Shown here: in pieces, positions 1 to 64,000 of the stretch
Layout of the letters: the number at the start of each line of letters is the position of its first letter
Numbering within the stretch: the stretch's first letter is position 1
Assembly: GCA_951406725.2 (NCBI GenBank)
Contig: OX597821.1
Location: 23,870,001 to 23,934,000 of the forward strand
DNA length: 64,000 nucleotides
Direction: 5' to 3'
Origin: Octopus vulgaris
Lineage: Eukaryota
Position numbers and translations under genes: made by a program
The notes under the pieces: generated by a model
The model's input: only the letters and a program-made list of their open reading frames with translations
Told to the model about the DNA's origin: nothing
Database searches by the model: none

Positions 1-617
1 GTAATGCAAGGACCCTGGATGAATTTGAAATCTGTACAGCTGACCTAGATAAGACACGTAGGTTAAGACCCAGGTACTGGAAGCTGAACATGTCATTTCT
101 AGCATGTAAGCTTACAGGGATCAGGTCAGCAATAATAATAATAATAATAATAAAAGTCTTTTCTACTAAAGGCACAAGACCTGACAGTTTGGGGGAGGAG
201 GCTGATAGAATGCATCAACCCCAATGCATAACTGATACTTATTTCGTCAACCCCAAAAGGATGAAAGACAAAGTCAATCTAGGTGGAATTTGAACTCAGA
301 ATATCAAGTTGGACAAAATGCCACCAAACATTTTGTTCACCACGGTAATGATTTCACCAGCTCACAACTTTAATAATAATAATAATAATTATTATTATTA
401 TCAAACAGATGCTATTGGCTGTTATAGAGCAGGAATGTTGAATTATGTGAAAGGGTAAATAAATGCATTAGACAGAAAAATAAAATGGAGCACTTCACCC
501 AAATGCAAATATCTGTGGTTTATGCAAGAAAAGAAGAGGCATTTACCGAAAACAAAGAACCAGTCTAGATCTTTGTATGCAAATGAAGCCATAGGTGTTA
601 CATGAGAGTATTTCTTT

Positions 618-952
618 CCTATCTGCCTATCTACTTACCTACCTACCAACCTGACTACCTACCTACCTGCCTGTCTACCTACCTACCTATCTACCTACCT
701 ACCTATCTAATTACCTGCCTACCTACCTACCTACCTATCTACCTACCTACCTACCTACCTACCTACCTACCTACCTACCTACCTACCTACCTACCTACCT
801 GCCTACCTACCTACCTATCTACCTACCTACCTGTCTACCTACCTACCTATCTACCTACCTACCTACCTACCTACCTACCTACCTACACGCACACACACAT
901 GCACATGCACACATACATACATACCTACATACATGCATACATACATACATAC
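618..952. repeat. (TACC)n followed by (TACA)n microsatellite
   Basis: Directly visible tandem 4-mers. Confidence 0.95.
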
Positions 953-1987
953 CGAGTAGAACAGGACAACAAAAAAGAAAACACCCACAGATATTGAGAC
1001 CAAAAGGCCAAAAGAATATCGGTGGAACTTAAAGCAGCCACCAAGTGAAAGCACGACAGATATTGTTGTGCAGGATCACAAGGAAAAGATACCAATATAG
1101 TTAGAAAAATTAAGAGGAAGAAGACAGCTGTGGACCATTAACGAGGAGTTTGCAAATCCAGTACCCATGATACACTTTCAGATTCATACCTGTTATTATT
1201 GGAGCAACAGGGTACATACTAATCCATCTGGAGCCAAGTATGGCTGAACCTGGGATCTCGGGGAGGGAATGCAAGTCCTTAATTCATATGCTAAAAATGA
1301 TCATGTTATCTGGGACTATAAAAATCTGAAAGATATACTTCAGATTTAAAAGATGATGGTTAAAACAAGATTCTTCCCTTCATAACATTTCTACCAAGTA
1401 GGTTGGGGGCGCAATGGCCCAGTGGTTAGGGCAGCGGACTCGCGGTCATAGGATCGCGGTTTTGATTCCCAGACCGGGCGTTGTGAGTGTTTATTGAGCG
1501 AAAACACCTAAAAGCTCCACGAGGCTCCAGCAGGGGGTGGTGGTGATCCCTGCTGTACTCTTTCACCACAACTTTCTCTTACTTCCTGTTTCTGTTGTAC
1601 CTGTATTTCAAAGGGCCGGCCTTGTCACTCTCTGTGTCACGCTGAATATCCCCGAGAACTACGTTAAGGGTACACGTGTCTGTGGAGTGCTCAGCCACTT
1701 ACACGTTAATTTCACGAGCAGGCTGTTCTGTTGATCGGATCAACCGGAACCCTCGTCGTCGTAACCGACGGAGTGCTTCCATCCACCAAGTAGGGGGCCA
1801 GTCAAAATGTGTTCTAAATTAAAAAGAGAATGAGAACACACATGCATATTATATAAATTCATACATGCATGCATACATACATACATACATACATACATAC
1901 ATGTATACATTAATACATACATACATACATACATACATGTATACATTAATACATACATACAAAGTGACGTTTCTATTGATACTACAG

Positions 1988-2131
1988 GTGTTGGGTATAG
2001 ACTACAGCAACAGGCTTCTGTCAGTCGCAGAGAAAATTAAATCTTCCAACAGCACCATTATACCATACAGTCTTGGTAAAGAAGTGGAAATTGATCCCTC
2101 ATGGAGTCGAGAGAATGTCATATTTAAACAG
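1988..2131 (+). CDS. Internal exon of an OvoA-like / class I SAM-methyltransferase-domain gene (5' exons lie outside the window)
   Basis: tacag|GTG...CAG|gtaag, 144 bp. Encodes VLGIDYSNRLLSVAEKIK...ENVIFKQ; the 'GIDYS' segment resembles a SAM-MTase beta2 motif. Joins the next exons in frame. Confidence 0.75.
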
Positions 2132-3850
2132 GTAAGATCTTACATTAAACTGATTGCAATGAAAATTGTCACCTTTAGCATCGCTCTCATCATTATCATC
2201 ATCATTTTCGCCATCATTTATGAGTCTTGAAAAAAACTTACTGTATGGCATATCATCATCATCATCATCATCATTATAATCATCATCATCATTTGAACAT
2301 CCACTTTTCCATCCATGCATGCAAGCGTAGGTTGGTGGAATTTGTTGGGGAAGATTTTTTCTAAGGCCAGATTCCCTACCTGTCCCCATCTTTTACCTGT
2401 TCCCAAGCAAGATAATATTTCCCTGTGGCCAGACGTGGTTTTTAAGGAAGATTGGAAAAAAAAACAAATGACACTAGTTTACATTCCTCATGCAATGTCA
2501 CTCCTCCTCACACATAGCATAGATACATACATATTTCTTCACCACCACCACCACCACCACCACCACCATCCTTTAATGTCCCTCTTCCATGGTGGCATGT
2601 GTTGGACTGTTCGACAGGAAATAACAGGACCAAGGACTGCATTGTGCTCCAATGTCTGATTTTCACAGGTGGGTGTGCTTTACAGCTGGACACCCATCCT
2701 AATGCCAACAACTTTATAGCATGCATTGTTGCAGTTTGTATTTTTTTCCATGGTACAAGCACTGTTGGGGTTACAGCCCATAAGACTGAGTGGGACTACA
2801 GTAGAGAGGAAGGCAGCTAAATGCTCGATGATAAGAGGAGTCAGATCAGGACAGATTTCTTACAGAACGCCAACACTCTTCATTAACTTGACTACACATT
2901 GTAGAAGACCAAGTATGAGTAACTGGAATGGGGCTGGAAAGAGAGATACAATAGTGATGATGAGTTATCAGGGTGGATTCTGAAAGTACAAGGTGAACAG
3001 GAGTGGGAACAGAGGAGCTGGGAAAGTGGGTAGAGATTGCAGGAGAGCATGGGGTTAGCAATGGACAGTTAGAGATGAGGAAGCGGTGAGGGAGAAAATA
3101 TAATGAATAACAAATGTTGAGTGGGTAGTTGAAGGTAAATACATATTTCCATCATTGTGTCAAAAGCTCAAATTCCATGCTTATACCATTTCACTAGTTT
3201 AGAAGCAAAAAACTCCCTGCACCAGTTTTCAAGCTCATCCATATTGTTGACCCTCTATTCATGCAGGAAATGTTTGCAAAGGGCCTTAAAGTTAACCTAG
3301 CTAAGACCAAAGTTGTTGTTAGTAAGAAAAAAGATAAAACTCTCAATATGTAGAAAAGGAGCTAAAAAAATTCCATTTGCTGCACCTATTGTAAACTATG
3401 GACACATAAGAGGTGCAGCGGAATCACAGGTAGATTAACAGATAAAGTTATCTTTGTATGTGGTAGATGTGCAGGAACAAAAGCACTAAGAGTACACAGG
3501 ATTTAGAGTCTCTCAAATGCTGTACTCTTTCACTACAACTTTCTCTCACTCTTTCTTCTGTTGACCTGCTTGCTTAGCCAGTGGGGTGGCATCACTTGAT
3601 GGCTAAAACAATGCAAAGCGCATTGTGACCAGCGATGTGTAGCAGCATCTGATAGCCTGGTTGGTCACGTGATCATGTGATATATATATATACTAGCATA
3701 CGGGTCATAGTGCTAGTTTGGTATAAATTTGTTAAATTAAAAATTTGGGGTAATAAAACATACAATGACATATTAAAAAAAACGAATTAAAATTCCAGAG
3801 AAAAATACATAGTAGATAAATATACAAATTTACAAAAATACATAAAAGTT

Positions 3851-3932
3851 CATCTATGGGCCATTTCGGAGACGCACCAATTAATATGAAACATATCATA
3901 TATTTAAAATTGGTACTCCCCTCGTCAGGATG
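3851..3932 (-). ncRNA. Minimal type I hammerhead ribozyme, AUA cleavage site
   Basis: Minus strand: CAUC-CUGACGA-GGGGAGUACCAAUU...AAUUGGUGCGUCUCC-GAAA-UGGCCC-AUA|GAUG. Stem I is CAUC/GAUG, stem II is a long hairpin, and the catalytic core is complete. Confidence 0.8.
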
Positions 3933-4661
3933 TTTTTTACACACAACACATAGTACATGGAAACAAATGCACAATTACATACCTGCTACATGTGAAAGAC
4001 CAGACATTACATGCTCCCAAAAATTCTCATAGATACTGAATGCTACTTTATAAGCATATAATTCAATCTAGCAGCTATAGTAAATGGTATGCGCACAGCT
4101 CCATCTGGACTAATTCACTTCTACACTCGATTAAATTTTTCATCTTTTAATTTTTCCCATTCATGCAAAGCCACATATTCAAGTTCAAATCCTTGATACA
4201 TTTTATACTAATTGCTATTTTTTCTTTTAATTGTTATATTACAATTTAATTACCATTTTAATAAAATAAAATATATTTAATTACTACCTACTATATTTAC
4301 TATATTTAATTCAATTGTTATTATTACCTCTAACTTTTATTGCAATTTTTATTTTTAAATTTCTTATGGAACGTTGAGTGGATCTTATGCATACAATATA
4401 TTTTTATATGATGTTTATATATTTATATATTACTATATATTTCTAAATGTCAGACTTTATGTCTGTTCTGTAGATATAATTGAATATATGTATGTGTATG
4501 ATCTTTCTGTGGATTTTGTAGTGCTCTTGTAGTTGCTGCTCGCATTGCCTCCCCTCGGATTAAAAAGTGTATACAGCTCATTTGAGCACTACTATTCCAG
4601 TCTGTTATATATTTTGATCGTTGTTGTCAATAACGATCTCAAGATATAACTTTATATTTTG

Positions 4662-4696
<35 letters not shown>

Positions 4697-4985
4697 CATA
4701 TACATACAATAGAGAGATGTTTTTGTTTCACTTTTAACACGTAATACTGAAATAGTGGAGAAGATATGAGATTGCTGTGGGCTCGCTCTAGGCAAGAAGT
4801 TGAACATTTTTTGTTTTTTCCCATGACACTACATGAACCCTAAGTAAGGCATGTGTAAAATTTGAATGAAATTGTTTGTGTAGTTCTCAAGTTTTAGGGA
4901 AACACACAGACAGACAGACAGATAGACACACATTCTCAGTTCTATATATATAGAGGTATATACATATATATATACATATATATGC

Positions 4986-5032
<47 letters not shown>

Positions 5033-5123
5033 CATATACATATATATATATACATATACATATATATATACATATACATATATATATACATATACATATA
5101 TATATACATATACATATATATAC

Positions 5124-5166
<43 letters not shown>

Positions 5167-5204
5167 CATATATACATACATACACATATATATTCATCTT
5201 ACAG

Positions 5205-5283
5205 TTAACCTGGTTATCCATGGAGCTGGGTTCCCACAGCTTGGTCCTTGTCACATTTCTTGAGCGTTTACAGAATACAAAAG
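5205..5283 (+). CDS. Internal exon of the same methyltransferase-domain gene
   Basis: cttacag|TTA...AAAG|gtaag, 79 bp. Encodes [26 protein letters not shown](A); phase 0 in, phase 1 out, matching the neighbours. Confidence 0.75.
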
Positions 5284-6448
5284 GTAAGTTCCACACATTA
5301 ACATAATTAATAATAACCCTCAACTGCCATAGAATATCTTATTTTTGTGATGTGTATATAGTACCAGACTGGATTAGAACTAAAAACTAAGGATAATACT
5401 GTGTGTCTCACCATCTTAGTCTAAAACCTTCACTCAAAATTTCTTTAGCGCTAACAATATTGTTACATTCTGTAAGAGAGTCTTAGCTTGAATGTTGCTT
5501 GGCGCTAAGAACACATCCAGGAATTAGACACCTGATGATAATTAACAACCAAACTTATTGAAATGTTGTGCAGATGTAAATACGGAATAATTTTCCAAAG
5601 ACAAGGTTGGTAAGAACAAAAAATCTTACTAACAATAAGTTACCGCATTTTTTTTTAAATAAAAAGTCGATCTGCATGAGACAACTGATCTCAGTTGAGG
5701 TTACATCATCATCATTTAGTGTCCGCTTTCCATGCTAGCATGGGTTGGACGGTTCAACTGGGGTCTGGGAAAACCAGAAGGCTGCACCAGGCCCAGTCTG
5801 ATCTGGCAGGGTTTCTACGGCTGGATGCCCTTCCTAACGCCAACCACTCCGTGAGTGTAGTGGGTGTTTTTACGTGCCATCCGCACAACAATTATACAAT
5901 AAAAATTATTTAAGTTCAATTAGATCAAAATGATATATTAACTATAGGAAAACTACATACTAAAGGTGGTGCTCCAGCATGGCCGCAGTCAAATGACTGA
6001 AACAAGTAAAAGAGTAAAAGAGTAAAGAGTATAGGATAGCTGCAAGAGGCTGAATCTGATCAAATGGAATGAAAAAAAAAAGCTAAAACAGATAGAATAT
6101 TTGGACCATATGGTTAGTGCAAATGCTAAAAGATTAAGTCAAGTTACATATTTCAGTCAACACACCTTAGAAAATCTACTATGTGATTACAATGGAAACC
6201 AAATTCTTGAATCACATTAGCTATAAATGTGACTGGTTAGAAATAACAACCAAATCTCCCTCAAATAATTTCTTAGTATCTTTAAAAATTAAAGCTACAT
6301 TATATAATGTATAACTGGAGAGATTATTTTTGAGTAAAAATTGGACGGAACATCTTTGATCATAAGTCTACTTGATCAGAAATGAGCCAGCAACAACTAC
6401 AACACTTCTCCTCTCAGACAAATGGCTATATATTTGATTTATTTACAG

Positions 6449-6557
6449 CTTGGCTTTATCGACTTTGGGAATTGCTGAAGCATGATGGCTTATTGGTCAT
6501 TACTTCTAAAGACACCACATGGACAGCAGCTGAGTTACAGCAGTACCTACAGCCCAG
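6449..6557 (+). CDS. Internal exon of the same methyltransferase-domain gene
   Basis: tttacag|CT...CCCAG|gtaag, 109 bp. Encodes (A)WLYRLWELLKHDGLLVITSKDTTWTAAELQQYLQP(R); 'LKxxGLLVI' resembles MTase motif III. Confidence 0.75.
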
Positions 6558-6824
6558 GTAAGAATTGTTATATACTAGCAGATAACCCGGCCTTGCTCGG
6601 GATTAAAATGACATAGTGCTTTTTATTATTTTACTTGTTTCAGTCATTTGACTGTGACCATGCTGGAGCACCACCTTTGGTCTAGCAAATCAACCCCAAG
6701 ATTTATTCTTTGTAAGCCTAGAACTTATTCAATCGGTCTCTTTTGCCGAACCGCTAAGTTATGGACATGTAAGCACACCAGCATCAGTTGTCAAGCGATG
6801 TTGGGGGGGACAAACGCAGACACA

Positions 6825-6893
<69 letters not shown>

Positions 6894-7059
6894 GATGGGC
6901 TTCTTTCAGTTTCCGTCAACCAAATCCACTCACAAGGCTTTGGTCAGCCTGAGGCTATAGTAGAAGACACTTGCCCAAGGTACCACGCAGTGGGACTGAA
7001 CCCGAAACCATGTGGTTGGTAAGCAAGCTACTTACCACATAATACATATATATATATGT

Positions 7060-7187
<128 letters not shown>

Positions 7188-7204
7188 CCATATATATATA
7201 TATC

Positions 7205-7560
7205 CAGTGTGCATACTCAACAGAGTGTGAGTACCTTGAGAGAAAAGTTGGACTTGTGCAAGCTTTGGTATGGTCATGTGGTGAGAATGGATGAGGATAG
7301 CTGTGTGAAAAAGTGCCACACCCTAGCCGTTGAGGGAACCTGTGGAAAAGGTAGACCCAGGAAGACCTGGGATGAAGTGGTGAAGCATGACCTTTGAACA
7401 TTAGGCCTCACCAAGAAAATGACTAGCGACCGAGACCTTTGGAAATATGCTGTGCTCGAGAAGACCCGGCAAGCTAAATGAGACCATAACCCATGGCCTA
7501 TGCCAGGAGCATAACCAGCCCGCTTATGCATAGCTTTTCCTTCTTTGGTCACTAAACTTT
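7205..7560 (+). mobile_element. RTE-type LINE 3' fragment (another RTE piece at ~3270-3520)
   Basis: [18 protein letters not shown]...[11 protein letters not shown]. Confidence 0.75.
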
Positions 7561-8125
7561 GCTTGCAAAGACCTGTTGTAGCAAGTGAAATCAAAATCAA
7601 AATCAAATTTCGATCACTGGCATCCGTGCTAGCAGGGTGCAAAGAGCACCATACTAGTGTGATCGTTGACAGAGAGGCTATTCGAGTATGATCGTTACCA
7701 GCGTCGCCTTACTGGCACTTATGCCTGTGCTTATGGGGTGCCTAGAACACCATCCGAGCGTGATCGTTGTGATCGTTGCCAGAGCAGCCAACTGGCTTCC
7801 GTACCCGTGGCATGTAAAAGGGCACCATTCGAGCATGATCATTACCAACGTCGCTTCACTGGCACCTGTGTCAGTGGCACGTGTAAAAAGATTCGAGCGA
7901 GGTCATTGCCAGTACCGCCTGACTGGCCCCCGTGCTGGTGGCATGTAAAAAGCACCTACTACACTCTCAGAGTGGCTGGCGTTAGGAAGGGCATCCAGCA
8001 GTAGAAACTCTGCCAGATCAAGACTGGAGCCTGGTGCAGCCATCTGGTTACCAGCACCCAGTCAAAACCGTCCAACCCATGCTAGCATGGAAAACGGACG
8101 TTAAACGATGATGATGATGATGATA

Positions 8126-8192
<67 letters not shown>

Positions 8193-10140
8193 ATGTGTAC
8201 ATAGATATATAACTTAGAAGAAATGAGGTACTCAGAAAATCGGACGGTTTATATTTACAGATGTTTATTCATATATTACATTTTTTATACATCATATAAC
8301 TTAGATCATGTATTAGCGCTTTCTCCCATTCTATTGGGGTTTTCAAATCAAACTAAGTTCCTGTGTGAAAAGTTTTGACCATTTTATAGTGGTATTGAGT
8401 TTGTAGTGGTGGGGAGGAATGATGGTGGAAGCACTCCGTCGGTTCCGACGACGAGGGTTCCGGTTGATCCGATCAACGGAACAGTCTGCTCGTGAAATTA
8501 ACATGTAAGTGGCTGAGCACTCCACAGACACGTGTACCCTTAACGTAGTTCTCGGGGATATTCAGTGTGACACAGATAGTGACAAGGCCGGCCCTTTGAA
8601 ATACAGGTACAACAGAAACAGGAAGTAAGAGTGAGAGAAATTTGTGGTGAAAGAGTACAGCAGGGATCACCACCATCCCCTGCCGGAGCCTTGTGGAGCT
8701 TTAGGTGTTTTCGCTCAATAAACACTCACAACGCGCGGTCTGGGGAATCGAAACCGCAATCCTACAACCGCGAGTCCACTGCCCTAACCACTGGGCCATT
8801 GCGAGGAGAAAGTGAGAGAGAGAGAGCATGTGTGTGTGTGTGTGTGTGTGTGTGTTTGTATTTGGAATGAGTGCTAAAGAAGAAGAGGGAAAGGGAGAGG
8901 GAAGAAGAAGCAGAAAAGAATTTTTTTGCTCTGCTGGACAGCATGCTTACTCCAAGGGGGGGTCTAAGATCTTGGGGGAAAAGAATTTCAGTTTTGACCA
9001 TTTCATAGTGTTATTGAGTGTGTGGTGGCAGGGAGGTAGACCATAAATTATATTTCTTTTTCTCATTGTGTGTGTGTGTTTAATAAGGGATGGTCAAATG
9101 GTTTTTTTGGGGTTTAGAGAAGAAGAATTCTTTTTATGATTTTTTTGTGGAGGTGTGTGTGTGTGTGGGGGGGTGTCTGTGAGTTTGGAGAAGGGAAGAA
9201 AGGAAAAGAGGAAAAAAAAGGAGGAAGGAGAAATAATTGTGTTGATATTTATACCACTATATATACATACATATACATAAAACATTAGAAAAAAACCACC
9301 TTTTATCAACTCAAAATGAATAATTAAATTACACCATCTAGAAAATTACATATCATAGAAAAGTTAAAATCAAAATGACAATTAAAAAGTAAAGATTAAG
9401 TAAATTACAAAAATAACACAATGCATACAATAGGTAAAAAATATATATATATATATACACACACATATACTAAATGCTCCACTATATTAAATTGTAAATT
9501 GAAAGATTTGTCCTTCAATGTATGATGAGTAAAATTTCATAAAGTCCATATTTGAAAAAGAGACTCTCTTGTGTTGAAATTACAAATGACAGAATACAAA
9601 CTGACAACTACTGAGTCTCTTGTCTGATCTTCAATTGATTTAGTCTAATATCTCACTGATTAACTAAATATTAAGTTTTATCATACAGGAGCAACTGGTT
9701 CCACAAATTAAAGTGAAATGGTTTCATTCAAATATTAGGATAGCCTTTGTTCAATGTTGCATTTTCAAAAACCAAAGCATATGTGTAGAACTGTGTGTGT
9801 GTGTGTGTGTGTTTTTAATACAGTTTACTTAGCAAATTTGGTCCTTCATCTGGTACAGCTTATTATAGAGATATTTTCAGCCATTAATATTTGATCAACA
9901 AAAATTTATGAAACGCTTCTATGTACTTCCTACTGAGGAAATGGAACACATAAGCGCAAAAATAGAGGGCATTAAATGCTTGATTTTAAAACCAAAATAA
10001 TTGAATTTTGATTGAACTTCATCCAAGTTTAGCTTAATTCTTGCGTGCATAGAACGCACAAGCCGGGCAATACTGCTAGTATATATATCTATTATTTATA
10101 TTATTATATTATCGAACGCCACACATCCATTTCCAAGTAA

Positions 10141-10192
<52 letters not shown>

Positions 10193-10343
10193 CGTATGTA
10201 TATGTATATAACTCTTTTACTCTGTTACTTGTTTCAGTCATTTTGACTGTGGCCATACTGAAGCACCAACTTTTAGTTGAAGAAATCGACCCCTGAACAT
10301 ATTCTTTGTAAGCCTGGTGCTTATTCTATGGATATATAACTAC

Positions 10344-10376
<33 letters not shown>

Positions 10377-10408
10377 GTATATGTATAAAAGTGAACTCTT
10401 TTACTCTG

Positions 10409-10526
10409 ATTGAAGATTGTTTCTGAAGAATTTTGCGATTACGACTCCAAAGATGGAAGTTCCACAGGGGCTGTATCAATTTGGTGCTTAAATTCAGACA
10501 GTGATGGAAACATCCAGGTGTCTTAA
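10409..10526 (+). CDS. Putative terminal exon of the methyltransferase-domain gene (non-canonical acceptor)
   Basis: Phase-2 reading gives (R)LKIVSEEFCDYDSKDGSSTGAVSIWCLNSDSDGNIQVS*, followed by AATAAA at 10540-10545. The acceptor reads TG rather than AG. Confidence 0.5.
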
Positions 10527-11001
10527 TTGTTCAATATTCAATAAAAATTAACATTTCAGATGAAAATAAAATTACACACATATACATACATAGACGTATA
10601 TACAGTATACACAAGTTGCAAATACAATATTTTATCTATATATAATGTGCATGGTTATTACGACAGATATACATATATATATTTTTTTTTATGTTTGTTC
10701 ATATTTATATACAATATGCTTGATTGATAAATTCATTGCATGAAAGTCTATGTTTATGAGTCACATATGTAGCTTTACTGCTGATCAAAAAATATGTATA
10801 CAGCATATATATGACTTTTGAAGAGGTTGCAATAAGCAATGAAAATTTTAGAAAAACTAAGTAAGTAAATGAGTGGAAATCAAACCAGTGAGTGTGTTAA
10901 TGAATAAGGCATTAAAACAGAATGACTCTCCCCATACACAATAATATAGGCTTCAACACACAAATTCACATAAAGAATCTTGCAAACCAAATACAAAAAC
11001 G

Positions 11002-11048
<47 letters not shown>

Positions 11049-11825
11049 TATTATTCTGACAATGCATGATTGTTGTAAATGAGTGTCACCGTCATATAAG
11101 CAGTGACTCCCATCTCAAATCCTCTGGGAAAATTTCTTCAGCCGTGGAGAAACACAACCTGGCTTGGAAACAGGTGCAGGTTGGTGACAGGAGAAGCATC
11201 CAGCTACAAAAAAGATCTACCTCAATGAATTCCACCAACACAAATTAACAGTGGACAATAAAACAGTGAAGATGATGATGATGAAAATAATTATATATAT
11301 ATGTACATATATAACATATCATATAATATAATATGATGTAATATAATACACACACACATATATATGTATACATATATATGTGTGTATGTGTGTGTGTATT
11401 ATATTATATTACATCATATATTATATATGTTTACTCTTTTACATGTTTCAGTCATTTGACTGCGGCCATGCTGGAGCACCGCCTTTTTAGTCGAGCAAAT
11501 CGACCCCGGGACTTATTCTTTGTAAGCCCAGTACTTATTCTATCGGTCTCTTTTGCCGAACCGCTAAGTGACGGGGACATAAACACACCAGCATCAGTTG
11601 TCAAGCAATGCTAGGGGGACAAAGACAGACACACACACATATATATACACATATATACGACAGGCTTCTTTCAGTGTCCGTCTACCAAATCCACTCACAA
11701 GGTATTGGTCGTCCCGGGGCTATAGCAGAAGACACTTTCCCAAGATGCCACGCAGTGGGACTGAATCCGGAACCATGTGGTTGGTTAGCAAGCTACTTAC
11801 CACACAACCCTATATATATATATAT

Positions 11826-11869
<44 letters not shown>

Positions 11870-13219
11870 CTGTTTTATTGTCCACTGTTAATTTGTGTTG
11901 GTGGAATTCATTGAGTTAGATTTTTTTTGTAGCTAGATGCTTCTCCTGTCACCAACCTGCACCTATTTCCAACCAGGTTGTGTTTCTCCACGGCTGAAAA
12001 ATATTTCACAGAGGATTTGAGATGGGAGTCACTGCTTATATGACGGTGACACTCATTTACAATTATTATGCAGTGTCAGAATAATCACACACACACACAC
12101 ACATTTTTCCTTGTTTTTCTTCCCTTTTCCTTGTTCATTATCTGCCTTGCAAGTTACTTTGGCAACCTCACAAGTGCTAGTGGTATGAAGTAAATCACAC
12201 AGTACATACTGTATCAGAAAGGTAACAGAAAGGGCATCCAGCTATAGAAATCATACCAGAGCAAATACTGGAATTTGGCACAGCCCTGCTGTCAAACCAT
12301 CCAACCCATGCCAGTATGGAAAATTAACATTACATGATCATGATGATGATACAATTGCATATATACACATATGCGCATTTTGACTAATTTTTCAATATTT
12401 CTTTTAAAAAAGGGTCACCATTTTTATACTTTTATCATTTTAATATATTATCCCTTTTATGCAACATTATCACTTTAATAGCACAATATCAATTCAATGC
12501 ATATCACTCTAATACAGTTGGCTCCCAAGCATTTTTGAGCTGCTGTCCCCTTTGCAATCAGGTCACATTCCTAGCGACCTTTCTCCAGCTCACCACCACA
12601 AACGTAGACCACTTTCTGCAGCAAATTCAAAACAACAGTATTTCACAAATAAAACTTAACCCAAATGAACCCGTTATTTTGTTGTTTTTACAGCCATCAC
12701 CCCCTTTTGGCCACCCCATTATCACCCCCACTTTTCTTCAATTGTTCCCATGGATCTTTCCACTGCCCCAGGTGGGGCAGTAATGGCCACTTTAGGAATC
12801 ATTGTTTTAATACATTATCACTTTAATACTACATTAAGATACCTTTATTTTACAAAAAGTTTCTTAAAAGTACCATCTAAATCAATATTTCTGTTATATT
12901 CTAAGGCAGTGAGTTGGCATTCTGGGCAAAATGCTTAGTAGCATTTAGTTCTGAGTTCAAATTCTGCTGAGAATGGTGTTGCTGCTGCTGTTGTTGTTGT
13001 GCTTGTCCATCTTCAAAATCTGCTTGCGTGTTTATTGCTTCATTTGTATATTCAAAAAACAGACTTTGTTGATGTTGCTGTGTTTTTTGTTATTATGCTG
13101 ACCAGGTTTCAGAAAGACTGGTCAAGTAATTATGGTTGCTTTAAACAGCATTTACCCCGTCTTCCTCCTGCTACCATTATTGTGAATATGAGTTGTTGTA
13201 ATGGCAACAACAGTAGCAA

Positions 13220-13580
13220 CAATGGGAAAATCCAAATTTGCCATCAAGATGTAGGACAAGATACTGTGATAGCCTGGGCTTCCGAGGCCCACAGCTCTTC
13301 AATATCTTCCCGAAGAACCTAAGAGACATGCATGGGGTGGACGCAGATGTCTTTAAAATGAAACTGGATCTCTTCTTGTCAGGTATCCCAGATGAACCAA
13401 CTTCACGGCAGGAGGTGCAGATGAGGGCAGCTGCATCGAACTCTCTCATGCACCAAATGGCAATTGCTAAAAAGCACTCGTGAAGTGAAATCATGTAGCA
13501 ACACCAAATGGCGGTGCCCCAGCATGGCCACAGCTTGTGAGCTGAAACTAGATAAATAAATAAAAATAAATAAAATAAAA
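13220..13580 (+). mobile_element. 3' end of a CR1/L2-type LINE
   Basis: FRGPQLFNIFPKNLR...FKMKLDLFLSGIPDEP, then a 3' UTR and (TAAA)n tail. Confidence 0.75.
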
Positions 13581-14099
13581 TCACTAGAGAACAGTGGTGG
13601 AAGTAACACCTGACCACCACAAATATTAGTAACACTGCTGCAGCTAGAAACATTAAGGGCAATATCCGTATCAATGACAAACAGAGTAGAGATGCAAGCA
13701 TTGAAAGAAACACTGTCATCAACAGAATTAAAACTAATACCATTAACAATGCTAACACCACAACTAGCAAATCAATGAGTCAATTTCTCTATTGTTGCAG
13801 GATTTAACCCTTTGGTGTTTAAGCCGGCCATATCCGGCCCAAATATCCTACATGTTTTACATTCAAACTGGCCATATCTGGCCCCTCACACCTAACCTAC
13901 ATTGACATTCTAAGAATAAACTATCACACCATTGAAACTTCAAAGCTGTAAGATAATGTATGATTAATTCAAAACAATTTAAGTGAAAAATGTATTACAT
14001 TTAACAGAGTAATCTGAACACCAAAGGGTTAAAGAACGTTAAAAAAGTTCCCAAGTAAAATTGGGAGGACTTTATCCTTAACTGTGCCTCAGTAGATTC

Positions 14100-17000
14100 A
14101 GGAAACCCAGAAGAAAACAATACTAAATAAACATAAAGCATTGAAGTTCAGACAAATCAAGTGAGTGACACAAGCTCAACTTGAAAAGTGTCTGAAGCCA
14201 ATCGAGAGTATCAAAATTTGTCCCTTTAGAGAGAAGGTTTAGCATAATTAAAGTGAGATTTCTAAAGTGGAGGGGAAAGGCAGGGAATACTCAGTAACAC
14301 CCCTACAGGCAATGAACTTATCATGTTGACCTACACATCAGAATAGTTGTGAAAATAATGGCAGTTAATATACTACCTGAAATTGATATCTGCTGGCTGG
14401 TAGTAATTGTCTTGCTAGATATGGAAGGGAAAATGGACATATTGCAAATTCATAGTCTATAGAAAGAAAGTTGGTTGGGCATAGGGATGGAGGTATTGAT
14501 CCAAATAGATCAAGAAAGAATGGAAGCCATCTCTGACCTGTTCAATGTCCCAGATTGCTTTCAACTGTTCATGTCAGTTGAGGACAGAAAGCCAGGGCGT
14601 TACTTATGTGGTGACACAAACCATCTCAGTAAGGGAGAGAAGAAAGACCTCCTTGTAAAAACTACTGCTGACACCACTGCCTTATCAGCAACAACACCAA
14701 TAATAAAATTAGTAGCATCAACAGCAGAAATACCATCTAAAAAGAAAAGCAATGGAAATTTTACATCAACAGCAGCTGACTCTAACACCACAGCCCAGGA
14801 GAACATCACGAGTGGCTGCCAACACAACCTAAAGAGATCCTCTCCACAGCAGTCCACTAGAGCACAAGCACACACATGGACACACTCAGGCATACCTTTC
14901 TCCCTCTACCACAGGCTTTGACTTTGAAGACTTGCTGTGCAACAAAGTCAAGTTGGAAGATTCACAAGAATGGATCTTCATTGGGGATAAAGTGAAAGAA
15001 ATATAAGAATAAACAACGTTGCTTCAGCAAAAAGGCCAACAGATTAGAGGAGGAGATACAGAACCCAACAAATACTCACACACCCATACCATCAACAGCA
15101 ACACAACCACCACCACCACTAATGCTACACCTACAATAACACAGCCACCACTACCACAATCAACTCTACTAATATTACCACTCCTATCACTACCACACCA
15201 ACAACAACACAAACACTCCTACCACTACCACCATCATCACACCCATTACAACCACTACTAACATCACCATTATCACAACCATCATTACCACCATGCCAAC
15301 AACAGGAACATACCCAAACACAAATAAAGCCCCAGCTGTTACCACTTGTTAGCAAAAACAACAGAGTATTTATGGAATATGTGAAATTGTTTAAAACTAA
15401 AATACAAACAGAAGAGGTTGGGTTCAACAACCACAAACAGCACACACAAAAATAAAACATACCCCATATTAACAAAGCCTGGATCAGGAGGAATGGAAGC
15501 GTTGTTCTGGAAGGGTTTCAATCTTGAGATAGGGACAATCTTCTTCAACCTAGATGGTAAGTCCTGGATGTGTGCAATAGCCAAGATGGTACTTTCAGAT
15601 CAGTGGCTGTCCATACTTTGAGAGGGGTCTAGATTTCTAAAGGCATCTGGAAGTGCCCTTTGGAATGCCACACTCTTTTGTACTAGTAGGCAACTGGAAC
15701 AGCATCTTGACGGGATTGTGTCGGCTAGCTGATAGAAGGGTGGCAAAAACCTTGCAAACCTGTTTAAATATTTCCAATTGTCAGGCAAGTGCTGACTAGA
15801 TTTCCTGAATGTACCAGTGTGCTCATGGGGTTGTCTCATTGAGTCATCAAGATCATATCTAGATAGGGTATTTGTTAGATCAGTAAACAAGAAAAGAGTA
15901 AAATATCCACAGTTTCAACTGGTTGGCTACACAGACCATTATTTTGTGATCAGCATGATCAACTTAGATAGAACTCATAGACCTGGACCCAACTGAAAGC
16001 TGAACATTTTATTTCTGGTGCATAAAGCTGACAGAGATTATAGTAGAATTAGAGTTAAGTGCCAGTTCACAAGAGCAATTAACAACTGATGGTGAGGTAC
16101 ACTAAAGAAGGACATTTAATATAGAATTTGTATGCTTTAGTAGAGAGATAATGGTAGAGAAAATAAATTAGAGAGGGATTAGTGAGTAAATTAGAAGTGG
16201 TGATTAAGAAAAGTACCATGACCCAAATGCTAATGGTGAAAATGGTTCTTCATCATTTCTTCAAAGTAAAACATGAAGGGTGCATTGACACAGCTGAGGT
16301 TCATGTTCTAAGACACAAAGGAATGAAAGCCATTTAATAGTAATCAGTGTCTGAAGTATAATGAAGTAACAAAGCCACAATTTGGTGTTTGATGGTCAGG
16401 ATGGGTGCAGGCTATTCAATTACAAGATGTGTGTGATTTTCCAGAGGCACTTTGCACAAATGTTTGGAGTGAACAGTAGGATAGAGGTGGTAGAGAATTT
16501 AAATACATACCTCAAGATCTTGCTGTGAATTCCAGCAGAGACATGAAATGTTGCAGAAAGTCAATAACTGTAACTAAGGTACAAGTCATTGTATAAGGCA
16601 CAAATTGCTTGATCTGGATGGTTTGCTCAGCAAGTTTAATACATGAATGCCAATTTTGAAAGCTGACATCTAGGCAATCTTCTACTGCAACTGGTAACAG
16701 AACAAGCTATCCCTCATTTTGTAAACTTAGGTGATGAGGAAAGATAGGAACAAGGGGGACATAATCATTAACTCCCAACCCATAGCTCTTCTGGGTATAT
16801 GTCTACACTTTCACAATCCAGTCTATGCATGAAGATAGTCATGAGTGGCTGAAGTGCAATGAACTAACAAAGCCACAATTTGGTCTTTGATGGTACAGAA
16901 AATAGAGTAGAGGTAAATCAAAAGTCGTGATTGGGACAAGCACCACAATCCATATGCTTGTGGTGGGGATGGCTCTTGATCTTTCTTCAAAGGAAAACAT

Positions 17001-18020
17001 GAAGGATGTATTAATACATCTAAAGTTCATGCTCAAAGACACATTATTTCTCTCCTAAAACTTACCATGCAGAAAGGGCCAGATAGAAAATCTGGCTTTG
17101 ATGGAGATTTGATCAACTTAGATCGATCAAAAGCTCTAAATATGGCTGATTATTGCTATATTTTTGCTGTTCTCAAGGAAGTTGGTTTCAATATTGTCTT
17201 CAAGGATGGCACTGCTTCAATGTACAGCAACATCTTCTTGGCAGTCAAAGTAAATGGCCATGTATCGGAACTGTTCCAGATCATGCTCTCAGTTCATCAT
17301 GAATGTTTCTCCCATCTTTTCTGAATGTACTGACTCATGAAACACTACTGCAGAAATTGAAGATATTGAGGAACAACTTGTTCAAACTCACACGTAGAAG
17401 AGCCATGTAGTTATATAGGGACGATGTTACCATAATGGTATCTGATATGATGGAAATCAAGGCAATTAACAATGTTGTAAAGGAATATGAAACTTTGACA
17501 GGAGTAGAAATTAACCGGGATAAGTTGATGAGCTTACAGCTATGGACCTGGATAGGCAAGTTCATGCTGCCATTCACCATCACAGGGTGTTGCACAGAGA
17601 GTCCCGTAAAGTTGCTTGGAGCTGGTTCAATCCAGTCTTCCAGGTGAATAGAAACTGAGACTAGGTTGTTCAATTGAGAAAAAGATATCTTTCACTAGAG
17701 AGAAAGATATCCTTGAAAGATCAGAGGCAGTGAATCCATACATCACTTCCATCACTGCTGTGTTTGGTTATGTTTCTCATCTGATCAAGTTGGAACGGAT
17801 GCTATTTCATTTCTTGTGGAATGGAGGTGTTCCACTGGTTAAGTGCTCCATCTGCTTTCAACATCCTCGGGACAGAAGGCTCAACATGTTGTAAATGCAC
17901 ATAGGCTGTGGCATCTACATGGATTCCAAGATGATAGGCAATGTGGTCACTCTTTATTAGGTACATTTTTACACAGAATATCTCACTGACAGAACTGTAG
18001 TCCTAGGTCAAGCAAAAGCC
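14100..18020 (+). mobile_element. Heavily decayed near-full-length L1/Tx1-type LINE (ORF1 plus endonuclease-RT relic)
   Basis: ORF1 relic VEDRKPGRYLCGDTNH; RT relics LINLDRSKAL...VKVNGHVSELFQI and DDVTIMVSD...YETLTGVEINRDK; many stops. Confidence 0.7.
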
Positions 18021-18342
18021 ACGGGCTAATTATTCCATTTTTGAAATTAGTTGAATCTAAATAAATACCTAGCAAGTACTGAATTATATTATTCATTTGG
18101 TTAAATGGACCAACACTGATAATACTGAAATATTTTGGTCAAATTTTAAAAAATCAAAGATGTTACTGGCGTAAAACCCTTTCAGAAATATTCCAAAATT
18201 TGTTCTCAATCGTTTAATAATATTTAACCCTTTAGCATTTAAACCAGCAACATCCAGCCAAAATAGGCCTCCTGATTTATGTTCAAACTGGCCTGATCCA
18301 ACCTCTCACACTATCCTACAATGTCATTCTAAAAATAGACAG

Positions 18343-18726
18343 GCGCAGGAGTGGCTGTGTGGTAAGTAGCTTGCTAACCAACCACATGGTTCCGGGTTCA
18401 GTCCCACTGCGTGGCATTTTGGGCAAGTGTCTTCTGCTATAGCCCCGGGCCGACCAATGCCTTGTGAGTGGATTTGGTAGACGGAAACTGAAAGAAGCCT
18501 GTCGTATATATATATGTGTGTTTGTGTGTCTGTGTTTGTCCCCCTAGCATTGCTTGACAACCGATGCTGGTGTGTTTACGTCCCCGTCACTTAGCGGTTC
18601 AGCAAAAGAGACCGATAGAATAAGTACTGGGCTTACAAAGAATAAGTCCCGGGTTCGATTTGCTCGACTAAAGGCAGTGCTCCAGCATGGCCGCAGTCAA
18701 ATGACTGAAACAAGTAAAAGAGTAAA
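18343..18726 (+). mobile_element. tRNA-derived SINE family A. Other copies: ~6627-7040(-), 11430-11810(-), 19025-19458(-), 26748-27155(-), 30006-30372(+), 31298-31670(+), 35705-36120(+), 55710-56102(-), 58483-59320(-, split), 62340-62740(+)
   Basis: A box TGGCTGTGTGG, B box GGTTCAGTCCC, central (TA)/(TG) microsatellite and (GTAAAAGA)n tail; many near-identical copies. Confidence 0.85.
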
Positions 18727-19261
18727 AGATTAAAAGCATCATCAACACTCAAAGCTATGAGACAATACATGATTAATTCAAAACAATAAGAACGAATAAG
18801 CTCTACATTTGGCAGAGTAATTAAAATGCTGAAGTAATTAAAATGCTAACAGGTTAATTCAAATGCTGGGATAGAAGGGTTATTCAGCAACATGAATAGC
18901 ATCAAAGCAAAGTTGAAAAAGATTTGCAACATCCAATGCTCAAAGGTGTTCTCTCAGTAAAGTGTGGCTCAAAACAATGAGAAATGCAATAAAGATTATT
19001 GCTTACTTCAAGTAACACTCTCTCTTTTACTCTTTTACTCTTTTATTTGTTTCAGTCATTTGACTGCAGCCATGCTGGAGCACCGCCTTTAATCAAGCAA
19101 CTCGACTCCGGGACTTATTCTTTTTTGTAAGCCCAGTACTTATTCTATCGGTCTCTTTTGCCGAACTGCTAAGTAACGGGGACATAAACACACCAGCATC
19201 GGTTGTCAAGCAATGCTAGGGGGACAAACACAGACACACAAACACACACACGCATATACAT

Positions 19262-19294
<33 letters not shown>

Positions 19295-21124
19295 CGATGG
19301 GCTTCTTTCAGTTTCCGTCTACCAAATCCACTCACAAGGCTTTGGTCAGCCCGAGGCTATAGTAGAAGACACTTGCCCAAGGTGCCACGCAGTGGGACTG
19401 AACCTGGAACTGTGTGGTTGGTAAACAAGCTACTTACCACACAGCCACTCCTGCGCCTATATAAAATTAACATAATGGATGCATATTTAACTAAGAAACA
19501 AGGTAGAGCAGTGCTGGAAATACTGAAGGATTCAACAATTTAGCAGGTTTGTTAGATGCTGCTTTAGGTATATAAATAAACATTTAATTTCTATCCATCT
19601 TTTAAAATAATGTAAGTAGCTGTCTTTATTTGTTTTTTCTCATTTCTAAGCATTTTAGTAATTTTTTCCCAATAATTTTCATTTGGTAAACTGGTAGCTT
19701 TTGATATGACAGGAAATTTGGCTATTATTTCTAGCTGGTTGAGCAACCACATACTGATATAAATAAGTACCAGATGTTGTTTATATTAGTTCAGATCAAG
19801 CAGATTCCAGTCATGACTATCTAGTCCAGTGGTTCTCAACTGGGGTCCATATAAGATTTTTGGGTATCCACATAACAAAAGAGTAATCTGGGCATCCACA
19901 ACAGTATTTTAAGGGCCCCTGAAAAAATGTTGCTTTAAATGTATGTATTGCCATAAACTGCTATAAAACTAGTTCTTAAACATGGAATGGTTAGAGGTGT
20001 CCACCAGAATAAAATAGTACTCAAAGGGGTCCATAGATAAAAAAATGGTTTAGAATTCCAGATCTATTCTTTTAATTGTACTAAGGTAGAATCAATACCC
20101 TCCCTTCCTGTTGTAGCTTTGTGTCAAAGCCCATAAATCACTAAGTTTCATTTCTAATTTCAAATCCTAGTGAGGTTAACTTGGTTTGCCCTCCTTCCAA
20201 ACACTATAAAATACAGTAACTTAAATACTGTGTATGATTTCGCTGTAGAAACATTGCCAGATCAGACTGGGCCTGGTGCAGCCTTCTGGCTTCCCAGACC
20301 CCAGTTGAACCGTCCAACCCATGCCAGCATGGAAAGCGGACGCTAAACAATGATGATGATGATGATAATCCAGTGGTTCTCAATCAGGGTCCAAATAAGA
20401 GTTTGGGGGGTCCACAAAACAAATAGTATTTTAAGGACACCTGAAAAAATTTCACTTTAGGTGTAGGTTTTTTTATGTATTGCATGAAACATTTTGGTTT
20501 CTTTCTCTAACATTTTACATAGTACAACCTACACAAGTTAATATGCGGAATACAAAATAGGAATTCTGAAAAGAGGTTTCTATAAAACTAGTTTTTTGAT
20601 ATCGCATGACTTTGGGGGTCCACCAGAATAAAATAATAACTAAAGGGGTCCATAGACAGATAATAGTTGAGAACCCCTTCACATAGATGTGAATGGAATT
20701 ATGAAAGAAGAATAAGTTAAATAAAGACATAGTATCGGGGGGATCCCTTCGGTCACAACACTGACCATGGGATTGCACCTAGAAAGTTACCCTCCAAGTC
20801 ACAAGTCTGGGCAAGGTGGTTTATGGAAGACCAACAGTCACCCATGCATACCGGCCTCCCCTCTCCACACCACCAGTGTTATCCAAGGGAAAGGCAAAGG
20901 CTGATACAGCTTGGCACCTGTGACGTCGCAACTCATTTCTACAGCTGAACGAACTGGAGCAATGTGAAATAAAGTGTCTTGCTCAAGAACACAACACGCA
21001 ACCCAGTCCGGGATTCGAGCTCACAACCTCACGATCGTAAGCTCGACGCTCTAACCACTGAGCCATGCGCCTTCACTAAAGACAAAGTATGATTAGAACA
21101 CTAAGTAAGGTCTTTGATTTTGCA

Positions 21125-23463
21125 GTTATTATTTCCGCCTTAGCTAAGACAGCGGTATTATTTTCTGTCATATTTGTTTGTTTGTTTGTCCATGGACAAG
21201 ATATCTCTAGAACCACTGGATGGATTCGGATGAAACTTTTAGGGATGTTTGGCACAAACTGATTAGATTTTGGGATTGATCTGGTACTGGACAAGTATTC
21301 CAGATTATTTTTCCTGTTTTTTTACTTAATTTGTGAGAACAGCTGGGTTCATTTTCAGTATCCTCATTTGTGAGAGCAGTCGAGTTTATTTCAGATATTC
21401 TCATTTTAAAAATCATCTCTGGCTAATCGTTGAGAGGACGTTGGTGTTGCAGACTAACAACTTGTTAGTTTGAGTTCTGAGTTTCGTCATTTTGTACCAC
21501 GGTTTGGGATTGTTGTTACATGTTGAAGGCTTTCTCTTCGAGACTGTCCATTGTAGAAATTGTTGCATATCACTGTTGATAAGGATTACTGTTGAGCAAC
21601 TCACGTGTGAGTGTTTTTCTGCTGTTTTCTCCCCATTGTGGGGCTGAGAAGTTCGTTTTTCAATATGGAGAGCTATGCAAAATCCGCTCCAGTAGGAGCA
21701 GCTCCACCATTGGACCTGAAACAGATAAAAGTGAATACGAAAGAGATACGAGGAAGTGAACAGTTTATACAAAAGGAGGGAGGCACAATAAACTTAGTCC
21801 CTCCTGAAGAAACAGTTGAGGATAAGAATGACAGGACGGTGTTGTACTGCATGCAAGCGATCGCCACCAATAAAATTGAAATCCTATCGGAAGATGATGT
21901 GGAGGAATATTTGGGAAAACAGCAACTTTCGTTAGCCGAGGAAAGAAATATAGTACAGTGGAGGTGAGATTTGCCACCAAAGAAGAGGCGACCTCACACT
22001 CCGCCACTATTTTACGCACTGAAAAGGTGACGCTGTTGCTCATGTATAGGGGCATGCGAAGTGTATGCATTCGCATTGGAAGAGTGACACTAGAAATAAA
22101 GCCAGAGTGGTTGGTAGCAGCTGTTATGGCTACCACCAAGGAGAATCCTGAATTGAGAACAGTTGGAAAAAGGAGCAAGTTAAACTGGTAGGGGTACAGT
22201 GTCGAGATGTGACTTTCTGCCACATTTGAAGACATTGAAAGAATCCCCTACCAGATAGAGATTCCGGGAGAGAGTTCCCTCAAAGTGATTGTTGAGGGAT
22301 GCCAACCAAATTGTTAAGATTGTGAAATAAGAGGACACATGAAGACGCAATGCCCCAAGCACAAGCCTCCTCATAGTGAGAAGGCTGTGGAGAGGGACCA
22401 AGAAGAAGTGGAGACTGGAGTAGCAATTGAAGTGATAACAGATGGAGACAGCAAAAGTGATATGGAGTGCGCCAGGGATACGGAAGACGCAGAGTCGAAG
22501 AAAGACAGAACGAAAGCGGCAAGTGAGGGGAGTGACTGGTTTATCAGCCCCAAAAGGAGGAAAAAAGCAAAAACAAGAGAAGACTTTGAAAGACCAGCAA
22601 CAGAACCAGATAGTACGCCCAAAGAAGGTAAGGAACCGCCTATATTCAAACATACGCAGACAATAGAAACAGAACCAAAAGAGAGAGAATCAGTAGAAGA
22701 GACTGAACAGCACGGTTTTAGAAATAGAGCATTCGTAGTGTACTACGAAAAGAATGTAGATGTGGAAAGGAGGATTTCCAAGTGGAAGAGATTAAATAAG
22801 GGTGAAACTGCCCACGGAGGATTTCAAGGAGGAACAAAAGTGTGTACTATTGAGTGAAGATAGATACGACACGTACATAAAAACATATAGAAGGTATATA
22901 ATTTCACTTGGCAGGCCGGTATAGTTTCATGCCCTACCACTCGTAATTCAACATAAAGAATTGAAATTTTTTTAAAAATATGACGTAACTTCGGTATAGG
23001 TACTGGATACATTTCAAGAAAGTGTTTTTTTTTATATATATATGGGTGTGTGTGTTAGGGTTAGGGGTGGGAGAAAAGGGTTTCTGTTATCTTCAGAAAT
23101 GTAAACAAAGCCACTTCCGGTACTAACGGTACCTATACCGAAGGATCGCCAAAAATATATACAATATAAAAAAATGAGGAAGTTAACTTTAAAAAAAAAA
23201 TGAGGCAAAAACTGTCCAAAATAATGTCTAAATGTAACCACTCGATCCCCGAAGTCGAGTGGGTATTGCGCATAATTTTATGATTTTCATTCGTTCTTTT
23301 TGTTTTTCTTCTTCACTCGATTTCTTTCTGTATTTTTTTATTTTCCCGATTATGTGTCTTGTATTGTTTTGTAATGTATAATCTCTATTTTTAGCCCCTT
23401 GTGGGTAATACAAAATTGAGGACGTTGGTGTTGCCTTGGCGGAGGCGGAGGTTTGCGTTCTCT
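21125..23463. mobile_element. Short interspersed repeat (Helentron/HINE-like) split by the gag-only element
   Basis: ATTATTTCCGCC...(GTTT)n...CCTTGGCGGAGG ends; the sequence resumes after the 17-bp TSD. Confidence 0.5.
21451..23417 (+). mobile_element. ORF1/gag-only non-LTR retroelement (HAL1-like), ORF disrupted
   Basis: 17-bp TSD GAGGACGTTGGTGTTGC at 21434-21450 and 23418-23434. Broken ORF1 from ATG 21665 has a degenerate zinc knuckle (C*DCEIRGHMKTQC). No RT or endonuclease. 3' tail GCCCCTTGTGGGTAATA. Confidence 0.8.
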
Positions 23464-23806
23464 AATTTTGAATGAAAATATTTATTGGAATATAATACAT
23501 ACAAAATAGGGGCGGAGGTTTTTTTTTTTTTTACTTTTTTTACAGGAACACACTATATCGAGGGCGGAGATTCCAAATCTGCAAAAAAAAAATCTGCATT
23601 TCAAAATATAAATTTTAATAAGAATTACCAAAGAAGAAAAAATTTCAAAATTTAACCTCCGCCTATAATACGAAACAACATTATAATACAAATCCAAAAC
23701 CGAAGAAAACACAAACATGAGCAAAAAAAGAAAGAGAAAGCAAAAGGAGATCTGTAATAAAGTAAATATCTTTAAGGTTAAAAGCTGTAATACAACGCTA
23801 AAGAAA

Positions 23807-23875
23807 TTTCCCGCCAGAAAATTAAAAACCAGAAAGAGGAAGGTACCAAGGGAGATAAGTTATAATTTCCCGCCA
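23807..23875 (+). promoter_or_regulatory. Two E2F consensus sites in the RPA3 promoter
   Basis: TTTCCCGCCA at 23807-23816 and 23866-23875, about 60-125 bp upstream of the RPA3 ATG. E2F control of replication genes is established. Confidence 0.7.
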
Positions 23876-23932
23876 CAACACGAAGGAAGTTTTGATCCAT
23901 CTTTCTTTCTTCATTCACTGTTCGGACCAATA

Positions 23933-24286
23933 ATGTCTACGTTAAGGCATGTTACTTCTCGCATCAACGGCAGTATGATGCCGAAATTTCAAGGACGAAA
24001 AGCCTGTTTACTAGGTATTGCTCAAGGAGTTGACAGCAGCGGCTTATCTTTTAAACTGAAAACCTGCGACGATGTAAACGTATCAGTGTATTTATCTGAA
24101 CCATTGAACGAATACGTTGGTGGACTGACGGAGGTGTTTGGTGAAGTGAGTTCGAATACCAGCATGAACTGCCAAGACTATGTCCTCTTCACTAAGGAAC
24201 AGACAGATTCTTTTGATATGGAAATGTATAATACTGCAGTGGAGATGATTAGCAAATATTCTGATCATTATAAAGTTGGTGTGTGA
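23933..24286 (+). CDS. RPA3: Replication protein A 14 kDa subunit (OB-fold), intronless, 117 aa
   Basis: Protein reads MSTLRHVTSRINGSMMPKFQGRKACLLG...LNEYVGGLTEVFGEV...FDMEMYNTAVEMI, carrying the RPA14 hallmarks RIN, EVxG and FDMxxYN. The ATG at 23933 is preferred over the upstream ORF extension. Confidence 0.92.
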   Translation: MSTLRHVTSRINGSMMPKFQGRKACLLGIAQGVDSSGLSFKLKTCDDVNVSVYLSEPLNEYVGGLTEVFGEVSSNTSMNCQDYVLFTKEQTDSFDMEMYNTAVEMISKYSDHYKVGV

Positions 24287-24832
24287 ACTGAATCACGTAA
24301 AGACTCCGTGGTATTTACTTATTGGAGATTTATGAATTTTATTGTACCATTATGTATGTGACAAATTATTGCTATTATTTACCGTGGAGGTCGACTTTAC
24401 TTTTCACTGTTTTGTTAACATTAATATTTGTCAGGTGCTGAGGCTGATGTAATCAATTATTTCCATCTCCCGGCTCCACTAAAATTGTAGACTTGTACCT
24501 ATGCCATAAATTGAAGAGGTTGGAACAGACGCCCGACAGTATCTAGTTTCTTCAACTCACCTTTTTCTTACAAAATATCAAGACTCCGCTAACAATTTTC
24601 TGAAAAATTTTCTATGTAAGAATTCATTACTTTATTATTATTATTATTATATTGACTGGTCTTAATTGTTGCTATACAACAGAACCTGTAAGAAATAATA
24701 ATTCTATAACTTCTATCAGAGTTTTTGCAATTTTTTATTTATACTTGTCATGCATTGCAATGGAAATTATTCACAGTAAAGCATTAATATCCAGAGAGGC
24801 ATAGTTTCGGTTGTATCGGTTGTAGTAGCACA

Positions 24833-25560
24833 GATTTCCGTAAAAAACTTTTATTTTTTTACATAAGTAATGAGAGCGAAAGAGACTAAGAGGAAGCGAT
24901 TTTACGACGAGAAGGTTTCACTTTGAAGTCGGCCTGTGTGTGTTTGATGGGGTGTGGGAGACAGACAGTATGTTGTGTAAGTGAAGTGCTTCTGTTAGTG
25001 TGTGTGAAGAGACAGACATACATATACACATACACCGAGTAAAAAATTACTATGAATCGGCCATACATACATACATACACACATACATAGATACATACAC
25101 ACACACACATACATACATACATACATACACACACATACTTACACACACACACACATAGATACATACACACACACACACACATGCAGACATACATATACAC
25201 ATACACCGAGTAGAAAATTACGATGAATCGGCCATACATACATACATACACACACACATACTTACACACACACACATACATAGATACATACACACACACA
25301 CACATACATGCATACATACATATACACATACACCGAGTAAAAAATCAGTTATCTCTCTCTTTCACACGTTACTCTCTCTGTCTCTTCACACACACTAACA
25401 GAAGCACTTCACTTACACAACATACTGTCTGTCTCCCACACCCCATCAAACACACACAGGCCGACTTCAAAGTGAAACCTTCTCGTCGTAAAATCGCTTC
25501 CTCTTAGTCTCTTTCGCTCTCATTACTTATGTAAAAAAATAAAAGTTTTTTACGGAAATC
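24833..25560. repeat. Perfect ~184-bp inverted repeat around a tandem-repeat spacer
   Basis: 24833-25016 is the reverse complement of 25377-25560; both arms give the identical peptide tail in the ORF track. Confidence 0.95.
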
Positions 25561-28194
25561 GACGGAAATCTGATCTACGACATGCGAAACTTCGCCGGAG
25601 GGAGATTTCGGTAAATGTGGAAAATGAGGGTGTCATGAAATGTGGAATGTTTAAAAATGTTATGGTTTACATGAAAACGAAAATCTGCTTATTGAATGAA
25701 GGTGGGAAAATGCTTTAATTTTAAACGCACGTGTATTACAATGAGAAGGGCAAAAACAATATTGAACGTAACTTGTTATACACTCCCCATTTCTTCGAAG
25801 TTACTCCGTAATTCTCCACATTTACCGTTATTTCTACTTCCAGTGGATCGAAGGGATTATTGATGAAGAGGAACTCTTCGTTTGTATTTAAATTTGAAAC
25901 AGCCAGTAAAGAAGTTACTGAAAACTTATATGAAAGAACATTAAGATCGAAGCTAATTCAACATGCGCTACATAGTTTAAAGAATGGTTGTTTTTTTATT
26001 ATTACTGTTATTTTATCAGCCCATGCATTTCCACATGCTCCTGGGCATTTTAAATTTACACTCCATTTGAGTGTGTCTTTCAGTGTATTATTTTTATTCT
26101 GAGAGGCAGCAAAATACGGAGGCCGCCACAGTGAATACTTGGTAAGTGAAATTGGGTCGACTAAGTGCAATAGTATGTGTCTGTGAGAAACCAGAAACAC
26201 CGGTGCTTTTTCGACCGAAGTCTCTACGTTATTTGCTATATTTCGGGGTTGCAGACAGTCATTGTTAGCTGTCTATTATGTAGTGAACCAGTGATGGATT
26301 GGTCTGTGAGAAACCTATGGCATGTATATGGAACTGAACTTGGGAGAAAAAAAAATCTTTCAGAACCGTGTTTCTCGTTCTATGAAAGACAGGAATACAA
26401 TAATAATAATGGGAGGGGAGGGCTTTTCCTTTCAGTATTATTTCCCTACGAGATCGTGATAGCTGTTTCAAATCCCCCTTTAACATTGTTCCAGTGTTGT
26501 TCAATGTTGTGCTGATCTTGCTCACCACATGGAGCATATGTTTTGTTGGTGTATCCGATCGTCAATCGCTAACTCAAAGTTAGACCTACACTCATATTGT
26601 TCATGGTGTTGCTGTTCCCTATATCCTGTGCACAGTTGACCGTAATCATACATATCTTAAGGCTTATTACAGATACAAACTAGCTTCTCTGTTACGCTAG
26701 TGCAAGAGCTTGCTCACCACACTGTCTTACAATTATGTATCTTGTTACAGTCATTGGACTGCGGCTATGCTGGGGTACCATCTTGAAGGGTTTTAGTCGA
26801 ACAAATCGACCTCAGTTCTTTTCTTTTTGAAGTCTGGTACTCATTCTGTTGGTCTCTTGCTGAACCGCTTCGTTACAGGGATGTAAACAAACCAACACAA
26901 GTTAAAGGGTGAGGTGGGGTGACAGGACAAACGCCTAGATACACACATGCACCCATATATATGTAACTGAGAGAAATCTGTCGAACATATGTGGGTGTGC
27001 GACAGGCTTATTTCAGTTTACAAGTCCAGATTCTTTCACAAGGCTTAGGTTTGCCAATTCCCTAGTAGAAAAATACTTGCCTAAGGTGTTGCCCCTATGG
27101 GACCGAGGCCGAAACCATATAGTTGGGAAGCAAAATTCTTGCCACGCCTGCGCCTATATCAGAAGAAAGTGGCAACAATTAAAACGTGGAATAGCAGTAA
27201 TGCGGAATATGGTAATCCTTCAGTATGGGAGATTTAAAAGAGTAAATAAAGATTAAAGGGGAAGTAGATTTTTGCTGTGATCCAATGACCGTCTGCCGAA
27301 TTCATTCTGTCAAATGGTTGGCGATAGATACACACTCAACAGGTTTACCATCTGCCAAATTCACTCACAAGGCATTGGTCTGTCCTAATAGAAGACATAT
27401 ATCCAAGGTGCTGCGTGGTGGCACTTAACTCGAGACCATGTTGTTGCGAAGCGAATATATCAGCCACTTTTTCTACCGCACAAAACTCCGTTTTGAACAT
27501 CAGAGATTCCGACTGAACAAAAAGAAAAAAATATATATCAAACTAGAAACATCTCTGGCTGTTTTCGTATACACGCCGCTAAAGTTAGAATTATGGATAT
27601 TGCTTTGACGTATGACTTTCCACACAAGACTATACTGAATTCTTTTTGTATATCGATTCTCTCTCTCTCTCAACGCCGATCAGGGGATTTGGCTGCTATT
27701 TTTAAGAGTTTCCCTCGTTCTTCCGAGAAATATGAATTGTATGTAAAGGGGCGTAACTCGTGCGAGGTCGGTTTTATTCCAACAATTGAAACCTCATTCA
27801 AAACATATCTTCTAAAAGACATAGACACGTGGATAAGGTAAAGAAATGTTTTATGGTGCTCCTTCTCTTTCATAAACATAAACAAAAAAAAAACATTAAA
27901 GAAGTAACTACTTGGAAATAAGTAGCTGTACCCTATACTGTTTCAGAATAAACAAAAGAAAAAACTCACAACACTGATGAGTGAATTATATTTCAGTATC
28001 ACATCTGCATTCTTTAATTTCCAGTCTGGAATCACACAGGAATTGGTCTTTTCTCTAACTCTTATCTTGCACTCACACCAACTTTTCACAACCTCAGTTT
28101 ATACGCTCGCATTTGCGACGGCCACAACATTTTCTCATTTTCCTTGGCGGCGGTAGATTAGCATCAAGCAAATATTTTTCTCTCATTTTTAATA

Positions 28195-28704
28195 CAGTCA
28201 ACTCTCGCTACTATGCCACCCTGCGGGACTGAGCCAAAGTGGCATAGTACCGAGGGTCTGTTATCTAAACACTACATGACCAAAAATTTACTGAACATAC
28301 GAATAAAAATTCATAGGGTAGGAAGTAAGGCCAATAAGAAAGAAGTTCAATGCAATGGTAAAAAGAAGACATCCAAGTTTAAGTTCAGATTGCTTTTAGT
28401 TAATCCCGAAGCTCTCAAAAATTGTCGGCTGACGCATCTTCTTTCGGCGGATTTCATTCATTTCGTTGTCTAGCCTATCACACGCCTGCATGACGCTGGG
28501 TTTTCCGCTGCTCTGCTGCTGCATAAACTTTCGGATAGTGCTCCATGCTCTCTGGGCATCTGCAAACGAAACGTATTCCTCTTCCACAATTACCTCGTCG
28601 TCTTCACTTTCCACCGCTTCAGTTTACAGGTGGCATAGTAAAAATTTTTTGTTTATTATTTGGCCGGGACCGCGCAAAACTGGCAAAGTAGCGAGAGTTG
28701 ACTG
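28195..28704 (-). mobile_element. Internally deleted pogo/Tigger-like element
   Basis: 24-bp TIRs CAGTCAACTCTCGCTACT(A/T)TGCCA with TA TSD. Retains the transposase C-terminus (...KKMRQPTIFESF). Confidence 0.8.
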
Positions 28705-28849
28705 TACCACAAAAACAAGCAACTTTGGGTTATAAATTCAGTAAGCTAAGGGAAGGGAGGTAACTTTTACCAGAACAAAAAAACGATACCCAGTTGTTGG
28801 TTAACCTATTAAGTTCCCAAATGATTTTATTTGATTTATTACCAAAAAT

Positions 28850-29072
28850 AGGCGGCGAGCTGGCAGAATCGTTAGCACGCTGGACGAAATGCTTAGCGGT
28901 ATTTCGTCAGCTGTTACGTTCTGAGTTCTAATTCTGCCTAGGTCGACTTTGCCTTTCATCCTTTTCGGGTCGATTAAATAAGTACCAGTTACGCACTGGC
29001 TCGATATAATCGACTTAATCCGTTTGTCCCCTCTGTGTTTAGCCCCTTGTGGGCAATAGAGAAATTATTATT
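28850..29072 (+). mobile_element. tRNA-like SINE family E (decayed minus-strand copies at ~140-375 and in an array at 55490-57330)
   Basis: GGCGGCGAGCTGGCAGAATCG...GTTCTGAGTTC...; 3' end GCCCCTTGTGGGCAATAGAGAAATTATTATT. Confidence 0.7.
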
Positions 29073-31256
29073 ACCAAAAATATTTCTTTATACAACTTTA
29101 TCTGATACTAAATATATATAAAATTTATTACAATATTTGAAAGACCCTCCAGTCTTGATGACTAACTAAAGATATTTCAGGTATTGCAAAAATATGATGG
29201 ATTATCCTGATCCTAAAAAGAGGGCCATGGGCACTATTGGGTTAAACTAAATATCTTCTATTGTCAGTCTGCGACATCTAAATCATATACACTTTTACTG
29301 TCTAGGAAATTAGAAAGTCGTTATGCAGTCATGTCATCAGCTAGAAAGAGCTTCTAAATTGCCTTTAAAAAAAGGAAGATATATTGAATAATGCAGTCCT
29401 ATATACATGTAACCCAGTACAACCTGTTACATGGTCGGGTCGTTGGCGACTAAACTGGCAACCCCACCAAGATTTCTTGGTGAGGAGGGTGATTTGGACA
29501 CCCAGCAGGACTAAAAGCAAAACCTGTCAAAGGGCAGAGGAACTCTCTCATGAGTCAATGGCCATCCAAAAACCTACATAAATCCGGAGTGGAGCCCCTA
29601 AGGCAGTTGGATTGCGCCATGCGTGCCACCTTCTGGCAGCTCCTGCATCCTGGTCTACCCCCAGCCATCTTGACTTTGTCTTACCACTGGATCCGGTGCA
29701 CCAGGACAAGAGAGTGAGGCTGATCCTGTGCAAGACACCCTCACTATAATCCAAGTCATGGCCCGGATTGGCCTCACCAGCCACCTCCGGTCTCTTAGCA
29801 GCAATTCCACCAAATGATGTCAATGGTCATCTTCGAACCCGAAGGACGAACATTATTATCATTATATTTTAGAAGATGGCATCGTCTTGTATTGAATAGC
29901 TTTAATCTTTTACTAGTCTCAGCTTATGAGCTGCAGCCATGCTGGTGCAAATCCGATGGATTGAGAATGACCTAGGGTTAAAAGTCCAGAACAATAACAA
30001 CAAACTGGAGTGGCTGTGTGGTAAGTAGCTTGCCTACCAACCACATGGTTCCAGATTCAGTCCCACTGTGTGGCATCTTGGGCAAGTGTCTTCTGCTATA
30101 GCCCCGGGCCGACCAATGCCTTGTGAGTGGATTTGGTAGACGGAAATTGAAAGAAGCCTGTCGTATATATGTATGTGTGTGTTTGTTCCCCTAGCATTGC
30201 TTGACAACCGATGCTGGTGTGTTTTCGTCCCCTTAACTTAGCGGTTCGGCACAAGAGACCGGTAGAATAAGTACTGGGCTTACAAAGAATAAGTCCCGGG
30301 GTCGATTTGCTCAACTAAAAGGCGGTGCTCCAGCATGGCCGCAGTCAAATGACTGAAACAAGTAAAAGAGATCAAAGAGTAATACCCAGATAGTTAAAAG
30401 CAGATAATATAGCTGGCATTTAAAGACCGAAAAAACAAAATTATATTATCAATATCTTTATTGAGGTTTTTCAATTTAAAAGGAAAAGATATAAACGTTT
30501 GTATAAAAAACAACCCACAACAATATAATTTGATTGAAAAATAATCACAAAAAGTTACAAAACATAAAAGATTTTGCGATTTCTTTCTCTAGCAGTACAC
30601 AAAATATTTTTTTTTTTAATCTTTTTAATTTTTTTTTTCACATTTTTATATTTTTTTGGCATTTTTCAGTGGATACAGATGTATGGAGCTTGTGATATTC
30701 ATGCTTTTATCAAGGCTTATTAACTGCTTGTATGATGAGAATTGGCTTCACTGTGAATTGAAACTGGCTAACAGATAAGACCCAACACATTCCAAGCTGT
30801 TGCTTCTTACCTCTTGCAGGAAATAATTTGCCAAAACTTTCTGTAGAATTCTTTGAAGCTGTATCAGAATTATTCAGCTTGCAATAATGATGATAATAAC
30901 ACTGGTGGTGTGGTTTTTCGCTTTATTTTTATAAAAGACTAGATATTAAATGAAAATATTAAATTATAAATATATATAGATAGATAATCCTATCAAGGCT
31001 TTACTCTCACTCACCACAGCACCTGCAGGCTAGAAGAGGCTTCATGGCAGGCCTCATGCCAGGTGGCTGGACATGATTAAGGAAGGTCTCCAGAGACTCA
31101 ATATCACCTTGGAGTATAGAGAGGGGTTGGCATGGGGATACCAGCAACAGAGAGCACTGGTGGACCTGATCAGCTCTATGCATAATGACATCTCTGGGAC
31201 CACTAACCTGGAATGACCCCAGCTCCATCAAGCAAGCGCATGAAGCAAACAAACAG

Positions 31257-31294
<38 letters not shown>

Positions 31295-31805
31295 GGCATG
31301 GCTGTGTTAAAGGAGTGTGCTTCCCAACCACATGATTCCAGGTTCAGTCCCATTGCATGGTACCTTGGGCAACTATCTTTTTCTACAGCCCTAGGCAGAC
31401 CAAAACCTTGTGAGCAGATCTGGTGGAGAGAAACTGAATGAAGCCATCATATACATATGTGTCTATGTGTGTATGTCTCCCACTACCACTTGGTAACTGC
31501 TGTTGGCTTGTTTACATCCTCATAACTTGGCAGTTCAGCAAAGGGAAACCAATAGAATAAGTATCAGGTTTAGAAAACAAAATAAGTACTGAGGTTAATT
31601 TGTTTGACTAAACCCTTTAAGTATGTGCTCCAGCATGGCAACGGTTTAAGGACAGAAATAAGTAAAAGATATATATATATCTGAATGTATATTATTGTGT
31701 ATTCATTCATTCATTGTACACCTGTTTTTCTATACTGACTTAAGTAAGACCTATGTATATTATATATACATACACAAACACAAGTATGCATGTGTGAGTG
31801 TGTGT

Positions 31806-31850
<45 letters not shown>

Positions 31851-32655
31851 TATGCGTGTGCAGGTGTGGCTGTGTTGTTAAGAAGCTTGTTTCCCAGCCA
31901 TAGGGCTTCAGGTTCAGTCTGAGAGTACATTTGGTAAATGGAAACTTGAAGAAGCTTGTCACATACAAGTGCAAATGTCCCCTTGTCTTGACACTGCATG
32001 ATAGTTGTGGAGATGAGTGTCACCATCATACAAGCGGTGTCTCTTGTTTCCAGTCTTCCATGAAAACATGTCCAGCCATGGTGAAATGTTGCCTTGCACG
32101 GAAATACAAGTGAGGGTTGGTGGCAGGAAAGGAATCCAGTCACAGACAATCTGCCTAAACAAATCTCATCTGGCTCATGTAAACATGGATAAGTGGATCT
32201 TGAAATGATGATGACGCTATATATGTGTGTGTGTGTGTGTGTGTGTCCCAGTATGGCCACAGCCTACTGGCTGTGGAATCAGTAAAATAACATACACACA
32301 ATTATAGCAAAAAGCCGAATACATAAGCACAAGCAAGACTTTAAAAAAATATTCAATTGATTTGCAAGCTTTTTAAAAATTTAAAATAAAAAAATATTTC
32401 TTTAACATTTTTGGTGGGAATTTTGAAATTTTTATTTCTACAAAAACAAAGAAAAACACCAATTTTTTTTTTCTTGCTCACGTTTTATTCAGGTGTTGTT
32501 GGCTGTTTGAGACAAGTTGGCATCTTTCACTTGGAAAATATTCTTATTCTGACAGAACCGCACACAATATGTATACATATATATATATATATTACATGTA
32601 TCGATTTTATATATATATATATATATTGGAAGGTTTGGAGATGATGTACAAGTAT

Positions 32656-32880
32656 TATATATTAGAAGAAATGAGGTACTCAGAAGATTGGATGGTTTAT
32701 ATTTACAGATATTTTTTTTTTTTTTTTCCTAAGGCCCCAGAACCCCCTTGGAGCCAACACTCTGCTGGACAGAGTGTTGGCTCCAAGGGAGTTCTGGGGC
32801 CTTACGAAAAAAAAAATCAAGAAATATCTGTAAATATAAACCATCCGATCTTCTGAGTACCTCATTTCTTCTATAATATA
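32656..32880. repeat. ~225-bp palindrome/hairpin
   Basis: Centre ...GGAGCCAACACTCTG-CTGGA-CAGAGTGTTGGCTCC...; both arms end in AGAAGAAATGAGGTACTCAGAAGAT or its complement. Confidence 0.95.
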
Positions 32881-33359
32881 TATATATATATACATACATA
32901 CATACATAAGAAAATGAGATGGCAAAGGAATAAATCATTATTTTTCCATTGTCAAGGGACTATAAGTTGTTAGATCTCTTTTGGACGGGAGTTTTTGCAT
33001 TTTGATATTTACCTTAAGCATTGTAAGACTTAACAGCCTGGTGTAGAACTCAACACACATATGCTTCAGAACGAAGCATTGGACGAGTATAGAATGGTAA
33101 TGAGATGACAAAGGAATGAACGATTATTTTTCCAACTAATAATCCTTATTCCAAGGAATAATTGTTTATTCCTTTGGCATCTCATTTTATTACTGCTTCA
33201 TACTTGTCTAACACTAAATTCTAAAGCATATGCATATTGAGTTCTATAGCAGGTCTCACAATGCTATAGTGAAATATGTATGTATGTATCTATATATATA
33301 TATATATATATATATATAGATACAGGAGTGGCTGTGTGGTAAGTAGCTTGCTAACCTCG

Positions 33360-34901
33360 GAGGAAAGACATAAGTGTCTAGATCAAGATAAGCTGAATAC
33401 ATTTGACAAAAGAGTTGCACCTTTTAAGGGGACTTGGAAAGGATCAACTTTCAACTATGATCCAAAACATGATTATTCGACAGAGAAATTGATTGATACT
33501 GGAGTAATGTCAAAAGTGTGCAGTTTTTTTTTTTTTCAAGGAAAGAAATGAGAAAGGGAAACCACCACTATGTGTTGTGGTAGAGGAATGGTGGCTTTAC
33601 CAATTTTGGTACACCCACAGATACCTTGAAGGCATTGCTTTTGGGAAACACACCAAGGAGCATGCACTTCTTGAAAAACATTAAGGATTATAATTCTGCT
33701 TTCCAAATGATGGTCTTTGGAATCAATATTATAAGAGGACAACAATAAGTCTATGGAAGTAGTTACATTAGTTTTATCAGGAGACTTCAGGCAGACATTA
33801 CCAGTCATTCCAAGACAAACAAGATCTGATGAAATAAGAGCATGCATTAAGTCTTCACACCTTTGGAATAAAGTACAGAGATTCTACTTCAATACTAACA
33901 TGTGAGCTTTATTAGTTAGGGACCAATGTGCAGAACAGTTTTCACCTGGCTCCTCCAATTAGGAAATGGGAAAGTTCCATTTGATGGGAATTTGGCTCAT
34001 ATTGCTATCATAGTGAATTCCCCCTGCTAAATTGAAAAACAGGGTATTTCCAGTCTTAAATAATGATTATAATTTACATAAATGGTTGTGTGAAAGGGCA
34101 ATTCTTGCTCAAAAAGATGAGACAGTAGCAAGGATTAACCATGAATTAATGAATAGGATTCCAACAGTCATTAAGGAGTACGAATCAGTTGATTCAGACC
34201 ATGGATGAAAATCAAGCTGTCCATGACCCAACAGTGTTCCTTAACTCTCTTGAGCCACCTGGAACTCTTCCACATAAACTTTTTCTGGAGGTAGGAGTTC
34301 TAATAATACTTCTAAGCAATTTAGATCCTCCCCAATTATGTAATGAAACAAGGTTGATTGTGAAGACATTATCACCTACTGTGAAAGAAGCTACCATCAT
34401 CACTGGTTGTGCCTTAGTGGGAGGAGGTTTTCATTCCCAGAATTCCAATCAAACCAACAGACATGCCATTTGAGTTCAAACAAACTCAATTCCCAGTGTG
34501 ACTTTGCTTTGCAATGTCTATTAATAAAGCTCAAGGTCAGACTTTGAAACCTATTAGCACTTAATTGAGCTCTGCTTTTCTCATGGTCAACTTTACGTTG
34601 AGCTCCAGGGGTTGATAGTTTGCAAGACTTATTTGTCTATACTCCAAACCAGAAAACAAAGAATATTGTTTACCCAGAAGCTCTTAGATAATTTCCTTCA
34701 ACATGTGATAGAATTTATCTCCCTTCATAAAAGTGGTTAAATTTTGTATTTTCGTTTATTATTATTTTGTATTATGAATTCAGAACTGATTTACCAGTTG
34801 AAGAATAAATTGTATCCTAATAACAAATTTCTATACGACATATCAAAATAAGTATATAAGGAACAATTTCATTCCCCGACAACGCCGGGTGCCTCTGCTA
34901 G
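33360..34901 (+). mobile_element. Internally deleted Helitron (Rep/Pif1 helicase pseudogene)
   Basis: Helicase motifs GDFRQTLPVI, LSNLDPPQLCNETRL, FAMSINKAQGQTL and FSHGQLYV. The 3' hairpin CCCGACAACGCCGGG is followed by CTAG. Confidence 0.85.
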
Positions 34902-34923
34902 AATATATATATATATATATGTA

Positions 34924-34966
<43 letters not shown>

Positions 34967-34980
34967 CACTCTCTCTCTCT

Positions 34981-35023
<43 letters not shown>

Positions 35024-35535
35024 TCTCTCTCTCTCAATATATATATATATATATATACTCTCTCTCTCTCAATATATATATATATGTGTGTGTGTGTATG
35101 TTTGTACATATATATATATATAATGTATAGATAATGCATGTGAATGTGTGTTTGTGTATACATTATATATATATATATACACACGCACAAACACTTTCTT
35201 TCAAAAGCCATGTTCAAAATATCATTCAAATACAGTTCATTATGCACCCTATTTTTGCATTACCCATTTTGAGTCCCTGGATTACAAAGGAATTTCTATG
35301 ATCCCTGAACATACATTTAGAAGCAATGAAACATGTAAATATGTAAGAGAAAGTAAAAAAGTTGATGTGGGTACAAAAGAATATTATAAATAAAAAGCAG
35401 TCAAAACAAGACTTCCCCTAATTCTTTGTTGCATGCTTGTTGAGGGTTTTGTCTTTTTCCAAGAGATGATTACTTTTGTGTGTGTTTGCAGACAGGAGGT
35501 TTGTCTGTCAAGCTTATTGCATAGCAGTTCACTCA

Positions 35536-35640
35536 TTAATTTTCTTCAGAACCTTGAGCTTGCATTTTTTCTGCAGCCTCTTCTTTCTCCCCAGTTTGAC
35601 GAGATTCATTTAGTTTCTTGCTGGCACCATCCACGAATTT
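35536..35640 (-). CDS. SLC44A1: CTL-like last coding exon
   Basis: ttgcag|AAA TTC GTG...; encodes KFVDGASKKLNESRQTGEKEEAAEKMQAQGSEEN* with TAA at 35538-35536. Confidence 0.8.
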   Translation of the reverse strand, partial: KFVDGASKKLNESRQTGEKEEAAEKMQAQGSEEN

Positions 35641-36589
35641 CTGCAATTAAAAGAGAGACAGATTAGGAGGAAATTTTTAACTATTTGTTTATTATTGTTC
35701 TATTAACATAACAGTTTGTTTCCCCAGTCACATGGTTCTGGGCTCAATCCCAGTCCCTCTGCATGGATCCTTGGACAATTGTCTTCTACTATAGCCCCAG
35801 GCTGACCAAAGCCATGTGAGTTGATTTGGTAGACTGAAGCTGGAAGAAATTTGTTCTTGTGTGTGTGTGTGTGAGCATACACACACACATACATGTATGT
35901 ATGTAACCGTACTCATCTTAGTGTTTATTTCTCCCCACCTCCACCACTTGACAACTAGTGTTGGTTTGTTTACATCTCCTTAACTAAGCACTTCAGCAAA
36001 AGTGATTGATAAAATTAGTACCAGGCTTGAAAAATAAGTACTGTGCTGATTTGTTTGACTAAAACCCTTCAAGGTGGTGCCCCAGCATAGCCACAGTCAA
36101 ATGACTGCAACAAGTAAAAAACAGAAGATAACACTCTATAGTTAAAATGTTGGACTTCTGCCGCCAAAGGTTTCGATTAACTATTGACCCTAATACTTTG
36201 ATACTTATTAATCAAATGCCAAATTTACTGTTTCACATAAAGGGACACAACTAGACATAATTCAGTACCTAAATACCACAAGGTATGGAAGTTCCAAAGA
36301 TGGCGAATTGGCACCTGTCAGAAGGATGAATAGAAGGTCACAAGATATCTGTCCTAGTTCTCTGCATTCTAAGTTAAAACTCTATTGAGGTCAACTTTGA
36401 TGTTCATCTTGAGTCAATAAAAAGAAATTACCAATCCAGGGCAGCAGATTGTCAGAACTGTTAGTGGGGGTGAGTGGGCAAGATGTAATGTATTTGTCCT
36501 GACTCTTTGTATTCTAACAGTAAACCTGTGATGACACTGGTGCCAAGCTATATTGGTCAAAGTCAGAGGCCTTTCTCTTGGATAAACAT

Positions 36590-36915
36590 CAGCAGTGAAG
36601 AAAATGACTTGCTGCCTGACACCCAACATGGTTTCCGACCAGGAAGAAGCTGCCTAACTCAGCTCCTACAACACTATGACTGGGTACTGAAACGACTGCT
36701 CAATCACTCAAATGTGGAAGTCATATATATCGACATTGCAAAGGCCTTTGATAAAGTCGATCATGGAATGATATGCCACAAACTGCATGATCTTGGCATA
36801 GTTGGAAAATTGGGAGAATGGCTTCATGACTTTCTGAAGGATAGAAGCCAGGTGGTAGTAGCTTCCATTAACACGCAAATAGTGAGCGGTGTTCCACAAG
36901 GCACTGTTTTGAGAC
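36590..36915 (+). mobile_element. CR1/L2-type LINE RT fragment
   Basis: QHGFRPGRSCLTQLL...YIDIAKAFDKVDH...SGVPQGTVL. Confidence 0.85.
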
Positions 36916-37039
36916 ACAGGAAATTTACAAGTGTAGCGACACCTGCAGGTCTGACTATGCTGCATTGAGAAGGGGCAACAACCCTGAAACATGTTTGTAG
37001 CTGTTGGACTAGCAGGTTGAAGCGGCTGACCTCCCCTGT

Positions 37040-37087
<48 letters not shown>

Positions 37088-37632
37088 TATAAGTTGGCAA
37101 GTAGCCTTGCCAACTCCTGTCAAGCCATCCAACCCATATATATATATATCTCATCATCATCTGTTTTTCATGCTGGCATGGGTTGGATGGCTTGACAGGA
37201 GTTAGCAAGGATAGGAGCTGCACCAGGTTCCATTAGTCTGTTTTGGTTGGGTTTCTATGGCTGGATGCCCTTCCTAACACCAATCACTCCACAGAGTGTA
37301 CTGGGTGCTTTTTATGTGGCCCATTACAAGTGCTCTTCACACAGCACCAGCATTCACACCAATGCATTTTATGTGGCACCTTGGATTTAGAATCTCAGTT
37401 CTGTTGTGGTAGATGTGTCTTCTCATGTACAGGAATCTGCCACATATCTCGGTCCTCTGTCATCTTCGTAAAGTTCAGTGTTTTGAGATTGGCTTTTAAC
37501 ACACATGCACACACACACACAACTTATCTTTCAAACATGTGTTAATAAAAAATTGTTAAGCGAGTAGAGTTGGGTTTTCAGTCGAAGACGTATACACACT
37601 TTCAAAAGAGCATGTAAACTGCAATAGCTCAC

Positions 37633-37728
37633 CATTAATGAAGTATCCATGTAGTATGGTTTCTCTGCAGAACCATCATTAATCTCCACATCCTCACAGA
37701 AACACAGCAGCAGGGTATCAACCACCAT
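37633..37728 (-). CDS. SLC44A1: CTL-like exon
   Basis: 96 bp; MVVDTLLLCFCEDVEINDGSAEKPYYMDTSLM. Confidence 0.92.
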
Positions 37729-38489
37729 CTGTAATAGAAATAGAACAAAATGAGAGCGTTTCAAATTCAAAATGGTAAACCGATCCTTTAGAGACAACTA
37801 TGCTTTTCAGTGAGATACGAAAAGGGATAAGAGTTTTAGTATTTAAAATTCTATAAAAGTAACTATATTGGAGAGAGAAAAAATATGTAAGAGTTAGTGG
37901 TTTAACATGAGTGGAAGAAAGTGGCCAAGAGCAGAGAAAGAGGCTGAGTGTTGAGAAAGAGGTGGATATCTTTATATATATAAAACTGAGAATGTGTGTC
38001 TGTCTGTCTGTGTATTTCCCTAAAACTTGAGAACTACACAACCAATTTCATTCAAATTTTACACATGCCTTACTTAGGGTCAATGTAGTTTCATGGGCAA
38101 AAAAAATGTTCAACTTCTTGCCTAGAGCGAGCCCATAGCAATATCATATCTTCTCCACTATTTCAGAATTACATGTTAAAAGTGAAACAAAAACATTTCT
38201 CTATTTTATGTCAGATGCTTTCACTTTAACAGTAAAAATAATAATAACAATTGAATTATACGTAGTAAGTAATAATTAAAATCAAACTAAAGTAACATAA
38301 CAAAAGTAAAAATAGCAATTGGTATAAAATTGCATCAATGATTTGAACTTGAATAAGTGGTTTCACATGAATGGGAATAAATTAAAAATAAAATTAGTGT
38401 GCAGAAATGGAATAGTCCAGATGGATAATAAAAAATTAAATTAAAGAAAAGACTGTTGTCTATAAAGTATATAATGTAGAGAAAAAAGA

Positions 38490-40156
38490 AGATTGAACGG
38501 CTGTGTTTTTTTGCGCTCTGTGAAATTCGGTTAAAAAAGAACAAAAAGTGAATGGTTGTTGTTGTGAAATTTTGAACGTCGTTAATGTGGTTTCGCGTTT
38601 CACTGGTTCTGCGAGTTGCACTTATTCGGTTCGGGAGGCCGTTTTTCGGTCTGAGGCGACTATGAGCCGCCTCTACCAAACGGATGAGATGGAAGGGAGA
38701 AATTTCTCTGAAAATTCGTCGACATCTGAGGAGGAGTTGGCGGTGAAAAAAATGGAAAGCACCTATGCAGGTATAACGAAGAAGTCAACAGAAAAAGAGA
38801 TAGACCTGGCTAAGTTGACGGACTTCCAGGAGTTCATGAAGGAGGAGGAGAACGGAGAGGTTGAGCTGTTGCCTCTAGCAGGGCGCGGAGACTGGTTCCA
38901 TCGTAGAACCATTAAATATAAAGTATTTATGAATGGAGGTAGAAAAATGGAAGTGATTAACATGGAAGCAATTGAAGAGGCTCTCAAACAGACAGGAGAA
39001 GAAATTGTGTACATGACAAAAGGATTAGAATATGGAACCATAATGGTACAATTTAAAAGTGAGAAAGCAGCCAGGAATGTAGCAGCCAAGGTGGTGAGTA
39101 CAGAAAAGATTTACTTGTTCCCCTTGTATTTGAATAGAAGGACCACCAGAATTAGGGTGGTGGGAATACCTCCACACCTAGAGGGCGAATTAATAACGGC
39201 TGCGGTTATCAAAGGAAATGAAGATGAAGCGGACATCCTCCACGCCATTATGAAATATGAAGGCGTGAGAGGTGCCACACTAGTAATGAACATACAGACG
39301 GAGGCGGAAGTTATAGAAAAGCTTACGGACAGTATAAAAACTGGGAATATTATTATGAGAGTGTGGGTGGAGGGTAGGGCGCCCAGGTGCTACAAGTGTG
39401 GCCAGAGGGGTCACATAAGAGCCTACTGCCCTCCCCCACCAAAGGAAAAAGAAAAGGAAATCGTTGCGGAAGCCCCAAAAGAGGAAGAAACTAAAGAGAA
39501 ACAAACAGAAAAGGAAACGACAGAAGAAGAGGAGATGCAACAAGAGTGGGAAGAAGGCAGAAAAAAGAGAAAAAGAAAAACTGTGCGAAGCCCCAACCCA
39601 CCCCAACACCACCCACACCCTCTGAATCCCACCCTTCCCCTGCAGACAGTGAACCCACCCGCTCCCCTCCAACAAGAAAACAAAAAAAAATTAACACAGA
39701 CAGACAAGAGACTGAAAGCGAACCCAGGCCGAACATTTGTATTATGACAGAACAGGAAGAGGTTAAAAGGGTAATGGAAGGGTATACATGGTGCGATTCA
39801 GGTGTGACCAGGTGTGCAGTGATTGAAAAGGAGAGAATAGATGAGTTTATGAGAAGGTGCGAAAGGGAGAATTGGGAGGTGGAAGAGATGAGTCTGAGTG
39901 ATGAATCCGTGAAAAATATGGAGAATCGTTTTGAAGTGAGAATGGAGAATATCGGTTTTATTATTGGAAATTGGAGTGACGGCGAAAACCAAAGGACAGG
40001 TAAGTGATGCTAACGGATGGGGCCTTTAGCATCGCTTTCATATTATCATTTTTTCATGTAACAATTCATCCTTCATAAATTTAATTATAATGTTCTATGT
40101 CCCCATGTCTTGTAATGTCCCCCTCTTCGTTGGCCTCTTGTGGGTAATAAAGAATC
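38490..40156 (+). mobile_element. ORF1/gag-only non-LTR retroelement inserted in a Helitron-like repeat
   Basis: The empty site is visible in the sister Helitron copy near 51115-51135; short AAGA duplication. No RT. 3' tail GCCTCTTGTGGGTAATAAAGAA. Confidence 0.8.
38662..39747 (+). CDS. LINE ORF1p/gag-like protein with RRM-like region and CCHC zinc knuckle
   Basis: Open frame MSRLYQ...; RRM-like MVQFKSEKAA; knuckle CYKCGQRGHIRAYC; basic RKKRKRK tract. Probably continues via a frameshift into ORF 39546-40007. Confidence 0.75.
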   Translation: MSRLYQTDEMEGRNFSENSSTSEEELAVKKMESTYAGITKKSTEKEIDLAKLTDFQEFMKEEENGEVELLPLAGRGDWFHRRTIKYKVFMNGGRKMEVINMEAIEEALKQTGEEIVYMTKGLEYGTIMVQFKSEKAARNVAAKVVSTEKIYLFPLYLNRRTTRIRVVGIPPHLEGELITAAVIKGNEDEADILHAIMKYEGVRGATLVMNIQTEAEVIEKLTDSIKTGNIIMRVWVEGRAPRCYKCGQRGHIRAYCPPPPKEKEKEIVAEAPKEEETKEKQTEKETTEEEEMQQEWEEGRKKRKRKTVRSPNPPQHHPHPLNPTLPLQTVNPPAPLQQENKKKLTQTDKRLKANPGRTFVL

Positions 40157-40686
40157 AAGATTTGAACACCTGGAGGAAAGCACCTTCGAAAAGTGTCTTG
40201 GTGCGACTATGAAAGGTATCTAATCAGAGGCGGTAAATTCGCCACAATAGAAGCAAGGTTCGAGTCAACGGAGCGTGCAAGGGAGTACTTGACTCGAACT
40301 TGCAAAGTGGAAATATTTTATTGTTACCTTTATATCTGGGACATAGGACGTCCCGGAAAAAAATTTTTAATCCCCCCCCCCAGAAGTAGAGGTAGGCTGG
40401 ATTGTAGCCACAATTCTATACAAGAGGGAGGACAAGATACAATTGATCGAAATTACAAGAGACGGGCTAACAATTCCAGTCTGTTATATATTTTGAGTAT
40501 TGTTATCACTAGCGATATCAAGATATAACTTTGTATTTTGTATTTTATGTGTAGATGTATATATATATAGATGTACATGTAATATGTACACATATATATA
40601 CACATATATACATGCACTAGCACTATGACCTGGCAACGACGGGTCTTTAATGCTAGTATATATATATATATATATATATACACATA

Positions 40687-42407
40687 CAGGGTGTTGCAGA
40701 TAAATTGAGACCAATTTTAAAGTTGACTTGGTGGGTTTAACATTTCATTTTGGGACAAAACCTTGCTTGCTTGAAAATATAGTCTTCCTTTTTATTTTTC
40801 AGGTAAATAGTGAACTGATTCAACAACAGAATCGTTCTGCCATTGTTGTCTTGGCACAAACAAGGCACACTGCCCATAAAATTGTTAAGTTGACGAAACT
40901 TCCAAAAGCAACAGTTTATCATGTGTATAAACAATTTAAAGAAAAAAGAAAGATTGATAGAAAAGGACACAAGACTCAAAGTGATTCCAAGCCAATCCAA
41001 AGTTTCTCGCTGGACTCAAATGCTTGATTGTAGCCAACCCATCCACATCCATTACAACTCTCACAAAGAAATGCAATGTGTCCCTTTCTGCTGTGTCCAG
41101 AGCTGTGAACAGGAGCCTTGTCATGACTAGCTATGTTCGATGATGCTGTCACTTCCTAACAGCCAAGGCGAAAGCAGTCAGAGCTGAGAGATGCCCAAAG
41201 CTTCTGTCATTCATCAAGCATCAAGGTGCTGGAAAAACTCTTGTGTTTGTGGACAAGAAGTTCACCGTGGACACTGAGGTGAATTGTAGAAATTCTCGAG
41301 TGATTGCATATACAACCCTTCTGACGTCCCCACCAGTATTTGAGACTGTGAACCCTGCCTCTGTGATGGTATTTGGAGTTGTGGCTAGTGACGTAAGTGC
41401 CATGGATCCACACGAGTTTGGCTTGAAAATTGACACAAAGGAGTATCTGGACACCCTGAAGAACTCTCTGTTAGAAGAACTCAGAACTCTCTAGGAGTTC
41501 TTCTAACAGAGATATATAAGATGACAGGTACATAGGCACGGATATATATATATATATCAGTAATGGATGGAAGCACTCTGTCGGTTACGATGACGAGGGT
41601 TCCGGTTGATCCAATCAACGGAACAGCCTGCTTGTGAAATTAACGTGTAAGTGGCTGAGCACTCCACAGACACGTGTACCCTTAACGCAGTTCTCGGGGA
41701 TATTCAGCGTGACAAAGAGAGTGACAAGGCTGGCCCTTTGAAATACAGGTACAACAGAAACAGGAAGTAAGAGTGAGAGAAAGTTGTGGTGAAAGAGTAC
41801 AGCAGGGATCACCACCATCCCCTGCCGGAGCCTCGTGGAGCTTTAGGTGTTTTCGCTCAATAAACACTCACAACGCCCGGTCTGGGAATCAAAACCGCGA
41901 GACCGCTGCCCTAACCACTGGGCCATTGCGCCTCCACCTATCAGTAATAATCTCTGTTAGAAGAACTCTTGATGATGGAACAGAAGTTTGAGCTTGACAA
42001 TGTGGTGCTTATCCAGAATTCTGCACCATGCCATGGTCAAAAGCATCACAGGCCTTCCTTGGTGAGGAGGTGTCATTTTTTGTGAGGGTCAACATCAGGC
42101 CCAATAATAGCCCAGATCTCAACCTTCTCAATTACTTTTTATGGGGCATACTTCAAGCAAGGACCAATGCTTCACCACACTCAAGTGTAAACAGTTTGAA
42201 GACATGCAGAGGTTGCAGCAGCTGCAAAAGAATTTCATTCCCGTGTAGAAGCAGTAACTGCCCAAAACGATGGCCATATTGAGTGATAAATGTTTTTGTT
42301 GTAATAAATGTTACCTTAAAATTATATCTGTCTACTACTATTATTTTAGTATTTATAACCAGTTTTATGCATCGTAAAAATTGTCTCAATTTATCTGCAA
42401 GATCTTG
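40687..42407 (+). mobile_element. Decayed Tc1/mariner-superfamily transposon containing a SINE insertion
   Basis: TIRs CAGGGTGTTGCAGATAAATTGAGAC / GTCTCAATTTATCTGCAAGATCTTG with TA flanks. Transposase relics FVDKKFTVD, SVMVFGVV and PNNSPDLNLLNYFLWG. Confidence 0.85.
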
Positions 42408-42554
42408 TAGGCAAGTAAAAATACACTTACACTCAAACTATATGGGGAGAGAGAGAGAGAGAGAGAGAGAGAAGCAGACAAACAGAGCAACACATAGCTT
42501 TGGTAAATGCATAAATGAAAGAGGTGAACAGTAAAAAAATTGATAATTACTTAC

Positions 42555-42647
42555 CTCATACTGAGACATAAAACAGCTGGCCAATATATAGGCAAAGACA
42601 CACACTAAGAGGACAGGGATGGCATAATAATGGAGATCTTCATCTGT
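42555..42647 (-). CDS. SLC44A1: CTL-like exon
   Basis: 93 bp; TDEDLHYYAIPVLLVCVFAYILASCFMSQYE. Confidence 0.9.
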
Positions 42648-42809
42648 CTGTAAAAGTAGAAATGGTAAGAATTATTACATATTCAGAATAGTGCTGTAAA
42701 TAATGATCGTGAAATGCTGGCACAGTTTCTGTCTTAGTCATTATAAGTATTACAGAGTGTCTAGCTGGGTTGATAGACAAACAGGTACATAGACATGGAT
42801 ATATATATA

Positions 42810-43138
42810 TGGCTCAGTGGTTAGAGCGTCGAGCTTACGATCGTGAGGTTGTGAGCTCGAATCCCGGACCGGGCTGCGTGTTGTGTTCTTGAGTAAGACA
42901 CTTTATTTCACGTTGCTCCAGTTCACTCAGCTGTAGAAATGAGTTGCGACGTCACAGGTGCCAAGCTGTATCGACCTTTGTCTTTCCCTTGGATAACACT
43001 GGTAGCGTGGAGAGGGGAGGCCAGTATGCATGGGCGACTACTGGTCTTCCATAAAACAACCTTGCCCAGACTTGTGCCTCAGAGGGTAACTCTCTAGGTG
43101 CAAACCCATGGTCACTCATGACTGAAGGGGGTCTTTAA
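42810..43138 (+). mobile_element. tRNA-derived SINE family C. Other copies: ~20737-21074(-), 49540-49882(-)
   Basis: TGGCTCAGTGG A box and GCTCGAATCCC B box; three similar copies. Confidence 0.8.
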
Positions 43139-44103
43139 TATATATATATATATATGCGCGTGGCTTTGGGGCTAGGGTGTTGAACTCATGATCGTAAGGT
43201 TGTGGTTTCGATTCCTGGACTGGGCGATGCGTTGTGTTCTTGAGCAAAACACTTCATTTCACGTTGTTCCAGTCCACTCAGCTGGCAAAAATGAGTGATC
43301 CTGCGATGGACCAGTGTCCCGTCCAGGTGGGGAATTTCTACGCCGCTGAAACCGGGAAACCGGCCCTTACGAGCCTAGCATGGCTCCAGAAGGAATATTT
43401 ATTTTAGTCCAACCCATGCTAGTGCGGGAAACGGACGCTAAACGATGATGATATATATATATTAGGGAGTATAACTCCAAACTTACAGGGAAAAATTCAA
43501 TTTAGTATTAAATCAAATTTCACAATATAAATATATAAAATATAAATTAGAGATAAAACCACTATTATTCAACTCAGTGACAGACATAAATCAAAACATA
43601 AATAACAAATAATATATATTTATAACTAGATCTCAAAAAGTATAAAAATGAATGATCAATATTGTTTGAGTTGCACAATAGTGGTTTTATCTCTAATTTA
43701 TATTATATATATATATATATATATATACAAATTGAGATAGGGGTTGTGAGTGCAACCCACCCTGGGATACCATATATCCAATATGCTGCTAGTGAAGTAC
43801 CCAACAAAGTTAATACATAAATGTTAAGAATTGCGATGCAATTAATTCATTTATTGTATTATATGGGCAAAGGTAAAATGTTTTACCACAAATTAATAAT
43901 ACAAAATAAGAAAATGGAGAAATACACCTTAATCAATAATCAACTACCAGATAATACCCAATCACAATTTATTAACCCAATACATATGAATATCAAGGTC
44001 AAACATGATAGTATAGAACAAAACAATGCACATCAATGATACAATATGATACAATAAGTACAATATGTATAAGTGAATATAAATAAATATAAATATAAAC
44101 TAC

Positions 44104-44230
44104 ATCTTACAGCTGTTTCAGCCATGCAGATATGGGTATCTCATTATGCTCATATTAGCCAGGTGTGATAAGTTAATATGTGGTTATAAATGAGACACTT
44201 ACAAAAATATCCCAAGGCCTCTTCAGAGAT
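44104..44230 (-). ncRNA. Minimal type I hammerhead ribozyme with ~100-nt stem II, GUA cleavage site
   Basis: Minus strand: AUCU-CUGAAGA-GGCC...GGCU-GAAAC-AGCU-GUA|AGAU. Stem III is the palindrome CAGCUG. Stem II pairs internally (GAUAU/AUAUC, GUGUCUCAUU/AAUGAGAUAC, CAUAUUA/UAAUAUG). Confidence 0.82.
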
Positions 44231-44499
44231 TATAAAATACAAGCTAAACTAAATATGAATATCAGAGGAGGTACACCCATACAAGAGTGGGTACATACCC
44301 ATAATATATAATATACACATACATATGAGTGCATATACCCATACTCCTATATATATATACACACATATACATAATAATATACAACAATATACATACATAT
44401 GTTCTATATTCAAGGTTACTGCTGTTGTTAGTCAACAACAACTATCGGCGATGTATTTTTCATTTGTCACTGTTATTTATGACCCGTTCGTGCATTTGT

Positions 44500-44601
44500 A
44501 CTGGTTTTAGCTCTAAGGTTTTAGGGTTTTAGGGTTAGGGTCAGGGTTTTAGGGTTAGGGTTAAGGTGTTAGGGTTACGGTTTTAGGGTTAGGATTAAGG
44601 T
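44500..44601 (+). repeat. Interstitial telomere-like (TTAGGG)n tract
   Basis: Degenerate TTAGGG/TTTTAGGG array. Confidence 0.85.
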
Positions 44602-45149
44602 TCTTGTTGACAAACAACAGCAGTAATTTTATTCAGCTGAATACACATCATTGATTGGTTGAAATTACCAAAATACGACAACTTTAACATGAAATAACTT
44701 CCTAAATATAAGCTTTTCTCAAAAACGCTAAGAGTAAAAGATGTTTTATATGACACATTCTACTAGTGTCCGAAGTTTGAAAGTGTTTAGTTACAAAAAA
44801 TTATTTTTTAAATCTGTTGGTCAAAAGGTAAAGATCCAATTCTCATTTATAGCTATCATACTATGTTAAGATGAGGAGACACACACACACACACACGCAC
44901 TGTATTTTCAAGCATATAAGGTGCACCCCGATTTTGGCAGGCTGAACCTGCAAAAAATAAAAATGATAACTGCAGCTAACCCTGAATATCCTAGCTAAAT
45001 GTCTCACACATTTTCATGTATAGGAACCATGAGAATTTAAACTAATGCCTTTTGGTAAAGCTATTATGTATGGCAGGCTAAGTTACTATACTTACTTTAA
45101 CACTACCAAATATCATCATTGACCTCTACCATCACCATTATTGTCTATT

Positions 45150-45532
45150 GTGGAGGCGCAATGGCCCAGTGGTTAGGGCAGCGGACTCGCGGTCGTAGGA
45201 TCGCGGTTTCGATTCCCAGACTGGGCGTTGTGAGTCTTTATTGAGCGAAAACACCCAAAGCTCCATGAGGCTCCGGCAGGGATGGTGGTGATCCCTGCTG
45301 TACTCTTTCACCACAACTTTCTCTCACTCTTACTTCCTGTTTCTGTTGTACCTGTATTTCAAAGGGCCGGCCTTGTCACTCTCTGTGTCAAGCTGAATAT
45401 CCCCGAGAACTACATTAAGGGTACACGTGTCTGTGGAGTGCTCAGCCACTTACACATTAATTTCACGAGCAGGCTGTTCCGTTGATCGGATCAACCGGAA
45501 CCCTCGTTGTCGTAATCCGACAGAGTGCTTCC
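45150..45532 (+). mobile_element. tRNA-derived SINE family B. Other copies: ~1406-1782(+), 8425-8803(-), 41565-41937(-), 47502-47882(+)
   Basis: Head GGCGCAATGGCCCAGTGGTTAGG...GGTTTCGATTCC. TSDs visible, e.g. TATCAGTAAT around the 41565 copy and TTTACAGTT around the 47502 copy. Confidence 0.85.
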
Positions 45533-45987
45533 TTCCTATTGTCTATCATTAATAACACTAACCAAATCTACCCAAAGCCCAACCTTCAGCAAATAAGATG
45601 CAGGGTGACTTTTAGGGGTAATGTTTTGGAAAAATGTATGCCTTAGAGGCCAGAAAATACAATATATAAAGGGTTTTTTTTAGAAGACACTTGCCAAAGT
45701 GCCTTAGAGTGGGACTGAACTCGAAACCATGTGGTTGAGAAGTAAACTTCTTAACCACACAATCATGCTTACACTGAGGAAAATGGAAGGACAAATGTAA
45801 CATATAGAGTGAGAGCACTGAAAGGTGCCAAGATGTAAGTTGCAAAAGAAAAGAATGCTTTGGATCAAGATATTGTGCAAATTTTTGTAAATTTTGAGAA
45901 AACAAGAGAGAAAGATTCGGTAAGATAGAAGCAGTCTGAGGGTCACAGGAATGGAAATGAAAGTTATTAAGAATACATTAGTCTTAC

Positions 45988-46116
45988 CTTAAACCATGCA
46001 ATTCCTATAGCACCAGTGAGGACCATAATAGAGATTTTCGTCAAGAAGAGCAGAAAATCACCAACACTGTTGATCGCAGCCACACGTAGAACATTATTGA
46101 CCAGAAGATTAAATGC
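45988..46116 (-). CDS. SLC44A1: CTL-like exon
   Basis: 129 bp; [43 protein letters not shown]. Confidence 0.92.
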
Positions 46117-46832
46117 CTGGAATTAGAATTCAAAGAGTATTTTTGGTTGAGTTATAAAGTTAAGGAAATACTGAAATGTTAAAATTTTAATGTGACAAAA
46201 ATTTTGTCTCATTGAAGGAAGATTCATTGAAAATTAAAACAAAATGATGCCTAAAATTTAATAAACATAGTATACATACATATACTGTCTGTACTAACTT
46301 ATGTGTCCTTTTCCTAGTTTATGGATGTTATGAACTATACTATTCTCTTATTAATTCTTTTCTATAATAGTAAATAGCAGATAAAAATATAGAAATCCTT
46401 TTCTGAGTTAAGCATGAAAGTGCAGTACAGTGTCTAATGATGTTGGTAGCTGGATGCTGTCTTTACCTAATATTAAAAACTATGCAGCTTAATTGTCAGG
46501 TAGCCATGATCAACGGATTAGATGGCAAGCAGAAGAAAGTTTGAATAAAAGTCTTCTTTTGAACTGGTTTATGACAACAGCATCCTTATAGATCTTATGA
46601 TTGGGTTAATCAAGAAGGAAAACAACATAACTCAGGAACATTTTCAAGTCTGGTGGGAGAAAGGGAGAAGAAGACTATCACAACAGAGAGGACTCTGAAA
46701 AGCAAACCCGATAATCAGGTGGTGGCGTTTCACCTGACAATGGATAAAATCTACCCATTAAGAACAGAGGCAATCCCTCCAATGAACTTTCATAGTTTCT
46801 ATCAAACAAATTTCACAAGACTTTGGTCATCC

Positions 46833-48050
46833 TAGCTAGGTGGACTGTGCCTCCACATGGTCTCTATTTACTGTTAGGTGGACAGTTCTGTCACATGGAT
46901 CTATTTAAAGCTAGGTGGAATATACATCCACATGATACCTATTACAACCAGGTGGACTCTACCTTCACAAGATATCTATTTACAACTAGGTGAACTGTAT
47001 TTCCACATGGTAGCTATTTACATTTAGGTGGATAGTAACTCCATGCAGTACCATTATTTTACTGGCACTCCTTTGGTTATGAAGATGAGAGTTCCAGTTG
47101 ATGTGATCAACAGAACAGTTAGCTCATGAAATAAACATGCAAGTGGCTGAGCACTTCACAGATACACATGCCTTTAACAGGGAGAGTCATGACAAGGTTG
47201 GCCCTTTGAAATACAGGTAGCGCTTGCTTTTTTCAGCTGAGTAAACTGGAGCAATGTAAAATAAAATGTCTTACTCAAGGACACAACGTGGTACTGGGTA
47301 TCGAACTGATGACCTTACAATTGTGAGCTAAATACTCTAACCACTAAACCACGTTCCTTCACATATACAGTACCTATTTACAGATTCAGCGAGCTGTACC
47401 TCCACATGAAGTATATACAGATATCTCTGGAGACTATCTCCTAACATGATGCCTTTTTACAGCTATGTAAACTATATCTTCAGATGTACTTATTTACAGT
47501 TGTGGAGGCGCAATGGTCCAGTAGTTAGGGCAGCAGACTTGCAGTCGTAGGATCACGGTTTCGATTCCCAGACCGGGCGTTGTGAGTGTTTATTGAGCGA
47601 AAACACCTAAAGCTCCACGAGGCTCCGGCAGGGATGGTGGTGATCCCTGCTGTACTCTTTCACCACAACTTTCTCTCACTCTTACTTCCTGTTTCTGTTG
47701 TACCTGTATTTCAAAGGGCCGGCCTTGTCACTCTCTGTGTCACGCTGAATATCCCCGAGAACTACGTTAAGGGTACACGTGTCTGTGGAGTGCTCAGCCA
47801 CTTGCACGTTAATTTCACGAGCAGGCTGTTCCGTTGATCGGATCAACCGGAACCCTCATCATCGTAACCGATGGAGTGCTTCAGATTTACAGTTAGATGG
47901 GCTGTACCTCGACATGGTACCTCAACAGGGTACATAATCACAGCTAGTTGTATCATGTCTCCACTTTATACCTAGTTATAGCTAGGTGGATTGCACCTCC
48001 ACATGGTATCTATTTACAGCTAGATGGATTGTGTCTTCACATGGTCCTTC
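46833..48050. repeat. Degenerate ~36-bp minisatellite interrupted by SINEs
   Basis: Unit approximately CAGCTAGGTGGACTGTACCTCCACATGGTATCTATTTA, repeated more than 10 times. Confidence 0.7.
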
Positions 48051-48260
48051 AATGCATTTTATATGGACTGTATCACTTACTGCAAAGAGTACCCAGTCAC
48101 TTAATAACAAAATGTATATATCTTAGACATAGCACAGTTCTGACAACATTATATGGATTTGTGGTCTTTTTGTTGGGAGTTCAAAACTACTAGTAACAAG
48201 GATAGCTATATATATATCGACTAAGAAAAAAAAATGTATAATATGAGAAATAACTCATAC

Positions 48261-48298
48261 CCTCCTGGCTGAGGTGCAGAAACTGGTTCCTTTGATGG
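48261..48298 (-). CDS. SLC44A1: CTL-like micro-exon
   Basis: 38 bp, canonical sites; (A)IKGTSFCTSARR; phases match the flanking exons. Confidence 0.88.
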
Positions 48299-48399
48299 CT
48301 GTAAATAGACAGGAAAACAAAATGAAAATATATCAAAATGAATTTTCAAGAAACTTCTTTACACTAACAAGCAACGACAATTGTTTCTAACTTAGGCAC

Positions 48400-48885
48400 A
48401 GGACCACAAATAAACAGCAGAGGTTTACTGCAATCAACTCGCTGAAATGCATGCTCACTCGTAAAAAATGAGACCTGCATTGGTGCGTGGACATGGCCCA
48501 ATTCTGCTCCATGATAATGCAAAGCCACATGTTGCAAGAATGATGCTGCAGAAACTCACAGACTTGGGATACAAGACTTTACCACATTCTCCCAATTCTC
48601 CTGATTTTTCACCCAATCACTACCATTTATTTAAGTATTTAAACACATTTTTAAGTTATAAAACTTTCAGGTCCAAACCAGAGGTGGAATCAGCTTTCGA
48701 AGATTTCTTAGCATCAAAGCCAATAAGTTTTTATAGACAAGGCATAAATAATCTTGTTGATTGATGGCAGAGATACATAGATGTTCATGGCTCATATACT
48801 TTGACTAATCAAAACATTTTTATTGTTAATTTTTCCAGAATAAAATTATGTTTCTGAAATCGGCCAATATTTTCGGAACAACCTA

Positions 48886-48887
<2 letters not shown>
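48400..48887 (+). mobile_element. Mariner transposase 3' relic
   Basis: ILLHDNAKPHVA...LPHSPNSPDFSPNHYHLF; TIR-like end ...GAACAACCTAATA. Confidence 0.85.
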
Positions 48888-48937
<50 letters not shown>

Positions 48938-48965
48938 GTATGTAAGTATATGTATGTATGTATAT

Positions 48966-49022
<57 letters not shown>

Positions 49023-49225
49023 ATCCAAACAAGAAAGCACAAAAAAAAACACAACAACGTGAAGACATGGAACAAATATAGTATTATTGGATGCTCAGGA
49101 AAGAATATATATATCATCATCATCATCGTTTAACGTCCGTTCGCCGATGATGATGATGATATATATATTCTTTCCTGATGTACATACATATATATACATA
49201 TATATACATATATATATACATATAA

Positions 49226-49283
<58 letters not shown>

Positions 49284-49475
49284 GTATATATATGTATATA
49301 TATGTATGTACATGTGCTCAGGAAAGAATATATATATCATCATCATCATCGTTTAACGTCCGTTCGCCGATGATGATGATGATATATATATTCTTTCCTG
49401 AGCACATGTACATACATATATATACATATATATACATATATATATACATATAAATACATATATATATACATATAA

Positions 49476-49529
<54 letters not shown>

Positions 49530-49896
49530 TTATATGTATCGGGACCCCCTTCGGTCATGACACTGACCATGGGATTGTACCTAGAAAGTTACCCTCCTAG
49601 TTGCAAGTCTGGGCAAGGTGTTTTTTTTTTATGGAAGACCAGCAGTCGCCCATGCATACCGGCCTCCCCTCTCCACGCCACCAGTGTTATCCAAGGGAAA
49701 GGCAGTAGCCGATACAGCATGGCACTCGTGACGTCGCAACTCATTTCTACAGCTGAGTGAACTGGAGCAACGTGAAATAAAGTGTCTTGCTCAAGAACAC
49801 AACACACAGTCCAGTCCGGGATTCGAGTTCACAACCTCATGATCGTAAGCTCGATGCTCTAACCACTGAGCCATGTGCCTTCATTTTATATGTATG

Positions 49897-49927
<31 letters not shown>

Positions 49928-50008
49928 TATATATACATATATATATATAAATACATGCTGGCATGGTTTGGATGATATGAATGAGAACTGGCAAGATGGG
50001 AGGCTGCA

Positions 50009-50053
<45 letters not shown>

Positions 50054-50607
50054 TATCATTTTAAACAGTTTGATTTGGTTCCATGCAATTTAAAGTTTCA
50101 CAGGACTTAAAGTTAACAGGCTTTGGTAATCTAAAGCCTGAAAGAGACAGGTTTCTGTTAGGACCCTGCAAAACTTTAAGTCAGATGGACCTGAATGAAA
50201 CTATTTTGAATTATATTTGTAACTTCTACTGACTATATTGAGTGCCCTTTTCTTTTGTCCGCCCACTCACTTCTGGGCGTTGCCAGTGTCATGTAAATGT
50301 GACTTGTGAAACCGTAGTTGTGGCTGCTGCTATTGCTGGTGTTATGTAAATGGCACCTGTGCCGGTGGTACATAAAAAGCATCATTACACTCTTGGAGTT
50401 GCTGGTGTTAGGAAAGGTATCCAACCATAGAAACTATGCCAAAACAGACTGGGACTTGGTGCAGCTCTCCATCTTACCAGTTCCAGTCAAACTGTCTAAC
50501 CCATTCCAGTATGGAAAGTGGATTTTATATGATGATGATGATGATGATATATACATATATACATACACACACACACACATCGATGGATTGATAAATATGT
50601 ATATATC

Positions 50608-51631
50608 TCTATATATATAAAACTGAGAATGTGTGTCTGTCTGTCTGTATATTTTCCTAAAACTTGAGAACTACACAACCAATTTCATTCAAATTTTACA
50701 CATGCCTTACTTAGGGTCCATGTAGTTTCATGGGCAAAAAAAATGTTCAACTTTTTGCCTAGAGCGAGCCCATAGCAATATCATATCTTCTCCACTATTT
50801 CAGTATTACATGTTAAAAGTGAAACAAAAACATTTCTCTATTTTATGTCAGATGCTTTCACTTTAACAGTAAAAATAATAATAACAATTGAATTATACGT
50901 AGTAAGTAATAATTAAAATCAAACTAAAGTAACATAACAAAAGTAAAAATAGCAATTGGCATAAAATTGCATCAATGATTTGAACTTGAATAAGTGGTTT
51001 CACATGAATGGGAATAAATTAAAAATAAAATTAGCATGCAGAAATGGAATAGTCCAGATGGATAATAAAAAATTAAATTAAAGAAAAGACTGTTGTCTAT
51101 AAAGTATACAATGTAGAGAAAAAAGATTTGAACACCTGGAGGAAAGCACCTTCGAAAAGTGTCTTGGTGCGACTATGAAAGATATCTAACCAGAGATTGT
51201 AAATTCGCCACAATAGAAGCAAGGTTCGAGTCAATGGAGCATGCAAGGGAGTACTCGACTCGAACTTGCAAAGTGGAAATATTTTACTTTTACCTTTATA
51301 TCTGGGACGTAGGACGTCCCGGAAAAAATTTTTTAATGTCACCCCCCACCCCCAGAAGTAGAGGTAGGCTGGATTGTAGCCACACTTCTATACAAGAGGG
51401 AGGACAAGATACAATTGATCGAAATTACAAGAGACGAGCTAACAATTCCAGTCTGTTATATATTTTGAGTATTGTTATCACTAGCGATATCAAGATATAA
51501 CTTTGTATTTTGTATTTTATGTGTAGATGTATATATATATATATAGATGTACATGTAATATGTACACATATATATACACATATATACATGCACTAGCACT
51601 ATGACCTGGCAACGATGGGTCATAATGCTAG
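50608..51631 (+). mobile_element. Non-autonomous Helitron-like repeat (uninterrupted copy; partial inverted copy at 4700-4950)
   Basis: TC 5' end and CTAG 3' end; high identity to 37968-38489 plus 40157-40656. Confidence 0.75.
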
Positions 51632-51653
51632 TATATAAATATATGTCACTTAC

Positions 51654-51769
51654 CAACAACAGTGTAGGCATTAGCATTGAGGAACTTCAAACATTTTTCA
51701 AGACACCACAGGCAGCAAATACAACATTTTAAACAAAACTTGGCAATTTCACTTTCTGATTTCTTCAAC
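51654..51769 (-). CDS. SLC44A1: CTL-like exon
   Basis: 116 bp; LKKSESEIAKFCLKCCICCLWCLEKCLKFLNANAYTVV. Confidence 0.92.
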
Positions 51770-53440
51770 CTGACACAAAAAAAATGAATAAATAAATAAA
51801 TAAATAAAAACAAGCCATAATGATATGCTGGTGGTAAGCCGTAAACTCCTAATGAAGTTACAGGAGTCCAAAACACGATGCCCAAAATGCACAAGAGACA
51901 CCATGTCTTGAGATATGGCATTTTGGGATAAATCTTTCGCTTTTTACTAAAGATTTCAGTGGGGAGGAACATTTTAATGAGTCTATAGACTTATTTTTGA
52001 AAGCCTCATCTTGGGTATTTTAAACATGCCCAGCCCATCATTCCCAAGGTTTGAACACAACTGATGTCTCACATAGGGAAAGAGTGTGAGAGGAAGTGAG
52101 AAAGAGGAGAAATGACCCCAGTACTTTATTTATCAAAACTGAAAGGTGAAGTTGACCCCAGTACAGTACTGGTACTTTATTTATCAAAACTGAAAGGCAA
52201 AATTGATGCCAGTGGAATCTAAACTCAAGGTACAGAAAGATGAAATGACTATTGCAATGAATTCAATCTTGAGATAAAATAACTGCTACATCATTGCTTT
52301 AACCTTTATGTTATCATATTTCTATTGAAAGTTAATTTTGAAAATAATAAAGAATTTAGTAAAATGGCTTTGTCCTTACTAAGCTAGCATTTGGAACATA
52401 GATTAACATGGAATTGTAATGGAAGATATTAATTTAGAAGTCCGTATCATAGAACCAGGAGCAGTCTCATACAGGTTGGTATCAAGGGAGCTAATGATAT
52501 GTTAGTATAGTGCTATGATGGTATAATTCTCTAAATTAGCAAGACTATGGTTCTAATTAGTTCAGGCTCAACTAAAATGTCATTTAATAAGTGGTATTTA
52601 TTTAATCCACACTCACATAGCAAAAATGGATCCTAGCAAGATTTGAGCTTGAAATTATGAGAGTTCTGGTGCTCTATTGCTTATTCCACACAACTACAGT
52701 ACACATTATTAATAATTGTACCTGTGAAGACCCACCCACCACAACAGAATCGAGATTCTAAAACCAAGGTGTTGTGTAAAAACCATTAGTGCAGGTACTG
52801 GTGTCACGTAAAAAGCACCTGTGGTGGTGTCATGTGAAAAGCACCCAGTACACTTTGTGGAGTGGTTAACATTAGGAAGGGCATCTAGCTATAGAAACCA
52901 AGTCAAAACAAAGGAACCTTGTGCAGCCCCTGGCCTTGCCACTTCCTGTCAAGCCATTAAAACCCATGCTAGTATGGAAAACAGACATTAAATGGTGATG
53001 ATGATGTCACTGACAAAGCTAGCAACTTCTAGAGGACACACAGCAATATTATTTAAATTATTTTTTTCTTGTCCTGTACTTTTCTAGACTTCATTATTGC
53101 TTGTTCTGTACCTTCCCAGGTTCGATATTTAAGAAAATTCTAAGATTCTGCAACCACCATTTTTCATTCTGGTACACTCTTTCTCTCTCAGTTCATTTAT
53201 GCTTTGTCATTCATTAGCACTAACATTCCATATCACAGATACAATATGCTACCTAGCGCAGGAATTGAACCCATGACATGGTCATGAACCTAACCCCCTA
53301 ACCACTAGGCCACATGGCTTCACATACACCCCCCCCACACACACACACAAATATACATTTTGATTTTTTTTTTGATTTGATTTTTTTTTTTTTGGATTTT
53401 TTAGTTTCAGCTCATGAGCTGTGGCCATGCTGGGGCACCG

Positions 53441-53484
<44 letters not shown>

Positions 53485-53792
53485 TAAATTAGAGATAAAA
53501 CCACTATTAGGCAAATCAAACAGTGAAAATCATAAGCCAATACATAGAAATAATATAAAAGTTAAAATTTAAAAATTATTTAAATAATTTAAACTTATAA
53601 ATTTTAAATATATATATACAACGGCGGTGCATCAGCATGGCTGCAGCTCTGAGCTGAAACTAGAAAAAAAAAATACATATAAATAAATATGTAGTGTTTT
53701 TACTCTTTATCTTTTATTAAACTTTTAATACTTTTTGATATTTATATAATTAAAAAAAAAAAATAAATAAATAAAATAATATAAAAATATAC

Positions 53793-53826
<34 letters not shown>

Positions 53827-54396
53827 ATTTAAAATTTATAAGTTTAAATTATTTAAATAATTTTAAAATTTTAACTTTTATATTTATTTCTATGTGGCTT
53901 ATGATTTTCACTCTTTGATTTGCCTAATAGTGGTTTTATCTCTAATTTAATATAATATATTTATACTATAAAATTGAATTTAATCCTAAATCTAATTTTT
54001 CCCTGTAAGTTTGGATTTACTCCCTAATATTATTAAATAGGTTACTGCACTTTCAGCTGATGAGTCACACTGTGTAACAGGATTTTTGTCACTGGGCAGC
54101 AACTGTTAGGTCCTGTTTGCTTAACCCTACAAAATATCAAATATGGCTAATATTTCCTTAAAACTTTGCTTTTGTTACATTTATTTAAGCCCCAAAGAAT
54201 CCCTCTCTACATTACTCCTGCTCATGATCAGAGATGCATATATTGTCAGCCACTAAGGGACATGCTCATGTAGTTAAGGTGAAGTAACTGACAAGCAAAT
54301 ACGTGGTATTGAGCAGAATATTTCCTACAATGATATTTCTGCTTCAGCAACTCAGCACTGAATCTGTTTGAAATCTAATGAAGAATAGGTCAGTTT

Positions 54397-54625
54397 TAAC
54401 CCTTTCGTTACCAACCCGGCTGAAACCGCCTCTGGCTCTGTAGTACAAATGTCTTGTTTTCATAAGTTTTGAATTAAAATTTTCCACCAAACCTTAGTCA
54501 CAATTTATGTTTCTAACATTAGCTGAATGATAACTAAGTTATTTTACTAAATTCTTTGTTACATTTAAAATTAATTGAAAGAAACACAGAGCATCTCAAA
54601 ATAAATACAGTAATGAAAGGGTTAA
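54397..54625. mobile_element. piggyBac-type MITE (related copies ~13805-14031 and ~18225-18857)
   Basis: TTAA-CCCTT...AAGGG-TTAA termini. Confidence 0.65.
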
Positions 54626-54782
54626 AACATTGATGTTCAAATGACAAAAGCAAAGTTTGAAAGGAATAGTTGTTGTTTCCTTTGATTTCTAGGTAGAAAC
54701 AAACAGGAAATAACACTCACTGACTAAAGACAAAAAAAATTTTTTTATTTCGTTACACAGTGTTATTTTTTTATGTCATAAT

Positions 54783-55135
54783 CATCGTCGTTCATCGTTT
54801 AACGTCCGTTCTCCATGCTAGCATGGGTTGGACGGTTCGACCGGGGATCTGGGAAGCCAGAAGGCTGCACAAGGCTCCGGTCTTATCTGGCAATGTTTCT
54901 ACAGCTGGATGCCCTTCCTAACGCCAACCACTCCATGAGTGTAGTGGGTGCTTTTTACGTGCCACCTGCACTGGTGCCAGGCGAGGCTGGCATTGGCCAC
55001 GGTCGGATTGGTGCATTTTACGTGCCACCTGCACGGAAGCCAGTCGAGGTGGCACTGGCTTCGGCCACGATTCGGATGGTGCTTTTTACGTGCCACCGAC
55101 ACGGAAGCCAGTCGAGGCGGCGCTGGCACCGGCCA
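54783..55135 (-). mobile_element. SINE family D with (GAT)n tail. Other copies: ~5705-5880, 7600-8122, 20244-20366, 50280-50547, 52790-53006, 56705-57021
   Basis: Shared CCAACCCATGCTAGCATGG...GGACGTTAAACGATGATG end and internal GTGGCACGTAAAAAGCAC repeats. Confidence 0.75.
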
Positions 55136-55259
55136 CAAACATGCCCAGAATACTGAAAACAACTTGAACACAATTTGAATACAGAATACAAAAGCGATGT
55201 GACCAAACATCTCAATAAACATTTTGTTATGGTTAAGTACAGAATATAAAACATCTTAC

Positions 55260-55400
55260 TTCTTTTCGGTGTACATGAGTATCCATCGAGGGAGTTTTAC
55301 TAGGGTGATGATGAAGCTCCCTAAAGCAGCAGTACCCAGATGATAAACTATGACATGGCACATGGCACTAGGTATTGTACATGTCATCTTCTGCTTTTCC
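55260..55400 (-). CDS. SLC44A1: CTL-like exon
   Basis: 141 bp; ...YHLGTAALGSFIITLVKLPRWILMY... Confidence 0.9.
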
Positions 55401-55677
55401 CTAGAAGATGATAAAGAGAGCAAAGAAAAGAGAACAGAGAAAATGAACAGGGGTTTAGAATTGCGAACAACAACAACAATCCTTTGTGCTATAGGCACAA
55501 AGCGTGAAATTTTGTGGGGAGGGGTTAAGTCGATTACATCAACCCCTGTACTCAACTGGTACTTAATTTATTGACCTTGTAAAGATGAAAGGCAAAAGTT
55601 GACATTGACAGAATTTGAATTCACAACATAAAGACAGATGAAATGATGCTAAGAATTTTGCCTGGCGTGCTAATGAT

Positions 55678-55710
<33 letters not shown>

Positions 55711-57412
55711 CTTTACTCTTTTACTTGTTTCAGTCATTTGACTGCGGCCATGCTGGAGCACCGCCTTTAGTCGAGCAAATCGACCCTGGTACTTAAGCCC
55801 AGTACTTATTCTATCGGTCTCTTTTGCCGAACCGCTAAGTGATGGGGACGTAAACACAACAGCATCGGTTGTCAAGCAATGCTAGGGGGACAAACACTGA
55901 CACACAAACACACACACATATATGTATATACATATATACGACAGGCTTCTTTCAGTTTCCGTCTACCAAATCCACTCACAAGGCATTGGTCGGCCCGGGG
56001 CTATAGCAGAAGACACTTGCCCAAGATGCCACGCAGTGGGACTGTACCCGGAACCATGTGGCTGGTTAGCAAGCTACTGCTAACACAGCCACTCCTGCGC
56101 CTTAATGATAATAATAATAATAATCCTTTCTACTAAATGCACAAGGCCTGAAATTTTGGGGGAGGGGACAAGTTGATTACATTGACTCCAGTACTCAACT
56201 GGCACTTAATTTCTCGACCCTGAAAGGATGAAAGACAAAATCGACCTTAGTGGAATTTGAACTCAGAATGTAGTGGCAGATGAAATACCACTAAGCATTT
56301 CGCCTGGTGGGCTAACAATTCTGCCAGCTCACTGCCTTAATAATAATTACAAATTTTGGTATAAGGCCAGCAATTTTGGAAGAGGGGGTAAGTCAATTTC
56401 ATCAACCCCAGTACTCAACTGGTACTTTTTTTAATCAACTCCAAAAAGATGTAAGTAAAGTTGACCCCAGTGGAATTTGAGCTCAGAACATAAAGATGGA
56501 CGAAATGCTGTTAAGCATTTTGCCTGGCACACTAATGATTCTGATAGCTCACCACCTTAATAATAATGGCTTCAAATTTTTGGCACAAGGCCAGCAATTT
56601 TGGGTGAGGAGCTTAATTGATTACATCAACCCCAATACTTAATTGGTGCTTATTTTATCGAACCCAAAAGAATGAAAAGCAAAGTCAACCATGGTGGAAT
56701 TTTAAACATAAAAGCACCATCCGTTCGTATCCGTTGCCAGCCTCGCCTGCCCCCGTGCCGGTGGCACGTAAAATCACCATCCGTTCATGGCAGTTTGCCA
56801 GCTCCGTCTGGCACCTGTGCGGGTGGCACGTAAAAAGCACCCACTATACTCATGGAGTGGTTGGCGTTAGGAAGGGCATCCAGCTGTAGAAACACTGCCA
56901 GACCAGACTGGGCCTGATGCAGCCTTCTGGCTTCACAGACCCCAGTTGAACCGTCCAACCCATGCTAGCATGGAAAGCGGACGCTAAATGATGATGAGGA
57001 TGATGATGATGATGATGATGATAAAGACGGACAAAATTCTGCTAATGATTTCACCAGCTCACCACCTTAACAACAATAATATTGGTTTCAAATTTTGGCA
57101 CAAGGCCAGCAATTTGGGGGGAAGAGGTAAGTCAATTACATTGACTCCAGTGCTCAACTGGTACTTATTTTATCAATCCCAGTGCTCAATTAGTACTTTT
57201 TTCATCAACTGTGCAAAAATGAAAGGCAAAGTTGACCTCTGCAGAATTTGAGCTCAGAACATGAGGACAGATGAACTGTTTCTAAGCAATTTGTCCAGCA
57301 TGTTAATGATTCAGCCAGCTCACTGTCTTAAGTGAGAAAGATATTAAGACTTGGATTTTTTGAGACAAACACACACACACACACACACACGCAATTATTG
57401 AAGAGAACTGAC

Positions 57413-57578
57413 CTTGTAAAGTACCATGTGGCTATTATTTCAGATATCACCAACTGTTCACATGCCAGAATGAATTCTCCTGTCCAGATCAACCCAATTA
57501 CATGGTACCACCAAAAATAGGACACATATGCATGTTCCTTGTAAGTGACAAACCCTGCATCATTTGATTCAGGAATTT
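57413..57578 (-). CDS. SLC44A1: CTL-like exon
   Basis: 166 bp; ...YFWWYHVIGLIWTGEFILACEQLVISEIIATWYFTR, a CTL signature. Confidence 0.9.
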
Positions 57579-57628
57579 CTGAAAATTTCAATAAACTTCA
57601 TAAATTAATAACAAAAATAATAATAATG

Positions 57629-57671
<43 letters not shown>

Positions 57672-58875
57672 TAATAATAATAATAATAACAATAATAACA
57701 ACAACAACAATAGTAAGCAAAGATATAGACAAATGGTTGAAAGAGATTGAAATAGAATGCCCAGTAGAACTCCTACAAAAACTTTGTCTCTTAGGGACAG
57801 CAAGGATTATCAGTAGGGCTCTAAGCACTTGAAAGACTGCTTAAAACTTGTGGATACCTAAAGTTACAGGTAGTAACCCACTACCCACATAAATTCTACG
57901 AGGAATAAGACTGAACCGGAACCAAAGCAAAATAATAATTCATAATAATAATAATAATCCTTTCTATTATAGGCAAAGTCCTGAAATTTTGGGGAAGTAA
58001 GCAGTCAATTGCAGTGATGTCAGTACTTAACTGGAACTTACTTCACAGCTGAAAATCCACAGGGGAGGATGCAAAGCCTCATTCATACATTTTGAATTTG
58101 TTAGTACTGGATGTCGAGGGTGGTTCGTCTGAGGTTATTCAAATTAGACGGGTATGTTAGATTTTTAGTGCTCTCAAATTTAAATTTAACGAAATCTTGG
58201 GCTGATGACAGGAATGTTAGAATAGGTATGTATTTCTAGCATCTCTATATCTAACTAACCCAGAGACGCGTTCTCAAGTAATCGATTTTCGAGTGATCTT
58301 TCGTTATTTTTCCCTCTATGCCTACGTGAATTGTTTTTGAGTATACATTGTCTGGGAGACTCTTCTTATAGTAGGGGAAATAGCAAAATTCTTTGGCTGC
58401 TATTTCTAAAAGTTCAGTGTGTGGTAAAGTAAATTTTTTTGCTGAACCCTTATCATATAAAGTATATATATATATATATATTCTTTTATTTGTTTCAGTC
58501 ATTTGACTGTGACCTTGCTGGAGCACCGCCTTTAGTTGAACAAGTCAACTCCAGGGCTTACTCTTTGTAAGCCTAAAACTTATTCTATCAGTCTCTTTTG
58601 CCAGACCGCTAAGTTACGAGGACATAAATACATCAACATCGGTTGTCAAGCAATGGTGGGGAACAAACACAGACACACAAATTTATACACACACGCACAT
58701 ATACATACAAACATGTACATGGATACATACATACATATATATTAGACGATATACCACAATCCCCTATTTTGTCGGGTATGTTCTGAGTCTGCGCAGTGTT
58801 TTGAATAGTTTAGAAAGAGCGTTTCAATAGACGCACATGGGTCTATTAATATGGTCTTCCCATAATTAACAGGAA

Positions 58876-58948
58876 TCTTACTGAAGAGCCAGCCTGAGTA
58901 AATAAATATTATTTTTATTACTGAATTTGGCGAAACTGCAGTATAAGA
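58876..58948 (+). ncRNA. Minimal type I hammerhead ribozyme, GUA cleavage site
   Basis: UCUUA-CUGAAGA-GCCA...UGGC-GAAAC-UGCA-GUA|UAAGA. Stem I is a perfect 5-bp helix and stem III is the palindrome CUGCAG. Confidence 0.85.
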
Positions 58949-59112
58949 AAAGCTAAGTTTGTAAAAGTTTTTAATTTTCATCTCACTAAATTTATCCAGC
59001 TTTTGTGTATCTAGTGCACTCTTTGCCTTGAATGTAATTATATATGAATAATATATGGCGTGTACTGGTACACCGGCGATTATAATTAATTTTATTGTAT
59101 CGCATTTAACTT

Positions 59113-59161
<49 letters not shown>

Positions 59162-59607
59162 CAGGCTTCTTTCAGTTTCTGTCTACCAAATCCACTCACA
59201 GGGCTTTGGTCGGCCTGAGGCTATAGTAGAAGACACTTGGCCAAGGTACCATGCAGTGGGACTGAATCCAGAACCATGTGGTTGGTAAGCAAGATACTTA
59301 CCACAGTCAGTCCTGCACCTAATGCAAGTAGGTACTAATATGCACTTCTACCGATAGATAATGTAGGTTAACATTTGTGAGATTATGTACCTTCAATTGG
59401 TTGGTTTAACTATACTCTGTACATACCTAGTAGTCAAAATGCCCTGATGAAGCCCTTGATGGACTGTAGCATCATAATGCACTAAAAGATACAGAAGATG
59501 CATCTTGATAGTGGCGGAAATGTCATGTAGGAGAAAAAAAGAACATAAATGAGTGCATGATAACAAATTGGATATTCTCTGTTCTCTGTTTTCCTCAAAC
59601 TGATTCA

Positions 59608-60003
59608 TCTTTATATATAAAAGTGAGGTTGTGTGATGTCTGTCTCCTACGATTTAGATTCCTAACTACTCCCACATTTTGCGGTGCAGTTTAACCAAAA
59701 CCGGGTATCTTATAGTCATGATTCATATCGAGCCCTTCTGGGTATTAGCGCACGTCTACGATGAGTTTACGATTTAAAAAAAAATTTACCATCAATTTTT
59801 CCCATTTTTAATTCATTTTTGGCATATATAAGGGAAGTAACTCTCTAAAAATTTATTATTAAATCTCAGAACGTAAAAAGCTACAGTCACCCCCCCCCTT
59901 TGTGGTTAGTCATATTGAGATGGCTATTATACTTTACATCTCTAAAAATGCTTATATAGTTATTTCCCTTACAAACCCGAGCAACGCCGGGCGATACTGC
60001 TAG
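59608..60003 (+). mobile_element. Short non-autonomous Helitron
   Basis: A|TC start; 3' hairpin CCCGAGCAACGCCGGG followed by CTAG|T. Confidence 0.75.
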
Positions 60004-60590
60004 TTGTATATAAATGTCATCCTGGCTAGGTGCAGGTGTGGCTGTGTGGTAAAATGTTTGCTCCCCAATCACATGGTTCAATCCCACTTTGGGCAAGTGT
60101 CTTCTGTTATAGCCCCAGCTTGACAAAAGCTTTGTGAGTTGGTAGATTTGATATATGGAAACTGAAAGAATCCCCCATCATCTGTGTGTTGTGCGTGCAC
60201 ACACATGCACATGTGTTTTTGTCTCCCTGCCTTGACCTTGCTTATATGACAGTGTCACTGTCATATAAGCAGGAATTGTTTACTCCTAATCTTCTGTGGA
60301 AACATCTCTGCTTATGGAGAAATATTACCTTATTTGGAAAGAGGTGAGGGTTGGTCACAAAAAGGATCATAGAAAAGCCACAGAAAATTTGCCTCAACAA
60401 AATTCTGCCTGGCTCAAAAACAGGAAAAGTAGATGTAAAAACACTGATAATGATGATGATGGCATATTAATTATATACATTTTATACATATAAAGAGAAA
60501 GAGAGAGGGGGAGAAAGTAATAAACATATAGTTGTAAGAAAAAATTACAGAACATCAGTAAATCATAATGGAAAAAGAAGAAATAAATAC

Positions 60591-60777
60591 CAGCAGTGGA
60601 GAGGTAGGCAAGGGTGATAATCCAGTAGACAATGAAGATAACGAGGATAAAAACTGACCACAATGGTTGAATAATCAAACTGGGCATATCTGTGAGACAT
60701 TTTCCAGCTTCAGCGAACAGCCCAATGGCCAATTCGATACGCTTCCGCATTACAAACAGTACAAGTAACAGAATCAC
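60591..60777 (-). CDS. SLC44A1: Choline transporter-like protein (SLC44A/CTL1-like), first exon visible in the window
   Basis: AG/GT-bounded 187 bp; VILLLVLFVMRKRIELAIGLFAEAGKCLTDMPSLIIQPLW...YLSTA. Confidence 0.88.
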
Positions 60778-61379
60778 CTGGAATACAGAAAAGATGCAGC
60801 ATTATTGATTTTGTTTTTGTGTTATGTAAGCCTCATCCACCAATCTTTCCATAAGCCCTGATTGACCAACTTTATGATCATAGACTTTCCACCTGTGTCT
60901 ATCTGCAGGTATGAGTTTTATTGAAACATAGTCTATCTAGGACTAACATATATCCAATGTGCTTTTTATTTTTTAATGATGGAGGAGATCTTTTACAGAA
61001 ATTTGGCTGTTATTTCTAGCAGAATGAATGACAGTGTTGAGGGACTTGAATATTTAGGGCAGCGATCAGCACAGGTGATGTTATATAGCACCAGCAGAGG
61101 AGTGTTTTAATCGAACAAATCGACCCCAGGACTTATTTCTGAAGCCTAGTACTTATTCAATCAGTCTTTTTTACCCAACCATTAAGTTACAGGGATGTAA
61201 AAACACAACACCAGTTATCAAGCTGTGATGTGGGGACAAACACAGACACAAAGACACATCACTCACAAGGCTTTGGTCAGCCCAATGGAAGTGAACCCAA
61301 AACTATGTGGTTGGGAAGCAAGCTTCTTATATATCTTTAGCCACTTGTGGGTAGAAAAGAAAACTATATTACGTATTAG

Positions 61380-61429
<50 letters not shown>

Positions 61430-61911
61430 TACACATGCACACACACACATATATGTATATATAAATAAATCAAAACTGGAAGTTGGATAGGCAAAGAACA
61501 TGTTATTTCCCCTTTCTCATCTTTGAACCATCCCAGCTCTCCCCCATTATCTTAATGTAGAAATTCAAGGGCTGCATTAGTTAGGTGGTAACCATTACAA
61601 GTTTGATAAATAACATACACTCTTCTCTTGGTATCTCTGAACCACCTCTTTCTTAATACATATATATCAGAACTACAACAGATAAGATATACAAATGTGT
61701 GTATGCATATGAACACACACAGCATCACATCAACACATCTCTATTGATTAGTATATATTTAATCTTACACTGGTTTAACTCTGTTTTCTCCTCTCATTGC
61801 AGTATATTTCTTAACTCAGCATTGATTCTTCTCAGTCTTTACGTCACACTGAAATATATTTTGCAACCCAATCCTTCTTTTGATCTTAAGAATGGATCTA
61901 TTAATCTATAT

Positions 61912-62108
61912 CAGTGCTTTTCAAACTTTTTGCTGGAGCGGAACCCCAAGGAAACATTCCACTGGCTCGAGGAAACCCTGTGCAATAATTTAATAGTCTT
62001 ATGCACACATATCTTCACGATTTTAGCAGTTTTGTAACTTCTTGTGGAACCCCTAGACTGTACTGGCGGAACCCTAAGGTTCCGCAGAACCCTGGTTGAA
62101 AACCACTG
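61912..62108. mobile_element. hAT-type MITE
   Basis: CAGTG...CACTG termini with 8-bp TSD ATCTATAT. Related CAGTGGTTCTCAA elements lie at ~19827-20060 and ~20371-20680. Confidence 0.75.
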
Positions 62109-62510
62109 ATCTATATTCTTCTGCTTTCAATCTTCCTTTTTAACTGCTGAACTAAAACACTCACATACTGGTCCATCAATGGACTTCAGAAGACTTCATT
62201 AATTCTATAACTTCTTTCTTTTACCTGTAAAGGGCTGCGATTTGCACTTACATAGCATGGACTGCTGAGTACATTTTATGAAAACAAGGCTATCATGCAC
62301 GCAGAAATAACAAAAATTAGTTAAAATATCTTCTTAGTAGGTGCAGGAGTGGCTGTGTGGTAAGTAGCTTGCTAACCAACCACATGGTTCCGGGTTCAGT
62401 CCCACTGCGTGGCATCTTGGGCAAGTGTCTTCTGCTATAGCCCCGGGCCGACCAATGCCTTGTGAGTGGATTTGGTAGATGGAAACTGAAAGAAGCGCGT
62501 CATATATATG

Positions 62511-62549
<39 letters not shown>

Positions 62550-63502
62550 TTGTCCCTCTAGCATTGCTTGACAACCGATGCTGGTGTGTTTACATCCCCG
62601 TAACTTAGCGGTTTGGCAAAAGAGACCGATAGAATAAGTACTAGGCTTCCAAAGAATAAGTCCTGGGGTCGATTTGCTCGACTAAAGTCGGTGCTCCAGC
62701 ATGGTCGCAGTCAAATGACTGAAACAAGTAAAAGAGTAAAGAGAGTGTATAATGGTGGCAAGTTTTACATCGTCTGAAAAGTCATTAGTTGAACTATTAG
62801 TCCTCTTGCACTCTGGTGGGTATCGGAGCATTTGAGTGACACTAGACCCCAACAAACGGCCATAAATTAAATGCATCCATCTGGGTCACGATCGTGACCT
62901 GTCGACCTGTGCCTGACTGCCACAATTGTGGCCCATGGCACTTTATGTGTTAATCCTTTAATTCTTTAATCATGGAATTACATAATACAGTTACCTTTAA
63001 TTCTAACTGATGACTACTAATATCCTCAATTTGTTTCACGTTTATGTGCTTACTCTGGTGTGCATATATATATATTCACAACGGGCTTCTTTTAGTTTCC
63101 ATCAACCAAAACCACTCACAAGGCTTTGGTCTGCCTGAGGCTATAATAGGATACACTTGCCCAAAGTGCCACACAGTGGGACTGAACCCAGAACCATGTG
63201 GTTGGAAAGCAAGCTTCTTGCCACACTAATTCCACTTCCCTCAAAATTGCTGGCTTTGTGCCTAAATTAGAAACAATAATTGAAGGGTAGAATCATTAGC
63301 ATATAGGATGAAATGCTTTATAATATTTCATCCAACTCATTAGGTTCTGAGTTCAAATCCTGCTGAGATCAGCTTTGCCTCTCCTCTTTTCCGGGGCCAA
63401 TAAAAGAAAAGGCCAGTTAAGTTCTGAGATCAATGATACCAACTAACCAACCCCGTCCCCACCACCACCACCACCGCCGCCAGCACCACTACTTTTCTCA
63501 TA

Positions 63503-63557
<55 letters not shown>

Positions 63558-64000
63558 TATGTTTGACTTTTGCTTTACAAGTTGGCTCCAAGTCTCACCC
63601 AGAGACCTCAAGAGATAACAAGTTGGAAGTTCATGCTGGTGTTATGCCTAGGGTGCCATATATTTGGTTTTGTACTTAGTGTTGTACTAGTGAATGTTTA
63701 AGAAAACCATAAGAAAATTATGTTTGTTTTAAAACTTGAAATTACATAGAAAGTATTTTGCGTAGGATATGAGCAGTTCCCATGAGCACTATCTTTTGAA
63801 TTTCTGCCATTTTGGGGTTTCCTGGTATCTGAGCTAGGTAGCAATCAGCCCCTTTTGCTATCATTCCCAGGGCACCAATGACAACAGGTATTGTTTTAGT
63901 CTTCAGGTTCCACATTTTGCTAATTTCTATTTCAAGATTTTCATATTTGCTCAGTTTTTGGTAGGTCTTGACAGATACGTTTATATCGATTGGGACAGGG

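What the first reader, a model, noticed from the sequence alone, without database searches (positions are those of the whole stretch)
3851..3932. Third, sequence-unrelated hammerhead (CUGACGA core, AUA site) in the methyltransferase-gene intron
Seen on the minus strand: stem I CAUC/GAUG; CUGACGA; stem II GGGGA/UCUCC plus GUACCAAUU/AAUUGGUGC plus AUAUGA/UCAUAU; then GAAA-UGGCCC-AUA, with a predicted cut between 3855 and 3854. It shares no primary sequence with the other two hammerheads outside the core but has the same architecture. It is antisense to the host gene.
Basis: partly seen in the sequence, partly recalled or inferred. Interest (0 to 1): 0.75.

Follow-up and report, generated by a model that had tools for sequence, protein, structure and literature searches.

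The report
Hitchhiking ribozyme with DNA-break scars
A predicted self-cutting RNA motif from a Penelope-type jumping gene is carried inside a second, rolling-circle-type transposon, and more than half of those copies have a small deletion at the same few bases of the motif, which likely records repeated cutting of germline DNA there by a still unidentified enzyme.

Summary
The hammerhead is real. It is not an intron-specific element: it is the terminal-repeat (pLTR) ribozyme of a Hydra-type Penelope-like retroelement. A 5'-inverted piece of that element sits inside a 1.26-kb non-autonomous Helitron, which spread to at least 85 sites; this copy lies antisense in an ovoA intron. The family cleavage triplet is GUA; AUA is CpG decay. 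Helix III is a 9-nt palindrome with an unpaired central C. In the Helitron the ribozyme behaves as a passenger.

Unexpected: 44 of 80 Helitron copies carry an indel at the helix III centre, 29 different alleles, against a 5% background. They show microhomology and templated inserts, like end-joining scars of a site-specific DNA break 3-6 nt upstream of the RNA cut. Penelope-borne copies are scarred too (7 of 31); two other hammerhead families are not (0 of 26, 1 of 24). The nuclease was not identified. The scan noted other retrozymes and Helitron cargo in this genome, not this element or its scars.

The parts
3851..3932 (-). Minimal type I hammerhead motif (helix I 4 bp, long helix II, short helix III); predicted RNA cut between 3855 and 3854
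3856..3864 (-). Helix III odd palindrome, centre 3860; intact here (two CpG transitions keep the symmetry), but the indel hot spot of the family, with breaks mapping between 3861 and 3857
3693..4956 (-). Non-autonomous Helitron copy, about 1.26 kb, inserted between A and T
4703..4956 (-). Helitron 5' segment (TC start decayed to CC in this copy); shared at about 90% with a sister subfamily that lacks the ribozyme
4665..4702 (.). (TA)n stretch, the likely landing site of the Penelope piece
   Evidence: (TA)n preference of Hydra elements from PMC8557442 section 11
4396..4664 (+). Inverted piece of the Penelope pLTR (the part that follows the ribozyme in free Penelope copies)
3717..4395 (-). Forward Penelope piece: last codons of the ORF (4395-4330), TATA-like motif (4054-4043), GT donor-like motif (3985-3972), hammerhead, U-rich tail; 86% identical to a free copy with endonuclease ORF (L117)
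   Evidence: promoter and donor roles are inferred
3693..3717 (-). Helitron 3' hairpin plus CTAG; this copy has lost about 15 nt of the hairpin
2132..5204 (+). Host intron (GT..AG) of an ovoA-like gene, between exons 1988-2131 and 5205-5283

Best explanation
This is the hammerhead motif of a Hydra-type Penelope-like retroelement, carried as a likely functionless passenger inside a non-autonomous Helitron, and the DNA of its helix III is an indel hot spot that most likely reflects repeated double-strand cuts by a sequence-specific nuclease followed by error-prone end joining. Shown: the motif, its Penelope origin, the Helitron ends, at least 85 chimeric sites, and the indel pile-up. Inferred order of events: a 5'-truncated, inverted Penelope insertion landed in a (TA)n run of a Helitron; a deletion joined the piece to the 3' hairpin; Helitron machinery then copied the chimera, once into the ovoA intron, where the host pre-mRNA carries only the antisense strand and would not be cut. 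Inferred for the ribozyme: in Penelope RNA it would cut after GUA, weakly and mainly as a dimer through helix III (8 pairs around a C-C mismatch). Inferred for the scars: a nuclease, most likely from another mobile element and matching this site by chance, cut at the palindrome centre with a 1-3 nt stagger in the germline, copy by copy after insertion; repair was likely polymerase-theta-type end joining.
For: Penelope origin: copies without Helitron ends continue upstream into a GIY-YIG ORF (PF01541, E 6e-4, 20.6 bits, under the 22.6 cut-off); 19 of 20 best endonuclease hits lead into the ribozyme region; Hydra motifs present. Helitron: 23 of 23 parsed 3' ends are followed by T (22 CTAG, 1 TTAG) and 16 of 18 parsed 5' ends read A|TC, out of 30 loci. 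Precursor-like copies with a Helitron 5' end and the longer Penelope piece: 2 of 18 loci (L205, L118). Passenger: sister subfamily has the same ends and no ribozyme in 20 of 20 loci; only 18 of 77 copies keep core and stems intact, and core columns are not better conserved than flank columns (column permutation p 0.14, or 0.97 after dropping 56 high-variation columns). In 19 Penelope copies the core is conserved (3 of 203 versus 485 of 5032 non-CpG mismatches; copies not independent). Scars: 44 of 80 copies, 29 alleles, background median 0.05 per 7-nt window; deletion coverage peaks at the central C, 46 of 83, and falls to about 6 within 12 nt; six recurrent alleles share no derived state among their carriers; microhomology of 2 nt or more in 8 of 13 distinct simple deletions against 3.0 expected, p 0.0008; templated inserts visible in about 9 copies (counted by eye), as described for polymerase theta (PMC7165422, abstract). 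35 of 37 parsed events fit a break between -1 and +3 of the centre; 27 of 37 fit the RNA cut site. Scarred copies keep both Helitron ends as often as unscarred ones (20 of 40 versus 17 of 33), which points to a DNA-level event. Controls: 0 of 26 and 1 of 24 in the other two hammerhead families; 2 of 50 in a SINE with the same CGGCCCG 7-mer.
Against: No nuclease was identified. No element was found inserted at the site in the 80 junction copies or in 30 of 33 loci picked for a change after the left half-site. Unscarred copies show no obvious excess of substitutions in the site, as saturating cleavage would predict (by eye). Scarred and unscarred copies are equally diverged (0.029 versus 0.026, p 0.31), so timing is unconstrained. 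The site is rich in CpG, short direct repeats and a possible 3-bp hairpin, so slippage may add to the count. One control family is younger (96-99% identity among best hits). 13 of 84 copies could not be parsed and 6 of its 16 'insertions' were parsing failures. Cell-level tests did give core below flank (29 of 660 versus 1271 of 18106, p 0.004), which I attribute to misaligned flanks. Stem II covariation among subfamilies is weak (2 of 19 pairs). No RepHel partner or intact Penelope ORF was recovered.
Confidence: 0.62

Rival explanations
1. The Penelope element's own GIY-YIG endonuclease cuts its pLTR at helix III. The ribozyme-made RNA end would then be complementary for 3-6 nt to the cut DNA end and could prime reverse transcription into an existing copy; scars are failed events.
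For: The break lies 3-6 nt 5' of the RNA cut. The site is kept in all subfamilies and scarred in free Penelope copies (7 of 31; 4 of 8 without a Helitron 5' end). A purified Poseidon protein cuts both strands, also in its own pLTR (PMC11167929, passages).
Against: Tested Penelope endonucleases prefer AT-rich DNA (PMC11167929, passages) and Hydra elements insert in (TA)n (PMC8557442, section 11). The other two hammerhead families are unscarred. Free copies end at (TA)n far downstream, not at the ribozyme. No insertion at the site was seen.
Confidence: 0.15
2. A host process breaks the DNA here: double nicking at the facing methyl-CpGs during base repair, a meiotic break site, or a hairpin that stalls replication.
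For: CpG decay is high in the element (125 of 679 flank cells), so it is likely methylated; the site has three CpGs in 13 nt and short repeats.
Against: The peak is one base wide and symmetric. The same 7-mer in a SINE gives 2 of 50. The CpG-rich 3' hairpin shows mostly 0-1 nt length changes among the 155 with both arms present (that pattern cannot see larger deletions, which do occur, as in this copy). The long stem II is little affected.
Confidence: 0.17
3. The deletions arise at the RNA stage: reverse transcriptase jumps across the self-cleaved RNA, or selection keeps copies with a dead ribozyme.
For: The hot spot is next to the catalytic site; one free copy (L203) folds back at the first base of the 3' cleavage product.
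Against: Several alleles keep the RNA cut site and delete only upstream of it (27 of 37 versus 35 of 37). Scarred copies have Helitron ends, so they moved as DNA. The CUGANGA box, equally lethal to activity, has indels in 2 of 69.
Confidence: 0.04
4. The ribozyme is a working part of the Helitron or a regulator of ovoA.
For: The chimera's majority sequence has an intact motif and includes a TATA-like motif upstream.
Against: Sister subfamily spreads without it (0 of 20); most copies are broken (18 of 77 intact); the copy is antisense to ovoA and carries ordinary CpG decay.
Confidence: 0.02

Closest known systems
Minimal type I hammerheads of metazoan Penelope-like elements (Cervera and De la Pena 2014, PMC4209133; parts 1-2 of 4 read)
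   Same: Conserved core, long helix II, 4-bp helix I, G10.1-C11.1 pair, short palindromic helix III, position in the pLTR, many single copies from truncated elements; predicted weak, dimeric cleavage.
   Different: Helix III is an odd palindrome with a central C; no extra base is needed between A9 and G10.1; most copies I hold sit in a Helitron; DNA scars at helix III are not mentioned in the parts read.
Hydra clade of Penelope-like elements (Craig et al. 2021, PMC8557442; section 11 and passages read)
   Same: C-terminal GIY-YIG without CCHH, CxCX5C linker, CxxC and CxH, DKT, RW[K/R], (TA)n targets, hammerhead, inverted 5'-truncated piece next to the pLTR.
   Different: RWR instead of RWK; no intact full ORF recovered; no phylogeny done.
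Non-autonomous Helitrons with captured sequence (Arkhipova and Yushenova 2019 review, PMC6431247; passages read; terminal signatures recalled)
   Same: TC start, 3' hairpin and CTAG, insertion between A and T, foreign cargo.
   Different: Cargo is a ribozyme-bearing retroelement end, acquired by insertion into the Helitron and not evidently by 3' read-through; I found no report of a Helitron-borne hammerhead.
Animal non-LTR retrozymes (bioRxiv 10.64898/2026.07.22.740005, part 1 of 5 and passages; PMC7229834, search listing only)
   Same: Type I hammerhead of Penelope origin in a non-coding repeat.
   Different: Not a tandem array of ribozyme-bearing units; spread as DNA. The window's 58876 hammerhead, in 404-bp tandem units, is the retrozyme-like one.
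Polymerase-theta end-joining scars at nuclease cuts (PMC7165422, abstract and outline read)
   Same: Deletions mostly within about 15 nt of one point, microhomology, templated inserts from the flanks.
   Different: Here natural, inherited, and repeated at one site across dozens of copies of a repeat, with the cutter unknown; no such case turned up.

Membership tests
Penelope-type minimal hammerhead | CUGANGA and GAAA boxes with NUH site and three helices | tested here: met
   NUH rule recalled
Penelope-type minimal hammerhead | Long helix II, 4-5 bp helix I, G10.1-C11.1 | tested here: met
Penelope-type minimal hammerhead | Palindromic helix III allowing a dimer | tested here: met
   family strand self-duplex -10.2 kcal/mol with a central C-C mismatch; this copy -7.5
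Penelope-type minimal hammerhead | Unpaired base between A9 and G10.1 (usual, not strict) | tested here: inconclusive
   helix II can start directly after A9
Penelope-type minimal hammerhead | Located in the pLTR behind a Penelope ORF | tested here: met
Penelope-type minimal hammerhead | Self-cleavage | not testable with these tools
   no raw RNA reads offered
Hydra-clade Penelope-like element (donor) | C-terminal GIY-YIG lacking CCHH, with CxCX5C linker, CxxC and CxH | tested here: met
   L085 frame
Hydra-clade Penelope-like element (donor) | RWK and DKT motifs at the RT N-terminus | tested here: met
   RWR and DKT in L090, a different locus linked through the shared pLTR
Hydra-clade Penelope-like element (donor) | Placement in the Hydra clade by RT phylogeny | not tested
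   no reference set and no intact RT recovered; a 624-aa frame had no Pfam hit
Non-autonomous Helitron (carrier) | 5' TC, 3' hairpin and CTRR, insertion between A and T without duplication | tested here: met
   16 of 18 and 23 of 23 parsed ends among 30 loci; 66 distinct 3' flanks
Non-autonomous Helitron (carrier) | Autonomous RepHel partner with the same ends | not tested
   no search spent on it
Non-LTR retrozyme | Head-to-tail units, each with a hammerhead | tested here: not met
   single motif per element, dispersed
Fanzor/TnpB target | TnpB-like nuclease gene in the genome | tested here: inconclusive
   PF07282: 0 matches, 7 candidates scored; a short bacterial profile can miss divergent eukaryotic forms
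Cut-and-paste transposon target site | Some sites still occupied, or duplication footprints | tested here: not met
   none in 80 junction copies or 30 of 33 half-site loci

The most novel reading that the evidence does not exclude
An animal germline holds, or held, a restriction-like or guided nuclease that cut a ribozyme-coding transposon sequence at one fixed base in most of its copies. In the boldest form it is the Penelope endonuclease itself, cutting just upstream of the RNA cleavage site so that the ribozyme-made RNA end primes on the broken DNA, or a host enzyme that destroys these ribozymes at the DNA level.
Probability: 0.25. Interest if true: 0.85.

Novelty: new variant of a known kind. 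Interest (0 to 1): 0.62.

Why it matters
The ribozyme alone is ordinary for a Penelope element. Two things are not. First, it shows a DNA transposon spreading a retroelement's ribozyme, a route by which lone hammerheads can appear in introns with no function. Second, dozens of independent copies record breaks at one base, a natural equivalent of a nuclease editing experiment. That gives a defined site of about 19 bp and a cut position with which to look for an unknown germline nuclease. If the cutter is the Penelope protein, it would bear on the open question of what Penelope hammerheads are for.

Tried and rejected
Rfam: no hammerhead model matched. My first sample, the best BLAST hits to this intact copy, gave 21 of 30 intact and hid the scars; it was replaced by all exact junction matches. 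First guess of more than 1000 chimeric copies (1653 candidates) dropped: 85 exact junction matches, and 21 of 30 top hits carry the exact 21-mer, suggest roughly 100-200. First guess of a Neptune donor dropped for Hydra. A flush twin-priming junction was dropped because about 60 nt are missing and longer precursors exist. The background control was inflated by non-homologous flanks and was redone; the junction parse failed on a private change in the reference copy and was redone. Expression: no RNA holder listed. One contig from a run only guessed to be RNA covers 3710-4174 with one difference; contigs show no strand or ends, so it is not used. Contig depth dips at the site in three other runs, not used as evidence. 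One contig under a second organism label bridges the Helitron junction with 31 letters on the short side; two other labels had only 18 and 24. TnpB-like gene: none found. Metagenome pattern scan: 0. Atlas and PDB searches with the 48-aa exon were uninformative. Paper searches gave nothing relevant to the combination; no paper on AUA activity was found, so its tolerance is recalled. No supplements were read; the family tables in the supplements of PMC4209133 and PMC8557442, and the closed bioRxiv supplements, could list this family.

Full report
Observation. The motif is present as described on the minus strand, 3932 to 3851. A descriptor scan found three type I hammerheads in the window and none in 200 shuffles under the strict setting. 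The long helix II is the minimum-energy fold. The full hammerhead fold lies 2.5 kcal/mol above the minimum for this copy, and helix I pairs have a probability of about 0.25, as expected for a motif that needs a partner. Rfam does not recognise it. The host gene runs on the plus strand; upstream exons match OvoA (TIGR04344, E 5e-19 and 6e-19; TIGR04345, E 0.014). The motif is therefore antisense in intron 2132-5204. The genome is 2.8 Gb and earlier notes call it octopus-like; I did not test the species.

The carrier. The 29 closest relatives match at 93-94% and share boundaries near 3700 and 4955. Among 30 loci, 23 had a parsable 3' end, all followed by T (22 CTAG, 1 TTAG, behind a hairpin), and 18 a parsable 5' end, 16 reading A|TC. 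These are Helitron signatures (recalled; capture of foreign DNA in PMC6431247, passages). An exact 21-mer across the cargo/hairpin junction occurs 85 times. I hold all 85; two with identical context were collapsed, leaving 84. Of these, 47 have the 5' end within 1.5 kb, 71 the full 3' end and 41 both. A sister subfamily has the same ends and no ribozyme in 20 of 20 loci.

The donor. An exact core pattern gave 43 matches; of 30 fetched, 17 had none of the Helitron end motifs. Three of these run upstream into a reading frame ending in a GIY-YIG domain, and one has the ORF start in inverted orientation. Of the 20 best hits of that protein, 19 lead into the ribozyme region. The motifs CxCX5C, CxxC, CxH, DKT and RWR, and the lack of CCHH, fit the Hydra clade as defined in PMC8557442 (section 11 read), which also reports hammerheads and (TA)n targets. 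In the window the cargo is an inverted pLTR piece (4664-4396) starting at a (TA)n run, followed by the forward piece (4395-3717), the usual Penelope arrangement in the same paper (Fig. 2 legend). The forward piece is 86% identical to a free copy. Two loci have the Helitron 5' end and a Penelope piece that continues past 3717, which suggests a longer precursor later shortened onto the hairpin (inference).

The ribozyme. The family triplet is GUA: 33 of 46 fully aligned triplets, with AUA in 8. This copy has both helix III CpGs converted, which keeps the symmetry. Helix III is a 9-nt palindrome with a central C; the family strand forms a self-duplex of -10.2 kcal/mol, this copy -7.5, and the other two window hammerheads, with perfect 8-mers, -11.1. 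By analogy with PMC4209133 (parts 1-2 of 4 read), where single minimal motifs did not cleave and dimers cleaved weakly, I expect little monomer activity. In 19 Penelope copies the core is better kept than the flanks (1.5% versus 9.6%; copies are related and flank alignment is imperfect). In 77 Helitron copies a column permutation shows no core conservation (p 0.14; p 0.97 after dropping 56 high-variation flank columns), although the cell-level test favoured the core (p 0.004); only 18 of 77 are intact. I read this as function in Penelope and decay in the Helitron. Stem II covariation across 18 sequences is weak (2 of 19 pairs).

The scars. The sample chosen by the junction alone showed many different short deletions at helix III. 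With strict anchors, 44 of 80 copies that cover the site have an indel within 3 nt of the centre, in 29 alleles; elsewhere the median is 0.05 per 7-nt window and the maximum 0.19 at a TA microrepeat. Among the 54 copies first fetched through the junction search, 42 are scarred; the rest had been found earlier by similarity to an intact motif. Deletion coverage peaks at the central C. Six alleles recur, and their carriers share no derived state and are spread over the tree. Microhomology of 2 nt or more joins 8 of 13 distinct simple deletions (null 3.0, p 0.0008), and 35 of 37 parsed events fit a break between -1 and +3 of the centre against 27 of 37 for the RNA cut at +5/+6 (13 of 84 copies unparsed, 2 indels away from the site left out). 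About 9 copies have inserts copied from the flanks, one in reverse orientation (by eye). This matches the description of polymerase-theta scars (PMC7165422, abstract). Mean divergence outside the site is only about 2.7%.

Specificity. Free Penelope copies are scarred in 7 of 31 motifs from 40 loci picked by their endonuclease (counted by eye; 9 loci had no anchor; five copies on one contig are probably duplicates) and in 4 of 8 picked by the downstream sequence. The other two hammerhead families show 0 of 26 and 1 of 24 with gap-tolerant patterns. A SINE with the same 7-mer shows 2 of 50 deletions of it (4 of 50 length changes in all). Fisher tests against 44 of 80 give p 7e-8, 4e-6 and 3e-10, and 0.003 for the Penelope set. 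So neither hammerhead shape nor the 7-mer is enough; a longer sequence appears to matter.

The cutter. Not found. No inserted element occupies the site, a TnpB profile found nothing, and tested Penelope endonucleases prefer AT-rich DNA (PMC11167929, passages). I commit to a chance target of a sequence-specific nuclease from another mobile element, because the effect is confined to one sequence, symmetric about a palindrome, and leaves no insertions. Self-targeting by the Penelope protein and host-driven breakage remain open.

Print. Searches for Helitron plus hammerhead (4 papers; in the two I opened, PMC6431247 and the bioRxiv preprint, the passages do not link them; two seen as listings only), for Helitron, Penelope and ribozyme capture (listings) and for nuclease scars in repeat copies (listings) showed no such case. 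The library lacks most subscription journals and I read no supplements. Look-ups in this scan's notes showed related topics in this genome but neither this element nor the scars.

Verdict. A real hammerhead of a known kind, with an unusual carrier and an unexplained, well-supported break hot spot in its DNA. New variant of a known kind; interest 0.62.

Noticed in passing
window 50602-51630 (+) and 37966-40660 (+): Sister Helitron subfamily with the same ends and no ribozyme. It holds an older stretch about 70% like the Penelope pLTR, followed by a TATA-like motif; 5 of 20 loci carry LINE-like insertions about 25-30 nt behind it. The known LINE landing pad may therefore be a captured Penelope promoter.
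   Followed up: partly
window 58742-59123 (+), hammerhead 58877-58947: Young retrozyme-like family, 404-bp head-to-tail units elsewhere in the genome, perfect 8-nt helix III, no scars in 26.
   Followed up: partly
window about 43700-44420, hammerhead 44230-44104 (-): Third hammerhead family with very long helix II and copies with inverted arms; 1 deletion in 24.
   Followed up: partly
window 51903-52018 (+): Rfam U5 snRNA match, 41.1 bits against a gathering score of 40, about 270 nt behind the sister Helitron's 3' end.
   Followed up: no
window 24017-24280 (+): Open frame matching replication factor A protein 3 (PF08661, E 9e-10); exon or retrocopy not resolved.
   Followed up: partly
L062:6517-6834 (+): Another GIY-YIG-like fragment in an upstream ovoA intron (E 0.029, weak).
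   Followed up: no
L203 (G000:C4 near 103.03 Mb): Free Penelope copy that folds back exactly at the first base after the predicted RNA cut; single case.
   Followed up: no
L241-L245 (G000:C7, 100.0-100.2 Mb) and G000:C30 near 20-21 Mb: Local clusters of near-identical copies, probably segmental duplicates; several carry substitutions in the helix III palindrome and no deletion.
   Followed up: no
window 6575-6590, 10063-10080, 59987-60005: Further Helitron-type 3' ends of another family.
   Followed up: no

Follow-up and report, generated by a model that had tools for sequence, protein, structure and literature searches.

The hammerhead motif on the minus strand of an intron in an octopus choline transporter-like gene is best read as part of the 5'-truncated tail of a Hydra-clade Penelope-like element (PLE). 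Its ribozyme probably requires dimerization or the aid of the element's protein to cut the RNA of the element itself, and the lone intronic copy is likely silent; we put the probability of this reading at about 0.75. PLE hammerheads and the Hydra clade are already known, and the new trait is the length of stem II, which is predicted to form a rod of ~30-38 bp. Positions refer to the window, a stretch of 64,000 nucleotides of Octopus vulgaris (contig OX597821.1, positions 23,870,001 to 23,934,000), and the features are collected in Table 1.

Table 1. Features of the hammerhead-bearing insertion and its surroundings (window coordinates)
Feature	Position	Strand	Remarks
Type I hammerhead motif	44230-44104	minus	predicted cut 44108/44107 after GUA
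Core CUGAAGA	44220..44226	minus	CUGANGA intact in 28/30 best copies
Stem II, 100-nt predicted rod	44120..44219	minus	4-bp base, ~7-9 bp helix, asymmetric internal loop, 10-bp helix, apical helix
Palindromic stem III ACAGCUGU (dimer type)	44109..44116	minus	predicted hairpin +2.4, intermolecular duplex -11.1 kcal/mol
5'-truncated 3' end (pLTR/3' UTR + tail) of putative Hydra-clade PLE	43728..44419	minus	92-96% identical to dispersed copies
~174-nt 3' extension (tail)	43728..43901	minus	on one end only of inverted family insertions
(TA)n tract at 3' junction	43699..43727		likely target site; other copies too end in (TA)n
Host intron, choline transporter-like (CTL1/SLC44A) gene	42651..45987	minus	tblastn with octopus CTL1 protein
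Separate high-copy repeat	44416..44837		one whole ~240 bp arm, TTAGGG-like core, 68 bp of other arm

Read on the minus strand, the motif has the form AUCU-CUGAAGA-[100 nt]-GAAA-CAGCUG-UA^AGAU, with the core order of a type I hammerhead (CUGANGA ... GAAA ... NUH). In the hammerhead numbering (C3-G8, A15.1-U16.1, H17), the C3-G8 and A15.1-U16.1 pairs are present, as are stems I, II and III with stem I open, which is the type I arrangement; self-cleavage is a prediction. A genome pattern search (2.8 Gb) with both core halves and an insert of 80-108 nt gave 976 matches, compared with 0 for the reversed pattern, which excludes a chance origin. The motif is thus real, at the place and with the cut site given in the preliminary description. 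The insert is 100 nt long including GGCC and GGCU and 92 nt between them, instead of the 96 nt first counted. Stem I comprises 4 bp, paired in 81% of cells with two-sided changes in 2 pairs, while the base of stem II is invariant among copies but was fixed by the search pattern. Rfam models at their gathering thresholds did not detect the hammerhead in the window, where the sole match was a U5 snRNA-like copy (51903-52018, plus strand) that barely exceeds its gathering score and adjoins a CTL1 exon on the opposite strand. A type I descriptor scan of the window returned three matches, namely 44230-44104 and two further motifs. One (58876-58948, plus strand) has a 44-nt insert and the palindromic stem III ACUGCAGU and lies antisense in a CTL1 intron; the other (3932-3851, minus strand) has a 54-nt insert and stem III AUGGCCCAU, is followed after ~160 nt by a (TA)n end and is probably another PLE tail.

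To identify the host element, 251 bases around the motif were compared with the genome. This gave 1362 first-look candidates, and the 40 of these that were scored were all near-full-length matches at 93-100% identity. Comparison with the 30 best copies places the unit between 44419 and the (TA)n tract at 43727, and since other copies extend further 5', the window copy is 5'-truncated. It would have inserted at (TA)n, with reverse transcription stopping 311 nt upstream of the cut. Of the (TA)-rich bounds initially proposed, the tract at the 3' junction was retained, but the tract at 44300-44383 is internal and the unit had to be corrected to 44419-43728. Long copies (loci L031, L032 and L034) reach ~3 kb upstream into a broken open reading frame (ORF) that ends in a GIY-YIG-type domain. 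When 20 loci were selected by this ORF (L071-L090), 15 had the long-stem motif in the same orientation 3' of the ORF, at a distance of 1.2-2.7 kb and in one case 5.2 kb, and no motif was found within the stretch fetched at the other five. An additional motif copy upstream of the ORF was present on the same strand at L075 and L076 and inverted at L086 and L089. The hammerhead thus sits in the 3' end of an ORF-bearing PLE and not in a distinct ribozyme-bearing element, as had been supposed. An upstream same-strand ORF with reverse transcriptase (RT) and C-terminal GIY-YIG domains, the EN+ architecture, was found in the relatives and not in the window copy. A Pfam scan of one ORF piece gave no match, and the RT and GIY-YIG assignments rest on motifs and homologues.

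The natural frames of the ORF carry RWK, DKT, YRDD, CxCx5C, CxxC-E and N..CxH. RWK, DKT, the CxCx5C linker, and CxxC and CxH beside E and N are marks of the Hydra clade in the available text of Craig et al. (2021; PMC8557442). Because the motifs of the ORF fit this definition, the element is placed in the Hydra clade, by motifs and not by an RT tree; the Neptune clade was rejected by the same motif test. By eye, the octopus protein resembles that of Hydra-1_Obim in the supplement of that paper, an octopus member of the clade. As far as this source goes, the EN+ PLEs of the Hydra clade share with the octopus family not only these motifs but also the C-terminal GIY-YIG domain, the (TA)n target, inverted truncated partners and, close to the 3' end, a type I hammerhead whose palindromic stem III has 3-4 bp. 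The preference for (TA)n was evident here as well: copy 3' ends fall into two classes ~174 nt apart, each followed by (TA)n. Of eight distinct inverted insertions in the 30 best copies, seven combine an end of one class with an end of the other, and five more such insertions were seen elsewhere. The PLE layout was therefore recovered, with a pLTR or partial tandem, inverted 5'-truncated partners and a tail at one end. According to PMC8557442 a PLE carries an inverted truncated partner and a tail of 30-40 bp, whereas the octopus tail measures ~174 nt. The octopus family further differs from the published elements in an Asn-rich stretch before the linker and in a 3' non-coding part of 1.2-3.3 kb before the motif, while published Hydra elements are mostly below 3 kb in all. 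Tail ends were observed at 43902 and 43728 of the window and likewise at loci L003, L008, L025-L027 and L030. At L032 (positions 3674-4640), a long Asn-rich stretch separates the thumb from the linker in the element's protein, and a tandem repeat of ~110 bp occurs in the 3' non-coding part. At L009, L010, L014, L021, L034 and L035, four contig 20 copies are part of ~13 kb segmental duplications that include a TPR-repeat ORF.

The surroundings of the insertion were analyzed next. Searching with the octopus CTL1 protein by tblastn located the flanking CTL1/SLC44A exons at 46119-45988 and 42650-42552. Both are on the minus strand, which makes the motif intronic and sense and agrees with the placement described before. 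The 5' end of the PLE borders on a repeat that had been taken for an inverted Penelope terminus. This repeat has 3309 genome candidates and a full unit of ~610 bp, in which arms of ~240 bp ending in GGATC surround a telomere-like TTAGGG core of variable length. Target duplications of 8 bp were found in 6/8 other copies checked. The long terminal inverted repeats and the target duplications rule out a Penelope terminus and set the repeat apart from the PLE; we take it to be a truncated MITE-like DNA transposon. Where the PLE begins, one arm is cut to 68 bp, and the two are joined via four shared bases.

Subsequently, folding of the stem II insert was investigated. The insert of the window copy folds into one rod of nested helices (-23.4 kcal/mol), as the preliminary description had it, but the support from this single copy is weak (z -1.6, with 25/300 shuffles as good), and the 191-nt region around the motif folds with a z of +0.37. 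Loci L071-L120 yielded 41 motif copies, in which the insert measures 82-108 nt; it forms a single unbranched hairpin in 37 of 39 distinct sequences. The mean z of these 39 inserts, computed without the four pattern-fixed pairs, was -2.8, with 23 below -2 and 7 above -1. Homologues keep both the core, which is intact in most of the best copies (Table 1), and a long paired stem II. Covariation was assessed on a MAFFT alignment of 38 rows with the structure taken from the window copy, a choice that favours that structure. It was paired in 79.7% of cells, compared with 72.3% in shuffled and 33-45% in slid controls, and two-sided changes numbered 128, compared with 55 in shuffles. Neither the number of pairs with a two-sided change (32/500) nor the number of pair types (173/500), the two measures that kinship inflates least, reached significance on this alignment, and RNAalifold did not recover the rod from it, finding only 6 stem II pairs. 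With the copies merged into 10 subfamilies, pairing was present in 193 of 268 cells and two-sided change in 19 of 28 inner pairs, compared with 6-12 when slid. Compensatory changes between subfamilies are thus present, but the two stricter measures and RNAalifold do not follow them. The lower two thirds of the rod are well supported and the apex, where the helix pairs in 61% of cells of the MAFFT alignment, only loosely. Within the subfamily, substitutions hit 5/486 core, 37/1727 paired and 32/972 loop positions, a weak trend in the expected direction; these rates come from 27 of 30 copies, after three segmental duplicates were dropped, and are biased by the choice of best hits.

Insert length is not fixed in the octopus genome. 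A looser pattern matched 197, 957, 404 and 72 times for inserts of 10-40, 41-71, 102-132 and 133-163 nt, respectively, while the controls for these bins gave 3, 5, 9 and 0 matches. Some of the long-bin matches are false pairings or fold other than as rods, and in the bin of 133-163 nt 11 of 15 examined have a z above -1.9. In L164 and several matches of 102-132 and 133-163 nt, the asymmetric loop of stem II is expanded by (TA)n or a (CAT)n hairpin is inserted at the apex, showing one way in which the arm can grow. L141, L142, L151, L156 and L158 represent sequence-unrelated hammerhead-like families with inserts of 116-147 nt, some of them predicted to be branched.

In the rows for Hydra elements in File S2 of PMC8557442, the stem II insert is ~11-26 nt long, as opposed to 82-108 nt in the octopus family, and the longest insert of that file, from a spikemoss element, is ~53 nt. 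The minimal dimer-type hammerheads of metazoan PLEs described in the accessible part of Cervera and de la Pena (2014; PMC4209133) share the short stem I, the palindromic stem III and the lack of a visible loop-loop contact, and they too occur mostly as lone truncated copies or as inverted pairs 100-700 bp apart. Helix II of such hammerheads spans 4-8 bp and has a small loop, dimensions that the octopus inserts far exceed, and a helix II called 'larger than usual' there has 6-8 bp, as opposed to ~30-38 predicted pairs. A 'long' helix II likewise means 6-8 bp in what is available of PMC13725137. The discontinuous Clec2 hammerhead also has a large insert in one arm and lies in a host transcript (PMC6155905, in the sections at hand). 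It is, however, of type III with the insert in helix I, while the octopus motif is of type I with the insert in stem II; moreover, Clec2 and the intronic amniote hammerheads are conserved single loci and the octopus motif is a young transposon copy. No PLE stem II of comparable size was found in the literature searched; Lunse et al. (2017), which may show such variants, and the supplements of PMC4209133 and 10.64898/2026.07.22.740005 lay outside that search. Long-stem motifs in other organisms were also sought by a pattern scan of metagenomes; its 112 matches, none combining stems I and II with the palindrome, were read as chance and are uninformative.

The stem III palindrome ACAGCUGU is short, as in the minimal dimer-type PLE hammerheads. 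In three sequence contexts the hammerhead fold of the monomer was 7-9 kcal/mol above the minimum, and in all three minimum-energy folds the 3' strand of stem II pairs over the cut site. No matching same-strand partner for a stem III dimer was found in the window. Available passages on metazoan PLE hammerheads report no cleavage of monomers and low cleavage of dimers (PMC4209133; PMC6765202), and the anole PLE hammerhead, as described in the part of PMC11167929 at hand, cuts only with the protein of the element, is not needed for insertion in vitro and yields no reads ending at the cut. Given a stem III of the dimer type and a monomer whose predicted fold is an inactive hairpin, cleavage of the CTL1 pre-mRNA by the lone copy, as suggested by the preliminary description, appears unlikely. 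We instead propose that two copies carried in the same orientation by a tandem PLE transcript may pair via ACAGCUGU to give an active core, so that the motif would process tandem element transcripts while a lone copy would be mostly silent. For activity of the family there is one weak hint in the 5' ends. When 30 copies were selected by the sequence 3' of the cut, 9 had their start between positions -25 and +17, a frequency ~2.5-fold higher than further upstream, and 2 were compatible with a start at +1 once shared bases were allowed for. Such ends would be explained equally well by microhomology in TA-rich sequence or by a stall at the fold.

Since no conserved stem I extension or loop sequence marking a tertiary contact was found across 20 copies, we regard a paired spacer as the best reading of the arm, although contacts of a non-canonical kind may exist. 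It might be closed simply to hold the two core halves together, with selection keeping it paired and not preserving its sequence or length, and loop II could have been free to grow because minimal hammerheads lack a contact between loops I and II. A rod kept across approximately 10 subfamilies may, on the other hand, do more than spacing, as its asymmetric internal loop lies at a similar distance from the core (~11-12 bp in most subfamilies, by eye). Stem II could then be a working module, either a rod on which the RT-endonuclease docks or an off-switch that holds until a protein or a partner copy binds. The pairing kept between subfamilies, the predicted monomer hairpin that hides the cut site and the protein-assisted cleavage known for one PLE (PMC11167929, in its available part) fit this idea, but the loop sequences differ between subfamilies, other families in the same genome manage with 16-60 nt, and the inner 'off' hairpin was fixed by the search pattern, which makes its recurrence no test. 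We consider such a module unlikely. Slightly less credit still is given to the bolder version for octopus Hydra-clade PLEs, in which the 30-38 bp rod would be a family-specific RT-endonuclease handle and protein-gated switch and cleavage in vivo would set the 5' ends of some new copies.

It is very improbable that the window copy was co-opted to cut or edit the CTL1 pre-mRNA. Its sense orientation in the intron, its intact core and the precedent of conserved intronic hammerheads in amniotes (PMC6155905, sections at hand) would suit such a role. However, it is one among hundreds of dispersed copies at 93-98% identity and hence young, and at such a copy number sense intronic landings are expected by chance. 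The dimer-type stem III and the missing partner in the window also speak against it, as does the longest perfect helix, which spans 10 bp. A protein-free, retrozyme-like unit spreading as small circular RNA is largely refuted and has hardly any probability left: most copies are short and non-coding and animal retrozymes are reported, in the text available, to be PLE-derived (10.64898/2026.07.22.740005), but the 5' ends are scattered where a non-LTR retrozyme would be a non-coding monomer of fixed length, the 30 best copies include no head-to-tail monomer array, and the long ones extend into the ORF.

The finding points to no new mode of host-gene regulation, and a role in the host gene is unsupported. 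It bears on how hammerheads are searched for. The core search in the available text of PMC8557442 allows a spacer of 7-17 nt, and short stem II limits of this kind leave over a thousand such motifs in one genome unannotated. PLEs said to lack a ribozyme may therefore merit a second look, and the natural series of inserts from ~16 to >100 nt on one core offers a ready test set for the function of PLE hammerheads.
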